The position numbers and the translations under genes were made by a program. Of a stretch of 64,000 bases of DNA, positions 1 through 64,000 are shown piece by piece. Where the stretch lies: positions 1 to 64,000 of the IMG/VR virus record IMGVR_UViG_2627853630_000004; one strand, 5' to 3'. Each line of letters begins with the position of its first letter. Position 1 is the first letter of the stretch. Below the pieces are notes generated by a model. That model saw only the letters and a program-made list of their open reading frames with translations. It was not told the DNA's origin and did not search any database. Source of the DNA: a virus (Duplodnaviria; Caudoviricetes).

Positions 1-174
1 TTAAGTTTCGACTTCACGTTTCATGATTTGAAGGCGAAAGACATTTCTGATCTGGAAGGTAATTTGTACGAAAAACAAACCATACCCGGCCATAAAAATG
101 TTGCTCAGACTGCAAGATACGACAGGAAAATAGCAGTCGTTCCAGTTGTTGGTGGTCAGAATATGGCGAAGTGA
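1..174 (+). pseudogene. C-terminal end of a tyrosine integrase from an upstream element (5'-truncated by the window, possibly degenerate)
   Basis: Frame 1 reads LSFDFTFHDLKAKDISDLEGNLYEKQTIPGHKNVAQTARYDRKIAVVPVVGGQNMAK*, colinear with the C-terminus of the 42015-43040 integrase (LSFDFTFHDLKAKGVSDLDG...SGH...QTARYDRKIPIVPVVGGQN). G>D and S>P changes lie near the catalytic motifs. Confidence 0.75.
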
Positions 175-207
175 TATGGCGAAAATATGGTGACGGGGTT
201 ATTTAGA

Positions 208-333
208 TACAAAAAAACCGCCTTTCGGCGGTCTACGACATTGCACATAAGTGCTTGTTTTAATTCTTTTTAAATCAATGGTGCCCGGGGCGGGACTTGA
301 ACCCGCACAGCGCGAACGCCGAGGGATTTTAAA
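208..333 (-). repeat. att site copy 1: 3' half of tRNA-Leu(UAA) (279-333) plus downstream flank and terminator; direct repeat of 43104-43229
   Basis: TGGTGCCCGGGGCGGGACTTGAACCCGCACAGCGCGAACGCCGAGGGATTTTAAA is the reverse complement of a leuZ-type tRNA 3' half ending at the anticodon loop. The 126-bp repeat has 2 mismatches versus 43104-43229. Confidence 0.92.
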
Positions 334-375
334 TTCCGCGCTTTTTAAATGAAAAACAACGACTTAATTGCTAAA

Positions 376-447
376 TTCCTAATATATCAAAACAAAAAAG
401 CCATCAAATATATGAACTTATGGTAACGTAAGCGTGCATTTTAGGAA
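376..447. promoter_or_regulatory. Integrase arm-type sites, left arm of prophage 1
   Basis: TTCCTAATAT (376-385) is the inverse of ATATTAGGAA; ATTTTAGGAA at 438-447. The same decamer is tandem at 43069-43078 and 43081-43090. Confidence 0.65.
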
Positions 448-488
448 CGATAATCAAATGGAGCGCGGTTATTTATTCGCAATTAACA

Positions 489-710
489 ATGAAAACTATC
501 GAATATCACGGAACGACAATCTGCATTTTGGACGACAGCGACATGCTGACTGATTGCCCTATCAACTCATACGCAGTAATCGAAGATAGCGGATTCTATA
601 TCGCTGTACGCGTCGGCGAAACTGACGCGCCAGCGATTCATATCGATCCAGTCCCCACGCTCGAAGACGCGCTCGATGTCATAGCCGGCCGTCTGTCGTT
701 TTTTGCGTAA
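489..710 (+). CDS. small acidic hypothetical protein (att-proximal moron)
   Basis: 73-aa ORF convergent with the tail fibre assembly gene; AT-rich upstream region. Confidence 0.55.
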   Translation: MKTIEYHGTTICILDDSDMLTDCPINSYAVIEDSGFYIAVRVGETDAPAIHIDPVPTLEDALDVIAGRLSFFA

Positions 711-1322
711 TCACGCTGGCTGTTCAGGCCACTCGATAGCGGCAGCATTAACATCGACGCGACTCAATAGCACAGCGTATCGCTGCCACTCGATCAACGC
801 TGCTTTCTCTGCGTCAGTCGCGATATCGAGATTTACTGCGTACGTCAGTTCATTAATGCGCGCTGCGGCTGCTGTTTTACGTGATGCGAGTTGCTGCTGC
901 GCCAGCTTTGCAACTGCGACTTTCTGTGCAGCAACATCAGTCACCCATTTTTTGCCGTTCCATACGTCGAATTCCGTGGTGGGCTCAAGCAATGTAACAT
1001 CGCTGGGCAACTCGCCGAGCTGGCTAACGTAATGAGCCAAGCGGGTTTCAGTGTTGTAAACTCGCTCTCCTCGATAATCTGGAATGTATTCCCAGCTTTT
1101 TCCGTCAGCAGAGCGGCACAGTGCTTTTCCTTCAGCTGGCATTTCTGGTTCATCAACATAACTTCCGGCAGACACCCCGACACCGCGCATCAGGAACTCA
1201 TAATTTGCCTGTAGGTATTCACGGGTTACCTGATTGACCTGATAAACAGTAATCCAACCAGCATCGATCGCCAGTCCCTTTTCGTTCAATTCTGTTGTTT
1301 TAACTTGTGCTGAATATTTCAT
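711..1322 (-). CDS. tfa: tail fibre assembly protein (Tfa/DUF4376-like)
   Basis: WEYIPDYRGE...YNTET, WNGKKWVTD and C-terminal W..Y..LL.RVD...IEWPEQP pattern; follows the tail fibre gene. Confidence 0.88.
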   Translation of the reverse strand: MKYSAQVKTTELNEKGLAIDAGWITVYQVNQVTREYLQANYEFLMRGVGVSAGSYVDEPEMPAEGKALCRSADGKSWEYIPDYRGERVYNTETRLAHYVSQLGELPSDVTLLEPTTEFDVWNGKKWVTDVAAQKVAVAKLAQQQLASRKTAAAARINELTYAVNLDIATDAEKAALIEWQRYAVLLSRVDVNAAAIEWPEQPA

Positions 1323-2581
1323 TATGCTGCTCTCACGATGTAGTTAAATGCGATGTTACGGGGGCGGGTTTCAGTGCCGGCGCTGTTATTAACGCCAGTG
1401 CGTGAGTACAGAGTGCCGCCGCCGTCCTGTAATCCTTTTCCGACATACAGCGGTGTGCCGCTGCCGATTTCCAACGATCCGCTTGCATGCGTGTGTGACT
1501 CTGTTGAAAACGCCTGGTTGGATAAATTCGTTCGTGATGGGTCAATACCGCGTCCGTTATCCCAGCCGCGAATAAATTCGCCGCGCAAGTCTGGCAGCAC
1601 GCCAGACGGGTATCGAGTTGTCAGTATTGGGTACGCTGATGTATCAAATGACTGGCCGGCGCATGGCAGCCATCCTGACGGTATGGTTGTGAGCGGCCAC
1701 GGCTGAGGCATGCCGACGATTTCGCTAATCTGTAGTGCGCCAATATCAGAAGCGGTTAAGTTTTTGGTATTGAATTCACGTCGCCACTCACCGCTACCTG
1801 GCGTAACAGACTCTACATAAACGAACTGGCCCTGTACTGCGCTTGGATCGCTTGATGATGACATTGTTGTCACACGCACAGTGCGTAGATTAAATCGGCT
1901 AGCGAAAACCTCAACGACCGCACCCGCCAACTCAATATGCCCGCAGTTCGTATCAATGATTTTTTTATTTGCAGAGAAACTCCACGTCCCCGCACACACA
2001 AAATACAAGTGCTCAAACGCCCCCATTGCATTCAAAAAATCAATAAACTGTGACGTCGTCCACCCGCCTGAGCTTCCACCGAATTCAATCCATGGGTTGC
2101 CTAGATGGGGAACCTCGGCGTTTCGTGCAAACTGAGATTTGTTGGGAATGTCTGCGCCGTTCTGGTCTTTTGCCAGCTTTCCATCTGCGTTTTGCATTGC
2201 AGCACGAACAGCGAGTGGTGTGGCCGCTAATGTCTCTGCGTCGCTGTTTGTCGCGCTACTGAGTCGCACAATACCCGCCGCCGTTGTTGATGCGACGGGA
2301 ATGTTGCCAGCGGCATTCTTTTGTAGGGCCAGCAATAGCGACTGCTGTAGTGCTGCGATATTCCCGTTATCTAACACGTCGGCATCATTCGTATCTGCAA
2401 TAAACTGAGCCACGACAGACGCAATTACAGAGGCCTGCCGGACCGCTTTATTGATTTGCGCTGATGACGCCTTTCCTGATGTGAACCCACCAAACAGGGC
2501 GGGCAGGTTTTCCCATTCAGATTGTGATGTAACGTTAGCCCCCGCCGCTGTCGCAAACGGTTTAAATTCATTGTTAGCCAT
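1322..2581 (-). CDS. tail fibre protein
   Basis: ASTTAAGIVRLSSATNSD..TLAATP repeat, tail collar motif LPDLRGEFIRGWDNGRG, C-terminal ETRPRNIAFNYIVRAA. Confidence 0.92.
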   Translation of the reverse strand: MANNEFKPFATAAGANVTSQSEWENLPALFGGFTSGKASSAQINKAVRQASVIASVVAQFIADTNDADVLDNGNIAALQQSLLLALQKNAAGNIPVASTTAAGIVRLSSATNSDAETLAATPLAVRAAMQNADGKLAKDQNGADIPNKSQFARNAEVPHLGNPWIEFGGSSGGWTTSQFIDFLNAMGAFEHLYFVCAGTWSFSANKKIIDTNCGHIELAGAVVEVFASRFNLRTVRVTTMSSSSDPSAVQGQFVYVESVTPGSGEWRREFNTKNLTASDIGALQISEIVGMPQPWPLTTIPSGWLPCAGQSFDTSAYPILTTRYPSGVLPDLRGEFIRGWDNGRGIDPSRTNLSNQAFSTESHTHASGSLEIGSGTPLYVGKGLQDGGGTLYSRTGVNNSAGTETRPRNIAFNYIVRAA

Positions 2582-3245
2582 TTAGTGATGTCTCCCACGC
2601 ACCGGTATCAAACCCGGCGATGTATTCATTTTCGATGTCAAAACCGAAAAACTGATTTCCGACTGACGGATACAGAATTTCCCCTGAAAAAACGCCTGCG
2701 GCTTTTACTGTTAAATACCCCTGTCGAATGACTGCTAATATTTCACGCGAAACGGAATCAATAGACGTTTCCGGGAACACCCAGACCGAGATCGTCATAT
2801 CTTGATTATCGATAATCTGCATACTCAGCCCCGACCCTGCTGTCGCAAAAGAGAGGATCGCTGGTAGCGAATCGTTTTGCCCATCCCAACTGTTAATCGC
2901 GATTTTTGTGCGCAGCACAATGCGGTACGCTTCATCTGATAAATCGACGAATCCAGAATCGGGATCGAACTGGCGCTGCCAGACGCCCTGGTCATACCCG
3001 ACGTTATCGGTGTCGAATGAAAAATAAACGCCGACAATCGGTTGCATAACAGTGCGTGAGCGGCCAATCCACTGACCGAGGGTGTCCAACTGATCGCCGA
3101 TCGCGTTATCAATATCGAACGCATTAACAAGCGCCTGCATTTGGCTGGAAACATCGATTAACGGGCGGGTGGATAAGTCAACATGCTGGACGAATAGCGG
3201 TTTTGTTGCGTTGTAGTTGGGAATTATCTCGGTGTATTTGCTCAT
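2574..3245 (-). CDS. baseplate wedge protein (DUF2612-like)
   Basis: FDIDNAIGDQLDTLGQWIGRSR motif; position between baseplate J and the fibre. Confidence 0.8.
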   Translation of the reverse strand: MSKYTEIIPNYNATKPLFVQHVDLSTRPLIDVSSQMQALVNAFDIDNAIGDQLDTLGQWIGRSRTVMQPIVGVYFSFDTDNVGYDQGVWQRQFDPDSGFVDLSDEAYRIVLRTKIAINSWDGQNDSLPAILSFATAGSGLSMQIIDNQDMTISVWVFPETSIDSVSREILAVIRQGYLTVKAAGVFSGEILYPSVGNQFFGFDIENEYIAGFDTGAWETSLNG

Positions 3246-4441
3246 GGCACCACCGTGATCGATATGTTGTCAGCGCTGCATATTGGGGATTCATCGTATG
3301 CAGTAACGACATTTGCAGGAGAAACACTGCCAGACGCACGCCCCAGCATTAACTCGATAATGTCGTAATACCGCGCGTCACCGCCACTCACTACGCCGAG
3401 GTTGGCCGGGGAATAAACACGGCTCAGCAACACATCATCACCGATATCGAGTGAATTGATGTAATCAGCAATCGATCGCTTCATTTGCTCGTCTACTGCT
3501 GTCGTGTACCCCGTAAACACACGCATAGAGATTGAAACGAATATCGGGACATCGATCGGACGAGAGAACCGGATTACGTGATTATTCCCGTATGTGTCTG
3601 GTACCGTGACAGCCGTGCTGCCGAACGTCGCCACGCCCTGCCCTTTTTTCCCCCGAATTGTTTGTGCAATCTGCGTTACATTGCCGCCCTCAATGATTGC
3701 ACTGATCGAATGTGCCGGTAGGCCATTAACATCAACAGAGCCCGTGTCGTTTTCATACAGCTTGTGACGTGTCACGCCGTCAATTCCCGCTATCGCCCCA
3801 TCTACAGCTTCAAATGGGGTCAGGGATGCAATAGCAACACTACGCGCTTGCCGTACGCGCAATGCCGCGTCGGTTTCTGCTGCCGCGCCTACATCTGCCG
3901 CGTTGGGGTTGGTTACAGATAACCAGCCCCGCGTCGGCGTGTTGATTTGATTCACTGAGTTCGCAACAGCGGCCACGGCTCCCGCTGTTGCACACGTCGC
4001 GGTAACGATAACGGTACTGCTTATGCCAATGCTCACAGATGCGGGAAGATTCCAGATAACGCCGTTGGAGTCTTTCACAGATCCGTTCGTGATGGTTGTG
4101 CCTGCTGTGCCACTTAGCGTCACGTCTACCGTTGAATTAACCGCAGCGTGACGTGAAATTCCGTTGATTTTCACATTACGCGTCAGGGCATCAGATAGCG
4201 CGGTTGTCGGAGAGAATGAGTTATAAACAGCAATGGCCGATGTGTTCGCATCGTGTATAGCTAGCGCCACCAGCGCAACCATTTGCCCGTCTTTACTGTC
4301 CGGCTCCAGATAGGCATCGGTACCGTAAATCTGTCTGAAGTAGTCAGTAATTGTGCTGAGTATGGTCTGATAATCGGGCGCACTGATCCCCTGAGCGGTT
4401 ACCGTTGCCGATAAGCCCAGCGTGTCGAGATTTAAGGCCAT
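3242..4441 (-). CDS. baseplate J/gp47-like protein
   Basis: 399 aa, G...ETDAALRVR motif, synteny. Confidence 0.87.
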   Translation of the reverse strand: MALNLDTLGLSATVTAQGISAPDYQTILSTITDYFRQIYGTDAYLEPDSKDGQMVALVALAIHDANTSAIAVYNSFSPTTALSDALTRNVKINGISRHAAVNSTVDVTLSGTAGTTITNGSVKDSNGVIWNLPASVSIGISSTVIVTATCATAGAVAAVANSVNQINTPTRGWLSVTNPNAADVGAAAETDAALRVRQARSVAIASLTPFEAVDGAIAGIDGVTRHKLYENDTGSVDVNGLPAHSISAIIEGGNVTQIAQTIRGKKGQGVATFGSTAVTVPDTYGNNHVIRFSRPIDVPIFVSISMRVFTGYTTAVDEQMKRSIADYINSLDIGDDVLLSRVYSPANLGVVSGGDARYYDIIELMLGRASGSVSPANVVTAYDESPICSADNISITVVP

Positions 4442-4795
4442 TTATGCCTCACTAGTTACTGTCGTTGTTCCGTAGATGGTTTCGATTGTCGCAGTAAACG
4501 ATACGCGCCGCGTGGCGCTGTTTACTGTCGTGTTGAATTCGCTAATGCTGCTGACGCCCTGCGTTTCAAGGATTCGCTGACGAATAGCTAGGTTGTAAGT
4601 GTCAGATCGCTGTTTTCCCAGCACGGACTGAATCCACGGTGTTCCGGCTGCGGTATCCAGAAACCACTGGCCTAGCCATAACTCAAATCGGGTTTTAACC
4701 GCCTGCGCCACCGCCTCAGGTGAATTAACCAGCCAGGTATCATCGCCCTGCCCGAATGTGTAATCGCCGTCCGCACTTTCTCGTCGATATCGCAT
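4442..4795 (-). CDS. baseplate wedge/sheath-initiator (gp25/W-like) protein
   Basis: EAVAQAVKTRFELWLGQWFLDT..GTPW; lies upstream of J. Confidence 0.72.
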   Translation of the reverse strand: MRYRRESADGDYTFGQGDDTWLVNSPEAVAQAVKTRFELWLGQWFLDTAAGTPWIQSVLGKQRSDTYNLAIRQRILETQGVSSISEFNTTVNSATRRVSFTATIETIYGTTTVTSEA

Positions 4796-5550
4796 CAGTT
4801 CGGCGCTCCTGTATTTCCGCTGCCCGGCTGTACGCCGCCGTGCGCGTGCGTCATTACGCTTTTACCTCCCGCAGTAACATCGTTGGTGACGTTTACGGGA
4901 CCGTTCATTGTTGCCGTTCCGCCGCTGTCACCCATGCCCTGAGACAGATTGCCATTTATCGTCACGTCGCCGTTGAGCACAATCGACGGTGATGTGATTT
5001 CTGTCCCTCCCTGCGCACTAGCAGTTAGTTTGCCAGGCGTTGTGACAGTGATATTGTGACCGGCTGCCACTTCGACGAATGCCTCGCCATCATCAGTTCG
5101 CAACTGCGCGGCACTGGTACTGATACCGCTAATTTTGTTCGCCTGCGACTGAGCGCCCACAATGACAAATGCATCAGACAGGCTGTGCATGCGATTAGAT
5201 ACAGGCTCCTGAACGCCGCCAGACTGCCACCAAAAATCGATACAGCGATCGGCAAAGATAATCAGGCATTCATCACCTGCCGACACCGGAAATGTAAGCG
5301 TGCAACCGCCACCGCGTGGGAATACAACAGGGACGTCTGTTAGCAGTTGCAGCGGATTTGACTCTTTATTGCTATCGCTACCTGTGTCCTGTCCCATAAG
5401 CGATGGCAGGACAACGCACGTAACATCGTCTGGATTGAACGACTGAATAACACCGGGCATAGCAACGCGCATATTAGACATAACGCGATTCATCACGGTG
5501 CTGATCAGGTCTTGCTCGCTGTTGGTTTGGGATTTAAGTGGTACGGGCAT
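4795..5550 (-). CDS. baseplate central spike (gpV/Gp138-like)
   Basis: C-terminal HxH (THAHGGVQPG) iron-binding tip motif; start moved to the ATG at 5550, which has a GGAG RBS. Confidence 0.85.
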   Translation of the reverse strand: MPVPLKSQTNSEQDLISTVMNRVMSNMRVAMPGVIQSFNPDDVTCVVLPSLMGQDTGSDSNKESNPLQLLTDVPVVFPRGGGCTLTFPVSAGDECLIIFADRCIDFWWQSGGVQEPVSNRMHSLSDAFVIVGAQSQANKISGISTSAAQLRTDDGEAFVEVAAGHNITVTTPGKLTASAQGGTEITSPSIVLNGDVTINGNLSQGMGDSGGTATMNGPVNVTNDVTAGGKSVMTHAHGGVQPGSGNTGAPN

Positions 5551-5564
5551 ATTTTCTCCAGATG

Positions 5565-5591
5565 AAAAAAAGCCCACATAATAGTGGGCTT
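5565..5591 (-). terminator. intrinsic terminator closing the moron
   Basis: AAGCCCAC-N7-GTGGGCTT hairpin followed by a T7 tract on the minus strand. Confidence 0.65.
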
Positions 5592-5598
5592 CAATTTA

Positions 5599-5799
5599 TT
5601 AATCTTTACCAGTTGTTGGATCAGGAGCAAGAGATCCTTCGGTAGAGACTCTTCCTTTAGGAACAGGTATCGAACTATCAAAATGTACTTTTCCCGGTTG
5701 CTCCGATTCATTTATTTGATGATCTTTAAGCTGTTCGGCCCCCCTGGTTGAATCTTTGTGTGTTACTGAATCATTAGCGTACTTATTTTTATCAGTCAT
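5599..5799 (-). CDS. small hydrophilic hypothetical protein (moron)
   Basis: Likely start MTDKNKY with a GAGG RBS; AT-rich. Confidence 0.45.
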   Translation of the reverse strand: MTDKNKYANDSVTHKDSTRGAEQLKDHQINESEQPGKVHFDSSIPVPKGRVSTEGSLAPDPTTGKD

Positions 5800-5810
5800 A
5801 CAATGCCTCA

Positions 5811-6377
5811 TTAACTTATCTTTATTAATAAAAAAAAGAATAAAAAACCAATAAAAGCCCATGCACCAAAAAGCATAGATTCGAAACAATTAGCTATTAA
5901 TTTAGCGATTTCCGAGTGTTTCACATCTGTAGATATTGTTAGTCTTGAATATTCTTTCGCATATGATGCTAACGAATTATATCGTTTATTAAGCATAAAA
6001 AAATCTTCTAAATCTTGAGCATCAGCGGATGGTTTTTCCGTATTTCTTAGCTGCATTGCGCTAAAAGCAAACCCCCAAGACACCATCGATAAAAAAATGA
6101 ACGTGGATAAGAAAATCCAACAAACAATATGTTTTGGTTCGGGGTTTATAGTAAAAATGGTATCCCACCAATTTCTAACGATCAAGAGAGCCACTGAAAT
6201 AATCACACTTAGTGAGCCAAAAGTCTTCATCGCCTTATCTTCCAAGCGCCTGAGGCTCGCTACTGCTGATATGTATTGCTCCTTTTGATGATCAAATAAA
6301 ATCTTTGCTCGTTCTATCAGCTCTTTGATTTCATCTTCTTCGCTACTTTTAACATTACTGCTTTCTGAGTTATTCAC
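5811..6377 (-). CDS. AT-rich membrane protein with ~3 TM segments (moron)
   Basis: Hydrophobic stretches FGSLSVIISVALLIV, IVCWIFLSTFIFLSMVSWGFAF and MLFGAWAFIGFLFFFLLI. Confidence 0.7.
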   Translation of the reverse strand: MNNSESSNVKSSEEDEIKELIERAKILFDHQKEQYISAVASLRRLEDKAMKTFGSLSVIISVALLIVRNWWDTIFTINPEPKHIVCWIFLSTFIFLSMVSWGFAFSAMQLRNTEKPSADAQDLEDFFMLNKRYNSLASYAKEYSRLTISTDVKHSEIAKLIANCFESMLFGAWAFIGFLFFFLLIKIS

Positions 6378-6721
6378 TACTTAACCTTCACACAATCATA
6401 AGTCCAGAACCGTCTAGGCTCATCCATGTTCTTGCGGATGACTTCGACGTTGAGGATGGGTTTACTATCCCTTCTTATGTAGTCCATACCTAACCAGCGC
6501 CCCAGATTTTTATCCAGCACCATGATTTGAATCTTCATGTTGGCATAATCATCTTTTTCTTTTAAGAAAATGATTTTCTGCGTTTCTGGTTCAACTCCAT
6601 TAACACGCATCAATCCGTCATCTTTTGCCTGAAGATAAAACGGTCCACACTGAAGGGCTGCGAATGATGGCAACGGAAGAAGGACAAGTAACGAAATAGA
6701 CAATATGCGGCGCATGATCAT
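6377..6721 (-). CDS. secreted/periplasmic hypothetical protein
   Basis: Signal peptide MRRILSISLLVLLPLPSFA; two Cys at the ends of the mature chain. Confidence 0.65.
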   Translation of the reverse strand: MIMRRILSISLLVLLPLPSFAALQCGPFYLQAKDDGLMRVNGVEPETQKIIFLKEKDDYANMKIQIMVLDKNLGRWLGMDYIRRDSKPILNVEVIRKNMDEPRRFWTYDCVKVK

Positions 6722-7830
6722 TATTGTAGGTCAGCCTCTTTAATCATCGATGGACTCATTGGACTCATATTCCCTTTCGCCAGACAGAGCAAATCCATGT
6801 ACCAAGCCTGTCCGCGAGTATCACCAGTATAATTGATCATGCCGACAAAGTAATCGCCGTCTGCGTCAACGCCCGGACCCGCATAGGCAATGTCGGTATC
6901 TATCATTTTCGGGCGCTGCGGGGTGTCTACCACCAGCACACCATCCTGATTCCTTTCCGATATCCGCCCGTTCGCCATCGCCACATCACCATTACCCAGC
7001 GCAGCACGATACACTGAAGCCTGATCGATGCGTATCAGCCCACCCAGTTTAATATTTGGGTTAATCAGGCATCGCACATTCACCCCGCCGCCCATCGTCT
7101 GCTGTGGCATACCGATAAGGCCTGTATCAGCGTTCAGCACAACCGCTTTTGCGCCAATATACTTATCCTTGGGGATGATATTGACCTGATTATTGTCATA
7201 CCAAAAATACGCGTTACAGTTTTCGGCGATCTCGGTCATCAGCTTGCTGGTGGTGCTGTAAATAGTGCAGCCGCGCGGGAATACGGTGTTATGCAACACG
7301 TCAGGTACATTGCCACGGGTAATACCGAATGGCTCCAGCGATTTCATGCCGAGGTTAAACAGGTCTTCATACGTCCATCCCGCCGCCACCGTCGTTTTTA
7401 CCCTGCCGTGAAGATGACCTTCCCAGCAGTCGATACATTGCAGCAGTATCCAACTGTCAGTGGCGTTGTCTTTACCTTTGATGGTGAAGCGGATATCACC
7501 GTTAAAAATCAGGCCATAGTTTCGATCATCCATTTGACCGACATCATCAGCATTCACGCTACGAGCAATGCCCACATCAGCGGCCTTAACATCTGGCGCG
7601 ATACCGTCATACCCGGCAATAACGCGGATTTTGCTGAACTCGTTACCCATAATGCGGTTTTGGGTATCGCGTGACAGGTTATAAACCCTGAAATTACCCA
7701 CGAACCCGCCAAACTGAGAGGATGGCATCTTCTCAATGTTAAACGTCACTTTGAAATTACTTAGGCTAATCCCTTCACCTTTATCATTCAGCACTTGCAG
7801 TTCAAAATGACGCATCCAGTTTTTAGACAT
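6721..7830 (-). CDS. baseplate hub protein
   Basis: TGLIGMPQQT..GVNVRCLINPNIK and GDTRGQAWY motifs; synteny. Confidence 0.75.
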   Translation of the reverse strand: MSKNWMRHFELQVLNDKGEGISLSNFKVTFNIEKMPSSQFGGFVGNFRVYNLSRDTQNRIMGNEFSKIRVIAGYDGIAPDVKAADVGIARSVNADDVGQMDDRNYGLIFNGDIRFTIKGKDNATDSWILLQCIDCWEGHLHGRVKTTVAAGWTYEDLFNLGMKSLEPFGITRGNVPDVLHNTVFPRGCTIYSTTSKLMTEIAENCNAYFWYDNNQVNIIPKDKYIGAKAVVLNADTGLIGMPQQTMGGGVNVRCLINPNIKLGGLIRIDQASVYRAALGNGDVAMANGRISERNQDGVLVVDTPQRPKMIDTDIAYAGPGVDADGDYFVGMINYTGDTRGQAWYMDLLCLAKGNMSPMSPSMIKEADLQ

Positions 7831-7832
7831 GA

Positions 7833-8135
7833 TTACTCCGTTACCACATAAAGATGGCTGTAAATGCCGAGATCGGTTTTAGTCGGGTTTTCCTGCCCGG
7901 CAACATCGCAGACAACAATCAGAGAAAAACCCATACTCAGGTAAGCGTATTGCAACAGCAGGTCATAGCCGGTTATTAATGGGATACTTCCTGCTATCAA
8001 CACGCCTGCGCTATCCATCAGATCCAGAGACCAGAACGTTTCGCGCCAGACGATGCTTATCTGGTATGTCCCGCCATTAAGCTGGGTGCTGAACGTCTGG
8101 TTGTTAGGACTTAACGGAATTTCAGTAACATTCAT
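7833..8135 (-). CDS. baseplate plug-like protein
   Basis: 100 aa, IPLITGYDLL.QY; synteny. Confidence 0.6.
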   Translation of the reverse strand: MNVTEIPLSPNNQTFSTQLNGGTYQISIVWRETFWSLDLMDSAGVLIAGSIPLITGYDLLLQYAYLSMGFSLIVVCDVAGQENPTKTDLGIYSHLYVVTE

Positions 8136-8755
8136 AAGCCCCCCACCAATCCAGATATAGCCCCACCAATCGAGCTGAGCACTGATCGGTTATTAACGGG
8201 TGTCGGGGTTTTAACTCCCGAATCAATGACTGCTGATGTGCTGGTTCCCAGCGTCATGTTTTCTTTCGGCGCAACATTGATGTCACTCGTTTCGGAGATA
8301 ATCAGCTCTCGTAACGTGATAACCGCCATCAGCACATTTTCGCTGGTTCTGTCCGTGGTCACGTCCAGCGAGCGGATCAACATATTCTGATACTGACGCT
8401 TGCCTGTGGTCACATCGAATGGCAGTCGCAGGCGTTGCAGATCGAGCAGTTGCTGATAAACCTCCTTGGGGCTAAGGCCAACACTCAGACCGATTCTTGA
8501 TGTATCGAGCAGCGACGAATCCAGCAATGAACCGCCGCCAGCAAACCCCACTTCCATCACGATTTCTGAGGGTCGCCGGTAGGCATGATCGGAGATCGTT
8601 CCTGAATACTGGGATGCAACGATATTCGTTGGTCGCTCAACGGGATGTTCCGTGATTTCCAGCACATCCGAATGTTTTTCTGAAATAACGACATCGGGAA
8701 TTATTATCCCTATTTTCCGGCTTCGCTGGTTAAACAGTACGGATAGGACATCCAT
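8132..8755 (-). CDS. tail tube initiator/Dit-like baseplate protein
   Basis: ITEHPVE...ISDHAY and VTTGKRQYQNMLI; directly after the tape measure gene. Confidence 0.72.
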   Translation of the reverse strand: MDVLSVLFNQRSRKIGIIIPDVVISEKHSDVLEITEHPVERPTNIVASQYSGTISDHAYRRPSEIVMEVGFAGGGSLLDSSLLDTSRIGLSVGLSPKEVYQQLLDLQRLRLPFDVTTGKRQYQNMLIRSLDVTTDRTSENVLMAVITLRELIISETSDINVAPKENMTLGTSTSAVIDSGVKTPTPVNNRSVLSSIGGAISGLVGGL

Positions 8756-10719
8756 TAATTAGGCTCCGGTTGTTGCGTCAGTCGGGAGTTAACGCCATCC
8801 TGACTACCCGCGATCGCGTCGGCTGTTGCTTGCGCATCAGTCGAGCCGTAGACGGTGATATGGGTTTCCTGATTGATACTCGGCATACCGCTTCGCACTT
8901 TAGGGATATATTCGCGCGTCTCTCTCGGCATTAGAGCCATGCCGTGTTTTTGAACGTTACCGATCCCCCAGTTATATGAAGCCAGCGCCTTATCCAGATC
9001 TCCGCCGTTTGCCTGTAGCAACTGGCTGAGATATTTCGCTGCGGCGTTAGCAGACTTAACCGGGTCGAAAGCGTCATTACCACGCAGCCCCAAATCCCTT
9101 CCCGTTCCCGGCATTATTTGGAATAGCCCCTGCGCGCCGGCACTTGATATGGCGTTAGGATTACCCGCAGATTCAGTGGTGGCCACGCTACGCAGTAAAC
9201 CGGATGGCAGCTTGTAGAGGTTCTCCAACTGGTTAAATAATGGTGTCATCCATCCCAGCAGTTGAGCACCGGATTTTGTAGGTTGTGGACTTTTGCCGCC
9301 GCCCAGCCATTCGGGTAAAAATTCGTTCACCTTGTTATTCAGGTTGTGATATTTACCCAGTAACCATTCACGATGACGAACGGCCGCCGCATCGATCCCG
9401 GGCATTGCTGACGGGTTTTCGTCGCCCTGATTCAGCAGTTGTTTTCCGATGCTCGCGGCGTCAGACCAGCGCCCCTCATTTATCGCGTTGAGCAGGTCAC
9501 CGATGAGTTTCAGCATTTTCCCCAGCTCGCCGAGGTTATGAATCAGATTGCTGAATTCCCACTTGAGACTCCACTGTTTCGGGTCGATACCAAACAGTGC
9601 GCCGACTTCGAGCGCCAGCTCTTTAACGGCATCAATGGTGTCGTGAATACCATCGATCGCTGCGTTTATTTCAGGCTCCCATTTGGCCCAGTCGATAAGG
9701 CTCTGTCCACCCTCTTTCCATGTGGCGTAATCTTCAATCAGTGCGGCCAGCGCCACCACCAGCATAATGATTCGACCGATGGGTGACGCAGTGAATGCGC
9801 TATTCAGGACATACCATGCAGTCACCAGCGCGCCGAATAGTGCTATCAGTTGCCTGGTGCTGTCATCCAGTGACTTCCACCAGTCAACAATGGATCCCGC
9901 AGCCTGAACCAGCCGATAGACTACGCGCCCGACGATATCAGCCAGCCACAAAATGGATTTGATAACGGCCGTTATCCCCGCCTCAATTCGTGGGAAATTA
10001 TCGACGATGAGTTTACGGAAGTTATCGATAGAGCCCGCCAGACCGCTGGCGAGATTCGCGCCGATTTTGTCCCGCGCCATACCCGCCATCATGCCGAACG
10101 AGCTCAGCGAGGTCATAAACCGATTCGAGCTGGCTGCCGCCTGCTCTGCATTGAATCCGATCGCCTTGGCGGTGGCGGTATATTCCGCGCTGAACTGCCC
10201 CAGCCCGCGCCGCATTGCCATCAGTGTGTTTTCGTCAATGCCGAGCATCTGCGCATACTGATTAGCCCGGTAGTACGGCATGCTGTTCAGTCGCTGGCCT
10301 ACGCCCGTAAAAATACTGGCCATATCCCGCATCTGGCCGCTGGCGTCCCGCGTCTGCACACCGAGTCGGTTTAAAAATCCCTCGGCACCCGGACTGTTTC
10401 TGATGAACTGCGCCAGATTTTCGAGTGATGAGCGGGCGGCGTTGACGCTCCCGCCCATTTGCCCGACTGCATAGCCGATGCGCTGAATGCCCGCTACCGT
10501 CGCACCCGTGCGCTGGGATGCCCAATACAGATCATCCAGCCCGCTGGCTATTTTGGTGGTAAACGCAACAACAGACAGCGCTGCCGCCTGCACCGCCACC
10601 CCCAGCGTCACGACTTTTGCGGTCGCGCTGACAATCCCCGCCTCAAACTTGCGCTGTCCTGCCTCATCAACGTCAAAGCCCAGCGAGACGAGAAACGATT
10701 TGATAGCCTCAGCGTTCAT
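8755..10719 (-). CDS. tape measure protein with C-terminal lytic transglycosylase (SLT) domain
   Basis: Ala/Gly-rich helical body; ES.GNPNAISSAGAQGLFQIMP, ALASYNWG and ETREY SLT motifs. Confidence 0.9.
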   Translation of the reverse strand: MNAEAIKSFLVSLGFDVDEAGQRKFEAGIVSATAKVVTLGVAVQAAALSVVAFTTKIASGLDDLYWASQRTGATVAGIQRIGYAVGQMGGSVNAARSSLENLAQFIRNSPGAEGFLNRLGVQTRDASGQMRDMASIFTGVGQRLNSMPYYRANQYAQMLGIDENTLMAMRRGLGQFSAEYTATAKAIGFNAEQAAASSNRFMTSLSSFGMMAGMARDKIGANLASGLAGSIDNFRKLIVDNFPRIEAGITAVIKSILWLADIVGRVVYRLVQAAGSIVDWWKSLDDSTRQLIALFGALVTAWYVLNSAFTASPIGRIIMLVVALAALIEDYATWKEGGQSLIDWAKWEPEINAAIDGIHDTIDAVKELALEVGALFGIDPKQWSLKWEFSNLIHNLGELGKMLKLIGDLLNAINEGRWSDAASIGKQLLNQGDENPSAMPGIDAAAVRHREWLLGKYHNLNNKVNEFLPEWLGGGKSPQPTKSGAQLLGWMTPLFNQLENLYKLPSGLLRSVATTESAGNPNAISSAGAQGLFQIMPGTGRDLGLRGNDAFDPVKSANAAAKYLSQLLQANGGDLDKALASYNWGIGNVQKHGMALMPRETREYIPKVRSGMPSINQETHITVYGSTDAQATADAIAGSQDGVNSRLTQQPEPN

Positions 10720-10951
10720 TATCTTCTCTCCATTTCGCTATGCGGTATTCGTTGTCGGCCTTCATATCGAGGTAATCATTCATGCGCGCGATATCCGCCA
10801 GATCGACAGATCCGTCGTTCAGTGCCATATAAGGGATGTACCCAGCATCAACCGGGCGCATGATGTAGTCTTCGCCGTCAGGCAGCGTATCGAGGGTTAA
10901 GCCGCTGGCGGGGTGGGCGTCGCGCTGTCGGGGAGTTCGTGCAAAAAATTT
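10709..10951 (-). CDS. tail assembly chaperone frameshift extension (gpGT-like, -1 frame)
   Basis: Slippery A AAT TTT at 10951-10945; the -1 frame is open to the TGA at 10711-10709 (…TLDTLPDGEDYIMRPVDAG…KWREDNER*). Confidence 0.75.
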   Translation of the reverse strand, partial: KFFARTPRQRDAHPASGLTLDTLPDGEDYIMRPVDAGYIPYMALNDGSVDLADIARMNDYLDMKADNEYRIAKWREDNER

Positions 10952-11307
10952 CCGAGGGAGTCGGCGACCACCCGCGCCACCAGCGACAGCATGGTGAACA
11001 GATCGATATCGTCAAACATCAGCTCGCCGTGGCTGAACACCGGCGTCCAGGCTTTATCGTGCTTACGCGCCACGACAGCCAGGCACGGGTGAATAATCGC
11101 GTTAACATCGTCGTCCGGTAGCGCCGCAATCGCATCAGCAATCTGGGGGAGTGCCTGCGTAACGCCGTCTGCCTGTAGCGACTTCAAATCACCCGCGTTA
11201 GACAGCATGCCCGCCAGCATCGGCAGTAATTTTCGCGTTACCTTCAGTTGGTCAAAAACGCCCAGCTTTGACAGGCGGTAATCATGGCTTTTCAGTGTGA
11301 TTTCCAA
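10897..11307 (-). CDS. tail assembly chaperone (gpG-like)
   Basis: Lies between the tube and tape measure genes; slippery site near its 3' end. Confidence 0.82.
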   Translation of the reverse strand: MEITLKSHDYRLSKLGVFDQLKVTRKLLPMLAGMLSNAGDLKSLQADGVTQALPQIADAIAALPDDDVNAIIHPCLAVVARKHDKAWTPVFSHGELMFDDIDLFTMLSLVARVVADSLGNFLHELPDSATPTPPAA

Positions 11308-11748
11308 TTAAAACTCTCCCAGCAGTTGGTCGATTTTGCCGCAGTCAAACACCCACGACACCGTGTTGCCGATTTTTGCGTTAGCGTGATCCGGCTGTTT
11401 TTGGAACGCGACAGAGCGCGCAGTTGACGTGTCACCTGATGCCTTGTTTCGCACTACGATGACGTTATTGCCCCACGTCGCTGAAGACTGGCTCTGCGCG
11501 TTGTACATCAGGGACAGTTTTTTATTTACCGGGGAAGTTTTCAGCAACGTGACTGTGATGGTGCCGGATTTCCCCGCGTGCAGGCTGTGCATCACTTCGC
11601 CGTCAGCGCCAACAGTCATCGTGTTTTTTGCCTCGGTCATGACAACCGTGATCCCTTCCTCCGAGGCTGCCGAACCGTAACCGAGATCGACAATTCCGGT
11701 TGGGCCTGCAAGGGATGCGGTAACGTCCAAAAATGAATAGGTGCTCAT
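11308..11748 (-). CDS. tail tube protein (DUF3277-like)
   Basis: 146 aa after the sheath gene; MTVGADGEVMHSLHAGKSGTIT. Confidence 0.82.
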   Translation of the reverse strand: MSTYSFLDVTASLAGPTGIVDLGYGSAASEEGITVVMTEAKNTMTVGADGEVMHSLHAGKSGTITVTLLKTSPVNKKLSLMYNAQSQSSATWGNNVIVVRNKASGDTSTARSVAFQKQPDHANAKIGNTVSWVFDCGKIDQLLGEF

Positions 11749-11757
11749 TGATCCCCC

Positions 11758-12906
11758 TTAACGGACAACGTTGATTTGTACGTCAGCGTAATGCACAGCG
11801 CCGGCCAGCTTGCACGCAACCTGAATAACGGGCGCTTTACGGGCTTCGCGGTCTGCCTGTGCCTGCGCGGATATCGGCTGCGCATAGACGTAGTAGCCTT
11901 TTGTCAGCGTGTCACCGCTTGCCAACTGGCCTATCGGTCCACCATTCCACACACCGGGTGCAACTAAGCCATTCGTCACGCTCTGATCCATGGATTGTTC
12001 AACGTTCGCCAGCAGGCGTGTTACACCCGCATCGGTTTGAGGCACTTTGGTTGTGCTGGTGTACAGCACGTTGTAGAGGTTGGTCTGTACGTAGTTTTGT
12101 AGCCAGTCCAGTCCGTGGCGTTCGTCGAAGAAGTCGCCGTTTGCCATAACACCCTGCTGAAGAATTGCCGTATCGTTTTCGTAGTACACGTAAACGTTAC
12201 AGTTTTTCGCATCGACGGCGGCGGCCTGATTGATCTGCAGGGTTTCATACGTGACGCCGGGCTCCTGTTTGAATTTCAGCGTAATGGTGGTGTTGCTGCC
12301 ATTAAAATTCACGGTAAACGCCCGACCAAACGCAGACAGCGCCGCGTATTTGCTGCTGGTGGAATACTGCGTGAATGTGCGTGCGTACCCCGCCGCTTTC
12401 AGTTTTGATGCCAGATCGTCGGTACTGGTTGTACTCAGTGTTGCCGCCGCATCAGTAGTAACGGCAAAGATGCGACTGACGCGGGCCGACTCAATCGCCG
12501 CCGCCACCGCCAGTACATCGACATCCAGCAGATCCGCGCTGTCAGCCACCCCCAATCCGTACCAGTTAGTAAACTGAAGCGAGGCATTGACGGCCTGAAT
12601 CAGCGTTTCGACCGCTCCGGTTTCTCCGGCTGCGAGCGTTTTCGCCCAGCGCCCGATATACACCTGTGTCGGTTTCGGGGATTGTGAAAAGAACACCGTG
12701 GCGGCGGCGTATTCTGGCGAATCCACACCGAAATCATCGCCGATATCTTCAACGCCGGAATAAAGCCGCAGGCGCTCGGTGACGGGAATAACGGTTGATG
12801 TACCGAGAATCAGCAACGAGCCAAAGTTTCGGCCTGTCGCCGCCGTGGGCGACATGATGACATCAACGTTGACAACATTGGACAACGGTAAGCCCTGCTG
12901 TGCCAT
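11758..12906 (-). CDS. tail sheath protein (DUF3383-like)
   Basis: [31 protein letters not shown]. Confidence 0.85.
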
Positions 12907-12909
12907 GAA

Positions 12910-13452
12910 TTAATCTCCAAAGAATACTGGCGCATCCACCAGCGTTTTGATGTTGTAAGTGCGCGTGTTTTTACGGGATAGCGTGACAGTGATGTCGTAG
13001 CGCCTCACCCACTGGTTGTTAATGAGCTCAGGCAGGTTATAGAGCGTCCCCGCCTCCACCAGCGACAGCCCGGTCAGGTTTAGCTCAGCGTTGTTCTGCT
13101 CAACGAAAATACCCGCGCGGAACGTGGCCGCCGTGCTGGCACCGAGAGGACCATAGAAGCAGCAGATAACCGTCACGGTTTCCCATGACCACTGCTCGGA
13201 CTGGTCTTCCGAAACCTGAACGTCTGACTGGCTAAGCGGCTGCGGCACAGTGGTGATACCGAATCCGCACCATGTCACGCCGTTTTTCGGGATTTGTGGC
13301 TGCGGGTCTGTCCAGCGCGGAAAAACCTGCGCGGCAGGCAGGCCAGACACGCCACGGATCCATCGACTGATTTCCCGCTCAAGCTCTTCGTCATAAGCAG
13401 GCGTATCCCCGACCGGGCTAAGATAGCCACGCGATGTGCTGTCATTGCTCAA
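12910..13452 (-). CDS. neck/tail terminator protein
   Basis: Synteny upstream of the sheath; likely TTG start. Confidence 0.65.
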   Translation of the reverse strand: MSNDSTSRGYLSPVGDTPAYDEELEREISRWIRGVSGLPAAQVFPRWTDPQPQIPKNGVTWCGFGITTVPQPLSQSDVQVSEDQSEQWSWETVTVICCFYGPLGASTAATFRAGIFVEQNNAELNLTGLSLVEAGTLYNLPELINNQWVRRYDITVTLSRKNTRTYNIKTLVDAPVFFGD

Positions 13453-13849
13453 CGGGTATCCCTCCGTCAAAATCCATTAACTCGCAGTGCGCCTGAACAA
13501 ATCCCGCGCCATAGCTCGTATACGGATCGACAAACGTCACGCGATATCGGCGGCCGTTATAGGTCACCACATCAGCATCCAGCCGCGGCGTGGTATCTGA
13601 TGGCGGCTGTCCCTGCGTCAGTCGGAATTGCGTCACGATGAGAATAGCCCCCCTGATGTTCTGTCCGGCAGCCATGCGCCGTGCCTCGAGTGAGCGATCG
13701 ACGGTCACCACGCCAGAAAATGGAATGTCTTGCGGCGTGTTGGTTGGGAAGTTGTCATCGTCCACTGTCTGCACCTGCCGATGACAAATCAGCGAGAAAT
13801 CAGCAAAATCGGGATCGAGCAGTATTTCGGAAACATCGAGCAGCGGCAT
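13442..13849 (-). CDS. head-tail adaptor/closure protein
   Basis: LLDPDF N-terminus, ADVVTYNGRRYRV; synteny. Confidence 0.65.
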   Translation of the reverse strand: MPLLDVSEILLDPDFADFSLICHRQVQTVDDDNFPTNTPQDIPFSGVVTVDRSLEARRMAAGQNIRGAILIVTQFRLTQGQPPSDTTPRLDADVVTYNGRRYRVTFVDPYTSYGAGFVQAHCELMDFDGGIPVEQ

Positions 13850-13851
13850 GA

Positions 13852-14352
13852 TTATTTCCTCACAACATAGGTGATAGAGCGCAACAGGTAGCCGTGTGCG
13901 TATAGCGGCTTTTCACCCAGCAACCCGTTAGCCCGTCGTTTTTCTCGTGTTTTTTCGGAAAGCGGCGCGAGTCGGTCACCATCACTGATCACCTTTTTCG
14001 CGCCGTCAGAGGCGATAATCCCAGCACGTTCGAGTTCACGCTCAGCGCCAGCGGCGTTCCCCTCCAGTGCCAGTTCTGCGGCAGCTTTTAGGTGTGCTGT
14101 GGTGCGCTCACGTGTATCTTCAATACCGATATCCAGAAAGGGGCGCGGCGGTAACGTGACGACAGCACCGTCGATCTCAATCGTTGCACCAGTTGATTGC
14201 AGATAACCGATCTCGGCGTTGTTCAACTGACCGTCATCACGCGACGCATTGCCCTCGGGTATCCCCACCAGCACATCCATCCCGGAAAGGCGCGTCAGGG
14301 CATCGATAATTGAGTCAGCGTTATCCGCCGTTACCGTCACGCCACTTTTCAT
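13852..14352 (-). CDS. neck/tail completion protein
   Basis: LPPRPFL and APLSEKT..KR...KPL motifs; synteny. Confidence 0.62.
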
Positions 14353-14768
14353 TGCGGCGTACCTAACTGGACACCACCAGCCCCGAATACCATCAGGTAT
14401 TCCCAGAACTCAGAGCCGTAACGAGAGTTGTTCCAGAATCCCGCATTCGGATCTAGCGTCGCGCTGGCGTCGTAGCTAACCGACACCTTGTCCACTGACT
14501 TTGACGTCTGTATGCCGCTATTTGCGCCACCAGCGGTACCCACGACAACACCTCGCATATCAGCGGCGTAAAGGTACATGTAGTGCGCGACATACAGCCC
14601 AACGAGGTAGGGGAAAAAATCCTCGCCAAAGCGCGACTCACTAAAAAGGACGTCAGCGATAGTAAGACGTGCCTGAATCATTGCGGTCGGGTACTTTGTT
14701 TCGTCAGCGAACTGGGGAAAGGTTTCACGGAACTGGGCAACGGTCGGCAAACTGTTATTTTTTGCCAT
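14349..14768 (-). CDS. head-tail connector (DUF4054-like)
   Basis: [32 protein letters not shown]. Confidence 0.75.
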
Positions 14769-15090
14769 TCCCCGCCACCTTAGAAAGCTCTTCGACTTTT
14801 GCGGTCAGGGTTGCAACCTGTCCCTCAAGCTCTGCAATGCGTGTGTCTTTTTCCGCTGCGTCCGCCACCGACACCTGCAAGTCAGCATCTTTCTGCGAAA
14901 GCAACGCCTCAAGCTCTGCAATGCGTGGGTCATTTGCCACTGCTGGTGCTTCACCATCAGGCGAGCAATGCGCTTTCACAAACCAGTGCTCGGCTACTGC
15001 GTCGTCCACATCGTGGAAACCAGCAGCGAAAGGAGTAATTTTCGCGCCATCGTTGAAGTTGAACGCCGTCAATACATAGATTTTCTTCAT
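14755..15090 (-). CDS. STY1053-like phage protein with coiled-coil tail
   Basis: [10 protein letters not shown] motif; internal RIAELE duplication. Confidence 0.6.
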
Positions 15091-15136
15091 CGGTATTCCT
15101 TAGAAAAAAGCCCCTGTGAAAGGGGCTGTATCTGGA

Positions 15137-16078
15137 TTAAATGCCATCCATGTAGTTCAGGGTTTCCGGGTAAACTGGCTCAACTGCCCCCAGCTTGCCG
15201 TAGTAGGTCACCAGCTGATACAGGCCGCGATACTGAATCGGCACGCTTTGCAACGGCACCATCGGGAACCGTACAAACTTCTTATCGTTGGTGTAGGCCG
15301 CCATGCGATCGGTACCACCGACACCGCGACCCTTCACCCATTTAACCGGACGAATATTCAGTGGCTTGCCGTTCTGGTGATAGGCGATGGTGTTCGTCTC
15401 CAGATAGGTCAGCAGAGACTGGTTACCGGCACTGGAAACAATCGTGCTCGCAAGGAACGAGTATTGCTCAGGCGGAATTAGCAAATCCTCTGGCACTTTG
15501 GAATACGCTGAACGGGCCCACGCGTTACTCAGCACCTGGTTGATGCTGGCGCGGATTTCGTCGGCGGTTGAGGTTGCCCACGGTTTGATAGCATTGGTTG
15601 GCGTCACCTGAAGCAGGTTAAGCAACCCTTTGGCACCTTTCGCAGCGTCACCGATATAAACCTGCTCGTCGGTGTCCATGTTCCATTTCAGCTGCATGCC
15701 ATCGTATTTTTGGGTATCAATGGGGCGTCCAACCTGCGCGGCAGCTTTCAGTTCGATAATTGTCCAGCCAAGCTCCATACCCCACAATTCGAGCGGAAAC
15801 CCTTTTTTCTCAATATCAACATTGATACCAGCAATGGCTGTGGCCAGTGGGCTGATCCAGTTTTTACCATTGGCGTTAGGTGTACCCGCAGCAGCAAAGG
15901 TGGTGTTGGTGAAAGAGCTGATTTCGTCAGCGATAGACACGTCTTCGCGTAACTGAATGTCGCGGCTCCACGTCTGGGACGTCAGCGGAAGGTTCAGATT
16001 CTGGTCGAGGCGTTCCAACTCATGAACAAGAAAGGCACCAGAACTATCAATGGTGGCCTGGTCAAATGTCATTGGCAT
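15137..16078 (-). CDS. major capsid protein (DUF2184-like)
   Basis: 313 aa, GAFLVHELERLD...YMDGI; followed by a terminator at 15104-15128. Confidence 0.87.
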   Translation of the reverse strand: MPMTFDQATIDSSGAFLVHELERLDQNLNLPLTSQTWSRDIQLREDVSIADEISSFTNTTFAAAGTPNANGKNWISPLATAIAGINVDIEKKGFPLELWGMELGWTIIELKAAAQVGRPIDTQKYDGMQLKWNMDTDEQVYIGDAAKGAKGLLNLLQVTPTNAIKPWATSTADEIRASINQVLSNAWARSAYSKVPEDLLIPPEQYSFLASTIVSSAGNQSLLTYLETNTIAYHQNGKPLNIRPVKWVKGRGVGGTDRMAAYTNDKKFVRFPMVPLQSVPIQYRGLYQLVTYYGKLGAVEPVYPETLNYMDGI

Positions 16079-16089
16079 TTGCGATTTCC

Positions 16090-16584
16090 TTAAATATTAA
16101 AGGCGAGTTCAATGTTGCCGTTGGTATCGCCGGGGCCATTGAAGTAAGCGTTAGTGATTTGCACCGTATTGGTTCCGTCAGCAGCAGCGAGGAACGCCCC
16201 CAGCGGGCTGGATGCAGTCGGTGTGTCCACGCGCATATAGACTGCGCCGCCAAGCGTCACCGCGCTGGCGTCAGCACCGAGATTTACTGTCACGTAGCCA
16301 CGCTTCATGCAGTCGCCCGCAAAGTTATAACCGCTACCAATCTGGCGCACCTTGTCAGGCTGGGAAGCTGTTGGGTACGGGCGAACATAGATGCCCACCA
16401 CGACGGTAGCAGCATCAGCCGCCTCAATCGGCACAAACTTACCTGCCGAAAACTTCCCGGCAAGGCCGTACGCGGCGAATACCTTCGTGCTGTCCAGTGT
16501 CTGAGGCTCGACCGTCAGATCCTGCGGGCGAGAGATCGCCCCGGCGATGCCCGCAGGCATCCGGTAAAGAAAAGTGTTATCCAT
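16090..16584 (-). CDS. capsid cement/decoration protein
   Basis: YRMPAGIAGAISR; lies between the protease/scaffold and capsid genes. Confidence 0.75.
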   Translation of the reverse strand: MDNTFLYRMPAGIAGAISRPQDLTVEPQTLDSTKVFAAYGLAGKFSAGKFVPIEAADAATVVVGIYVRPYPTASQPDKVRQIGSGYNFAGDCMKRGYVTVNLGADASAVTLGGAVYMRVDTPTASSPLGAFLAAADGTNTVQITNAYFNGPGDTNGNIELAFNI

Positions 16585-16595
16585 TGAATGCCTCG

Positions 16596-17801
16596 TTAGC
16601 GTTTGGCCCAGATTTCCTTCGCGGCAGCGTTAATTTCCGCGATGGTTCTAGTGGTGCTGGAGTTGATGTTTCGAAATCCATCAACGGTTTTGGCTGCGGT
16701 GTTACGGTTTTTAGCAACCTCAGAAATGGCGGTAAACGCCATATCAATCGTGGCTTTTTTCAGCTTGCTGATATCAGCATCACCGACGATGGAGCGCACC
16801 AGAGACTGATCGGCAGACGCGAGAACCTGACGTTTAAACGCTGTCGGTTTCGCTTTCTCTGGCAACTGGATGCCGGGTTGAATGAGGTCAGCGCGGTAAG
16901 CGGCATCGCCAGTCACCTTGCCTTCTTCCTCTTTCTTCTCCTCTTCATCTTCATCATCAGTGCCAGCAGACGCTGCGGCGGCTGGGGTAAGTTTGGCGAT
17001 CGCTTCAATCAACGCTTTACCCCAGGCTGGGATTTCTTCCTCCGCATCACCAGTGCCGGGCAATGCCGGACCAGGAAGCGGATTTTGCGGGGCAAGGTTA
17101 ATGACCACACCGCCAGGCGTCATGGTGGATGTCACGTCGTCATCCCCGGTCACGGTGCCAGGCGGGTTATCGATAAGGCTCGCCATTTCAGCGGCATCCC
17201 CGGTTTTTCGGGCTTTAAGAAGCCGGGTAAACCAGTTTTTAGTAGTGCTTGGCATAGAATCTCCTACTGCACAACGGAAACCAGCCCGCCCGTTAGGGAC
17301 AAGGGCCAGATGATTAGCGGTAATCGCAGATTGGTTAGCGAGACCGGGTGAAATTTGTTCGTAGTCGGCGTCATATCCGCAACTGACCTCGTCTTCGCCA
17401 TCGTCGATGGCTTGTAACGCCTCAGGTGTTTTAACGATGACGTCAGCCAGTAGCAGATCGGAATCGGTGCCAGTCCCACGCCGCACGTTCTGAATGTGCC
17501 CGTGTGCAAGCTGACGCCAGTTATCTGGTGTGACAAAGATGATTTGGCCGTTAAAGTCGCGGGGGTGGCCGATGGTGACAGCCATCCCCTCGAATGACGC
17601 CATGGCGCGCTCGCTGAATACCTCTTCCGGAGTTCGACGAACGATGACCTTACCTTTGTCATTCGGGACGAGTTCCGGTCGCTCGGTGGCGTCATACTCC
17701 TGCTCACCAGTTCTTGCGATCGGTACGTCTTTAAACAGGACGGAACCGTCAGCAAGTTGATAGCGGGTGTTACCCAGACGGGTTTTAAAGAAATATTTCA
17801 T
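16596..17801 (-). CDS. prohead protease/scaffold (DUF2213-like)
   Basis: [33 protein letters not shown]; acidic scaffold-like C-terminal half. Confidence 0.85.
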
Positions 17802-17857
17802 GAGTTACCTGCTGAATTGCGGGTATAAAAAAGGCCGCGATTAGCGGCCTTGTGGGG

Positions 17858-18289
17858 TTATTTACTCAATCTGTCTTTTAATGCTTTAGCGGACTCTAAT
17901 CCTCTCTCGGCATTTTCTAATTCATATCTCGCCTGCTTCACTCTGAGTGCGTCGCTATTGGGATTATTACCACGCCCACCCCAGTCTGGATGGGAAATAC
18001 GAGTCCATGCATCCCGAGCCCGACTTAAACGAAGTTCAGCTGCCTCTACGTCACTGGCCCCATCTAGCCAATCTTGATAGTAAGCAGATGCGGTTTCATT
18101 ATCCTCCAGTAGCTTAATTACGTCTGATTTTTTGGTTTTCCCTGATGGCAGGCTGTAATAGCACCACTCATGTTTCCCAGTCGGCCTGAAGTACCATGAA
18201 AAAATCCACTGCCCATCCAGATTGAAGCGGTCATGACTGAACTCAAATCCATTCAACTGATGTACTTTCTGCATCATTTTCGAATCCAT
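17858..18289 (-). CDS. hypothetical protein (moron in the head operon)
   Basis: 143-aa ORF with lower GC and its own terminator at 17826-17850. Confidence 0.6.
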   Translation of the reverse strand: MDSKMMQKVHQLNGFEFSHDRFNLDGQWIFSWYFRPTGKHEWCYYSLPSGKTKKSDVIKLLEDNETASAYYQDWLDGASDVEAAELRLSRARDAWTRISHPDWGGRGNNPNSDALRVKQARYELENAERGLESAKALKDRLSK

Positions 18290-18316
18290 CCCAAGTTGAT
18301 GATCACTTATTATGGA

Positions 18317-19069
18317 TCATTTCCTCGGCTCCGGTATGTGTACCTCTGACCAACATTCGCAGTTAGGCAGGCATCCGGCATGCCCGGTCATACCGTCAAG
18401 CGTTGGCGGGTTATCCCATCGCACAAACACATTTTTCATCTTTCTGTGTGATGGGCGAGTTCCAGCGCCCTCAATGCGCCACCAATACCCCTCTGAACCG
18501 ACAGCCAACGCTCGCGCCTGTGTCAGTGCGCCAGTGGCGCGGCCAATCTCAGTACGAGCTATCATTCGGGCGCGTCCGGCAGCCACATCACCCGACTGCA
18601 TGATCATCTCGTACAGCGCATCGGGACGTTCGCCACGAATAACCGCCTCTATGGCTCGCTCCTGTATCTCAGATACACGGCTTGCCGCCTCCAGCGGTAG
18701 CGACTTCATGTACTGAATCTGGCGTGCCACGATATCCCGCGCAACAGCGCCAACGGGGGTATTTCCCACAACGTCGCGCAACCCGATGGATATTTCTTCC
18801 GATACCGATCGCCACTGATTCCATTCTTCCTGCTCAACCTGAGCGAACATTTTCATGCCAACCATTTCCGCCCAGTCACCGATCACGTCCGAATAATCCA
18901 CCAGCGTGTTAGCTATCGAATCAGCGCTATTTTGAGAGCCATCGTAGGAACCAGCCACGATCGCGCCGATTTGCTGCGCTATCGCCTGTAGGCTTTTCAG
19001 GTACTGGCGCTCCGATTTGCGGCGGAGGCCCGGCTTCAAGTTCAGACTCCTCCCACTCTTTGGCCGCAT
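18317..19069 (-). CDS. minor head/head morphogenesis protein (Mu gpF/SPP1 gp7-like); exact start uncertain
   Basis: RARMIARTE, TRPSH, HAGCLPNCEC. Confidence 0.82.
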   Translation of the reverse strand: MRPKSGRSLNLKPGLRRKSERQYLKSLQAIAQQIGAIVAGSYDGSQNSADSIANTLVDYSDVIGDWAEMVGMKMFAQVEQEEWNQWRSVSEEISIGLRDVVGNTPVGAVARDIVARQIQYMKSLPLEAASRVSEIQERAIEAVIRGERPDALYEMIMQSGDVAAGRARMIARTEIGRATGALTQARALAVGSEGYWWRIEGAGTRPSHRKMKNVFVRWDNPPTLDGMTGHAGCLPNCECWSEVHIPEPRK

Positions 19070-20369
19070 TCTTAATATCCTCGTCCGTTATTGAAGCGCC
19101 GACACCAGTAACATCCGCAAGCTCTCGTAAGTCCGTCAGGGCAGCAGCAGGAGACATGCCTAAATCCCGCACGGCGGTAGCCAACGCGGTCGTGGTGTTG
19201 GTTGCTACCGTAGAGCGGTCCACATCGGACATCTGCCACAGGGGGTTAAACTCAAACGTGAAGTCTTCCGGCAACGGCTCGCCAAACTCTGAGCGGTGCA
19301 ACACATCGAATAGCAGGCGGATATGAGGGCGTAAATCTCGCTCCTGTAGCGTTCCGACATCATCGTAGTAATTTGCCAGGTCAGCATCGCCAGTTGAAAA
19401 CCCCTTCGGTGACTGACGGAACAGGCGAACCAGAGGAATACCAACAGCCCCCGCAATATCCTCTTTAAACTCGCTCAACAGATCGGATAGGCCAGCAAAA
19501 GAATAAGAATGGGTTTCGAAAGTGTCATCCGCATCAAACAGGGACATACCCTCATTCGTCTGGAACTGGCGCACCATGTCCATATTTTTGAGCAGCGCCT
19601 CAAAGGGTTTGCCGCCCATGGCGATAATCTCGCGCAGCTTTTTAATTTTCGCGGTACGCAGGTGCGCCTTATAGGCCAACTGTGCAGCGCCAACGCTGGT
19701 GCTGTCGTAGGATGTCAGTCGGTCAAAAATACGCTCAACAATCGACATTCCCCATTCGTTTTCGGTGATTTTCTGCTGATACGGCAGCTTCACACCGTCC
19801 ATACGGATCAAGCGGCTATGGTGAACCGTCCAGGCAGGAAGCCCCTGCGCTGTTGTCACGATATCGTAGAACTCCGGCTTGCCAAGATTTGGTCCCAGCG
19901 TCTTAATGCGCCTGGTAAGCTGAGGATTAATCATCCAACGGTCGAGAACGGACAGCCCCTTAAAACTCCCCTTGCCGACTTTATCCAGCATCAGCGGGGT
20001 TAACGGTGCCTGCCCCTCAATGAGGACCAGTGCAACAGCCCCACCGTACAGACGCGACCACTTCAGAGTTTCGTTGAGCGCGTCCCAAAGTTGCAACTCT
20101 TCGAATTTGGATTCAAGAATACCGCGACGCTTCGGGTCAATCTCGCTGGTGATGCGCACACCTTTTTTCGTCATGTCATCTGCTTTCGAATCGACAGCAG
20201 CGCCGATAATCCATGAGGAACGGTACGTATATTCAATCAGTAGCCGGTTGCGGCTGGTATAGTTCGCTCGATAGGTCGATGCGGCGTGCTGATTAGGCTG
20301 TTGCATGCCGACACGGGCAATGAAATTGTCATAGCTGTCAACCGTGGCCACTTTTTTATTGCGTGCCAT
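18927..20369 (-). CDS. portal protein (DUF1073-like)
   Basis: WSRLYGGA, VHHSRLI, IPLVRLF.QSPKG, FEFNPLWQ; follows TerL. Confidence 0.85.
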   Translation of the reverse strand: MARNKKVATVDSYDNFIARVGMQQPNQHAASTYRANYTSRNRLLIEYTYRSSWIIGAAVDSKADDMTKKGVRITSEIDPKRRGILESKFEELQLWDALNETLKWSRLYGGAVALVLIEGQAPLTPLMLDKVGKGSFKGLSVLDRWMINPQLTRRIKTLGPNLGKPEFYDIVTTAQGLPAWTVHHSRLIRMDGVKLPYQQKITENEWGMSIVERIFDRLTSYDSTSVGAAQLAYKAHLRTAKIKKLREIIAMGGKPFEALLKNMDMVRQFQTNEGMSLFDADDTFETHSYSFAGLSDLLSEFKEDIAGAVGIPLVRLFRQSPKGFSTGDADLANYYDDVGTLQERDLRPHIRLLFDVLHRSEFGEPLPEDFTFEFNPLWQMSDVDRSTVATNTTTALATAVRDLGMSPAAALTDLRELADVTGVGASITDEDIKNAAKEWEESELEAGPPPQIGAPVPEKPTGDSAANRRDRGWFLRWLSK

Positions 20370-21985
20370 TATTGGCCTCCTAGCAGGTTCCAGATATCCA
20401 GTGCGGTATCCATCGGCGCGTAGTTGATCATGACGGTGTCAGCCAGGTTGGGTGATTTCGTCCCGTCTGGTTGCTTATCGACCACAATTTTCCCAACGCC
20501 GTTGATTGAGTAAGTTGGTTGGGATAATTCAATGACGAGCTTGTCTTTGTTTGCCATCTCGCCACTGATTGAAATGATTTCGTCAGGGTGGTAATCCATG
20601 CCCTGAACAGCGCGATACGTGTTGCGGAATAGCTTTCGCAGATGCCACCAGCTCTGTGCTTTCGCATTTGCGAAGAAATCTTTATTGATGCGGGCTGGTT
20701 TCCCGTTGTCGCCTGGTACGGCCTCATCGTCAGGATCAAACACGCCGCCACTGCCACGGAACGGTGTGGCTGTGATTTGCCGGACACCTTCAGCGCTGCG
20801 CAGTTCGTTAATCACTCTCGCGTCACCACGAGCGCCAGCGCCTAATCCATCTTCGTCAAACCGAAACTCATCGAGCCCGTACTCGTCACAGAAGCCGAAC
20901 GACTTCTCAACTGACGCGTAAATGTCGCTGCCAACACCAGACCACTCCTTTACGTCCTGAAGCAGGAAACCGTAACGAGCGGAGAATGCGTTTTTATCCT
21001 TACCTTCATCAGCGATGTCCATTGCGCCCAGACGGCGCCCAGACGGCTGGATCCCCAGCTTAATGTGAGCGTCGACAGCAGCCTGTACCCATTCTGATGG
21101 GATGAGAATGCCCTCGGCAGATGCCTGATAGTTGAGATCCAACTCCTGCGCGACAACAACGGGGTTATCCAGTTTTTCACATTCTTTCCGGTACCATTCA
21201 TCATCCTTGCGTGGATCGCTACGCCAGTGAAACGTGAATACCGGGATACGCCCGCTATGGCGCTTCTGAGCAAAGGGGTTGCTCATTCCGTTTACTGATG
21301 AGAGATCAATACGGCAACGGGTTGTCTGTGATAGCGCAGCGTCAATCAACATCGGTCGCTGAAGGAACGCCGCCTCATCCACGAAATAAAGCGTTGTACG
21401 GTCACCGCGGCCTATATTGTCCCCCGCTTCACCCTTGATGACGGCACCAGTATCGGGAAACTCCACGCGCATATATGGCGCATGTTTTTTATCACTCCAC
21501 GCTCCGCGAAACTCAGCGGGGAGCATTTCGACAAACTTCCGCGCCTTCCAGAACAGCGCCTTTGGGTCGCCGGTACTATCAACGTATTCCTCTTTACGGG
21601 AACCGAAGCCGATTACCATTTCTTTGTTAAAGAGACATAAGGAGCAGGCCAGGCCGATTGATGTCCAGCTCAGTCCCATCTCACGGCTTTTTTCAGTAAT
21701 ACCGTTTTCGAGATTCTGTCTGCGGGTCATGATCCAGTGAATCCATTCCTCCTGTTTGGGGAACAGCAGAAACGGAATAGTAACGGGCAGTCCGTAATCG
21801 ATGTTTCGGGGGTCAGTAGTCATCCCCCAATCGATAATGAACTGTGCCGGGTTATCCTTGTAAAATTGCCGCAGCGCAGGAAGCTGATCAGGGTTCTGGC
21901 GAATGCGCTGTAATCGCTCCATTCGCCACTCAAAAACCTGCGTGTAGTCCGGTTTTTTGAAGTCGAACGGGAACGGAATAGGCAT
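20369..21985 (-). CDS. terL: terminase large subunit
   Basis: Walker A-like [10 protein letters not shown], Walker B YFVDEAA, nuclease [10 protein letters not shown] and SPNLAD. Confidence 0.9.
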
Positions 21986-22204
21986 GAGTCGCTACTCTGA
22001 AAAATGTGTGAGATTTGGGGCTATTTAACATATTGTGGATTTTGCGCACCACCGAAAAAGCACTCACCACGCAAACCGCGTGAAGCGCTTGTTTCTCTAT
22101 GTTTTCTTGCGGAAGTTGGTCAAAAAGTGGTGAATAAATCGTGCATAAAACAGGGGTGAAAGTGCATAGCCTGTTTGCTGCTCAAAGTGGCTATTTTTGC
22201 AGTT

Positions 22205-22678
22205 TTACCCCATCATATTTTTATAAGCGTCAGCTGCTTCCTGCGGCGATAGGTTTGTAACCTGCGTTTGAATGGGGCCGCCATCCTTGCCTGTGCTCTC
22301 TACCTTCAGTTTGTTGGTGTATGCGTCGCCAACCTCTTTAGCGGCCTGCTCCAGTAGTTGCGCCGTCATGCCGAGGTTTTTAATTTTCTCAGCTTGTTCT
22401 GACATTCGGTTTAAAACCCGTAATCGATACGCCTTGTTAGCGATCGGGATATCGGAAATCTCATTCTGAAAACGTTCACGGGTGGCATGAAAAAGATCCA
22501 CCCATTTTTTACTGAGACTCTTAGCCATCGCGTTCGATGGGTCATAAGCAGACACCTGCTGCCTGGTGACAACTAAGTTAAATTCTTCTTTTACAAGCGT
22601 GATGATTTTTGATGTGCTCTCGTAACACGCAAGCGATTGAACTATGAAGGCTTTAACCTCTGTCGATAATGCTGCCAT
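22205..22678 (-). CDS. terS: terminase small subunit (DUF2280-like)
   Basis: FIVQSLAC, LEQAAKEVG, TGKDGGPI. Confidence 0.8.
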   Translation of the reverse strand: MAALSTEVKAFIVQSLACYESTSKIITLVKEEFNLVVTRQQVSAYDPSNAMAKSLSKKWVDLFHATRERFQNEISDIPIANKAYRLRVLNRMSEQAEKIKNLGMTAQLLEQAAKEVGDAYTNKLKVESTGKDGGPIQTQVTNLSPQEAADAYKNMMG

Positions 22679-22708
22679 TGGTCACCTCCATGACAAAGAA
22701 AATAAAAG

Positions 22709-23341
22709 TTATGCCAGCCTGAGCATGCACGTTCCACACGCTCTCGCTACATCGACGTGAGCAACCTCCGGCTTGTTGTTTGCCGCGTCAACCATCTCCT
22801 GCACATCGCGGCTTGCACCATAGCGACGAACGACGCCGACAAACTCTTCAACATCGTGTCCGCGCATTTTCAGCACTGGCAATCCCGAATCTCGTTTAAA
22901 TTTCGGTGCGCCGAATTCATCCGTAGCGTGGCAAATATGGTAAAGCTCATGTTCGATGAGTGCGCAGAAGTCCAAATCGCTACACTGTGCGCAGTAGTCA
23001 GCGGCCAGCGTGATAATGAATGTCGGCACCCGTCCGAACCATTCATGCATCTGTTGTTCCATTCGCGCTTTCTGCCAGCCACCGGCACGGAACGCTACCT
23101 CTTCGGCCTGACCAAGAACAGCGCGCCCCTTTTTGGCAAATGCACTGGATGCCCACATAAACGCGATATCAGCGCCTGTAAGGTGGAAGTGGTCGGGGTT
23201 ATGAAGATGGCCGGCATCGGAGATTATTTGCTCCTGTACCCACTCGTAAACACCTTCAGCGGGTATCAGCCGTATGTACGGTGCGAAATCTTCAACGAAT
23301 GCAGTTGTTGGTAGTGGTCGGTGCTCGTCTTCATTCACCAC
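22709..23341 (-). CDS. putative phage metallopeptidase
   Basis: HExxH (HELYH) plus HDVEEF.GVVRRYG. Confidence 0.75.
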   Translation of the reverse strand: MVNEDEHRPLPTTAFVEDFAPYIRLIPAEGVYEWVQEQIISDAGHLHNPDHFHLTGADIAFMWASSAFAKKGRAVLGQAEEVAFRAGGWQKARMEQQMHEWFGRVPTFIITLAADYCAQCSDLDFCALIEHELYHICHATDEFGAPKFKRDSGLPVLKMRGHDVEEFVGVVRRYGASRDVQEMVDAANNKPEVAHVDVARACGTCMLRLA

Positions 23342-23481
23342 GGCTGTCTTCCTGTTGTTAAGCCATTAAAAAAGCCACTCTGGTGGAGTGGCCTTTGTGA
23401 TGGAAATAAAAAAGCCACCAATGAACGTTAGTGGCCTAAAGAAAAGGATAAGAATAATAATCAATAAAATCAATGCGTTAA

Positions 23482-23847
23482 TCAATCATCAAATTTTAAT
23501 TTATCATAATCATCATCGGCAGCCTTTCGCTGAGCTGCTAGATGAACTTCCTGTGCATTTCTTTCAGCCTCTAACTCAGCAGCATAGTTTGCTGCCTCTT
23601 TCGAAGCTTGCGCACATTGCACTTTCAAATCGTTTAACTGTTGTTGTAACTCATCACGCAAGCAACAGACAATGACATTCTTCCCTTCAATCCTTGCGCG
23701 CCGCTTTTGCATTGAAAAAAATTCTTTATGAACAATATCAAAAAATTGAGGCCAATAAAGAGGGGGATCATCTTCTAAGATGAAATAACGATCCCCCATA
23801 CCTTCGTCTTCGCTACTTAACTCTCTATCTATACCTATGATTTTCAT
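23482..23847 (-). CDS. hypothetical protein (moron)
   Basis: AT-rich ORF with a C-terminal coiled coil; terminators at 23368-23395 and 23407-23436. Confidence 0.55.
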   Translation of the reverse strand: MKIIGIDRELSSEDEGMGDRYFILEDDPPLYWPQFFDIVHKEFFSMQKRRARIEGKNVIVCCLRDELQQQLNDLKVQCAQASKEAANYAAELEAERNAQEVHLAAQRKAADDDYDKLKFDD

Positions 23848-23990
23848 ACACAACCCTTGTTTATATTCGAAGGTTGTAATAATTATCACTCAAACCTTAA
23901 ATTTTCAATACTTAGTATCACAGGCACTCAGTGAATGCCTGCTTTAATGCCTTACTTCACAGCCTCGATAGTCGATCCGTGTGAGTTCAT

Positions 23991-24470
23991 CTATTCCAGT
24001 CGATGATCAATTAAGCCGGATAGGACTAGCTGTTTGATGCACGAACAAACTGCGTAATAGCCTCCATCTTTGCCAGGGTCGGCTACAATGATCTCTTCTT
24101 TCCCGGCCCCAATATCCACAATAAGAAGCCCGTTCTCATAGCGCATTGATATGTCAATGAGGTAATAAGAACCACCCATAATGGAATCATCGATCACCGT
24201 GGCGATGACAAACTTCAACGATAGCGATTCGTCAATATCAAATGAGGATATTGGTTTTCTTTGGTACTCCCCTTTGCTAAGTATTCCTGTCGTAACGTAT
24301 GGGTTATCATCCGCCTGACTGTTACGCCACGTATCCGATTTGAGCGCCAGCGAATCTTTATACTCTGCAACAAGGCTATATGCATCCTGATGCAGCTTAG
24401 CTCTTCTCTCTCCGTGCCTCTTTTTCGTGAGCAGGTATTGCTGTTGAATATCTTGGTAAGTAACGTCCAT
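23991..24470 (-). CDS. hypothetical protein (moron)
   Basis: Likely start MDVTYQ with an AAGGA RBS. Confidence 0.55.
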   Translation of the reverse strand: MDVTYQDIQQQYLLTKKRHGERRAKLHQDAYSLVAEYKDSLALKSDTWRNSQADDNPYVTTGILSKGEYQRKPISSFDIDESLSLKFVIATVIDDSIMGGSYYLIDISMRYENGLLIVDIGAGKEEIIVADPGKDGGYYAVCSCIKQLVLSGLIDHRLE

Positions 24471-24526
24471 TCCTTTCTCCAAGTGATTTAACTGAATGAG
24501 CATAATAAACCCCTTGGTGTTATTTT

Positions 24527-25060
24527 TCAGCGAGCGCGATCTGATTCAGCTTCGCGTATTCCCGCCAGTTGGCTATTAGCCTGGTTAATCACAGTTAGTA
24601 ACGGATCAATCCAATAAACAGCCTGCGCATACGTTAATCGGCAGCCGGAGGCAGCGGAACTAGAACCGGCTGTGTCAACTCCGCTGGCAACGGCGTGCAT
24701 TGCGCTGGCACGTAAACGGTACGTGTAGTCGAGCAGCCGATCAGCAACATCATCAGGGACGCACTGGCGACTAACTGGGTCACGTTTAATAATTGTCCTG
24801 TAAACAATCTGTTTTTCATCTGACTGCCCTTTGATGTTGATAGCGTACTGATTCGCGTTGCGTGCTATCTCGTTGTAGTGCTGAAAATCAAACGACTGAC
24901 GCGCAATGATGGCCTGCTGGCTGGCGCTGATATCGTCAGACTGCTTGCGCCCAATTTCAGCAGCATCAGCATCCCAGCGCAGCCCCTGAACGTACAGACC
25001 AGTAACGAATCCAGCCACCAGCGATACCGCAGCAATGATTACTGAACGCCGGATAGACAT
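24527..25060 (-). CDS. i-spanin (Rz-like)
   Basis: N-terminal TM plus coiled coil; follows the endolysin gene. Confidence 0.72.
   Translation of the reverse strand: MSIRRSVIIAAVSLVAGFVTGLYVQGLRWDADAAEIGRKQSDDISASQQAIIARQSFDFQHYNEIARNANQYAINIKGQSDEKQIVYRTIIKRDPVSRQCVPDDVADRLLDYTYRLRASAMHAVASGVDTAGSSSAASGCRLTYAQAVYWIDPLLTVINQANSQLAGIREAESDRAR
24634..24819 (-). CDS. o-spanin lipoprotein (Rz1-like), embedded in Rz
   Basis: Lipobox LIGC; Pro-rich mature part. Confidence 0.68.
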   Translation of the reverse strand: MKNRLFTGQLLNVTQLVASASLMMLLIGCSTTRTVYVPAQCTPLPAELTQPVLVPLPPAAD

Positions 25061-25587
25061 AGCGCTTTCTCTTTTTCAGCACGAATGACGAGCCCCAGCA
25101 AACGCTGACCGCCGCCGTTAACAAAGTCCGGCAGGCGGTTACACATGTTCGCCCAACTACCAGCCTGCGCCCATTTGTGAATTGACGTTTGCACGCGCTG
25201 GCCGCTTGCTCTGCTGTAATAGGTTTTCAGCCCCGTACAACCCAGCCGGAACGCACCAGAAACCATTGCGCTGAACGTGTTATCTGACATATCACGACCA
25301 CGGAATTCACGATTAATGCAACGCTCAGCGACCAAGATGTTTTTCTCCCAGTCGGCGGCGATCTGCTCGTCGGTTTTTCGCGTTCCGCTCACAACACCGT
25401 GCGTGTTACCGATGCCGTCCGTCAGTACGCCAGCAGGACACACATAAGGGTCACGACGACACGACTCAGCATTGCCGATTAACTCCAGCCCCGCCTTATT
25501 CGTTCTTAGTTGTCCGTTATCCAGCACAATCCCGATAATGACGCTGACGGAACAAATAACCCCTGCTGCAATTTTACGCTTGCTCAT
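25039..25587 (-). CDS. SAR endolysin (GH24 lysozyme)
   Basis: N-terminal SAR helix; E-x8-C-x5-T triad (AESCRRDPYVCPAGVLTDGIG). Confidence 0.87.
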   Translation of the reverse strand: MSKRKIAAGVICSVSVIIGIVLDNGQLRTNKAGLELIGNAESCRRDPYVCPAGVLTDGIGNTHGVVSGTRKTDEQIAADWEKNILVAERCINREFRGRDMSDNTFSAMVSGAFRLGCTGLKTYYSRASGQRVQTSIHKWAQAGSWANMCNRLPDFVNGGGQRLLGLVIRAEKEKALCLSGVQ

Positions 25588-25802
25588 TAGCTCTCCCGCG
25601 CCGCTTTACGACGATCCTCTTTGATTTTGAAATGCAGATTGACGAGAAACGTCAGCAGACCGAAAACGAGGCTACCGAGAACACCGATTGCCGCCCATTG
25701 AGTGGGAGAAACTGTATCGAGTAACTGGAGCATCCAATATCCAGAACTGGCACCGGACGCCCCGTATGAAATACCAGTGGTAACTTTGTCCATACGGATC
25801 AT
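25587..25802 (-). CDS. class II pinholin (phage 21 S-like) with dual start M-I-R-M
   Basis: [14 protein letters not shown]...[31 protein letters not shown]. Confidence 0.9.
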
Positions 25803-25975
25803 GACTCCACCTCCGCTGTACGGGGCGCTGTGTGTGATTTACAGGAAATAAAAAAGGCCGCACATGGCGACCTTGAGGTATTTGGGGCGTTTTAACTAAA
25901 GTGCTTAATAAAATATGATTGCAATATAAAGATCATCCACAGTTGAGCGATAACAACAATACAAGGGAGACTAAA

Positions 25976-26278
25976 ATGAAACTCAAAAGCTTAGGGGTAT
26001 GTCCATTTTGTAAGAAAAATGTACGTCCAGTGGTGGTTGAAGCCAACTACGCCCGTAGAGATAAGTGCCAATGTCCAGAATGCAAAGAGTCGGTATATGT
26101 TTGTCGTGGGTTTGGATGCGAAGATTACACTAAAGGTGGTGAACTCTATGATGATGAGTTTTGCCCCAAATGTGCACAATCGATTTCATCTGGCACTAAA
26201 AGCTCCGTATACAAAGCATATGGATCGGCACTAACTCTTGTGGCCGCTATCGCCTTGATTGCATTTAAATCAAAATAA
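25976..26278 (+). CDS. Cys-rich putative Zn-binding protein with C-terminal hydrophobic helix (moron)
   Basis: CPFC, CQCPEC, CRGFGC, CPKC; GGAG RBS; terminator-like hairpin at 26278-26298. Confidence 0.65.
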   Translation: MKLKSLGVCPFCKKNVRPVVVEANYARRDKCQCPECKESVYVCRGFGCEDYTKGGELYDDEFCPKCAQSISSGTKSSVYKAYGSALTLVAAIALIAFKSK

Positions 26279-26324
26279 AAACCCGCTCAATGGCGGGTCT
26301 GTGAATTAATTCGCGGTGAATGTA

Positions 26325-27176
26325 TCAGGGGCAACCAAATTTATTTTTAGCCAGCGTCCCTTTTTGCGATTTGACGATCGCTGCGATGTTTGCAGGCAGG
26401 GCTGACCAAATACTCAGCTTTGGATTTGTTTTCTGTTCAATGCTGTCAACCGTGACCTGATAACTACAGAAATCAGAACTTTTCAGTGTGTCCTGATTCA
26501 TTAGGAACGCAACATACTCCCCTTTATCTGGACTGGAACCAATGAATATTACTTTCCAATAGCCACTCGGTATCTGAACTGTTGGCGCGCTTGGTAACGT
26601 CGCAATGTTCTTCTCAAATAGTGGGCCAGTAACAGAGTAGACCGCTGATACACCAGCACTATTTGCCAGCGCACGCTCCTTATCTTCTAAGCGTACCCAA
26701 GCCCCTTGGTTTAGGGCGGCTTTTTGAGGGGTGATATTTGAGAGGTAATTTAATGCCTCCCAATCGGATGTTCCGCCCAGACCAGCAAGCGGAGCCTGAT
26801 GCCCACGGTCAACAGCTAACGCTGCATTTGCACCATCATATGCACTAGGAGCTAGTGTATCGGTAGGCGGGAAAGCAGGATCTTGCTTCCAATTTCTGGG
26901 GCGATTGCTGGCCTGGCTGGTCTTGGTGATTTTATACGCCACCCAATTCGCAAATTTGGTCGACGCGTTGTTGTTCAAAGTGTACGCCTCACGAATTTCT
27001 GTTTGTGAGCTACCACCCGTTGGACAACCCACCAGACAATTATCAACTGTTGCTGCCGCAACTGCTGGTGCAGAAGAAGTCAATTCGATTACATCAGACG
27101 TTTGGGCTGGTTGATATGTCGCAGTACAACCCGCCAGCAAAAAAATCGGTAAAAGCTTAATTAAATTAAGTTTCAT
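26325..27176 (-). CDS. nucA: DNA/RNA non-specific endonuclease, Serratia NucA-type, with lipoprotein signal
   Basis: DRGH catalytic motif, LNYLSNITPQK..LNQGAW..LE, DNCLVGCP, IPSGYWKV; lipobox LAGC. Confidence 0.88.
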   Translation of the reverse strand: MKLNLIKLLPIFLLAGCTATYQPAQTSDVIELTSSAPAVAAATVDNCLVGCPTGGSSQTEIREAYTLNNNASTKFANWVAYKITKTSQASNRPRNWKQDPAFPPTDTLAPSAYDGANAALAVDRGHQAPLAGLGGTSDWEALNYLSNITPQKAALNQGAWVRLEDKERALANSAGVSAVYSVTGPLFEKNIATLPSAPTVQIPSGYWKVIFIGSSPDKGEYVAFLMNQDTLKSSDFCSYQVTVDSIEQKTNPKLSIWSALPANIAAIVKSQKGTLAKNKFGCP

Positions 27177-27392
27177 GTTCTTTTCCTATAGATACCTTGC
27201 CAGAGAAATGAAATAGTAAGCATAAGAATAATTATAATGATTACATTTCAATTAGTTAAATCACTTCTCAATATAGATTAGCAACAGGAAAAGAGCATAA
27301 AAGAGCCACGCGCTAGTGCAACCCTTGTAGGTTATAGATCTATCATCACTGTGGCGTTAAAATAGTCAATGGTCAATCAATGGAAGAAACTT

Positions 27393-28316
27393 ATGATCTT
27401 TATTCGCACAGCAGAAGGCAGCAAAAAAATCGACAATTGGGAAGAGATCACCAGTAGAGCTTGCTTCTCAAAACAAATCATCAAGTCTGAACATAAGCTA
27501 TCTGAAATAATTGGTTATTATAGATTTAAAGAAAAAATTCATTGTGGATTGAAAGGCTGTAATCAACCACATCAAATGGGTTACCTAGTTCGAACGGAGA
27601 TTGGTGTCGAAACAAATATCGGCAACATATGCGGTGGCGAAGAGTTTGGCGTTAAATTCACGGAGCTTACAGAGCAATTTGACAAATTCATGAGATTAGA
27701 AACGAACAAGTCTATTGTTTATGAAGCAAAGGAAAAATGTAACATTTGGCAAGCATCTATAGATGTGTTGAGGAACACAAAGCCATCTATAGATGCTTGC
27801 GCAATTAATATTGAAAAAATCCAGAACGCAAATTTTGCGGGTCGCTTAGCTGCCACAGAGATAAGACTTCTAGCCAAGAGTCAGGATGGTATCGTAACGC
27901 TTAACGAGATTGAAACCGAGAAATGGGCCCGTTCTATCTTATTTGCAACCAATAGACACATGCGAGAGTCTGGAGAAGCGACCACCGAATACATTATGGG
28001 GACGGTATCTTTTACTAATGTCCTTTTACCAGAAAACAATTTACGAGAGCGATTTGTTTCCATATCTGAAGACATAAAATCTATACGTCAGCTAGATCTA
28101 GATAATGCTTCTAGCCCAGCGATATTGTCGATTGCGCAAGTTGCCAACACTATAGACGAAAGGATAAGACAATTAAAAAATCTCTTTCACGATGCCAGAA
28201 AATTTCTAACAAAGAAAAATCTTTCAGCTATTAGCTCAAAACTTAAGTATTCATCAACAACGCCGGAAAATGAACTAGCCCATTTCGAATCTTTTTCTCG
28301 TTCTTTAGGTAGATAA
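27393..28316 (+). CDS. hypothetical protein with N-terminal Cys/His cluster (moron)
   Basis: CGLKGCNQPH...IGNICG; AT-rich; antisense to the late operon; start may be 27369. Confidence 0.65.
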   Translation: MIFIRTAEGSKKIDNWEEITSRACFSKQIIKSEHKLSEIIGYYRFKEKIHCGLKGCNQPHQMGYLVRTEIGVETNIGNICGGEEFGVKFTELTEQFDKFMRLETNKSIVYEAKEKCNIWQASIDVLRNTKPSIDACAINIEKIQNANFAGRLAATEIRLLAKSQDGIVTLNEIETEKWARSILFATNRHMRESGEATTEYIMGTVSFTNVLLPENNLRERFVSISEDIKSIRQLDLDNASSPAILSIAQVANTIDERIRQLKNLFHDARKFLTKKNLSAISSKLKYSSTTPENELAHFESFSRSLGR

Positions 28317-28319
28317 ATA

Positions 28320-28419
28320 AAAAACCCGCACTGATGGCGGGTTTCTGATATTCTGCCGCTTGCGAATACAGCTTCGCGAAGCATAGCTGTATTCAATCAG
28401 TGACTGGCTCACTTTGCAA
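28320..28419 (-). promoter_or_regulatory. late promoter pR' and terminator tR'
   Basis: TTGCAA(28419-28414)-N17-TTGAAT(28396-28391) at the end of the Q-like gene, then a hairpin and ACCCGC-N7-GCGGGT plus T-run (28320-28344). Confidence 0.6.
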
Positions 28420-28968
28420 GTAAAATCTTTTGCTATTCGTCTCAAATGCGTCACACATCGGCTGATATAACATTGATTCAGCCATTCCCAGCCACACATC
28501 AATACGGCGCCGGCACGTCATTAGGCTCAATTCTGGATGTGTTGCGTGAAATTCTTCTGCGATTTCACGCATGCTCATTTTCCCCTGATACCGACGCTCA
28601 AGCAGACGCAGTAAGGGGCGATTATCTTTCATTGCTCCAGCTATAACTTTGTCCATCACCAGTCCCTCATCGTCGGTACAGAATACCAGGCTGCTATGCC
28701 TGCTCTGCTGAAGCATGTCGTTTACCCATGATTCGAGCTCTTTTGATGAGCACCCTTTTTTACGCAAGGCTTTAAGGGCTTTGCTCATATCATCTTGGCT
28801 GACAACATATTTACCCAGTAATTTCTTAAACATATCCGTTGCCGTTGGGTTGGTATTTATCGCTGACCAGCGCCCCCACATTTTTAATTTCCCCTGAATC
28901 CAAACACTTTCCAATGTGCGTAAGCGGAGAATCTCTCCACCTTTTCCAACCTCAGATGGATAGATCAT
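28393..28968 (-). CDS. Q-like late antiterminator (DUF1133-like)
   Basis: MIYP..GK.GE.LRLRTLESVWIQGKLKMWGRWS; C-terminal HTH; last gene before pR'. Confidence 0.72.
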   Translation of the reverse strand: MIYPSEVGKGGEILRLRTLESVWIQGKLKMWGRWSAINTNPTATDMFKKLLGKYVVSQDDMSKALKALRKKGCSSKELESWVNDMLQQSRHSSLVFCTDDEGLVMDKVIAGAMKDNRPLLRLLERRYQGKMSMREIAEEFHATHPELSLMTCRRRIDVWLGMAESMLYQPMCDAFETNSKRFYLQSEPVTD

Positions 28969-29249
28969 AGCTTCCCCTCCGCTATCAAAATGTTTAGTGT
29001 TCTCATAACGCCCTCGGCGTGACAAAGGAGTGCCGTTTCTGTCTCTGTGTGCCGCGTTCTGCGGTCTATTTCGTCGTGACAGGAGCTACACGCCCACGCG
29101 CCCTGGATATCGTCGGGCTTAATTCCAGTGCCGCATGTTCCAGCCAGTCGATAATGAGCAAGTACGGTTGTTTCAGGATTGAAATTGCATACGCCTGGTA
29201 TGCGTATCTGACAATCGCGGCCGCGCGCCTCTTTTTTAAAATTGGTCAT
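28965..29249 (-). CDS. DUF1364/YbcO-like putative nuclease
   Basis: ARGRDCQIRIPGVC..NPETTVLAH, ACSSCHD. Confidence 0.8.
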   Translation of the reverse strand: MTNFKKEARGRDCQIRIPGVCNFNPETTVLAHYRLAGTCGTGIKPDDIQGAWACSSCHDEIDRRTRHTETETALLCHAEGVMRTLNILIAEGKL

Positions 29250-29839
29250 GCGGCGTACTCCAGCAGTTGCGCGGCTGCGTTCTCTGCTGCCTGCTGAGTG
29301 GGGAAAGTATGGTAGAGGATGTAATTCCAGAGTACGTTCAGCACCGCTTTATAGAGTTCGCCGAACTTCAGATCATCCATTTTTGAAAACTTAATTGATT
29401 CGGGTTCGTTACGGCGGGTGCCATCGGGCATGTAAAACGTAACGTAGAATCCCGCTTCAATCGTCACCCATGATCTGAACGACTCGAACGATTTCACCGC
29501 CGTGATATTGATTGCTCGTTTCTGTGCAGTATCGCTGAGATATTGATCGGCTAGTTCCTGAATTGTCCCTTCGTGGCCTGCATAGTAAGCAATCCATTTT
29601 ACAAAACCGTTTACAAGGGCTTTATCAGCAGGAGATATGGCACCGCCGTCCGGTTCAAAGTAGTGAAAGCCGAGATTCAGGAGTGAGAAGAATTTACGAT
29701 GAAATGCCGCGTTTCGCGCTTGCTTGAAATCGGCATAAATAACCGCGCCCGTCTTTAGCTTCTTGACGAACTCGTTAGAATCAGGTGTGGCGGGAATTAA
29801 TATTCCACCAGCTGACTTTACAAATGAATGCTGTGCCAT
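29246..29839 (-). CDS. DUF1367-like (NinB-related) protein
   Basis: RNAAFHRKFFSLLNLGF, KSFESFRSW, SIKFSKMD. Confidence 0.78.
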   Translation of the reverse strand: MAQHSFVKSAGGILIPATPDSNEFVKKLKTGAVIYADFKQARNAAFHRKFFSLLNLGFHYFEPDGGAISPADKALVNGFVKWIAYYAGHEGTIQELADQYLSDTAQKRAINITAVKSFESFRSWVTIEAGFYVTFYMPDGTRRNEPESIKFSKMDDLKFGELYKAVLNVLWNYILYHTFPTQQAAENAAAQLLEYAA

Positions 29840-29918
29840 TACCTATCCTCAGTAATGGCGCAGTTGCTTTGTTTGGGTTATCGGGTGTTCAGTCCGATGT
29901 GTTTATTGTACTGTATGT

Positions 29919-30200
29919 TTAGAAAGGTTTGTTAATAATTCTCTGAAATTTATAAAGCTCATTCTCAAAGGTTTCAATCTTACTCTCTTTATCACTTACC
30001 TGTCCCGAGGCCTCATCAGCACAAATGAATGCTGCACTTAATTTATCCTGAGCATACTCACTAAGCGAGCTATTTATCTTATTTTTCAAACCATTAAAAT
30101 TTGAAATATCATTTTTTGCTGATGATTTCGTATTGGATCTGGATATATTTCTTAACAATCTAGCTATTTCATTAAAATCACTTTCGTTTAGTTGATTCAT
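29919..30200 (-). CDS. AT-rich hypothetical protein (moron)
   Basis: AGGAG RBS; 93 aa. Confidence 0.6.
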   Translation of the reverse strand: MNQLNESDFNEIARLLRNISRSNTKSSAKNDISNFNGLKNKINSSLSEYAQDKLSAAFICADEASGQVSDKESKIETFENELYKFQRIINKPF

Positions 30201-30229
30201 CTCTGTTCTCCTTGTGACATGTCACAGAA

Positions 30230-30577
30230 CTATATATCTAATTTTATTTCATGCCACCCGCTTGTATTCCAGCAATCAGAATCACCGCTCATGCAGCATG
30301 ATGCTACTGGCAACGACTCACCGCATTTCCCGCAGCATTGGCGGTTGAGCGACTGAATACGCTGGCGCACTCTGGCATCATCTTGCCGTATCAGCAGTTG
30401 GATATATTCATCCATGTCATAGGGTTCCTTACCCGGACGGCGTAGCACACAATTGCGGCGCAACATATCAAGTTCCTGAGCATCAAGATTCAGTTCCAGC
30501 TTGGTTACGCCAGCCTCCCGCTGGCGCTCACGTTGTGCTCTTTTACGTGCGGCGGCACGCTCTTTAGTGTCTGTCAT
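30230..30577 (-). CDS. hypothetical phage protein with C-terminal Cys cluster
   Basis: AAARKRAQRERQ, RRPGKEPY, CGKCGE...C...GDSDCW; ATGA overlap with the methyltransferase gene. Confidence 0.7.
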   Translation of the reverse strand: MTDTKERAAARKRAQRERQREAGVTKLELNLDAQELDMLRRNCVLRRPGKEPYDMDEYIQLLIRQDDARVRQRIQSLNRQCCGKCGESLPVASCCMSGDSDCWNTSGWHEIKLDI

Positions 30578-32742
30578 GCAGCCACCTGCCATGCGCAGTA
30601 TTCGGGCAAGTTTGCAGCAACTAATGCCCTTGCCTCTGTTGGGCAGACGGCATTGCCGCAACGTGCTACCTGATCTTTCTGTGATATTGGGTTTCCATCT
30701 GGATCGCGATCGATAATGTAATCAGGCGGGAATCCTTGAGCGTTATACAACTCGCGTGGCGATAGCATCCGCATGCAAATATCGATGATGACGTAATCAC
30801 CAACGCGCAGGTATTGACGCCGCGGGGCTGGGAATAGATGGGGGTCATCAGGTAAATCACTGTACGCCTCAAACAGCCGAGCGCAGCACCATGCGTTATA
30901 TCGTTGTTCGTCAGTTAATGGCTGTATTTCGCATTCAACTTCAGTCAGTCCGAATCGATCCCGCGTCGGAATTGTGTGCATCGGTTCAGTGATAGAAACG
31001 CCGTCACGCTCATTGCCGTAGTATTTTGTCAGATACGCCTGAACATGCCCGACATGTTGACCACCAGCGGTGATTGTTGGTACCGGCTCTGTTGATTGCT
31101 GCCCATCTTGGCAGGTTCCACGCAACTTGATGAGGTGTGATGAGCACAAGGAATGATGATCGACCTGAGTTACTGTATGCAGCGGTTCATCCATGCAACA
31201 ACCTGGCCCAGAGTAACCACCGCCGTAATGCTTAATCAGGTTGGCTGCGATAACAGCTTTATGTGATGACGTCGGTACCGTGTCGTATGGCGCGTTAATG
31301 TCACGCGGTTTTCCCGAATACTTGGGGCCACCAGCACCAACCAAAATTGCAGATAATAACTGGCTCTTTCCACCGCCCCCCGCAGTGACAGTTCCTAGCG
31401 GGGTATCTACGGGGTTAGCTGTGCTATTACCGAACTGACGTACAACCACAGGAGCGGCAATACTAAATCCGTGCGCCTGCGTTATCGTCTGTAATGGCTC
31501 CCGCAACGATTGACCTCGGAAACAGTCGTACGCACTGCGATTGCTGGTGTGATTACACTTAACGGCGAATGGCTCTATCAGCAGATGTTCCGCTTTGCTG
31601 GTGACGGTCGTAATGGGCTGATTTACGGAATACGACAGCCGGTCACCACCGAAACCAGTTTGCCCAATCCGCACGATATACGGCTCAGGGTTATTAATCA
31701 CAAACCGATCCAAACCCCGAACGATGCGTTTTAACGTATTGTCTGCCAGCGGCTTTTTCCGGCCTAAAATGGAACGTGTCGGTAGTGGCCAGTCAATGCA
31801 ATCAGCAGCTGTTCGCCACGGTTTTAAATTGCCCTCGGAAAATTCCTTCGATCGTGGATCACCATACTCCGCTGCTGGCCACTCAACTGGCCGCCCGTCG
31901 CATCGTGCAACAACATACAGGCGCTTTCTGATAGTCGGCGCGCCAGACATGTACGCCTTGCGCTCCCTGTGATCAACGTTGTAACCCAAGCCCTTAACCA
32001 ATTTTTTGGCATCAGGGCCGTTAATGTCGATATTCAGGAATTCGCAACACTCAGCCAGCGCCGGATGATTCGCGGGAATGCCAGTGCTCAACATGCCAAT
32101 AAACGCGTTAAATGTTTCACCTCTTTTGGCTGGGTCTGGGTAATAGTTACCCGCCTTTTCAACCAATGGCCCCCATGACCGGAACTCTTCAACGTTCTCC
32201 ATCATCAGCACGCGCGGACGGGTCGCCAGCGCCCAGCGCAGAATCACCCACGCCAAACCGCGTATCTCCTTCTTAACTGGCGTGCCGCCCTTCGCTTTTG
32301 AGAAGTGACGGCAGTCTGGCGAAAACCAGCCGAGCAATACAGGCAGACCACCCGTTGAGACAACCGGATCGACGCTGAAGATGTCTTCGGGGTAATGCAG
32401 CGTACGCGGGTGATTCATTGCGTGCATCGCCATCGCTACAGGATTGTGATTCATTGCGATGTGCGGCTCGAATCCTAACGCTTGTTTGATGCCCTCGCAG
32501 CTCCCGCCGCCACCAGCGAAACCGACAACCACCAGCCCGTTTTCAACATCAGGCCGAGCGATTTCTATCGCTTGGCGCCGCGCCCATTTGTGAGCCGCCT
32601 TTTGAATGTCTGCCGGGTTTTCTCTGCGTAAAAACATTCCGTGCATTTCTGAGAGAAGCGCCTCTCGGCGCTCCGGTGATAATTGATGAACGGGTATCAC
32701 GGATGAGGCGCATTGCTTAACTTCTGTAGGCCAATCACTCAT
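30574..32742 (-). CDS. DNA cytosine-5 methyltransferase (large, repeat-containing)
   Basis: Motif I FAGGGG, IV SPDC, VI ENVEEF, VIII RKR, IX RMLSPREL..AQGFP, X GNAV. Confidence 0.9.
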   Translation of the reverse strand: MSDWPTEVKQCASSVIPVHQLSPERREALLSEMHGMFLRRENPADIQKAAHKWARRQAIEIARPDVENGLVVVGFAGGGGSCEGIKQALGFEPHIAMNHNPVAMAMHAMNHPRTLHYPEDIFSVDPVVSTGGLPVLLGWFSPDCRHFSKAKGGTPVKKEIRGLAWVILRWALATRPRVLMMENVEEFRSWGPLVEKAGNYYPDPAKRGETFNAFIGMLSTGIPANHPALAECCEFLNIDINGPDAKKLVKGLGYNVDHRERKAYMSGAPTIRKRLYVVARCDGRPVEWPAAEYGDPRSKEFSEGNLKPWRTAADCIDWPLPTRSILGRKKPLADNTLKRIVRGLDRFVINNPEPYIVRIGQTGFGGDRLSYSVNQPITTVTSKAEHLLIEPFAVKCNHTSNRSAYDCFRGQSLREPLQTITQAHGFSIAAPVVVRQFGNSTANPVDTPLGTVTAGGGGKSQLLSAILVGAGGPKYSGKPRDINAPYDTVPTSSHKAVIAANLIKHYGGGYSGPGCCMDEPLHTVTQVDHHSLCSSHLIKLRGTCQDGQQSTEPVPTITAGGQHVGHVQAYLTKYYGNERDGVSITEPMHTIPTRDRFGLTEVECEIQPLTDEQRYNAWCCARLFEAYSDLPDDPHLFPAPRRQYLRVGDYVIIDICMRMLSPRELYNAQGFPPDYIIDRDPDGNPISQKDQVARCGNAVCPTEARALVAANLPEYCAWQVAA

Positions 32743-32821
32743 GATCCACCACCTGATTTTTATCAGAGCGAACGACAGTCGCGCCTAGCACGTTTAATTG
32801 AGTGGTTGATAGCGTGGTCAT
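32735..32821 (-). CDS. 28-aa leader-like ORF overlapping the methyltransferase start
   Basis: MTTLSTTQLNVLGATVVRSDKNQVVDHE*, preceded by GAGGCAAGACCAA. Confidence 0.45.
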   Translation of the reverse strand: MTTLSTTQLNVLGATVVRSDKNQVVDHE

Positions 32822-33072
32822 TTGGTCTTGCCTCGTTTTTGGTCGTGATATTCGCGCCAGTAATTTAAGCGCGCTCTAAAATGTTCCCGATACTGCTCCG
32901 CTACCGTGTCCAGCTCTTTTTCAACGTTCCGGCGCAGGGCTTTTCCTGCTATGAGTTGATTTATTAACTGGTTGGCGCGCAGGTCTAGCCATTCCATATC
33001 CCTGAATTCCTGCGGCCACTCACCACGGTTATGAGGCAGTCCGGGCGGCAGGTAATCTGATTGCCCGGACAT
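32818..33072 (-). CDS. hypothetical phage protein
   Basis: SDYLPPGLPHNR.EWP; lies in the pR operon. Confidence 0.65.
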   Translation of the reverse strand: MSGQSDYLPPGLPHNRGEWPQEFRDMEWLDLRANQLINQLIAGKALRRNVEKELDTVAEQYREHFRARLNYWREYHDQKRGKTK

Positions 33073-33075
33073 GGG

Positions 33076-33462
33076 TTATGCCTCTATGGGTTTTATCGTG
33101 TCGAGAAGAAGACGGGCGCGAGTCGGACCACCAGCGCGGGTGCCAGTGTCCTTGTAATAAAACTCGCCAGTGCCAACCACCCACGTAGTCGGGGTTTCAC
33201 GTAATTTAACCGTGCGTTCCCCGCCCACACGGACAACGGTTCCCGTGTGGGTTTTCTTTGTTGTCAGCCGTTTCTTACCTGACGTTTTCGGGAGTGGGGA
33301 AAATTTCGGCGCAACAACTTGCCGCGGCGCGGGAGCTGGCACGTACGGTGAGCGTGTGCGAGCGCGGGCGTTTGCGTTCATAGCCCAAAGAATTGGGCCG
33401 GTGTGGTCGCAGCCGTCATCGGTCATGAATGCGCGTGCGTAAATAACATCAGTTGTAATCAT
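33076..33462 (-). CDS. hypothetical phage protein
   Basis: VKLRETPTTWV...Y.KDTG.R...RLLLDTIKP; start abuts AGGCAAGACC. Confidence 0.68.
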   Translation of the reverse strand: MITTDVIYARAFMTDDGCDHTGPILWAMNANARARTRSPYVPAPAPRQVVAPKFSPLPKTSGKKRLTTKKTHTGTVVRVGGERTVKLRETPTTWVVGTGEFYYKDTGTRAGGPTRARLLLDTIKPIEA

Positions 33463-33508
33463 GGTCTTGCCTCTTTTTTTGGTCGGTTAAGCGCTGGTCA
33501 GGCGCGGT

Positions 33509-34921
33509 TTAAAATTCTTCAATCGGTTGTTTCTTGCTGTATCGCCTGTCTTTCTCCTGCCCTTTCTCTGCCAGCGATCGAGCCTCATTCGTTGGGATAT
33601 TCTTGATATATCCATCAATCATCTGTGCGTACGCTGTTCCGCTCGGCCCCTCACGATTCAGTCGCACAATGAGTTCCATTAGGGTTTTATCCGCCTGCTC
33701 GTTGTAGACAGCGTCACGGTATAGCCCGATCCAAACATCACAATCCTGTTCGATCTGGCCGGTGTCTTTACTGTCTGAGGGCTGTGGCCGTTTGTCCGCG
33801 CGCTCTTCCAGTTTTCGGTTTAACTGCGTCAGCAGCAGCACGATGCAATCCAATTCTTTAGCCAGATTTTTTAAGCCGGTTGTTATCGCGCCGTAACTGA
33901 TGTCGCGGCGTTCCGCTTCCTCGCCTTTCATCAGTGTTAGGTAGTCCACAGCGACTAAACCAACGTGCCCCCGCTGACGTTTAACTTTTCTGCTCTCTGC
34001 TACGATATGGGCAAGTGACACGCCCGGCGTACTGTCGATCATCAGATTTGATTCGGACAGTTCAGCGGCTTTAGCCATTGCCAGCGCCATTTTTGAATCG
34101 TCGTATTCGCCGTTGTAAAACAGGTTTGAACTGATGAGCGCCTCTTGTGCGATCATTCGTTCAATAATCCCCCTGTCAGTCATTTCAAGGCTGAAAACCA
34201 GCGACGGGAGGCGATGATTTAATGCGAAATGCGTAGCGATTTTGTTGTATGTCGCGGTCTTACCCATTTTCGGGCGTGCCCCAACCACGATGAGTGAGCC
34301 ACGCAACGCTTGCTTAGGTGCCATGATTTCATCCAGCCCCTCAATGCCGAGCGTCAAGCCAGCTCCACCCGCAGGATCACTAAATCGGCGCTCAATCTCA
34401 TCAACCCAATCGCCAACGACATCAGTCGCAGGCCGCAACCCTCCCCTACGTCCAGTGCTGGCATGATCGACAACAGCGGTGATCATTTGCTGCACGCTGC
34501 TTAATCGGCTTTCGACTGTAGCGCCGCCGCTGGAGCTGACGATCTCAATGCATGAGTAGAGTTTTTCCAGCGTATAGCGCAGCACTGCTTTTTCACGCAC
34601 GATGCGAGCGTATGCGAGTGTGTTTGCAGCTACTGGCACCCGTGCCATTTCAGCCAGATATGCCATTCCCCCAACGGTCACCAATTCACCGTTTGATTCG
34701 AGTAATTCACTCAGGGTTATCAGGTCGGTCGGCTTTTCAGATCGCGACAGTTCAACCAGACGACGATAAATAATTTGATGTGCGCGCAGATAAAACGACT
34801 CAGCTTTCAGCAGGGACATCACAGCATGGCGGCGCTCATCGTCAGTATTCAGCATCAACCCGCCGATAACGGCCTGCTCTGCTGATGAGCTGTGCGGAAC
34901 AACAGGAATATCATTGGTCAT
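33509..34921 (-). CDS. dnaB: replicative DNA helicase, DnaB family
   Basis: PHS..AEQAVIGG, GARPKMGKT, FSLEM, VDYL, QLNR.LE.RADKRP..SD, GQIEQDCD. Confidence 0.95.
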   Translation of the reverse strand: MTNDIPVVPHSSSAEQAVIGGLMLNTDDERRHAVMSLLKAESFYLRAHQIIYRRLVELSRSEKPTDLITLSELLESNGELVTVGGMAYLAEMARVPVAANTLAYARIVREKAVLRYTLEKLYSCIEIVSSSGGATVESRLSSVQQMITAVVDHASTGRRGGLRPATDVVGDWVDEIERRFSDPAGGAGLTLGIEGLDEIMAPKQALRGSLIVVGARPKMGKTATYNKIATHFALNHRLPSLVFSLEMTDRGIIERMIAQEALISSNLFYNGEYDDSKMALAMAKAAELSESNLMIDSTPGVSLAHIVAESRKVKRQRGHVGLVAVDYLTLMKGEEAERRDISYGAITTGLKNLAKELDCIVLLLTQLNRKLEERADKRPQPSDSKDTGQIEQDCDVWIGLYRDAVYNEQADKTLMELIVRLNREGPSGTAYAQMIDGYIKNIPTNEARSLAEKGQEKDRRYSKKQPIEEF

Positions 34922-35681
34922 TAGCGCGCTCCTCTTTCACGGCGACATAGCAACGCTCAGTAACCAGGTAATCGATGTTTTTGCGTTTCCAGAATCCACC
35001 CCGCCCATTAGATCGGTCTTCCATCATCCAGCGGCAATGCACGGAGATATATTTCAAATAGGCCTGCCAACGCTCAGGAGTGAACTGGAATTTTTTCCAG
35101 AACGCTCGGATCGTTTTTTTTCTCGCGTCAGTCAAAATCTGAACGCGTGGCATGTCTGGAAGGGTTTCGTGGTACACATCCAGAATTTTTTGATAATCAA
35201 TTTTTTCAGCTGGCGGATTATCTGCTGGTGGAGCAGGCTCGCCTGATTCACCAATAACAGGTTCATTGACTGGTTCAGAAGGGTGACTGGTTCTGGTGCC
35301 ATCTGACGCCACAGGGGGTGTGCTTTCTGGTGGTACAGGTGGGTTTTCTGGTGACTCACCTGTGTTTTCTGACACCACAGGGGCTGTGATTTTTGGTGGC
35401 ACAGGGTTATCGAGCGTCAGATAGTAAACGTTCGACGTGTTCCCCTTCCCATTATTCTCACCGAGCCTGTTTTCTTTTGACAGAAAACCCATTTTTATCA
35501 ATGCGGTGATGTGTGCTTTAACGGCACTTTTGCTGCACTCGCACTGATCCGCAACATGCTGATATGACGGCCAGCACTCACCTTTGTCATTCGCGTTATC
35601 GGCCAGCTTAATGAGAACCAGCTTTCGCAGTGGGTTACCGACTTTGCGGCTCATGGCTTTTGCCATTAGGTTCATGCTCAC
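34911..35681 (-). CDS. replication initiator with N-terminal HTH
   Basis: KLVLIKLADNANDKGECWPSYQHVA; Pro-rich repetitive centre (likely ori iterons, ~35310-35405). Confidence 0.85.
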   Translation of the reverse strand: MSMNLMAKAMSRKVGNPLRKLVLIKLADNANDKGECWPSYQHVADQCECSKSAVKAHITALIKMGFLSKENRLGENNGKGNTSNVYYLTLDNPVPPKITAPVVSENTGESPENPPVPPESTPPVASDGTRTSHPSEPVNEPVIGESGEPAPPADNPPAEKIDYQKILDVYHETLPDMPRVQILTDARKKTIRAFWKKFQFTPERWQAYLKYISVHCRWMMEDRSNGRGGFWKRKNIDYLVTERCYVAVKEERANDQ

Positions 35682-35682
35682 G

Positions 35683-35910
35683 CTACACCCCCAGCGATTC
35701 CGCTAACTGACGGCACGCATCCTGATATTCGTCCGGCGATAGATTCATCTCACGCAATTCCGATTTGCGCTGTTCGTATTGCTCCCATACAGAGAGCGCT
35801 TCAGCCCTGCGGCCATCAAAGACAGGTTCAATATCACTGACGCTGGCTGGTTCGCCATTCAGCAAAAAGCCGTTCCTGTACGTGATTCGAATTCGGATCC
35901 TGGTGTGCAT
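35683..35910 (-). CDS. hypothetical phage protein
   Basis: Start reassigned to the ATG at 35910 behind GAGGCAAGACCA. Confidence 0.6.
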   Translation of the reverse strand: MHTRIRIRITYRNGFLLNGEPASVSDIEPVFDGRRAEALSVWEQYEQRKSELREMNLSPDEYQDACRQLAESLGV

Positions 35911-35932
35911 TGGTCTTGCCTCGCTATGCAAC

Positions 35933-36385
35933 TTATGCAACTAACTGCTGAGTAACTGGCAACAGCGCATACATCGCCTCTGTCGCTTTATTTATTCGTT
36001 GTGACATGTCACAGCATCCGAGCAGCACAGCATTCATCGCTGTGGAAAATTCACGGATGGCCACTGCCGTCAGGTAGTTAACAGATCGGTCATTCTGCAA
36101 ACGTGCCCGTCGTTCCCCCGGTAGAGCTGCAAGCATCACCGGAGCCAGCAACTGGACTTTTCTCTGTGCTGCGCGTGAGTCACTACGCAACCAGCGGAAA
36201 ATCTGCTGCCTGTTGTTATTTATCGATTTCCAGTCAGCAACGCCGCGCTGCTCGATTTCATGCAGCCGGATATGTGGATCGCCACCAGCCAGAAAAAATC
36301 GTTTGGTTATCTCGATCGCTACAGTTTCCTGTCCTGCATCAACCGCCCATGATTCGATCTCGTTCTTCAGCTCCTGAATATTCAT
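35933..36385 (-). CDS. CII-equivalent transcription activator, YdaT family
   Basis: W....GQETVAIEIT, NNRQQIFRWL; position after cro; TTGATT-N6-AATCA site just upstream. Confidence 0.78.
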   Translation of the reverse strand: MNIQELKNEIESWAVDAGQETVAIEITKRFFLAGGDPHIRLHEIEQRGVADWKSINNNRQQIFRWLRSDSRAAQRKVQLLAPVMLAALPGERRARLQNDRSVNYLTAVAIREFSTAMNAVLLGCCDMSQRINKATEAMYALLPVTQQLVA

Positions 36386-36403
36386 TGCGTCTCCTGTCGC
36401 AAA

Positions 36404-36421
36404 TTGATTTTTGATAATCAG
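36404..36421. promoter_or_regulatory. YdaT/CII-type binding site (pRE position)
   Basis: TTGATT-TTTGAT-AATCAG between cro and the ydaT-like gene. Confidence 0.7.
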
Positions 36422-36440
36422 ATTTACGCTGATATATCCG

Positions 36441-36635
36441 TCATTGTTTTCGGTACAGTTCCGGGTTGAATTTGAGTTCTCCGTTAGTTCTGATAGCGGC
36501 TTCTGTGGCTCGGCCTTTTGGGATTAGTTTTCCCTCTCGGGTTCGCCACTGATAAATAGCCTCAGTACTCACTTCAAAGAACTGAGCAACCTTCTCAACT
36601 GTTCCGAAATACTCTTCAATTTCGGTTGTAGTCAT
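36441..36635 (-). CDS. cro: Cro-like repressor
   Basis: 64-aa HTH (YFG...KVAQFFEVSTEAIYQW...IPKGRA), divergent from CI. Confidence 0.85.
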   Translation of the reverse strand: MTTTEIEEYFGTVEKVAQFFEVSTEAIYQWRTREGKLIPKGRATEAAIRTNGELKFNPELYRKQ

Positions 36636-36650
36636 TACGCCTCCCGTTAA

Positions 36651-36713
36651 CTAAGTTTGATTAGACATTAACACCTAATCAAACTTAGATCAACGAGTGC
36701 TAAGATAAGTTAG
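36651..36713. promoter_or_regulatory. OR operators and pR
   Basis: Three CTAA-N6-TTAG palindromes (36651-36664, 36675-36688, 36700-36713); minus-strand TTGATC-N17-TAATGT (36693-36665). Confidence 0.78.
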
Positions 36714-36732
36714 TTATTTTTATTTGGTGCGC

Positions 36733-37359
36733 ATGATGGAATCTGTAGGGCAACGAATTAAGCGATTACGAAAAATGACAAAAACGTCTCAAAAGGATTT
36801 GGGGCGCTACTGTGGTGTCTCTGATGTTGCTGTTGGTTATTGGGAAAAAGACATTAACTCACCCAGTGGGGAGCCCGTTTCCAAGCTAGCCAAATTCTTT
36901 AACACCAGCGTTGACTACATTTTGTATGGCACGAAGTTTGAGGGTGAGTTGATCACTAGCGTTCGCAGGGTTCCAGTTCTTTCGTGGGTACAAGCTGGGT
37001 TATTCACTGAATCAACATCGGACCTTATTGATGATTCAACCGAGTGGATTGAAACCGCAGCACCGCTATCAGGGCGAGCATTTGCATTACAGGTTCGTGG
37101 GGATTCAATGACTAACCCTAACGGGCTTCCCTCAATACCTGAAGGGGCGATTGTATTTGTTGATCCAGAGGTGGTGGCAGAAAGCGGGCGGATCGTCGTA
37201 GCGCGACTCAATGGCACATCAGAAGCCACTATTAAAAAACTTGTTATAGATGGCCCAACAAAATTACTCGTTCCCCTAAACCCTCGCTACCCCACACTAA
37301 CGATCAATGGTAATTGCATCATCATTGGCGTAGTTAAAAGCGTTCAGTACACTCTTTAA
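36733..37359 (+). CDS. cI: CI repressor (HTH plus S24 peptidase)
   Basis: HTH N-terminus, VQAG cleavage site, VRGDSM catalytic Ser, TIKKL catalytic Lys. Confidence 0.93.
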   Translation: MMESVGQRIKRLRKMTKTSQKDLGRYCGVSDVAVGYWEKDINSPSGEPVSKLAKFFNTSVDYILYGTKFEGELITSVRRVPVLSWVQAGLFTESTSDLIDDSTEWIETAAPLSGRAFALQVRGDSMTNPNGLPSIPEGAIVFVDPEVVAESGRIVVARLNGTSEATIKKLVIDGPTKLLVPLNPRYPTLTINGNCIIIGVVKSVQYTL

Positions 37360-37390
37360 CCCTCCCTCAGCATAAGCGAAAAACCGATAA

Positions 37391-37441
37391 CTAAGTTTAA
37401 TTCGGTTTTTTGTTGACATAAAATCTAAGTTAAATTAGATT
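37391..37441 (+). promoter_or_regulatory. OL operators and pL
   Basis: CTAAGTTTAATTCG (37391) and CTAAGTTAAATTAG (37425); TTGACA(37413-37418)-N17-TAGATT(37436-37441). Confidence 0.82.
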
Positions 37442-37643
37442 AAATCCATCAACAGCGAACAGGCAGGACGCCCACGAAGTAGCCGCTACCGGCGTATGAA
37501 CAGGTAGATGATTCGCTAAGTAAGGCAAGACCAACCCACGCCGCAGACCACGCTCTATGAGTGGCGACGTGGGAAAACAACCAGGCGCAGTTGCGCTGTT
37601 TGGGTAACACGTTCTGACAGCGGGAAAGACCGCAAATTAATTC

Positions 37644-37719
37644 GGCCCCTTAGCTCAGCGGTTAGAGCTATCCCCTCATAAGGGATTGGTCACTGGTTCA
37701 AATCCAGTAGGGGTCACCA
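37644..37719 (+). tRNA. tRNA with CAT anticodon, Ile2 (lysidine)-type body
   Basis: 76-nt cloverleaf GGCCCCTTAGCTCAG...ATCCC-CTCATAA-GGGAT...GGTTCAAATCC...GGGGTCACCA; acceptor and D arms resemble ileX. Confidence 0.9.
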
Positions 37720-37722
37720 AAT

Positions 37723-37781
37723 TAGCGATCAGGTGATTAACGGGTTTCCCTGCTCGTTACCCGGTTCGACTCCGGGCGCTA
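37723..37781 (+). ncRNA. truncated tRNA-like element
   Basis: T-arm CCCGG-TTCGACT-CCGGG, closing TAGCG/CGCTA, inner stem TAACGGGT/GCTCGTTA; no CCA and no proper D arm. Confidence 0.45.
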
Positions 37782-37884
37782 TTCGAAATCACGTTGCCAT
37801 CGTGATAACTGCGAGAGGTGTGTAGTCATTGGGCGGTGTGGGTTTTTGATCTTTCCCCTATCCGCCAATTTTTTTCGCAGACGT

Positions 37885-38010
37885 AAAAAAGCCCGCCTTG
37901 CGGCAGGCTTAGTTACCTCGGATAACCGACCAAAGTATTTCCGAGAGGTTTGCGGCGCTTACCAGGCGCCGCAAGGCAAGACCAATACCAACTAACGCTG
38001 ATACTGATCA
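37885..38010 (-). ncRNA. predicted trans-acting antisense sRNA (~125 nt)
   Basis: TATAAT at 38022-38017, two hairpins, then GCCTGCC-GCAA-GGCGGGC-T6 terminator (37910-37885); carries the complements of the repeated RBS motifs. Confidence 0.6.
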
Positions 38011-38033
38011 GCCGTGATTATACGAGGAACGCT

Positions 38034-38327
38034 ATGAAAGCGCCAGATATCACAACCACGCTGTACCTCCATCTCAACGCATTTACATCTGAACCGTTAA
38101 TTTGCACATGTGACATGTCACATTTTGGTCATGCGTTAATTTCAACGTGTGAAGTCTCCGTGCCATTTCCTGAAATAACCCCCGAATACCTTGCAGAACG
38201 CAAGATGTCAGCGTTACGGGAACAGCAACAAAAAATTCTCTCTGACGCTCAAATCAAGGCGAATGAACTGGAAGACCAGGTTCAGAAATTGCTGTGCGTT
38301 GAGCGCCAGAACAGCACCATTAAGTGA
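38034..38327 (+). CDS. hypothetical phage protein
   Basis: GAGG RBS, CDMS motif, coiled-coil C-terminus. Confidence 0.65.
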   Translation: MKAPDITTTLYLHLNAFTSEPLICTCDMSHFGHALISTCEVSVPFPEITPEYLAERKMSALREQQQKILSDAQIKANELEDQVQKLLCVERQNSTIK

Positions 38328-38337
38328 GGGTGAAGAC

Positions 38338-38622
38338 GTGGGTGATGTAGGTGATTACTACAGGGACTTAAAGCCGTACTTGAAGGAGCAGCGTCGAAAA
38401 GCACGAGATGGTGCATATGGGCGTATCAAAGCGTTCTTTGTTAGAAATGGTGTTCAGTTGGAAGAAGGAAATAACACACTAATTTTCCGCACACCACAAG
38501 GCACTGTTTGCTACTACCCACCAAGCCAGAGGATGCAGCACAAGCAATTATGGAAAGAATGCAGCCCGACCAGCTGCATGAACTATGTGAAAAAACTAAG
38601 AACTGAGAGGCAAGACCAATGA
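38338..38622 (+). CDS. hypothetical phage protein
   Basis: GTG start with GAGG RBS (MGDVGDYYRDLK); ATGA overlap with the next gene. Confidence 0.6.
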   Translation: MGDVGDYYRDLKPYLKEQRRKARDGAYGRIKAFFVRNGVQLEEGNNTLIFRTPQGTVCYYPPSQRMQHKQLWKECSPTSCMNYVKKLRTERQDQ

Positions 38623-40802
38623 CAACAGCAACATTTACCGCTGCTTTCTTTCCAAAGAAATCAGCTCAAAAAAATGGCGCGATACCGCTAGCAACAGCGA
38701 TCGAAGCAAAAAGCAAAAAACTGGCAGAAATGGCAGCAGTTATGCTGCTGGAAGAAACATTCCCTGGTGCCAGTGATAACTTCTTTAAACCAACCATCAC
38801 CGAGGATTCGATCGGTTCACCCCGTCCAGCCGTTGGAACGTTCGATGAGACATTCCTACAGGAAAATGAGCTGGTAGAGGGCGTCTGGCGGCGCATCGAG
38901 GCACCGACTCAGCCTAACGATCTCGTCGATTTCTCCACCCTCTCTTTGCGTGAAAAAATCGCGGCGTTTGCGTTGTATGCGCAATCTGAAATCACCGAGC
39001 ATGAATTCTCTATGGTGTGTGATTATCTCGATCTGCCGGATTTCGATGGCGATGGGGATACTAACGCAGACACGGACAAACTGATCCGCATACTCAGCGG
39101 TATTGAATTGTTGGAACAGGCTACTGACGAATTGCTACTCAGCGTAGTAAATGCCGTTAACGCTCGGTTCCCATCTATCGCAGATGTTGCGGATCGTGAA
39201 ATTCTGGCCTTTGTTGATACGTTAACATGCGCGCCCGGCGAAAATGACACGCAAGCGACAAAGCCGCTGATCGCTGGATTGGATCGTGAACGCCAGTACA
39301 CGCATACGCATCGAACATTAAACCGAGAAGTCGCCCTGTTCCTGGCTAACGACAACATCACAGATCCGTGGGAAGTAACAGAAGAACAGAAGGTTGCGGG
39401 TGATCAGGTGATGAAAAGCGGTGGTGACACGTATTCACGATGGTCAACCGAGTTGAGTATGGTTGAGGGCGCGTTAAAAATCCCCCGCCCCATAGTTTTC
39501 ATCTTGATAAATGAGGCCAAGAAACGCCCTGAATTATTGCTAGATGCAAACGCGCGTCAGCGGTTCGTTGTTGATTTTCTGGCTGAGCACACACCATCAG
39601 AAATCAAAGTTGAAAGCATGGGCAGCGGACGATTCTCTATTGATGGCCTGATGGGTGAAACCGCATCAAATCAGGGAGAAAAAACGGAAGTGGTCAGCAC
39701 GCCTGAGGCTGAAACAAAACAGACTGAAGCCGTTAACCCGCCAGCAGAAACCATTACGCAGCAGGCCAGCACCGAAGCTGGTGAGCAGATCATTAGCGAC
39801 GGCACAGTGCAGCAGGCAAAAGAAGCGCTCGATCAGCTGGGGTACGGCGTTTACGCGACAGAAACGGACGCACCAGCACCAGCACCAGCACCAGCAGACG
39901 ATTTTCAGCAAAGAGCTGAAGCCATTGAAGCCGAGATCGCCAAAAAACCAGACGCGGCACGCGGCAATCTATCTATTTGGCAGGGTGTCCAGAGAACCAA
40001 CCCTGCGCACACAAGGCGGAAAGAAACATGGAAGTGGGTTAACGGAAAACAAGAGCTATTGCGCGCAGTCACTAGCGTCAACCCTACGTACCAAATAATG
40101 AGAGCCACAGAAGTATTTGGACCGTTCGGGTTAGGTTGGGGGGTGGAAGTTACAGAGGAGCGATTCGATCCCGGATTACCACTAATGGAGCCAGTCTTTG
40201 ATAGCTCAGGGAGAGAGATAAACCGAAAACCCATGCGTGATGGTGATGGATCACTTGTCAGGGCGCTAAACCACACAATGCAAATACGATTATGGTACGT
40301 GCTGGATGGTGTGCGCGGAGAGTTTCCCGCTTTCGGGCATACGAAATATCTCTATGCAAAGAATAGTGGTGGCATGGTGTGTGACGATGAAGTCGGTAAA
40401 AAAAGCCTGACAGATGCCATCACAAAAGGGCTGTCAGCGCTTGGCTTTAGCGCCGATATCTACATGGGCATGTTTGATGATGACGAATATAAGAATAAAA
40501 ACGAAGCGGAATTCGGCATCAAAAACGCAAGTGACAAAGCCGAAGACGTGGTGCGTTTTCGCTCTGAGCTGGATGAGAAATTCACACGGAACGCGGCAAC
40601 GATGGAGACGACAGTCAGCGTCAATGAACTCAATAAGGTGTTTGGAGTTCTCGTACGTGAGATCGAAACACATCGTAAAGATGCAGAGGCAAAAGGTGAT
40701 ACAGAATACGCAAAATATCTATCTAGTCGTCTGCGTCGCCTTACTGAAATAAAAAGCGAGCGTGAAAAAGCACTCAAGGCCACTGAAGGGGAAAAAGCAT
40801 GA
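38619..40802 (+). CDS. recombination protein: RecE-like N-terminus fused to a Rad52/Sak-like annealing domain
   Basis: N-terminal KKSA.K.G...IEAKSKK; C-terminal TEVFGP.G.GWG, KKSLTDA..K.LS.LGFSADIYMG.FDD. Confidence 0.65.
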   Translation: MTTATFTAAFFPKKSAQKNGAIPLATAIEAKSKKLAEMAAVMLLEETFPGASDNFFKPTITEDSIGSPRPAVGTFDETFLQENELVEGVWRRIEAPTQPNDLVDFSTLSLREKIAAFALYAQSEITEHEFSMVCDYLDLPDFDGDGDTNADTDKLIRILSGIELLEQATDELLLSVVNAVNARFPSIADVADREILAFVDTLTCAPGENDTQATKPLIAGLDRERQYTHTHRTLNREVALFLANDNITDPWEVTEEQKVAGDQVMKSGGDTYSRWSTELSMVEGALKIPRPIVFILINEAKKRPELLLDANARQRFVVDFLAEHTPSEIKVESMGSGRFSIDGLMGETASNQGEKTEVVSTPEAETKQTEAVNPPAETITQQASTEAGEQIISDGTVQQAKEALDQLGYGVYATETDAPAPAPAPADDFQQRAEAIEAEIAKKPDAARGNLSIWQGVQRTNPAHTRRKETWKWVNGKQELLRAVTSVNPTYQIMRATEVFGPFGLGWGVEVTEERFDPGLPLMEPVFDSSGREINRKPMRDGDGSLVRALNHTMQIRLWYVLDGVRGEFPAFGHTKYLYAKNSGGMVCDDEVGKKSLTDAITKGLSALGFSADIYMGMFDDDEYKNKNEAEFGIKNASDKAEDVVRFRSELDEKFTRNAATMETTVSVNELNKVFGVLVREIETHRKDAEAKGDTEYAKYLSSRLRRLTEIKSEREKALKATEGEKA
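39870..39896 (+). repeat. (GCACCA)4.5 microsatellite encoding an Ala-Pro linker
   Basis: GCACCAGCACCAGCACCAGCACCAGCA, in frame. Confidence 0.85.
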
Positions 40803-41380
40803 GCAGAATTCACCACAACACGGCAATAGCAATTGCCGCTGATATGTCAAAGCTCCAAAGCCTACTGGAAGATTCTGAGGGTGGTATTGGAGAATTAACG
40901 CCAGAAATGATCGAAGACACAATGTCCGGTCTGGAAATGACGCTGGCGGATAAATTAGATTCCGTTCTGGTTCACGTTAGAAACCTGGAAGGTCAAGAGG
41001 AAACCTGCGACAAAGAAATTAAGCGCCTAAGTGATCGTAAAAAATCATTCCGCAACCAGGCAAAGCATCTGAAGCAATACATTTTAAATTGCCTGCTGGC
41101 GGCCAATCTCGACAAAATCAAAACAACAAAGAACACATTTACTGCGCGAAAAGGCGTGGTAAATGTGGTTATCGATAATGAATCACTTGTGCCTGACGAA
41201 TTCGTTAACTTACAGACAATCATAACGCCAGACAAGAAAGCCATTAAGGAGGCCATAGAATCCGCAGAGGCGGCGGTCGTGGAAATCACCGCGCGTGGCG
41301 AAACCCCTCCGGCTGAGTTGTTAAATCCGGTACCCGGTGCGCACATTGAAATCGGTGCGCGTTCTCTGCAAGTGCGGTAA
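40799..41380 (+). CDS. Siphovirus Gp157-family protein
   Basis: EIKRL..RKK......LKQY, PDKKAIKEAI, VPGAHIE....LQVR. Confidence 0.85.
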   Translation: MSRIHHNTAIAIAADMSKLQSLLEDSEGGIGELTPEMIEDTMSGLEMTLADKLDSVLVHVRNLEGQEETCDKEIKRLSDRKKSFRNQAKHLKQYILNCLLAANLDKIKTTKNTFTARKGVVNVVIDNESLVPDEFVNLQTIITPDKKAIKEAIESAEAAVVEITARGETPPAELLNPVPGAHIEIGARSLQVR

Positions 41381-41415
41381 CGGCTGACCACCGTATAGCA
41401 AGCGAGGCAAGACCA

Positions 41416-41592
41416 ATGCTAAAAATGAGCGCGCAGCGCGGGGACGTTATTCATATTGTTTTTGCTGATGGCCGGAATGGAATGATCGCAGTTCAATCAC
41501 GCAGTGTGCTGGCGATTCATTTTCCGCCAGATGTGAAAATAACGCGTGAACGTCGCCAGCAGGAAAAACTGATTAACGATAATCAGAAATAA
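41416..41592 (+). CDS. CsrA/RsmA-like small protein (58 aa, absent from the ORF track)
   Basis: MLKMSAQRGDVIHI...VLAIHFPPDVKITRE aligns without gaps to CsrA at M1, L2, G9, I14, P37, V40, R44, E45. Confidence 0.65.
   Translation: MLKMSAQRGDVIHIVFADGRNGMIAVQSRSVLAIHFPPDVKITRERRQQEKLINDNQK
41569..41586. promoter_or_regulatory. second YdaT/CII-type site (pI-like)
   Basis: CTGATT-AACGAT-AATCAG upstream of the orf-xis-int genes. Confidence 0.6.
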
Positions 41593-41639
41593 CCCGCCAT
41601 TAGCAATACCGTGTGACCTCCATTTTACAGGGGGTCACA

Positions 41640-41846
41640 ATGCAAGTATGGAAACCGGGCAAGTGCCTGTTATCTGAGTTCGATATTAAAATCGGTCGGC
41701 TGTCTGCAAGCGTAAGGAAGACCACTCTAACGCAACAGGATATAGACCAGTCTTGTGCAGCAGCCGACGCAATCATTGATAAATTAAGGCAAGACCATGA
41801 CCGACCTGTTAACCGACGACGAGCTAATAGAACTGACAGGCTATAA
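41640..41846 (+). CDS. small hypothetical phage protein
   Basis: GGGGG RBS; FDIKIGRLSASVR. Confidence 0.55.
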   Translation: MQVWKPGKCLLSEFDIKIGRLSASVRKTTLTQQDIDQSCAAADAIIDKLRQDHDRPVNRRRANRTDRL

Positions 41847-42012
41847 GTATGCGTCGAAGCAACGCGCCGCTCTAACCCGATCCGGCATTTCGTTTATCAC
41901 CCGTAGGGATGGGCGACCCAGCGTCACATGGGCGGCAATTAATGCCAGCCTATCCACTGTGAAAGCTGAGCAATTTAAAGACGTTGAACAGCCTAATTTT
42001 GATGCGATTTAA
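41797..42012 (+). CDS. xis: excisionase-like protein (DUF4224-like)
   Basis: LLT.DELIELTGY...SKQ...L...GI.F..R.DGRP.V, PNFDAI; directly before int. Confidence 0.82.
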   Translation: MTDLLTDDELIELTGYKYASKQRAALTRSGISFITRRDGRPSVTWAAINASLSTVKAEQFKDVEQPNFDAI

Positions 42013-42014
42013 TC

Positions 42015-43040
42015 ATGGCTCGTAAACGTAAAGATCCCCGCGATAACGCATTACCGCCACGCGTATATCGCGGGAAAAGTAAATATGAATTCCACCCGAT
42101 TGGTGGCGGCTCTATTTCACTATGCCCTCTCGATTCCCCCATTCCACTAATCTGGGAGAAATACGACGCGGCAAATAATTATCGCGAGGAAAAATTTACT
42201 CTGGAACGAATGGCCGGGCGATTTATGCAATCACCAGACTTCCTCGATCTCGCGAGTGAAACACAAAAGGACTACCGGAAATACTCTGCGAAAATAATTC
42301 CAGTTTTTGGGGGGATGTCGCCGGATTCGATTAAACCTGAACACATCAGGAAATACATGGATAAACGGGGCGTGAAAAGCAAGACGCAGGCGAACAGAGA
42401 AAAGGCGTTTCTTTCGCGAGTATTTCGGTGGGGATACGAGCGGGGGCTATGTAAAGGCAACCCATGCAAGGGCGTTAAACAGTTCAAAGAGGTGGCGCGA
42501 GATCGTTACGTGACTGATGACGAGTATAACGCCCTGTACTCCGTCGCAGCTCCATTTGTCCAGGTGGCTATGGAAATAGCCTATCTGTGTCTCTCACGGC
42601 AGGGGGATGTTCTCTCGCTGACTGAGGGGCAAATATTAGATCAGGGGATTTTTATCGCTCAGGGAAAAACGGGCGCAAAACAAATCAAGGCATGGACGGA
42701 CAGGCTGAGAGCCGCTGTAACAAATGCACGTAACTTGCCAATAAAACCGGGCATCAGCAGTATGTACATAATCCATCAACCGACCGGAGGGCGCTACACT
42801 CGCGACGGATTCAACAGCCGCTGGCAGCAAGCCAAAGAAGATGCGGCCACGGCGTTCCCACACTTGAGCTTTGATTTCACTTTTCACGATCTCAAGGCTA
42901 AAGGGGTTTCAGATCTCGATGGGACGTTAGCAGAAAAACAGGCAATATCGGGACACATGACAATCAGCCAGACAGCACGATACGACCGAAAGATACCGAT
43001 CGTTCCTGTTGTGGGTGGTCAGAATAAAAATTCAAAATAA
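42015..43040 (+). CDS. int: tyrosine integrase of prophage 1
   Basis: R (SRQGD), K (QGKTG), HDLK, GH, Y (TARYDR); adjacent to att. Confidence 0.93.
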   Translation: MARKRKDPRDNALPPRVYRGKSKYEFHPIGGGSISLCPLDSPIPLIWEKYDAANNYREEKFTLERMAGRFMQSPDFLDLASETQKDYRKYSAKIIPVFGGMSPDSIKPEHIRKYMDKRGVKSKTQANREKAFLSRVFRWGYERGLCKGNPCKGVKQFKEVARDRYVTDDEYNALYSVAAPFVQVAMEIAYLCLSRQGDVLSLTEGQILDQGIFIAQGKTGAKQIKAWTDRLRAAVTNARNLPIKPGISSMYIIHQPTGGRYTRDGFNSRWQQAKEDAATAFPHLSFDFTFHDLKAKGVSDLDGTLAEKQAISGHMTISQTARYDRKIPIVPVVGGQNKNSK

Positions 43041-43103
43041 TTGCATATTCACCAAACACGCAAAAATCATATTAGGAAGAATATTAGGAAAGGCGGTTTT
43101 AGG

Positions 43104-43229
43104 TACAAAAAAACCGCCTTTCGGCGGTCTACGACATTGCACATAAGTGCTTGTTTTAATTCGTATTAAATCAATGGTGCCCGGGGCGGGACTTGAACCC
43201 GCACAGCGCGAACGCCGAGGGATTTTAAA
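43104..43229 (-). repeat. att site copy 2 (tRNA-Leu 3' half at 43175-43229): junction of prophage 1 and the P2-like prophage
   Basis: Direct repeat of 208-333; includes the ACCGCC-GAAA-GGCGGT-T7 terminator. Confidence 0.92.
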
Positions 43230-43359
43230 AAGTTACACCACATCAAATAAAACAATAGGTTAAGTGATATCAAATGGTTGCGCATACGCAATAACACGAA
43301 ATTTCACGCCACTCCTGTTTTTGCTGCCACCGAAAAACGAGATTCCGCCACTACAATTA

Positions 43360-44364
43360 TTAATCTGTAGTTAATGAATCGAACGGGTTTAAGGTAACAG
43401 CCGCATCCAGATGATCCGGTGCAAAATGGGCGTAACGCATCGTCATGGTGATCGTGCTGTGACCTAAAATCTGTTGCAGTACCAGAATATTTCCGCCGTT
43501 CATCATGAAGTGTGATGCGAATGAGTGACGTAAAACGTGGGTAAGTTGCCCGCTAGGTAGCTCAATGCCAGCCCGTTTAATGGCGTACTTGAAAGACTCA
43601 TAAGCTGGGGTGAAAAGCGAACCACGCTTCTTAGGCAAAAGGCTGCGCATCTTCTCAGAAATTGGCACCGTTCTGTTTTTATTCCCTTTCGTTCTGGTGA
43701 ACGTGACGCGGCTTGGCAGGATTTGAGATTGCTTTAAATCCTGTGCTTCACTCCACCGCGCTCCTGTCGCCAGGCATAGACGAACGATGATACCCAAATC
43801 CTTATTGTCTGATTCGTCACATGCAGTCAGCAGGCGCTTTATTTCATCGGGATAAAGAAATGCCAGTTCCTGATCCCCCTCTTTGAACTGGCGTATGCCG
43901 TCCAATGGATTTTCTTTATCCCACTCCCCCATCCTTTTCAACTCGGAAAAGACCGCGCGTAGGTAAGAGTATTCACGGTTGACCGTCGCTTCTTTCAGAA
44001 CGGCTTTACCCTTTGGATTCCACTCACCTTTAAGGCGTCGTTCGCGATACACGGCAAACATATTTTTATCAACGTCGATAGCAAACGGATCACCCAAGCG
44101 TTCACAGATAGCGAGTAATTTCGTGTAGCGGGAATCACCGGACGATAACGTTTTGCCGTGCATGTCATACCAACGCTGAACCAAATCTTTCAGAGTGATA
44201 TTACTGGTTGTGGTATCAATGCCTTTTTTATCGGCCATAAGGCGGCGCTCATAGGAAAGCGCCTCACCACGGGTGGCAAACTGTTTGCGGATGCGTTTAC
44301 CATCACGGCCATAAGGGAAGCACTGGCAAAGCCATTTGCCGGATGGAAGTTTACTTACAGCCAT
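43360..44364 (-). CDS. int: P2/186-type tyrosine integrase
   Basis: TGARWSEA, TKGNK.R, HVLRHSFASHFM, LGH...MTMRYAH. Confidence 0.95.
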   Translation of the reverse strand: MAVSKLPSGKWLCQCFPYGRDGKRIRKQFATRGEALSYERRLMADKKGIDTTTSNITLKDLVQRWYDMHGKTLSSGDSRYTKLLAICERLGDPFAIDVDKNMFAVYRERRLKGEWNPKGKAVLKEATVNREYSYLRAVFSELKRMGEWDKENPLDGIRQFKEGDQELAFLYPDEIKRLLTACDESDNKDLGIIVRLCLATGARWSEAQDLKQSQILPSRVTFTRTKGNKNRTVPISEKMRSLLPKKRGSLFTPAYESFKYAIKRAGIELPSGQLTHVLRHSFASHFMMNGGNILVLQQILGHSTITMTMRYAHFAPDHLDAAVTLNPFDSLTTD

Positions 44365-44366
44365 AA

Positions 44367-45560
44367 TTAAATGCTTTCTTCGTTAGAAAATAAATTAATG
44401 CGTTCGGCTTTTTTTCCTTCTTCTTTTTTCCAAAAAAAACCTGTTTGCAATAATGCAACCAGATCATCTTGAGTCATAGTCACCGTATCCCACAAAGCAA
44501 CTTTATTTTTCTCATCATTGGGCTTGTATATTTCAAGAGTAACCACACCGGCATCATATGACTGGCTTTCAATTAATATTGGCAAATCAACTAGTGGTTT
44601 AGGGGTTAGTTGTTTATATGGGATGAAATCCCCTGTGAACTTTCCATCAATAGATGCTAGTGTTTCGTATCCAGCATAACAGTCATATTTAACTTTCAAC
44701 AAAACGGCATGTGGTAATTTTATGAATGAGGCCCAATCGCTATAGCCTAATCTATCACTGTAGAATGAATCGCCACGATGGAAAGCAAAAGAATTCCCTT
44801 GAGTCCAAGTATCATACTGAACACCTTCAAAGGTGACTTTAGTTAACTTAATGTCAAGAGCATCCCTAAAAGCGGTGCCAACTGCAAATTTCCATCCGGA
44901 AGCGTAGCCATCAACAAATACAGCCAGGAGCGCGCTGCTTCTCCGTGGTTCCCTTACTGTTCTAAAGGTGGTTACCACTTCATCATGAACGTTTTTTATT
45001 TTTTCTAAAATATCCCCTGAATCGATTTCATAATCATCGGTAGGATCTAAAGGTATTTCACCCGTTTCAATGAAATTGAGAAATTGCTGTTTAGTGAGGA
45101 TAAAGCATCCTTTTTCATTAGCTTCTTTTATTTTTTTCCAACCAGCATTGGCACCACAGCAAAGAAAATAAAGCTTAGCTGTAACGCCAGCCCTCACGAC
45201 AAAATCATTTTCCTTAGCCAATTTAGTTAATTCATCTTTTTCGCTTTTATCAAACCCAGTAAAGCAGATTTCCAAGCCAAGTTTTTTTGTTTTTACTTTT
45301 CTAGAGATGGGATTATTTTTGTATTCATCCTTATCAAAAGATTTATCAAATGAACACAATTCCTCTTCTGAATTAAAAAACCTGACTATTCTGTCAGTGC
45401 TATAAGTTCTATAGCCTTTTTTATTTATTGAATACCCTTGTAAAAAGCCATCTTTATGCACCAAGTTAACTATGTGATTAGGGGATTCTTCATTTTTAGC
45501 ATTAACATAAATAAAAAAGGCTTCTTTATTATCACTCACTTTCCATTCATCAAATAGCAT
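44367..45560 (-). CDS. WYL-like plus BRCT domain protein (AT-rich moron)
   Basis: FIYVNAKNE...FLQGY......RTYSTDRI (WYL-like); ICFTGF..SEKDEL..LA......VT....FLCCG.NAGWKKI..A..KG..IL (BRCT). Confidence 0.75.
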   Translation of the reverse strand: MLFDEWKVSDNKEAFFIYVNAKNEESPNHIVNLVHKDGFLQGYSINKKGYRTYSTDRIVRFFNSEEELCSFDKSFDKDEYKNNPISRKVKTKKLGLEICFTGFDKSEKDELTKLAKENDFVVRAGVTAKLYFLCCGANAGWKKIKEANEKGCFILTKQQFLNFIETGEIPLDPTDDYEIDSGDILEKIKNVHDEVVTTFRTVREPRRSSALLAVFVDGYASGWKFAVGTAFRDALDIKLTKVTFEGVQYDTWTQGNSFAFHRGDSFYSDRLGYSDWASFIKLPHAVLLKVKYDCYAGYETLASIDGKFTGDFIPYKQLTPKPLVDLPILIESQSYDAGVVTLEIYKPNDEKNKVALWDTVTMTQDDLVALLQTGFFWKKEEGKKAERINLFSNEESI

Positions 45561-45607
45561 AGTTCAATCTCCATGATTACTAAATTGCTGTGTGAATTAT
45601 AAAAATA

Positions 45608-46210
45608 TCAATGCGCCAACAGCATCCCCAGCACGATCCCTGCCGCAAGCACTGCGCCAAAAATCCGTGGTTCTGCTTTTAAAGTATTTACCGCATCTTG
45701 CCACGTCTGTACTTTTGGGGGGGGTGTGTTGGTGGTAGTTCTACCCTGCCGCTCATCCAACCACCCCATAGCCTGCTGAAGCTGGGGGCGGGCTAAATCA
45801 TTTAACCGACTGGTTCCAAAATTGATGTGGCAGAACCGTGTAAGCTGTTCGCGTAATTCGTTTTGCTCTGTGCTTCTTAATAACTGAGACACTAGTTTTT
45901 TATTAGCATCCCTTTCCCTGCTACGCTCATGTAGCGCATTCAGGAAACTTAGCGCTGTGGAATACTGGCTGATGGTGATTTCTTCAATACCGTTAACACC
46001 AAGCTCCGCATGTAAGCGACGCCAAACAAAACGCACATCTTCACGCCCTGCTTCCGCAATATCTTTCACCAACTGGTTTAATTGGGAACGCTGGGCGCTA
46101 ACCAATGGGCGCAAATCTTCTTTAGTTTGTGGGGCGGCAATATTGATATTTTTTTCGTAATAATCACGTCCTGCGACCCGATTACTATCCCCTTGAGCCT
46201 CTACGGTCAT
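45608..46210 (-). CDS. membrane-anchored protein with two ORF6C-like helical repeats
   Basis: VWRRLHAELGV..IEEI....YSTAL.FL and FCHINFG..RL.DL...QL.QA..WL; C-terminal TM IFGAVLAAGIVLGMLLA. Confidence 0.65.
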   Translation of the reverse strand: MTVEAQGDSNRVAGRDYYEKNINIAAPQTKEDLRPLVSAQRSQLNQLVKDIAEAGREDVRFVWRRLHAELGVNGIEEITISQYSTALSFLNALHERSRERDANKKLVSQLLRSTEQNELREQLTRFCHINFGTSRLNDLARPQLQQAMGWLDERQGRTTTNTPPPKVQTWQDAVNTLKAEPRIFGAVLAAGIVLGMLLAH

Positions 46211-46232
46211 CCATTACATCCTTGATGCTTCG

Positions 46233-46646
46233 CTACTTCTTGCCTTCGTGATAGTCCCTGCCCGCTACGCGTTGGCCGCTACCCGTTACGTTTATCGATG
46301 CTGTTGCAGAGCTACCCGCCGTCAAAGCGGCTAAGGCGGCGGCTTTTATCGCCAGTGGCGCAGAACGATAGATTTTGATCAGTTCTAATTCGTCATTAGA
46401 AATGTCACCAAGGTCAGGGGTTCTTTTTCCAGTGAGGATATACAAAGTATCCATGCCGTAATTTTCACTAAGAAAAGCAAGCGTTGCACCATCAGGCGCA
46501 GTTTCGCCACGCTCGTATTTTCCCCAAGTCCTTGTTGTCGTGCCTAATTCTTCTGCAATTGCACTCTGACTTTTACCAATCGTTTCCCGCTCTTCGCGCA
46601 AACGCCCACCAATAAGGAATAAAAATTCCTCTTTCGAAGTTGACAT
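46233..46646 (-). CDS. immunity repressor (XRE HTH)
   Basis: IGGRLREER..IGKSQ..IAEELG.T.RTWGKYERGETAP, D.LYILTG; divergent from the cox operon. Confidence 0.85.
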   Translation of the reverse strand: MSTSKEEFLFLIGGRLREERETIGKSQSAIAEELGTTTRTWGKYERGETAPDGATLAFLSENYGMDTLYILTGKRTPDLGDISNDELELIKIYRSAPLAIKAAALAALTAGSSATASINVTGSGQRVAGRDYHEGKK

Positions 46647-46706
46647 AGGAAGTTTTCTTCACTAGATTGTGTTGAACAGGAACTTAGTGGATCACAACAT
46701 ATCACT

Positions 46707-46901
46707 ATGACACAAGAAAATCATGATCAGAGATCGCGTTTACCGCGTGGTATCGCATCCAAGAACCCTACCCCAATGCGCTTATCGGACGATGAGCGCG
46801 ACAAACTGGCGGCACTAGCAGCACAAGAAAGCCGCTCACTTTCAAGCATGGCCCGCCTGGTGTTTCTGCGGGGGCTCGAATCTTTTAACGTTCAAGGATA
46901 G
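46707..46901 (+). CDS. ribbon-helix-helix DNA-binding protein (Cro position)
   Basis: MRLSDDERDKL..LA.QESRSLSSMAR. Confidence 0.7.
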   Translation: MTQENHDQRSRLPRGIASKNPTPMRLSDDERDKLAALAAQESRSLSSMARLVFLRGLESFNVQG

Positions 46902-46912
46902 CAGGTGGTGAA

Positions 46913-47125
46913 ATGGCTAAGGCATTAAACATTAATATCACCGTCCCTACCCCATATGTTTCATTAAAAACATATTCAGAAATGACGGGGATACCATTCA
47001 GAACATGTGAAGGAATGGTTTCTGACGGACGGATTATCATTCGCCCCAAGAAAGGAAGAATGGAGAAAGTCGAGGTTAATTTAATCGCCATGCTTCGGGA
47101 TGCGATAACCAATAGCGAAATTTAA
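46913..47125 (+). CDS. cox: Cox/Apl-like regulator and excisionase
   Basis: P.PYVSL..YS..TGI...T...M..DGR..IRPK...VEVN..AM. Confidence 0.72.
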   Translation: MAKALNINITVPTPYVSLKTYSEMTGIPFRTCEGMVSDGRIIIRPKKGRMEKVEVNLIAMLRDAITNSEI

Positions 47126-47127
47126 TC

Positions 47128-47358
47128 ATGGAAAAAAACAATCTGATATTTTTTGGTATTGATCATGCGTTAATAAAACTCAGTGAACATACCAGCATTT
47201 ATCGCGGCTTTTCTATTATTCGCTGCCCCAGAACGGCAACGAATCCAATGACTCGTTATCGCATAAGTCAAGGCGATCAGTCATTCGGGCTATTTGATGC
47301 GTTAGGTCAAGCGACTTCTTATATCAACGAACTGCACAGCATGAGAGGTTCAGCATGA
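47128..47358 (+). CDS. hypothetical P2-family protein (DUF4761-like)
   Basis: YRGFSI.RCPR......TRY....FGLFDA...A..YI. Confidence 0.6.
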   Translation: MEKNNLIFFGIDHALIKLSEHTSIYRGFSIIRCPRTATNPMTRYRISQGDQSFGLFDALGQATSYINELHSMRGSA

Positions 47359-47552
47359 TTAGCACAGCGCGTTTATTAAAAGAAAAATCACCATCCCCGC
47401 AGGAAAATAAAGGCTGGCTGGAATTACCAAACGGCCGGCGTTTCCAGCCTACTCCCGCGCAGGCTTATTTTGCACCGTGGAGCAAAAAGCCCTACATGCC
47501 AGCGCCTAAAAAGCGGCACTGGTTCGCCCGCCTGATGGGTATTGCGGCCTAA
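47355..47552 (+). CDS. Fil-like protein
   Basis: MIS.A.LLK..SP.....GWLELP.G.RF.P. Confidence 0.6.
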   Translation: MISTARLLKEKSPSPQENKGWLELPNGRRFQPTPAQAYFAPWSKKPYMPAPKKRHWFARLMGIAA

Positions 47553-47557
47553 TCGTC

Positions 47558-47893
47558 ATGGCTAATACCGAAGCCGCCCGCGCCGTTCCGCTGAGTATAG
47601 CGGCCAGAACTGACGGGCTGAACCACATCGCAATGCTGAGGGGAAAGCACTTCAACACAAACAGTGAAAAAGACATGTGCCGCTTTATTGACGATATGCG
47701 TGACAAGATAGACGGCGATTATCATCAAAATATACGCGTACTGTCAGCAATATTTGAATTAGCAGATATTGATAAGAAACGGCGTAACCTGAAATTTAAT
47801 GAACTGACAACTGAAGAAAAAGCAAAGCTGATTAAGGCGATGAATAAACTTAAAGCAGTTGTGAGTTTATTCCCCAAACATTTAATTCTTTAA
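47558..47893 (+). CDS. P2-family early protein (DUF5347-like)
   Basis: R..GLNHIA.LR, LTTEEK..LIKAMN.....VSLFPK.L. Confidence 0.6.
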   Translation: MANTEAARAVPLSIAARTDGLNHIAMLRGKHFNTNSEKDMCRFIDDMRDKIDGDYHQNIRVLSAIFELADIDKKRRNLKFNELTTEEKAKLIKAMNKLKAVVSLFPKHLIL

Positions 47894-47963
47894 CCGTAAT
47901 AACTCCCGTTTTTAAAGGCGTAAACCCGCCGGGCTTTCTATTACCTGAAAAAAGGAAATCACG

Positions 47964-48197
47964 ATGAGAAATGCAGAAGTTAGAGGGATAAAAGTAGATC
48001 TCAATGAAGCACTTATCGAGCTACTAAAAAAAGCACGTCTGGAAGAAAAAAAAGACCAGCACTTAGCGTTTTCCTTGCGTCTGGCTGGGTTGTCTATCCA
48101 TGCCCAGAAAAAAGAGCTTTCCACCGCAGAGGTTATCGAGCTGCTGCGCAAAGAGGCAGAACGCTTCGAACATTCATCGCAGGAGATCATTGCATGA
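47964..48197 (+). CDS. DUF2732-like protein
   Basis: MRN.E, LLKKARLEE, E.IELLR.EAE. Confidence 0.65.
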   Translation: MRNAEVRGIKVDLNEALIELLKKARLEEKKDQHLAFSLRLAGLSIHAQKKELSTAEVIELLRKEAERFEHSSQEIIA

Positions 48198-48778
48198 ACA
48201 ACGTCATGATCGATATTGAAGCGCTCGGCAAAAAAGCTAACGCCCCGATAGGTTCAATTGGCGCGGTGTTCTTCCATCCAGTAACGGGTGAATTGGGTGA
48301 GCGTTTTTATTGCCGCGTAGATTTTGAAAACGACATGCTTAATGGCGCGATGCCGGACGGTGACACGATCAAGTGGTGGTTGCGTCAGTCATCGGAAGCC
48401 CGTGCGGAGTTAATCAGCGATGATGCCTGCCCTATCTGGGATGCGGTTAGTCAGTTTAGTGATTGGCTGACAGATAACGCTGAGAGCCTGGAATCATTGC
48501 ATGTTTGGGCAAATAGCCCTTCGTTTGATTGCGCCATCCTGAAATCATCATTTGAGCGTACTGATACTGATATTCCGTGGAAATATTGGAACGAACGGGA
48601 CGTCAGGACGATGAAAGAAGTTGGGTTCGCCATCATAAATATGAATATGAGCCCATTTCTTGGCACAGCAGAAACCATCGGCGTTAAGCATAACGCACTT
48701 GATGATGCGATCAGCCAGGTCGCGTTGGTTTCTGCTGTTATGTCTCGGTTGGTTCAGAATCAAGGCGGTGAATTATGA
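48194..48778 (+). CDS. 3'-5' exonuclease (DEDDh)
   Basis: MIDIE, SIGAVFF, FDC.IL, RDVRT, HNALDDA. Confidence 0.85.
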   Translation: MNNVMIDIEALGKKANAPIGSIGAVFFHPVTGELGERFYCRVDFENDMLNGAMPDGDTIKWWLRQSSEARAELISDDACPIWDAVSQFSDWLTDNAESLESLHVWANSPSFDCAILKSSFERTDTDIPWKYWNERDVRTMKEVGFAIINMNMSPFLGTAETIGVKHNALDDAISQVALVSAVMSRLVQNQGGEL

Positions 48779-49605
48779 TCCGCCCGTTCATCAAATGGGC
48801 GGGGGGTAAAACCCGCGTCATGCCTGATTTGTTGCCTCTCCTGCCTAAAGGTGATTGCCTCATCGAGCCGTTTGTCGGTGGTGCGTCAGTATTCCTGAAT
48901 ACGGATTATCGCCGTTATGTGCTCGGCGATATCAATCCCGATCTGATTAATTTATATCAGTACGCCGCTTATGATACAGAACGGTTAATAGCCACTGCGC
49001 GTGAGCTATTTAATAGTGGCAATAATGCAGATGCGTATAACGGTAATCGGCTGAGCTTTAACTATCAAAAATCAAACCCCAGCATACTTACAGCCGCTCT
49101 ATTTTTATATCTGAATCGGCATGGCTTTAACGGGCTGTGTCGTTATAACAATGCTGGGGATTTCAATATTCCGTTCGGCAAATACCGTAAACCATACTTT
49201 CCTGAGCATGAAATACGATTGTTTGCTGAAAAAGCCAATGACACGGCAACTATCTTTGTTTGTGCTGATTTTAAAGAAGCATTACTGGCTCATACCGAGC
49301 CAGGTTTCGTCATTTACTGTGACCCTCCTTACCTGCCTGCCAGCGAAACAGCAAGTTTCACCCAGTACCACACATCGGTTTTTACCTCCGCACAACACCG
49401 AGATCTGGTCAGGTTGCTATGGGATATGCACCGCCAATACGCCACTCCTGTAGTCATCTCAAATAGCGACACTCCCGCTACGCGCGAGATTTATCAGCAC
49501 TATCAATTCCATGAAATCGCGGTTCAGCGTTCTATCAGTGCAAACGGCATCACGCGCGGTGCCGCAAAAGAAGTGATCGGCGTGCTGAATAAGGTTTGTG
49601 AGTAA
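48775..49605 (+). CDS. dam: DNA adenine methyltransferase, Dam family
   Basis: KWAGGK, EPFVGG, LNRHGFNGLCRYN..G.FN.PFG, DPPY. Confidence 0.9.
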   Translation: MIRPFIKWAGGKTRVMPDLLPLLPKGDCLIEPFVGGASVFLNTDYRRYVLGDINPDLINLYQYAAYDTERLIATARELFNSGNNADAYNGNRLSFNYQKSNPSILTAALFLYLNRHGFNGLCRYNNAGDFNIPFGKYRKPYFPEHEIRLFAEKANDTATIFVCADFKEALLAHTEPGFVIYCDPPYLPASETASFTQYHTSVFTSAQHRDLVRLLWDMHRQYATPVVISNSDTPATREIYQHYQFHEIAVQRSISANGITRGAAKEVIGVLNKVCE

Positions 49606-52115
49606 TGTCCGCACAGTGGGCCTATCCGTGGAATGCACCACGTCCAGCGATCTCCATGCCACAGGGGATCGCTGATTCATTTCATCCCTCTGCTGCAAAT
49701 ACCACCGAGCCGCATCCAGCCGTCGAGCAGCATCTTAAGCGGTTGGTATCGCGCGCAGCTTTATCCGATCTGGATTTCGATCAGGCCGTCGCGCGGCTGG
49801 ACTACTTCGAGCCTAATTCAACGTTACTGACAATGCGCCGCCAGTTCGCTGAGGCTGAGCGGGATGAGCATCAAGCAGCATTGCAAAACTGGATGGAAAC
49901 ACCGGAAGGTGTTGAAGCCCGCTTGCTCGAGCAGCCGTTTTTTATCCGCGATACCTACAGAAAAAAAATAGAATGGCTGCGCGCCAACCGAGAGTCGCGA
50001 CACGTCAGCGCTTTTTTCATGGGAACCGTGAAAAAAGCCCTGCTGCGTCTTGATGCTGTGCGTGCCAAGCAAGGTGTGCGTGACGGTTTTACGTCAGAGC
50101 TTGCCAGCTACTGGCGTGCACGCTGGCAGCATTTGGCAGAGTTTACGAAACATGAAGCGATTAACGCTGGTCATGCTATTGCGGCCAGCATCACTGAAAT
50201 GTTTGAAACCGAATGCGGCAGCACCTTGCCCGCTAATATGACCAATGACGAGATCCAGTCGCTTTTCTGGCACCTGGGCCGTGAAATGCTGGCGCTACGG
50301 GTAACGCCGCCGTGCTGGGGCGTGATCATTGGCGATAACGAATCAAAAAAACGTATTTGCTCCGCCATTCTGCGCATCATCAGCCCTGAATGGTGGGGGC
50401 GTAAGTTGTGGCGTTTGCGCTGCGAATGGCGAGAAAACCAGTTCCGCGCCATCGGCGTGATCCACAAAAAGCGTATGCCGTATGTCAGTATCGACGCACT
50501 GAACCAGTGGCAGGAGCAGCGCCGCAAAAATCGCGAGTTCTTTAAGGCGCACGAACTGGTTGATGAAGACGGTAACGTCGCATCGCTGGAAAACATGGTA
50601 TACGCCAGCATTAGCAATCCGGTTATTCGCCGTCACGAACTTATGGCGCGTATGGCAGGCGTTGAAATGGTTGCCATATCACGCAGTGATGAAGGGGTAT
50701 TTCTTACTATCACCTGTCCGTCTCGTTATCACTCCAATATTCAAAGCGGCCACCAAAATCCCAAGTGGGATCACACATCCCCCCGCGATGGTCAGCGCTA
50801 TTTATGTAAGACGTGGGCTAAAGCCATGTCGAAACTGAACCGCCGTGGCCTGCGCCCGTATGGTTTTCGCGTTGCCGAACCGCATCACGATTCAACACCG
50901 CACTGGCACGTATTGCTATTCATGCCACCAGATGATCGGAAGGAAATCACTGAAATTCTGCGTGAATATTTCATTTCTGTAGACCGTGCAGAACTTGGGC
51001 GTAATACCGGTGCACGCTTCAAAGCGAAGCGTCTCGATCCTAAAAAAGGCAGTGCCACTGCCTACGTCGCGAAATACATCAGTAAAAACATTGATGGGTA
51101 TGCGCTAGATGGAGAGCTGGACGGTGAAACCGGAAAGACTCTGCGCGAAACCGCAAAGTTTGCGATGGCCTGGGCGTCTCAGCATAACATTAGGCAATTT
51201 CAGCCGTTCGGCCTGCCGCCAGTCACAGTCTGGCGCGAACTGCGAAAACTGGCGAACCAACTTACCGCGGTGCAGAAAGAAGCCGGAACCTTCAAGCGTG
51301 GCGCTGCGCAGCTTGGTGATCCTGCAATGGATGCCGTACTAGCCTCTGCGGACGCAGGCTGTTTCGCTACTTACATCGAAAAGCAAGGCGGCGTGTTAAT
51401 CCCGCGCGAGCTATACACCGTGCGCATCGCGTATGAGGATGCCGACGAGCAAAACGACTACGGCGAAACACCAGAAAAAATATTTGGTGTTTTCTCCCCG
51501 CGCTTAGGTGAGATATCGCGCATCTGTACCCGTCTCGTTAAGTGGAAAATCCGTAAAAAACAGGCAGCAGACGCAGGCGTTAATGATAGCGCCGGACGTG
51601 GTTTGGCTGTTACGCCGCCCACCGGCGGCGCTTGGAGTTCTGTCAATAACTCTACGGGCGATGAAAAAATAAGCGTTTCCGAGCCCGCCGATAGAGAGAT
51701 TGGCAGTACGTCAGAGCCAGAAATTACCGACTTTGAGCACATGACTGACACGGAACGGCGTGGATTGCTCAACCGGCTTCGATCACAGCCGCCGGATCGG
51801 CGACATAAAGAACACTCGTCCACAACTCAGACCCACAAAGAGACTGAAAAACAGACTGTTAGTAAGCGGTCGGACGACTGGTGCGCCAGCGTTGCCGATT
51901 TCGCCCGTTCGCTGGGCTGGGATATCAGTGTCGGTGAGGTGCGGCGGCTGGAAATGGGTAATGCGATCACGCTCGCGGGTTACTCATACGTTGCCAGTGC
52001 TGACGGTTGTCTGTATCGCGCGCCGACAAAGAAACGAAAAGATGTGGAATATCAGGATAGAACGGCGGAACTGCTACACCGAATTGCGGTGTTACGTGAA
52101 GTTTCACAGTCATAA
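49605..52115 (+). CDS. A: rolling-circle replication endonuclease gpA
   Basis: FLTITCPS.YH, EPHHD.TPHWH, YVAKYISKNIDG. Confidence 0.93.
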   Translation: MSAQWAYPWNAPRPAISMPQGIADSFHPSAANTTEPHPAVEQHLKRLVSRAALSDLDFDQAVARLDYFEPNSTLLTMRRQFAEAERDEHQAALQNWMETPEGVEARLLEQPFFIRDTYRKKIEWLRANRESRHVSAFFMGTVKKALLRLDAVRAKQGVRDGFTSELASYWRARWQHLAEFTKHEAINAGHAIAASITEMFETECGSTLPANMTNDEIQSLFWHLGREMLALRVTPPCWGVIIGDNESKKRICSAILRIISPEWWGRKLWRLRCEWRENQFRAIGVIHKKRMPYVSIDALNQWQEQRRKNREFFKAHELVDEDGNVASLENMVYASISNPVIRRHELMARMAGVEMVAISRSDEGVFLTITCPSRYHSNIQSGHQNPKWDHTSPRDGQRYLCKTWAKAMSKLNRRGLRPYGFRVAEPHHDSTPHWHVLLFMPPDDRKEITEILREYFISVDRAELGRNTGARFKAKRLDPKKGSATAYVAKYISKNIDGYALDGELDGETGKTLRETAKFAMAWASQHNIRQFQPFGLPPVTVWRELRKLANQLTAVQKEAGTFKRGAAQLGDPAMDAVLASADAGCFATYIEKQGGVLIPRELYTVRIAYEDADEQNDYGETPEKIFGVFSPRLGEISRICTRLVKWKIRKKQAADAGVNDSAGRGLAVTPPTGGAWSSVNNSTGDEKISVSEPADREIGSTSEPEITDFEHMTDTERRGLLNRLRSQPPDRRHKEHSSTTQTHKETEKQTVSKRSDDWCASVADFARSLGWDISVGEVRRLEMGNAITLAGYSYVASADGCLYRAPTKKRKDVEYQDRTAELLHRIAVLREVSQS
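51628..51654 (+). other. P2-type replication origin within gene A
   Basis: GCGCTTGGAGTTCTGTCAATAACT resembles the P2-family ori consensus. Confidence 0.7.
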
Positions 52116-52208
52116 CCGGCTGTGCTGGCCAGCGCATCGATCACAGTCAGAAATGACGTGGCTGCAGCACAGATGAAAGTAGCTATGTGGTACCACAAGG
52201 GGAAAGCA

Positions 52209-52901
52209 ATGGGATATCTGGGAAGTAAGGCGGCGTCAGGCGCGTATCAGAAAATTATCGCTAATATGCCGCCACATGATGTGTACGTTGAAACGCATCT
52301 GGGCGGTGGTGCGGTCATGCTGAACAAGCCGCCCGCGCGGCTGAATGTTGGCGTTGATATTGATCAGATAACTATTGAGGAATTTTGCCAGTTAAATCCT
52401 GAGTTTGTGGACACGTTGGATACGCGGCTACGAATCATCAATGAGGATGCCGCTGATTTCCTGCAAAGCCATGACCTTGAAGCGATGGGCCGCGTGCTGA
52501 TTTACGCGGATCCGCCGTATTTGCCAGAAACCAGAACCAGCAACGCAAGTTATCGGCATGAATACACGGTTGATGACCACCGGGAGTTGATCGCTATTCT
52601 ACGGCAATGCCCGTATTACGTGATGATTTCCGGTTACCCATCCGCGATCTATGATGAGCTTTTGGGAGATTGGCGTACGGTGACGTTTCAGGTAATGACA
52701 CGCGGCGGTGCTAGGACGGAAAAGCTATGGATGAACTACCAAGAAGATGCGGCGTATAGTACGGCGTTTGCTGGTAAAGACTACATCGATCGTCAGCGCA
52801 TCAAGCGAAAAGCGGAAAGGTGGGCGGCTAAGTATCGAGCGATGACGCCAGCGGAACGGCTTGCAGTAATTGTGGCACTTAATAGAGTTGACAGTGATTG
52901 A
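52209..52901 (+). CDS. second DNA adenine methyltransferase (D12 class)
   Basis: GYLGSK, YVETHLGGGAV, ADPPY, MISGY, RTEKLWMNY; start may lie further upstream. Confidence 0.82.
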   Translation: MGYLGSKAASGAYQKIIANMPPHDVYVETHLGGGAVMLNKPPARLNVGVDIDQITIEEFCQLNPEFVDTLDTRLRIINEDAADFLQSHDLEAMGRVLIYADPPYLPETRTSNASYRHEYTVDDHRELIAILRQCPYYVMISGYPSAIYDELLGDWRTVTFQVMTRGGARTEKLWMNYQEDAAYSTAFAGKDYIDRQRIKRKAERWAAKYRAMTPAERLAVIVALNRVDSD

Positions 52902-52963
52902 TTGTGTTCCTTGTCATCAAGAGTGCTGGCTTATTCTAAAAGAAGTAGCCAGCACTCTTATTA

Positions 52964-53344
52964 TTAGACAGTTGAGTTTTTTGATAGCCAATTTTTGAAT
53001 GTTTGTAGTTCCCACTTTGGACTTTGGCCGATCTTTATGTCGGGAGCTGGAAAGACTATGGAGTTATCACTACTTGACCTATCTATATCGAGAAGACAAT
53101 CCGTAACCGTAAGCCCCATACCTCCAGTTACTGGCGTAGTCCTCATAGAGGTCGGGAGGCCTGCACCATTTTTCATCATTCCTTCGGCTAATTCTTTTAA
53201 GCGATTACTGCTCTTACTGCCGTTGCGTACCCAGCGCTCCAGTGTTGAGCGAGAAATATCTAATCGTTTACAAATTTCGTCTATGCCGAGAAGTGTTGCC
53301 TCGCCATCGGCGATTCGGTCAATTAAGCTTTTCATAAAGGTCAT
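52964..53344 (-). CDS. AlpA/excisionase-like wHTH protein with internal insertion
   Basis: EICKRLDISRSTLERWV ... FPAPDIKIGQSPKW.....NWL, separated by ~55 aa. Confidence 0.65.
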   Translation of the reverse strand: MTFMKSLIDRIADGEATLLGIDEICKRLDISRSTLERWVRNGSKSSNRLKELAEGMMKNGAGLPTSMRTTPVTGGMGLTVTDCLLDIDRSSSDNSIVFPAPDIKIGQSPKWELQTFKNWLSKNSTV

Positions 53345-53575
53345 ACCTCACAAAAAAACAGGTTATAATGGTGCAAGTTGAAGTAACTTGCGTGATGCAT
53401 AATAACGCAAGTTGAAGCAATGTAAAGCATCCGATTTATTTTTTCATGTTCTACTGCGCAACCCCGCACACTAATGCACAATTTTTTTGATGCTATTATC
53501 CCCTCCCCACGCCAGATCTGGCGCGGGTTTACCCCTGCTGCACAACTGCATAAAAACGCACTATTTTCGTGTGCG

Positions 53576-53594
53576 GGCGTGGCGGGGGAACCCT
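53576..53594 (+). other. cos site (P2/186-type 19-nt cohesive end)
   Basis: GGCGTGGCGGGGGAACCCT in the A-portal interval. Confidence 0.75.
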
Positions 53595-53823
53595 CGCGCG
53601 CTGAGGGGGATAAGAGGGGTATGCTGGTTCATATGCTGCTGCATCCTCATCACGTCGCTATTGCGCTGTTTCGATCTCAGTCAATCACTGCATCATTCGG
53701 CTAATATGTTGCTCAGAATCGCATTCAGGCGCTTTTACGCAGACGTAAAAAAACCGGGCAATCTTACGGCTGTCCGGTCTGCTGTTTGATGGCTAGTTGA
53801 GCGGTTTTGAATGACTCTCGCGG

Positions 53824-54891
53824 TTACATTGCACTGTCGGCCAGAGCATACGGCTTGAACCGCAGTACCTCGATCCCCAGCCAGTCGTTAAGCTCTTTCA
53901 GGCTTTCCATTATCGGCATGAGTTCGTTGATGGCGAACACCTTCGCGGCTTTCTCCACGTCACCAAATCCCCCTGCATTGTTCGGCATAATCCCCATTAA
54001 ATTGGGCGGTACACGGTGCGCGGCTAACATATCGTCACGGGTTGCATCCTTGATGCCTGTAAACTCATCTTTGGCCGCAATCTGGCTGAACGGCAATATT
54101 TGCAGGCCGTCTTTCTTCCCGCCTGCCGCGTAAACAAACAGGTTCTTAAATGCCCCGCCGCCGCGTGCATCTTTCAGTGACTTCTTCAGTTGTTCGACGT
54201 CAGCATTGTTGGTGATGGGATCGGTGAGGTAGACGATCACCCCTGCATGGCTACCGTTGATGTAGTAATTACGCCGGAACAATGTGGCTTCGCCGTTCAG
54301 CATCGCTGATTGGATCACCGCCATATATTCCGGTGTGCCGTATATCTCTTGGTGAATGCTGGGGCTTTTAACGTGGAACACACTGCCTGGCTCGAATTCG
54401 TGATCGTTGGCGTAGTACGTCACAAACCAGTACTGATCCAGATTCTCCCCGCGTCGGGTGTACTTGGCGTGGGTGTGCTTTAGTTTCAGCGGCTGGCCGA
54501 TGCGGTTCTTCCTCAGTTCCAGATACGCATTACCGAATACCAACCAGTCGAGTACAAAGGCGCTGGCATCCTGCCGCGATAACAGCGGGTGCGGCTCGTA
54601 GCAGGACATGATGACATTGCGCTTGAACAGTATCGGTGACTGATGATGCACGGCAACGTCAAACATCCGCGCCAGACCGTAGGTGCTGATCGGTGGTTCA
54701 TACCAACGGCCATTTCTGGCGCACTCCATGCAATCCAACAGGTCGCGTCTGTCCATGATGGGTTGTGCGTCGCCAAACGAGAAAGACTGTAGCGACTCAA
54801 TCGGCTGTTGGATCAATTCCCCTGTTACGGGTGCCTGTGCGGCTGGGGCGCGTAGATTGGCCGTGCGCGGGTGCTGTTTCTTACGTGACAT
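53824..54891 (-). CDS. Q: portal protein gpQ
   Basis: WYEPP, HHQSP, EATLFRR.YY.NGSHAG, AAHRVPP, GGFGD. Confidence 0.93.
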   Translation of the reverse strand: MSRKKQHPRTANLRAPAAQAPVTGELIQQPIESLQSFSFGDAQPIMDRRDLLDCMECARNGRWYEPPISTYGLARMFDVAVHHQSPILFKRNVIMSCYEPHPLLSRQDASAFVLDWLVFGNAYLELRKNRIGQPLKLKHTHAKYTRRGENLDQYWFVTYYANDHEFEPGSVFHVKSPSIHQEIYGTPEYMAVIQSAMLNGEATLFRRNYYINGSHAGVIVYLTDPITNNADVEQLKKSLKDARGGGAFKNLFVYAAGGKKDGLQILPFSQIAAKDEFTGIKDATRDDMLAAHRVPPNLMGIMPNNAGGFGDVEKAAKVFAINELMPIMESLKELNDWLGIEVLRFKPYALADSAM

Positions 54892-54893
54892 GG

Positions 54894-56606
54894 TTAAAAT
54901 TCCTCAACAAATCCATCATTACCGCCCGACTCGCTGCCGATTGGTTCATTGTGTAACGCGTGCATGGTTGCCCAGGCAATGTCACCGTGGCTGCTGCCCT
55001 TTGTTCTGTCTGATGCATACGACGTCATGCCACCTTGAGTAACAAATTTCCGCACCGTCATGAAAGACCGCGCCAGCTCCATCATCCCCGCGTCGTACTC
55101 AAATCGCCCCGCGCGGATCAGCATTTGGGCTTTCAGTACCAGTTCGCGTTTAACGCTGGGCGAGTATTGATATTTCACGGCGGCGGGGAAAAATTTAACG
55201 ACAAGCTGATGCACCGCGCTACCGTTGCCGGTGCTATCAATGCCGATAAACTGCACGTTGTATTGGTGGGTCAGTTCCTTGATGACTTCGGCCTGTTTTT
55301 CAAATGTCATGCCGCGTAACTGCCGTACCTCAATCACGCGGAATTTGCCGCCTGGAACGGCGGGAGGAGACACGATAGACAGGCCGGCGCTGTCACCTGT
55401 GCCGCTGTCGCCACTCGGATCGTAGCCTATCCAGACAGGGCGATTACCTAACGGCCGCTGCGTGTACGGTCGCCAGTCCGGCCAGACGTCATCGTTGTAG
55501 CCATCCACACCGCAGTTAATCAGCGCGGTATAGTCAAAAGCACGCTCACCGACGCTGACAAAGCGGCAGGCGTACAGGTTTTCAAAATCGTCAGGGCTGT
55601 TTTCAGACTTAATTTCATCCAGATCAACCAGGTCAAAGCCTTGTTCTAACGTGTCATGAATGGTGACGATCTGCCGCCAGATGTTGTCACCGCACAGTAG
55701 CCCCTTTTTCAGTATCTTATGGGTAACGTCAATTTCTACCCGTTCCGCTTTAGGGCGGCTTTTGTTAAAGAAATCCCCTGTCCAGAACGTGTAGGCTTCA
55801 TGTTCTTCACTGGATGGCGTGGAAAAGTACGTGCGGCGCAACCCTTTTTGCGTCGCCATCCCCGCCGCGACTTTACGCAGGTTAAGAAAGTTGCTAACCC
55901 AAAAAAACTCATCAAAGTACAGATTGCCGGTGTAACTCTGTGCTGTTGCCGCTGACGTACCGAGAAAGTACAGCGTTGCGCCATTCGACAGCACAATCGC
56001 GTCACCGCCTTTCAGCTCCACACCAATGCTGGACGCCAGCAGTTGAATAAACCGCTTGAACTGGTACGCCTGCGCCCGACTGGCCGACAGAAAGATTTGG
56101 TTAGTGCCGGTTTCCAGTGCATCTAACAGCGCCTCACGCGCAAAATACCAGCTAGCGCCTATCTGGCGGCTTTTCAGTATCGCGCGGTTACGCTGCTTGC
56201 GTTTTTTGTACCAGCGTTTTTGGTGCTCGTAGAGTGATTCCAGTACCAGGGCGCGCAACTCTGCGATCTGTTCGTCCGTAAAATGGTTCTTCGGCGCTTT
56301 CTTCCGTGCCTCCTTTTCCTGATCCTTTCGTTCATCGCGTGAAAAACGCGCCATCTGACGCCCTAACAGGTCGATGGTTTTAAAGTCATGCGGTGTGAGG
56401 TCGTCTTTCTCTATCAGCCGCAAATAGCGTACTTCCGTGCGCTCCTGCGCCCGCTGGATCGGCGTGCTGTCATCCCACTTATCTCGACGTCGCCATGAAT
56501 AGAGCGTGTTGTTGCTCACCCCCAGTCGCTGAGCGATTTGAGGGATGCTATAAGCCTGCCAGTAAAGGCTTTTGGCTTCTGTACGGATATCGGGAAGTAG
56601 ATTCAT
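54894..56606 (-). CDS. P: terminase ATPase subunit gpP
   Basis: LKSRQIGA, NLYFDEFFW, IGYDP, HGDIAWA.MHAL. Confidence 0.93.
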   Translation of the reverse strand: MNLLPDIRTEAKSLYWQAYSIPQIAQRLGVSNNTLYSWRRRDKWDDSTPIQRAQERTEVRYLRLIEKDDLTPHDFKTIDLLGRQMARFSRDERKDQEKEARKKAPKNHFTDEQIAELRALVLESLYEHQKRWYKKRKQRNRAILKSRQIGASWYFAREALLDALETGTNQIFLSASRAQAYQFKRFIQLLASSIGVELKGGDAIVLSNGATLYFLGTSAATAQSYTGNLYFDEFFWVSNFLNLRKVAAGMATQKGLRRTYFSTPSSEEHEAYTFWTGDFFNKSRPKAERVEIDVTHKILKKGLLCGDNIWRQIVTIHDTLEQGFDLVDLDEIKSENSPDDFENLYACRFVSVGERAFDYTALINCGVDGYNDDVWPDWRPYTQRPLGNRPVWIGYDPSGDSGTGDSAGLSIVSPPAVPGGKFRVIEVRQLRGMTFEKQAEVIKELTHQYNVQFIGIDSTGNGSAVHQLVVKFFPAAVKYQYSPSVKRELVLKAQMLIRAGRFEYDAGMMELARSFMTVRKFVTQGGMTSYASDRTKGSSHGDIAWATMHALHNEPIGSESGGNDGFVEEF

Positions 56607-56619
56607 GCATACAGGCTAT

Positions 56620-56670
56620 CGCGCCCGCGCGCGGCAAAATATCGGCTCACGTTGTCGTGGTTACGTCACA
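56620..56670. promoter_or_regulatory. Ogr-dependent divergent late promoter region (pP/pO)
   Basis: TGT-N12-ACA at 56653-56670; GCGCCCGCGCGCG element shared with pV. Confidence 0.65.
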
Positions 56671-56752
56671 AACGGCACCGATAGCGCCTGCGGTAAAGCG
56701 TGGCGATGATAGGGGTATCAGACAGACACCCTGTTATCACCGGAGCATTACC

Positions 56753-57598
56753 ATGCCGATTTCAAAACCGTTTCTGGCCGCTGTTGAGGGCGCTACCTGC
56801 GACGGCCGCACCCTTGAACGTGTGCATATTTCGCAAATGGCGAAAAACTTCAACAAACAGGTGCGCGGTGCACGCGTGAACCTTGAGCACATTCGCGGTT
56901 ACTCACCAACCAGCGATTTTCGCGCGTATGGCGACGTGGAAGAAGTGAGCGAGTTTGAGATCCAGGACGGCCCGCTTAAAGGCAAGTTGGCACTACAAAT
57001 CAAAATTGATGCGACAGATGATCTGGTGGCATTGAACACAAAGCGCCAGAAGATTTACCCCAGCATTGAAATTCATCCCTCTTTCGCTGACACCGGTGAA
57101 GCCTATTTGATGGGGCTGGGAATGACGGACGATCCCGCCAGTCTGGGCGTCGGCATTCTTGAGTTTAACGCCAAGTGCGGCGGCAAAGGCCCGTTGGACG
57201 GGAGAAAAACCAGCCCTGAATGTTTCTTCACGGCCGCTGATACCCCCATCACGCTGGAATTTGAAGACAATGCGCCGACTGGCGACGCTGGGAGAAACTT
57301 CTTTTCCCGCATCACGGAACTGTTAACCGGCAGTCAGCAACGGTTCAATAAAGAAAACGGTGAGCTGAAACAGGCCGTTGAACTGATCGCGCAAAGCCAG
57401 CGTGAGTTGTTGGACAAAACCGAAGCATTCAGTGCCTTGCAGACGCAAAACACAGAACTGAAAGGTAGCGTGGCAACGCTGACGCAATCATTAACCGAGC
57501 TGAAAACACAGCTTGCCGGACAGGATGGCAACTTTAGCCAGCGCCCACCGGCCAGCGGCGGCAATCAGCAATCCAACGTCGTGTTAGCAGACTGCTAA
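56753..57598 (+). CDS. O: capsid scaffolding/protease gpO
   Basis: EGATCDGR, NLEH, YPSIE, TDDPASLG, RPPASGG...DC; GGAG RBS. Confidence 0.92.
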   Translation: MPISKPFLAAVEGATCDGRTLERVHISQMAKNFNKQVRGARVNLEHIRGYSPTSDFRAYGDVEEVSEFEIQDGPLKGKLALQIKIDATDDLVALNTKRQKIYPSIEIHPSFADTGEAYLMGLGMTDDPASLGVGILEFNAKCGGKGPLDGRKTSPECFFTAADTPITLEFEDNAPTGDAGRNFFSRITELLTGSQQRFNKENGELKQAVELIAQSQRELLDKTEAFSALQTQNTELKGSVATLTQSLTELKTQLAGQDGNFSQRPPASGGNQQSNVVLADC

Positions 57599-57632
57599 TC
57601 ACCCTTTAAACCGAATATTGCAGGAACCTAAC

Positions 57633-58664
57633 ATGAAGAACGAAACCCGCGTGTTGTTCGACGCCTATATTAACCGCCAAGCCGAGCTTAACGGCGTACA
57701 ACCTGATCACGTTACCAAGCAGTTCAGTGTTGCGCCGTCAATCCAGCAAAAGCTGGAAGATAAAGTTCAGCAATCCAGCGAGCTGTTGCAAAAAATCAAC
57801 ATCACTGGTGTATCCGATCAAGAGGGACAAAAGCTGGGGTTAGGTATCAGCGGCCCTATTTCAAGCTCGAACACATCAACCACGGAGCGACGTGAACCGA
57901 AATCTGTTCACACGCTGGATGATGATAAATTCCGCTGCGAGCAAACCAATACGGATACCTTTATCAGCTATCCACAATTGGATATGTGGGCCAAGTTCCC
58001 TGACTTTCAGCAGCGCATTAGTAATCAGATCATCAAACGAAAAGCGCTTGATCGCATCATGATTGGCTTTAACGGTACGTCGCGTGCCGCTAAATCTGAT
58101 CTGGCAACCAACCCGCTATTGCAGGATGTGAATATTGGCTGGCTGGAGAAATATCGCCTTCATGCCGCACAGCGCGTGATGAAAAACATCACGGTCACCA
58201 GCCGTGATGATGAAAATAAAGTCATCGCTAAGGGGGATTACGGCAACCTCGACGCCGTGATCTATGACGCCGTTAACTCACTGCTGGATGAGTGGTTTAA
58301 GTCATCACAAGATTTAGTGGTTATCTGTGGCCGTCAGATCATGGTCAGCAAAGAATACCCGCTGATTAACGCCATCAATACCAACAATCCTAATTCTGAA
58401 GCGTTGGCCGGTCAGTTGCTGGTATCGCGTAAAGCGATCGGCAATCTGCCCACCTTCATTGCGCCATCCTTCCCTGATGGCAGCATGTTCGTGACCCCGT
58501 TTAGCAATCTGTCGATCTACTGGCAGGAAGATAAGCAGCGCCGTGCCGTGCGTGATGAACCTGAGCGCAATCGTATTGCGACCTATGAGTCATCCAATGA
58601 CGCCTATGTCATTGAAGACTATGGCACAGGGTGCCTGATTGAAGGTATTACGTTTGCTGCGTAA
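57633..58664 (+). CDS. N: major capsid protein gpN
   Basis: FSVAPS.QQ.LE, DRIMIGFNG, NPLLQDVN.GWL, YES.N.AYVIEDY. Confidence 0.95.
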   Translation: MKNETRVLFDAYINRQAELNGVQPDHVTKQFSVAPSIQQKLEDKVQQSSELLQKINITGVSDQEGQKLGLGISGPISSSNTSTTERREPKSVHTLDDDKFRCEQTNTDTFISYPQLDMWAKFPDFQQRISNQIIKRKALDRIMIGFNGTSRAAKSDLATNPLLQDVNIGWLEKYRLHAAQRVMKNITVTSRDDENKVIAKGDYGNLDAVIYDAVNSLLDEWFKSSQDLVVICGRQIMVSKEYPLINAINTNNPNSEALAGQLLVSRKAIGNLPTFIAPSFPDGSMFVTPFSNLSIYWQEDKQRRAVRDEPERNRIATYESSNDAYVIEDYGTGCLIEGITFAA

Positions 58665-58733
58665 GAACCGGCGCAAAGCTAATTTCAACGGCAAGCAGGC
58701 CGGATAAAATTCGGCCTGTATCAAGGGGGCATC

Positions 58734-59555
58734 ATGCTGACACCTGCGCAGCGACATTTTCAAACGGTCATGGCTCAACGCCACGGCAAATCAAACGGCG
58801 GTGATGTTGAGCGCACCGCCTATGAACAGCAACTGCATCGACTGCGGATGGATAAATCCCGTTTAAGCCAGGTGCAATCTGCCTCGACAAAGGCCGAACT
58901 GAAGCGGGAACTGCTGCCCGATTATCAGGGCTGGGTTAATGGCGTCTTGGCGGCAGATAGCGGCCAGGCTGATGAGGTGCTGACCACTATCATGATCTGG
59001 TCGATTGATGCGGGATTGACTAGCGATGCGTTGCGTATTGCTGATTATGTCCTGCGCCATCGTCTGCCGATGCCAGACCAGTACAAGCGTACTGTTGCCA
59101 CCACGCTGGTTGATGAGATTTGCGATCCGGCACTGGCAGCTTTCAAGGCGGATACCAGCCGTGCGCCGTTGCCCGCTGCGCTGCTATTGCAACTGGAACA
59201 GCTTACTGCTGGCGAAGACATGCCGGATCAGGTACGCGCCAAACTTTACAAAACGCTGGGCTACACCCTGCGTCTGGATAATAACGAACTGAGCGCCGCG
59301 CGCGACTGGTTGCAACGGGCGGTCACCTTGTTTGATGGGATCGGTGTTAAACGCGATATCGAACTACTGGGACGTGCACTCAAGAAATCAACTGAGTCAG
59401 AGGCAGGGGCAGAAAATGCGGACGCCCCACCTACGCCACCTGCGGATAAACCAGCCGACAAACCCGCAGCCAAAGCAACGAGAGCGCAGCGTAAATCGAC
59501 GGCGGCGAAAGCATCACGAACTACGACACCACGCGCCCGAAAAAGCGCGCAGTAA
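58734..59555 (+). CDS. M: terminase endonuclease subunit gpM
   Basis: MLTPAQRH, DMPDQVRAKL, GVKRDIE. Confidence 0.9.
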   Translation: MLTPAQRHFQTVMAQRHGKSNGGDVERTAYEQQLHRLRMDKSRLSQVQSASTKAELKRELLPDYQGWVNGVLAADSGQADEVLTTIMIWSIDAGLTSDALRIADYVLRHRLPMPDQYKRTVATTLVDEICDPALAAFKADTSRAPLPAALLLQLEQLTAGEDMPDQVRAKLYKTLGYTLRLDNNELSAARDWLQRAVTLFDGIGVKRDIELLGRALKKSTESEAGAENADAPPTPPADKPADKPAAKATRAQRKSTAAKASRTTTPRARKSAQ

Positions 59556-59651
59556 CCGAACGTGCCCCCGCGCACCAGGCGGCACGGCGTAATGCGAGCA
59601 ATTTATTGTGTCGTGTTACGCCGTCCACCGCCTGTCTTTTGAGGTAACGCT

Positions 59652-60158
59652 ATGAGCCTGATTGCAACAGAGCCGGTAAGGCCGGTCACGCAGGACACCA
59701 TCAACGATGGTGATGCGAAAGTGACGAGCCATGCATTTTGGCCTGTGATTGTTCTGTCTGCCCTGCGTCGCGCGATGCGTCTTGATGGTCAGGTGACAAC
59801 GGATCGCCTGATGGATAAAGCCATAGAGGCAGTCGCACACGTTAACGGCCAGCTTGCAGACTGGCGAGGCGGTCAGGAGCAGCGCGGCGTTGTCCTCCTG
59901 TCTGATGTTAAGACAGAAGGCGCTGACGAAATCGAACAGATCAATGGCGAATCCGTTTTGGTCTGGCGCTACCGTCGTGCGGTGTACTCCATCACCAAAG
60001 CGCTGTTGATCGAGGGTTATCGCGATATCGACACCACGCGCGAGGGGGAAAAGCACGCTGAGGCGTTGAGTTCACAGATTGACACGCTGTGGCGCGACGG
60101 ACGCTGGGCTATCCGCGACATTCTCGGTGTTAATCGTGGCCTGGCTGAGTTGGTCTGA
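59652..60158 (+). CDS. L: head completion protein gpL
   Basis: FWP, YRRAVY, YRDIDTT..G, WAIRDILG....ELV. Confidence 0.9.
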   Translation: MSLIATEPVRPVTQDTINDGDAKVTSHAFWPVIVLSALRRAMRLDGQVTTDRLMDKAIEAVAHVNGQLADWRGGQEQRGVVLLSDVKTEGADEIEQINGESVLVWRYRRAVYSITKALLIEGYRDIDTTREGEKHAEALSSQIDTLWRDGRWAIRDILGVNRGLAELV

Positions 60159-60361
60159 TGGAAGTTCGTGCGCAGCAAAATGACACCGTCGACCTGCTGT
60201 GCTGGCGCTATTACGGCAGAACAGACGGCGTAACAGAAGGGGTTTACGCGGCCAATCCGGGATTGTGTGAGCGTGGGCCATTGTTACCGGCTGGCCTGCT
60301 GGTCACGCTGCCTGATGTCGCTGCGGCAACACAACAGGAAATCATACAGCTATGGGACTAA
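60158..60361 (+). CDS. X: tail protein X
   Basis: DTVDLLCWRYYGRT.GVTE.V..ANPGL, QLWD. Confidence 0.92.
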   Translation: MEVRAQQNDTVDLLCWRYYGRTDGVTEGVYAANPGLCERGPLLPAGLLVTLPDVAAATQQEIIQLWD

Positions 60362-60654
60362 CGACAGATCGCGTGGCATCGGCAATCACCTACCTGCTTG
60401 CCACGCTGATCGCCACCGCAGGACGAATGACGCTGAGCGACTGGGCAACGCTAATAGGGATTGCTATCGGGTTGCTCACATTTTGGGTGAATCGGAACCA
60501 CAAAAAAAACATAGAGCGTGACCAGGCGCAGCGCACAGACTTAATGCGTGAGTTGGTCAGGAAAGTTGATAATGAAAACCTGCCTGAAACGCTGGACGCT
60601 TTGCGCGTGATGAATGGGCAGGACACTGGACGCAGAGGTCGTGATGTTACCTGA
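60352..60654 (+). CDS. holin (HP1-like)
   Basis: Two hydrophobic segments, DW..LIG..IG.LTF.VN; precedes the lysozyme gene. Confidence 0.75.
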   Translation: MGLTTDRVASAITYLLATLIATAGRMTLSDWATLIGIAIGLLTFWVNRNHKKNIERDQAQRTDLMRELVRKVDNENLPETLDALRVMNGQDTGRRGRDVT

Positions 60655-61120
60655 AGCACTGAAACAGCGAATCATTCCCGTCGTTACCGCGTGTGCGTTG
60701 GCAATAGCAACGGTGTTCATTGGTTTTTTTGAGGGCAAAGAGAACGCCGCTTACCGTGATATCGCCGGAGTCTGGACGATTTGCTACGGCCATACCGGTG
60801 ATGTAAAAGCCGGTGACTACAAGACAGATGCTGAGTGCGAAGCATTGTTACAGCAGGATTTAAAACCCGCGTTTAATGCCATCGATCGGTTAGTTACGGT
60901 TCCACTCAGTGAGTTACAGCGCGCTGCATTGGCAAGTTTTATCTACAACGTCGGGACGGGTGCGTTTGAGCGTTCGACGCTGCTTAGAAAGTTGAACCGT
61001 GGCGATCTCACTGGCGCATGTAACGAATTACGCCGCTGGAATAAAGCCGCTGGTCAGGTCTGGCAGGGGTTAACCAATCGCCGCGAGGCCGAGAGGATGC
61101 TATGTCTGGAAAAGTTATAG
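60644..61120 (+). CDS. endolysin (GH24 lysozyme, SAR-like N-terminus)
   Basis: FEG....AYRD.AGVWTICYGHT, GL.NRR.AE. Confidence 0.9.
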   Translation: MLPEALKQRIIPVVTACALAIATVFIGFFEGKENAAYRDIAGVWTICYGHTGDVKAGDYKTDAECEALLQQDLKPAFNAIDRLVTVPLSELQRAALASFIYNVGTGAFERSTLLRKLNRGDLTGACNELRRWNKAAGQVWQGLTNRREAERMLCLEKL

Positions 61121-61527
61121 CGACATTAGCCGCCGCGCTGTTGTTTCTCGCCGCTATCGCACTGGCTGATCACTACCGACAAAAATCACAACGGCTTTCG
61201 GGTGAAGTGGCAACGTTAATCAAAGAACGGGACAGTACCGAGCGCGTTATCAGTAATCAGCAACGTACTTTCCTGATATTCAACACCCTGTCACGCGAGG
61301 CTGAGCATGATAAACGCCGGATACAACAAGATGCCGATACACGCAGCCAGACGATTAATCAGGCACTGGCCGGTCAGGTCTGTGCTGATGAGTTTGTGCC
61401 TGATGGCGCTGCTGTGCCGTTGCTCGACTACGCGAACCGTTTACGCGCCGATAGCGTGCGTTCCCTTGCCAGCGAACCTCACCACGCCGACGGCAATACC
61501 GATGCCGCAGGGCGCGATAGTCAATAA
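61102..61527 (+). CDS. i-spanin (LysB-like)
   Basis: N-terminal TM plus coiled coil, CA...VP. Confidence 0.72.
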   Translation: MSGKVIATLAAALLFLAAIALADHYRQKSQRLSGEVATLIKERDSTERVISNQQRTFLIFNTLSREAEHDKRRIQQDADTRSQTINQALAGQVCADEFVPDGAAVPLLDYANRLRADSVRSLASEPHHADGNTDAAGRDSQ

Positions 61528-61678
61528 CCGTCTGACCTACGGCCAGTCTGTTAACTGGAATAGCCTGCTGCTGGCTGCGCTGGAGAGCGCCAACCACGAC
61601 AAGGCACTAATTCGCCAGGCCGAACAACAGAGAGAGCAACAACATGCTAAAAGCGGAACTGCTGAGAAAAACCATTAG
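61331..61678 (+). CDS. o-spanin lipoprotein (LysC-like), overlapping LysB
   Basis: Lipobox-like LCRC-STT; CVPLPANLT.P, LTYG...N.DK..IR; start uncertain. Confidence 0.65.
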   Translation: MPIHAARRLIRHWPVRSVLMSLCLMALLCRCSTTRTVYAPIACVPLPANLTTPTAIPMPQGAIVNNRLTYGQSVNWNSLLLAALESANHDKALIRQAEQQREQQHAKSGTAEKNH

Positions 61679-62135
61679 CGAACAGGTGTCGTGGTTGCGG
61701 GAAAACCCCGATCAATTGGTCGTCTATGTACAGAAGGGTAATGCAATCAGTACCGGTGTGCGCTCCGCCTCCTTTGAATATCGCTACACGCTGGAAGTGC
61801 TGGCAATGGACTATCCGCATTCTATCGATACGCTGATGGTGCCGATACTGATGTGGGCCCGAATCTATCAGCCGGATTTATTGCTTAACCCAGAACGGCG
61901 TAAAACGGGTATTACGTTTGAGGCAGATTTGCTGAGTAACAGCACTGCCGATTTACTGATCCGCATTCAGGTAGATGAGGCGGTGATCGTCACTCGCGAT
62001 GACGCTGGCGAAATCAACACTCGTCATCGTGCTGACCCGCCTCCTGACCTGATGGAAGGTATGGACGGATGGTCACTGCTGACAAATGGCGATGTGGCCA
62101 ACATGGTTGTTCATGACTCGACAGCAGGTCAATGA
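61644..62135 (+). CDS. R: tail completion protein gpR
   Basis: MLK...LR, SFEYRYTL, QPDLL.NP, FEAD. Confidence 0.88.
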   Translation: MLKAELLRKTISEQVSWLRENPDQLVVYVQKGNAISTGVRSASFEYRYTLEVLAMDYPHSIDTLMVPILMWARIYQPDLLLNPERRKTGITFEADLLSNSTADLLIRIQVDEAVIVTRDDAGEINTRHRADPPPDLMEGMDGWSLLTNGDVANMVVHDSTAGQ

Positions 62136-62773
62136 TGAGCCAGAACGATGCACTGTTTCAGGAGCTGGATGGGTATCTGCAATCTGTTGTCGAGCACCTG
62201 GCCGCTAATCAACGACGTCGCTTATCACGACAGATTGCTACGGGGCTGCGTAAGCGCCAGCAGCAACGGATTGCACAGCAACAGAATTCCGATGGTTCGT
62301 CGTACGAAGGGCGTAAAAAGCAAACGCGCCGCACGCAGGGCGGTGTCCGGTTTCTGTGGAAAGGTGAGGCGCGAGAGCTGCGTAACTGGCACAGCAGCAA
62401 AGGCCGCAGCGGTGAGCGAATGATTACCGGATTTGATGTTGGTCGCGGCGGTTTGCGCTCGTTCCTGCGTGCTGACATCGATCGCTATCTCAGTATTAAC
62501 GTAAGTAGCGTTTCCACCGCACCGGCGCGTAAAGAAAAGATGTTCCGCAAGTTGCGTACCGTCCGTTTTTTACGCATCGACACATCACCCAATAGCGCGA
62601 CGGTTGGTTTCAGTGGTTATGCAGCCAGCATCGCCCATGTTCACCAGTTCGGCGAGACTGACAAAATAGGACGCTCGTCCGTACGTTATCCTATTCGTGA
62701 GTTGCTGGGCTTAACGTCCACCGATCTTGACTGGGTGGCTGATACCATTACGGACTTCATTCAGCCCGATTAG
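62132..62773 (+). CDS. S: tail completion/virion morphogenesis protein gpS
   Basis: QQRI..QQN.DG..Y..RK, MFRKLR, IA.VHQFG, YP.RELLG. Confidence 0.88.
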   Translation: MMSQNDALFQELDGYLQSVVEHLAANQRRRLSRQIATGLRKRQQQRIAQQQNSDGSSYEGRKKQTRRTQGGVRFLWKGEARELRNWHSSKGRSGERMITGFDVGRGGLRSFLRADIDRYLSINVSSVSTAPARKEKMFRKLRTVRFLRIDTSPNSATVGFSGYAASIAHVHQFGETDKIGRSSVRYPIRELLGLTSTDLDWVADTITDFIQPD

Positions 62774-62774
62774 T

Positions 62775-62820
62775 TGTTGCCGCCCCCCTACAATCCCCTT
62801 TCGTTGTGCGCCCGCGCGCG
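62775..62820 (+). promoter_or_regulatory. Ogr-dependent late promoter pV
   Basis: TGT-N12-ACA at 62775-62792, followed by GCGCCCGCGCGCG. Confidence 0.65.
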
Positions 62821-62863
62821 ACACCTGAAACTGGCGCTATGAATTGATTACCGAGCGCCAGCC

Positions 62864-63448
62864 ATGATATCCAATGAGTTTGACCGTCTTCTGAATAACC
62901 TGATCCGTATCGGTACGGTTGTCGACGTCGATCACACCCGTTATTTGGCGCGAGTGGTAACCGGCGGCAATACCACGGGATGGATACGTTGGTGTGTGGC
63001 GCGTGCGGGTGATGCCAAAACATGGTGGCCGCTGTCAGTGGGCGAGCAGGTTCTTATGGTCTCACCAGGCGGCGATCTGGAAACGGCGGTGATCGTATTA
63101 AGCCTGTACTCCAATCAGCACAGTGCGCCCAGCGCCAGCCCAAAGGTACACACTACCGTTTATTCCGATGGAGCCAGCGAAACGTATGATGAAAACACCT
63201 CAACGATGACCGTTAAAGGCGTCAAAAAGGTGATCGTTGAAGCGGCTGAATCAATCACACTGGACACCCCAAAAGTGATTTGTACCCAGCATCTCAGCAC
63301 GCAAACATTCAGTGTAGAAAAAGGCGGCACGATGCAGGGCGATATCACCCACACCGGCGGCCAAATGTCATCAAACGGCGTAGTCGTAGACGATCACGAT
63401 CATGGCGGCGTACAGCGCGGCGGTAGCAGAACGGACGGCCCGCAATGA
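62864..63448 (+). CDS. V: baseplate spike gpV
   Basis: NLIRIGTV, RAG...TWW..SVGEQV, HDHGGV. Confidence 0.92.
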   Translation: MISNEFDRLLNNLIRIGTVVDVDHTRYLARVVTGGNTTGWIRWCVARAGDAKTWWPLSVGEQVLMVSPGGDLETAVIVLSLYSNQHSAPSASPKVHTTVYSDGASETYDENTSTMTVKGVKKVIVEAAESITLDTPKVICTQHLSTQTFSVEKGGTMQGDITHTGGQMSSNGVVVDDHDHGGVQRGGSRTDGPQ

Positions 63449-63804
63449 GCAATGAAAAATATATCGGCATGAATGCCAGTACTGGTCGCGCGATTACTGA
63501 TGATGAGCATATCAGCCAGTCAGTACGCGATATTTTAATCACCCCTGTCGGCAGTCGGGTGATGCGCCGCAGCTACGGATCACAGCTTTTTTCTCTGATT
63601 GACGAGCCTTACGAGCCCGCAATAAAGCTAAAGATAATGTCAGCCATCTACAGCGCATTAATGCGTTGGGAGCCGCGTATTACCCCAACAAAAATTACGC
63701 TGGAAACCCGTGGTGCCGGACTTGCTGCCGTTATGCTTCAGGCGCAGCGCACGGATAATCTTGCGGTGTTTAGCTCTACGATTTCACTACAGGGGGCACG
63801 ATGA
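63445..63804 (+). CDS. W: baseplate gpW
   Basis: HI.QSVRDIL.TPVGSRVMRR.YGS, WEPR. Confidence 0.92.
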   Translation: MSNEKYIGMNASTGRAITDDEHISQSVRDILITPVGSRVMRRSYGSQLFSLIDEPYEPAIKLKIMSAIYSALMRWEPRITPTKITLETRGAGLAAVMLQAQRTDNLAVFSSTISLQGAR

Positions 63805-64000
63805 GCGGATTGATTGATTTATCTCTGCTGCCTGCACCTGATGTCGTTGAAACACTGGACTACGAAACGTTGTATGCGGAACGCCGTGCGATGCTTATCG
63901 CTTTGTTTCCGGTCGAACAGCGTGATGCCATATCGCGCACGCTGATGCTGGAATCCGAGCCGTTAACCAAGTTGCTGCAACTGTCTGTCTATCATGAGTT
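63801..64000 (+). CDS. J: baseplate gpJ (partial, runs off the window)
   Basis: MSGLIDLSLLPAPDVVETLDYE...LESEPLTKLL. Confidence 0.88.
   Translation, partial: MSGLIDLSLLPAPDVVETLDYETLYAERRAMLIALFPVEQRDAISRTLMLESEPLTKLLQLSVYHE

Follow-up and report, generated by a model that had tools for sequence, protein, structure and literature searches.

A two-part ACCA signal at early-gene starts of ZF40-like prophages, with a candidate diverged CsrA encoded in the same operon

Several early genes of a lambdoid prophage related to Pectobacterium phage ZF40 carry a two-part ACCA signal at their starts, and the signal recurs as a multi-hairpin copy in the leader of the left operon. The same kind of structured, repeated RNA signal stands at early-gene starts in prophages of Pectobacterium, Serratia, Klebsiella, Enterobacter, Yersinia, and others, and it matters even without a reader. 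New here are the covariation of the leader, its hexaloop parallel with CsrA, and the variants of the motif. The left operon also encodes a protein of 58 amino acids (aa), probably of CsrA-like ancestry, which we tentatively propose as the reader of the signal.

The window analyzed, a 64-kb stretch that is part of a 75-kb virus record, contains a prophage whose closest isolated relative is ZF40. Its early left operon runs in the order cI, leader with tRNA, two small ORFs, a 727-aa exonuclease with a Rad52-like C-terminal part, Gp157, the 58-aa ORF, a 68-aa ORF, xis, and int (Table 1). The palindrome TGTGACATGTCACA occurs three times in the early region (30213, 36000, and 38109) and is present in several related prophages too. 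Beyond the first prophage, positions 43360 to 64000 hold another integrase together with P2-like genes, which suggests that two adjacent prophages make up the record; the ACCA motif is absent from that part.

The sequence AGGCAAGACCA occurs eight times in the window, where about 0.1 copies are expected, and every copy lies in an early operon. Likewise, the 10-mer GGCAAGACCA has eight exact copies in the record (0.08 to 0.15 expected), all on the sense strand and all between 32.8 and 41.8 kb. Six of the eight window copies precede an ATG, one of which opens just 28 codons, and the other two are in the leader. The 135 loci that have three or more copies contain 364 distinct sites, of which 256 fall within 8 nt of an ATG that opens at least 30 codons. 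The original prediction had taken GACCA as the repeated word. The repetition was confirmed; GACCA by itself shows no enrichment in the window (94 seen, 103 expected), and the spacer of the motif differs by lineage (AGGAAAGACC, AGGCAAGACC, AGGCAAAACC, and AGGAATAACC), so that the constant part is the SD followed by ACC(A), and the core is ACCA rather than GACCA. At the exonuclease/annealing gene, xis, and the ORFs after cII and after the helicase, this core is placed between SD and start codon.

The second part of the signal is a hairpin. Among loci found via the protein, an ACCA-loop hairpin lies within 60 nt upstream at 182 of 360 sites, compared with 100 of 2,400 random positions; an earlier count that included pattern-selected loci had found the CUGACCA-type loop on stems of several sequences. 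In the window, five of the eight sites, that of the 58-aa gene included, have such a hairpin, and three are without one. The complete bipartite motif predicted for the RBS of the 58-aa gene is thus present here, and it is specific to some lineages: 13 of 61 distinct proteins, from several lineages, have an own-RBS motif, and Klebsiella- and Serratia-type members are without it. RNA-library contigs of a related strain, all from one study, span 41330-41799 and the leader, and they cannot show strand, level, or transcription.

Table 1. Positions of the signal and of neighboring features in the window
Feature	Position	Strand	Remark
Motif before 28-codon ORF	32823..32833	-	Upstream of 722-aa gene
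Motif in RBS of 128-aa ORF	33462..33472	-	After helicase gene
CUGACCA-loop hairpin	33491..33505	-	Upstream of post-helicase ORF
Motif in RBS of 75-aa ORF	35911..35921	-	After cII; copy without an ACCA hairpin upstream
Sigma70-like promoter, left operon	37413..37441	+	10/12 consensus matches; 1.4 expected by chance in region
Non-coding motif copy	37523..37533	+	In leader
tRNA, CAT anticodon	37644..37716	+	Inside left-operon leader
Terminator-like hairpin	37889..37910	-	Antisense-facing; conserved directly upstream of ACCA hairpins
Leader hairpin 1	37917..37945	+	Invariant loop core GACCAAA
Leader hairpin 2	37949..37975	+	ACCA loop; strongly covarying stem
Non-coding motif copy	37974..37984	+	Right after hairpin 2; 50 nt before first left-arm ATG (38034)
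ACCA-loop hairpin	38560..38578	+	Upstream of exonuclease/annealing gene
Motif in RBS of exonuclease gene	38608..38618	+	727-aa exonuclease/Rad52-like gene
Hairpin with 7-nt loop CUGACCA	41380..41394	+	Upstream half of 58-aa ORF's own site
AGGCAAGACCA in RBS of 58-aa ORF	41405..41415	+	Abuts ATG
58-aa ORF, candidate diverged CsrA	41416..41592	+	ATG to TAA; PHROG 2482, ZF40 gp05 ortholog; five predicted beta strands, residues 2-45
Inverted repeat YTGATTA-N4-TAATCAG	41569..41586	.	Overlaps ORF 3' end; in 50/61 members
ACCA-loop hairpin	41735..41756	+	Upstream of xis
Motif in excisionase RBS	41787..41797	+	

We found 47 distinct leader elements and aligned 30 of them; in the aligned leaders, a motif copy follows two hairpins whose ACCA loops are invariant. 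Of the 13 pairs predicted by RNAalifold, we counted the nine flanking the loops and left out four invariant ones. Both-side changes were present in nine of nine counted pairs. In figures that are inflated, since the structure was derived from the same alignment and the sequences are related, 87.4% of stem cells were paired (shuffles, 53.9 ± 2.3; slid partners, at most 47.5%), and the covariation score of 0.747, against 0.208, was reached by none of 500 shuffles. In an alignment-free check of hairpin 2, 27 of the 30 sequences had a stem of 4 to 12 bp, and 25 of the 30 had an N-ACCA-N hexaloop. The high-affinity site of CsrA is described, in the accessible part of PMC4005645, as an ANGGAX hexaloop directly on a stem; the leader hexaloop has the same geometry, with CCA in the place of GGA.

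Searches for known elements in this region returned little. Rfam matched just the tRNA and, weakly, an antisense element on the tRNA in window positions 30000 to 44000 (E up to 5); in five related loci the sole match at gathering score was SraC/SdsR, which lies outside the leader. A put-type antiterminator was rejected as a candidate for the leader after comparison by eye with HK639 putL gave no evident likeness, and a search of the literature found nothing. There is also an extra short leader hairpin of the CTGACAGC-GGGAAAGACC type at 37620-37637, which occurs in many relatives, sometimes several times.

The 58-aa ORF is real, and its limits differ from those first given (41380..41592), since the upstream hairpin begins at 41380. 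The description of the gene as uncalled was overstated: its ZF40 ortholog gp05, 93% identical, is an annotated hypothetical CDS, and the Atlas contains the exact sequence. The HMM of PHROG 2482 matched the window protein over its full length (residues 1-58; E 2.7e-27), and all 39 aligned family members matched it as well. Relatives are found in Pectobacterium, Brenneria, Serratia, Klebsiella, Yersinia, Rouxiella, and Sodalis; when metagenomes were scanned with the most divergent family member, only two 16-residue matches came back. Among the 61 distinct proteins recovered from loci, M1, G19, I24, and P37 are invariant, R29 is retained in 58, and R44 is retained in 45, the window protein among them.

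The conserved C-terminal tail, LIxxNQK, was rejected as a protein feature, because the overlapping inverted repeat at 41569-41586 encodes those residues. In three divergent members, the repeat sits 163 to 595 nt past the stop codon, outside the reading frame, and its conservation is at the DNA level. It is likely an operator or a recombination-related site upstream of the next ORF and xis-int. A second inverted repeat, GTGACC ... GGTCAC at 41615-41640, would cover the RBS of the 68-aa ORF, and a similar one is found in phage BUCT709.

We consider the 58-aa protein a likely homolog of CsrA that has diverged, retaining the five-strand core and losing the helix, while falling short of family membership. 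Using E. coli CsrA from NC_000913.3 as the reference, we confirmed the ungapped identities (M1, L2, G9, I14, P37, V40, R44, and E45), the conservative changes (L4M, T5S, E10D, L12I, I32L, V34I, E39D, and V42I), and the altered R6, R7, and H43 reported in the original prediction, and found two further identities, Q49 and Q57. The ungapped score over residues 1-47 was exceeded by 0.1% of 20,000 shuffles (p about 0.001); across the family the median z was 3.8, with z > 3 in 45 of 61, relative to a shuffle null that ignores beta-strand periodicity. The HMM search against the CsrA Pfam family that had been suggested as a check gave weak hits, all below cut-off: CsrA was the Pfam family most often matched by members (6 of 38; best E 0.013), and the PF02599 gathering cut-off of 27 bits was not reached, the window protein having no match and the best family member scoring 15.9 bits. 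Language-model features in the Atlas placed CsrA clusters at the top of those with a Pfam family (0.85-0.86), and these we take as leads only. When the family HMM was run over 401 genomes of the order, it recovered, apart from the seed genome, a single ORF (E 2.4e-4 per genome), and this sole outside match is a genuine CsrA (57 bits) adjoining an alaS-like gene, an arrangement as in E. coli.

Other comparisons did not recover CsrA. BLASTP found no local alignment between the 58-aa protein and CsrA, single-sequence comparisons with Pfam and PDB gave no CsrA match, and an NCBIfam search returned nothing relevant to the protein. Aligned by hhalign, the family and the CsrA profile gave a probability of 1-2%, and 5 of 149 column shuffles, as well as the reversed alignment, scored equally. 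Against PDB sequences, the family profile matched adhesin repeats and, weakly, AbrB, and not CsrA. Long repeat proteins of that kind were set aside.

The predicted model (mean pLDDT 82) has strands at residues 2-6, 11-15, 21-25, 30-34, and 41-45, and so has the five consecutive beta strands that define CsrA in the accessible part of PMC7366521. The model has no C-terminal helix after beta5, where the tail is shaped by the overlapping DNA palindrome; the control model of a genuine CsrA is likewise scant in helix, with just two 3-residue helical runs. Three PDB fold searches with the monomer model did not have CsrA among the matches listed. In the control search with the genuine CsrA model, an easier case at 43% identity, CsrA chains took ranks 1 to 15. 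We did not treat the absence of CsrA from the listed matches as exclusion. TRAP was the best match among those listed (Z 4.3-4.8; at Z 4.8, rmsd 3.9 with 52 residues aligned) and was rejected as the fold identity, because these Z values fall within the tool's range for a common arrangement. The rearranged family member RsmF compared poorly with the control CsrA model (E 3.0). The CsrA-like identity first proposed from ungapped residues therefore stands as probable ancestry, supported weakly by the sequence-level tests and not by the profile-profile comparison, which was near chance, or by the fold searches.

Gene and motif tend to occur together. In 401 genomes of the family, we obtained a gene match in 16 and the strict bipartite pattern in 12, with eight in common. 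One of the 16 gene matches was dropped (two stops, not recovered on re-examination), and at least three motif-variant copies lay near the gene in 14 of the 15 credible gene-bearing genomes, the exception being a 5'-truncated gene copy on a 12-kb contig. Three of the four pattern-only genomes (all but G539) were examined: G005 and G006 had no left-arm markers in 20 kb, and G540 had no phage markers. Among 163 viral loci found by the pattern, which overlap and whose selection is partly circular, the gene was present in 51 of the 51 with both flanking markers. Several apparent cases of motif without gene were rejected: L088, L347, L366, and L397 lie at locus or contig ends, G004 and G008 both carry the gene, and L097/L140 and L405 are remnants whose left arm is missing. 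Thus, motif-bearing phages without the gene, which were to count against its role as reader, were not found among intact left arms. Prophage remnants without the gene retain one to four motif copies.

Seven gene-less phages with a related cII, xis, or exonuclease (five early regions and two whole records) had zero to three dissimilar loose matches, and 80 PPompW-type loci, near-identical and counted as one control, had no gene match and no motif at a start codon. At the level of the order, the loose bipartite pattern occurred in 51 of 401 genomes, which is background, as a reversed control was similar. Also common to the motif-bearing family are cI, cro, cII, the post-cII ORF, the first left-arm gene, the exonuclease N-terminus, and xis. 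The co-occurrence is compatible with shared descent and does not in itself identify the reader. It does narrow the field in the most divergent member, L435 (G663:C2), where the 58-aa-type gene is retained, the motif variant GAGGAATAACCA precedes the exonuclease, xis, and the post-cII ORF, and neither gp157 nor orf68 was detected, which removes two rival readers. By eye, RecT-like and YqaJ-like ORFs replace gp157 in L435.

We propose that prophages of the ZF40-like family may operate a private post-transcriptional circuit, Csr/Rsm-like in build and using a different RNA word. A dimer of the 58-aa protein would bridge the loop ACCA and the RBS ACCA and block initiation, and the leader ACCA sites would titrate the protein. 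Repression of the recombination and excision genes would then set in only after the protein had accumulated, giving a timer, and in lineages with an own-RBS site, this one included, the 58-aa gene would also repress itself. The enrichment of the motif at start codons, the covarying leader hairpins, the hexaloop parallel, the weak CsrA signals, and the co-occurrence all point toward the 58-aa protein as a phage-private, CsrA-derived translational regulator that reads ACCA and is titrated by the leader, a reading that we put forward tentatively.

Such an orthogonal reader with non-coding decoys was among the possibilities named in the original prediction; the covarying ACCA hairpins and the co-occurrence speak for it, and the reportedly GGA-locked fold of CsrA counts against it. 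As for modulation of the host Csr network, another of those possibilities, the analysis yielded evidence in neither direction. According to the accessible part of PMC4005645, the protein backbone reads the A(N)GGAX bases, which are irreplaceable within the CsrA fold, so that an ACCA reader would require altered backbone geometry. CsrA homologs are reported to differ in tolerating GGA change, according to the part available of a preprint (bioRxiv 10.1101/2025.05.05.652322). We hold with less confidence the specific version in which a CsrA-derived protein switched from GGA to CCA at the same hexaloop position and, with a leader sponge and RBS targets, formed a Csr-type circuit insulated from the host.

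The ACCA code could instead be real and read by another phage protein (the post-cII ORF, the first left-arm gene, or Xis) or by a host factor, possibly in antitermination, with the 58-aa protein a passenger of the recombination module. The short RBS-side hairpin is reminiscent of lambdoid boxB, and covariation and co-occurrence would fit any family-wide reader. The same view gains from the fact that most members have no own-RBS site, that CsrA was not recovered in fold searches of the 58-aa model, and that the CsrA fold is reportedly locked to GGA (PMC4005645, accessible part). However, the sites abut start codons and do not cluster in leaders, none of the eight window sites has a boxA-like string within 60 nt, two candidate readers, gp157 and orf68, went undetected in L435, and the 58-aa gene is the only conserved gene that resembles a loop-plus-RBS RNA binder. 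We judge another reader less likely than the 58-aa protein.

Less probable again is that the motif is a strong, start-associated RBS cassette spread and maintained by recombination and that the protein is a degenerate CsrA, acting on host Csr/Rsm (GGA RNAs, RsmB, or RsmA heterodimers) or on nothing. Start-associated repeats without known function do exist (PMC3203893), canonical CsrAs are widespread in phages (99 phage records; PMC7366521), and the phage CsrA bci affects host phenotypes (PMC7546807), as far as the accessible parts of these papers go; the CsrA of VvAW1 shares an operon with a related annealing gene. Yet a cassette leaves unexplained the non-coding copies and the ACCA loops that persist on stems with sequence turnover, and a host-directed relic fits poorly with a protein in which R6, R7, and H43 are changed, the helix seems to be gone, and R44 is variable. 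Host CsrA itself is an unlikely reader of the ACCA sites, since ANGGA occurs within 60 nt of only one of the eight window sites. Finally, a phage antisense RNA that targets the ACCA sites and stops at the terminator on the minus strand (37910-37889), with the protein accessory or unrelated, is improbable: a counter-transcript over the leader hairpins would carry the motif complement and could pair in trans with loops or RBSs, a conserved terminator-like hairpin faces the antisense direction a short way upstream of the ACCA hairpins, and exposed invariant loops suit loop-loop pairing, but no minus-strand sigma70 promoter matched in 37300-38700, the sites share a core of only 4 to 11 nt, and the RNA-library contigs carry no strand information.

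The 58-aa protein and its putative targets resemble several known systems in part. Like CsrA/RsmA/RsmE (PF02599), it is a five-strand protein of about 60 aa with M1, L2, G9, P37, V40, R44, and E45 in register, and the two-site loop-plus-RBS target, the hexaloop, and the multi-hairpin non-coding copies are like those of that family and its CsrB/RsmZ-type decoys, as described in the accessible literature. Unlike that family, the phage protein lies below the Pfam cut-off, has no predicted C-terminal helix and changed R6, R7, and H43, and is paired with ACCA rather than GGA; the decoy-like hairpins sit in an operon leader and are known here as leader, not as free sRNA. Canonical phage CsrAs (Bci of Pseudomonas AUS531phi and those of F116, phi297, and Vibrio VvAW1) are also small genes in phage genomes, but they are 57-69% identical to E. 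coli CsrA. VvAW1 has its CsrA in one operon with a homolog of the annealing domain of the ZF40-like phage, whereas the part of VvAW1 examined has no ACCA motif copy and only four dissimilar loose matches. RsmN/RsmF of Pseudomonas aeruginosa is said to be a structurally rearranged member of the CsrA family (PMC3791407) and thus a precedent, but it still binds GGA RNAs. The SAS/ESAS of cluster K mycobacteriophages are likewise asymmetric repeats directly upstream of many starts, and roughly half of them have another element further upstream, which in ESAS is an inverted repeat of 17 bp whose spacer varies (PMC3203893, accessible part). In the ZF40-like phages, by contrast, a fixed loop sits on a variable stem. 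The mycobacteriophage repeats are unrelated in sequence and host, and in the present case the operon itself encodes a candidate reader.

We found no published work on the ACCA motif or the 58-aa family in a search that covered subscription journals thinly, and the accessible parts of papers on ZF40 (PMC3391216), Serratia temperate phages (PMC7556043), and TldR-linked CsrA (PMC13418256) mention neither. If the 58-aa protein reads ACCA, it would represent a naturally occurring CsrA whose base specificity has changed, and the circuit would give phages a post-transcriptional timer beyond the reach of host CsrA and CsrB, supply an orthogonal translation-repressor part, assign a function to the unannotated PHROG 2482, and offer a testable model for start-associated sequences elsewhere. 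A switch from GGA to CCA would further mean that excision and recombination are timed in this way in a widespread enterobacterial prophage family, and it would contradict the view of the base limits of the CsrA fold in the accessible part of PMC4005645.

Two minor observations concern relatives of the prophage. Phage BUCT709 (L002, OM816835.1), which is labelled a Stenotrophomonas phage, has an early region and a 58-aa-type protein near-identical to those of enterobacterial prophage members. In addition, an RNA-library contig from a related strain fuses the stretch at 35875-35908 to a CRISPR-like repeat, presumably of type I-E, which suggests a spacer against the post-cII ORF.
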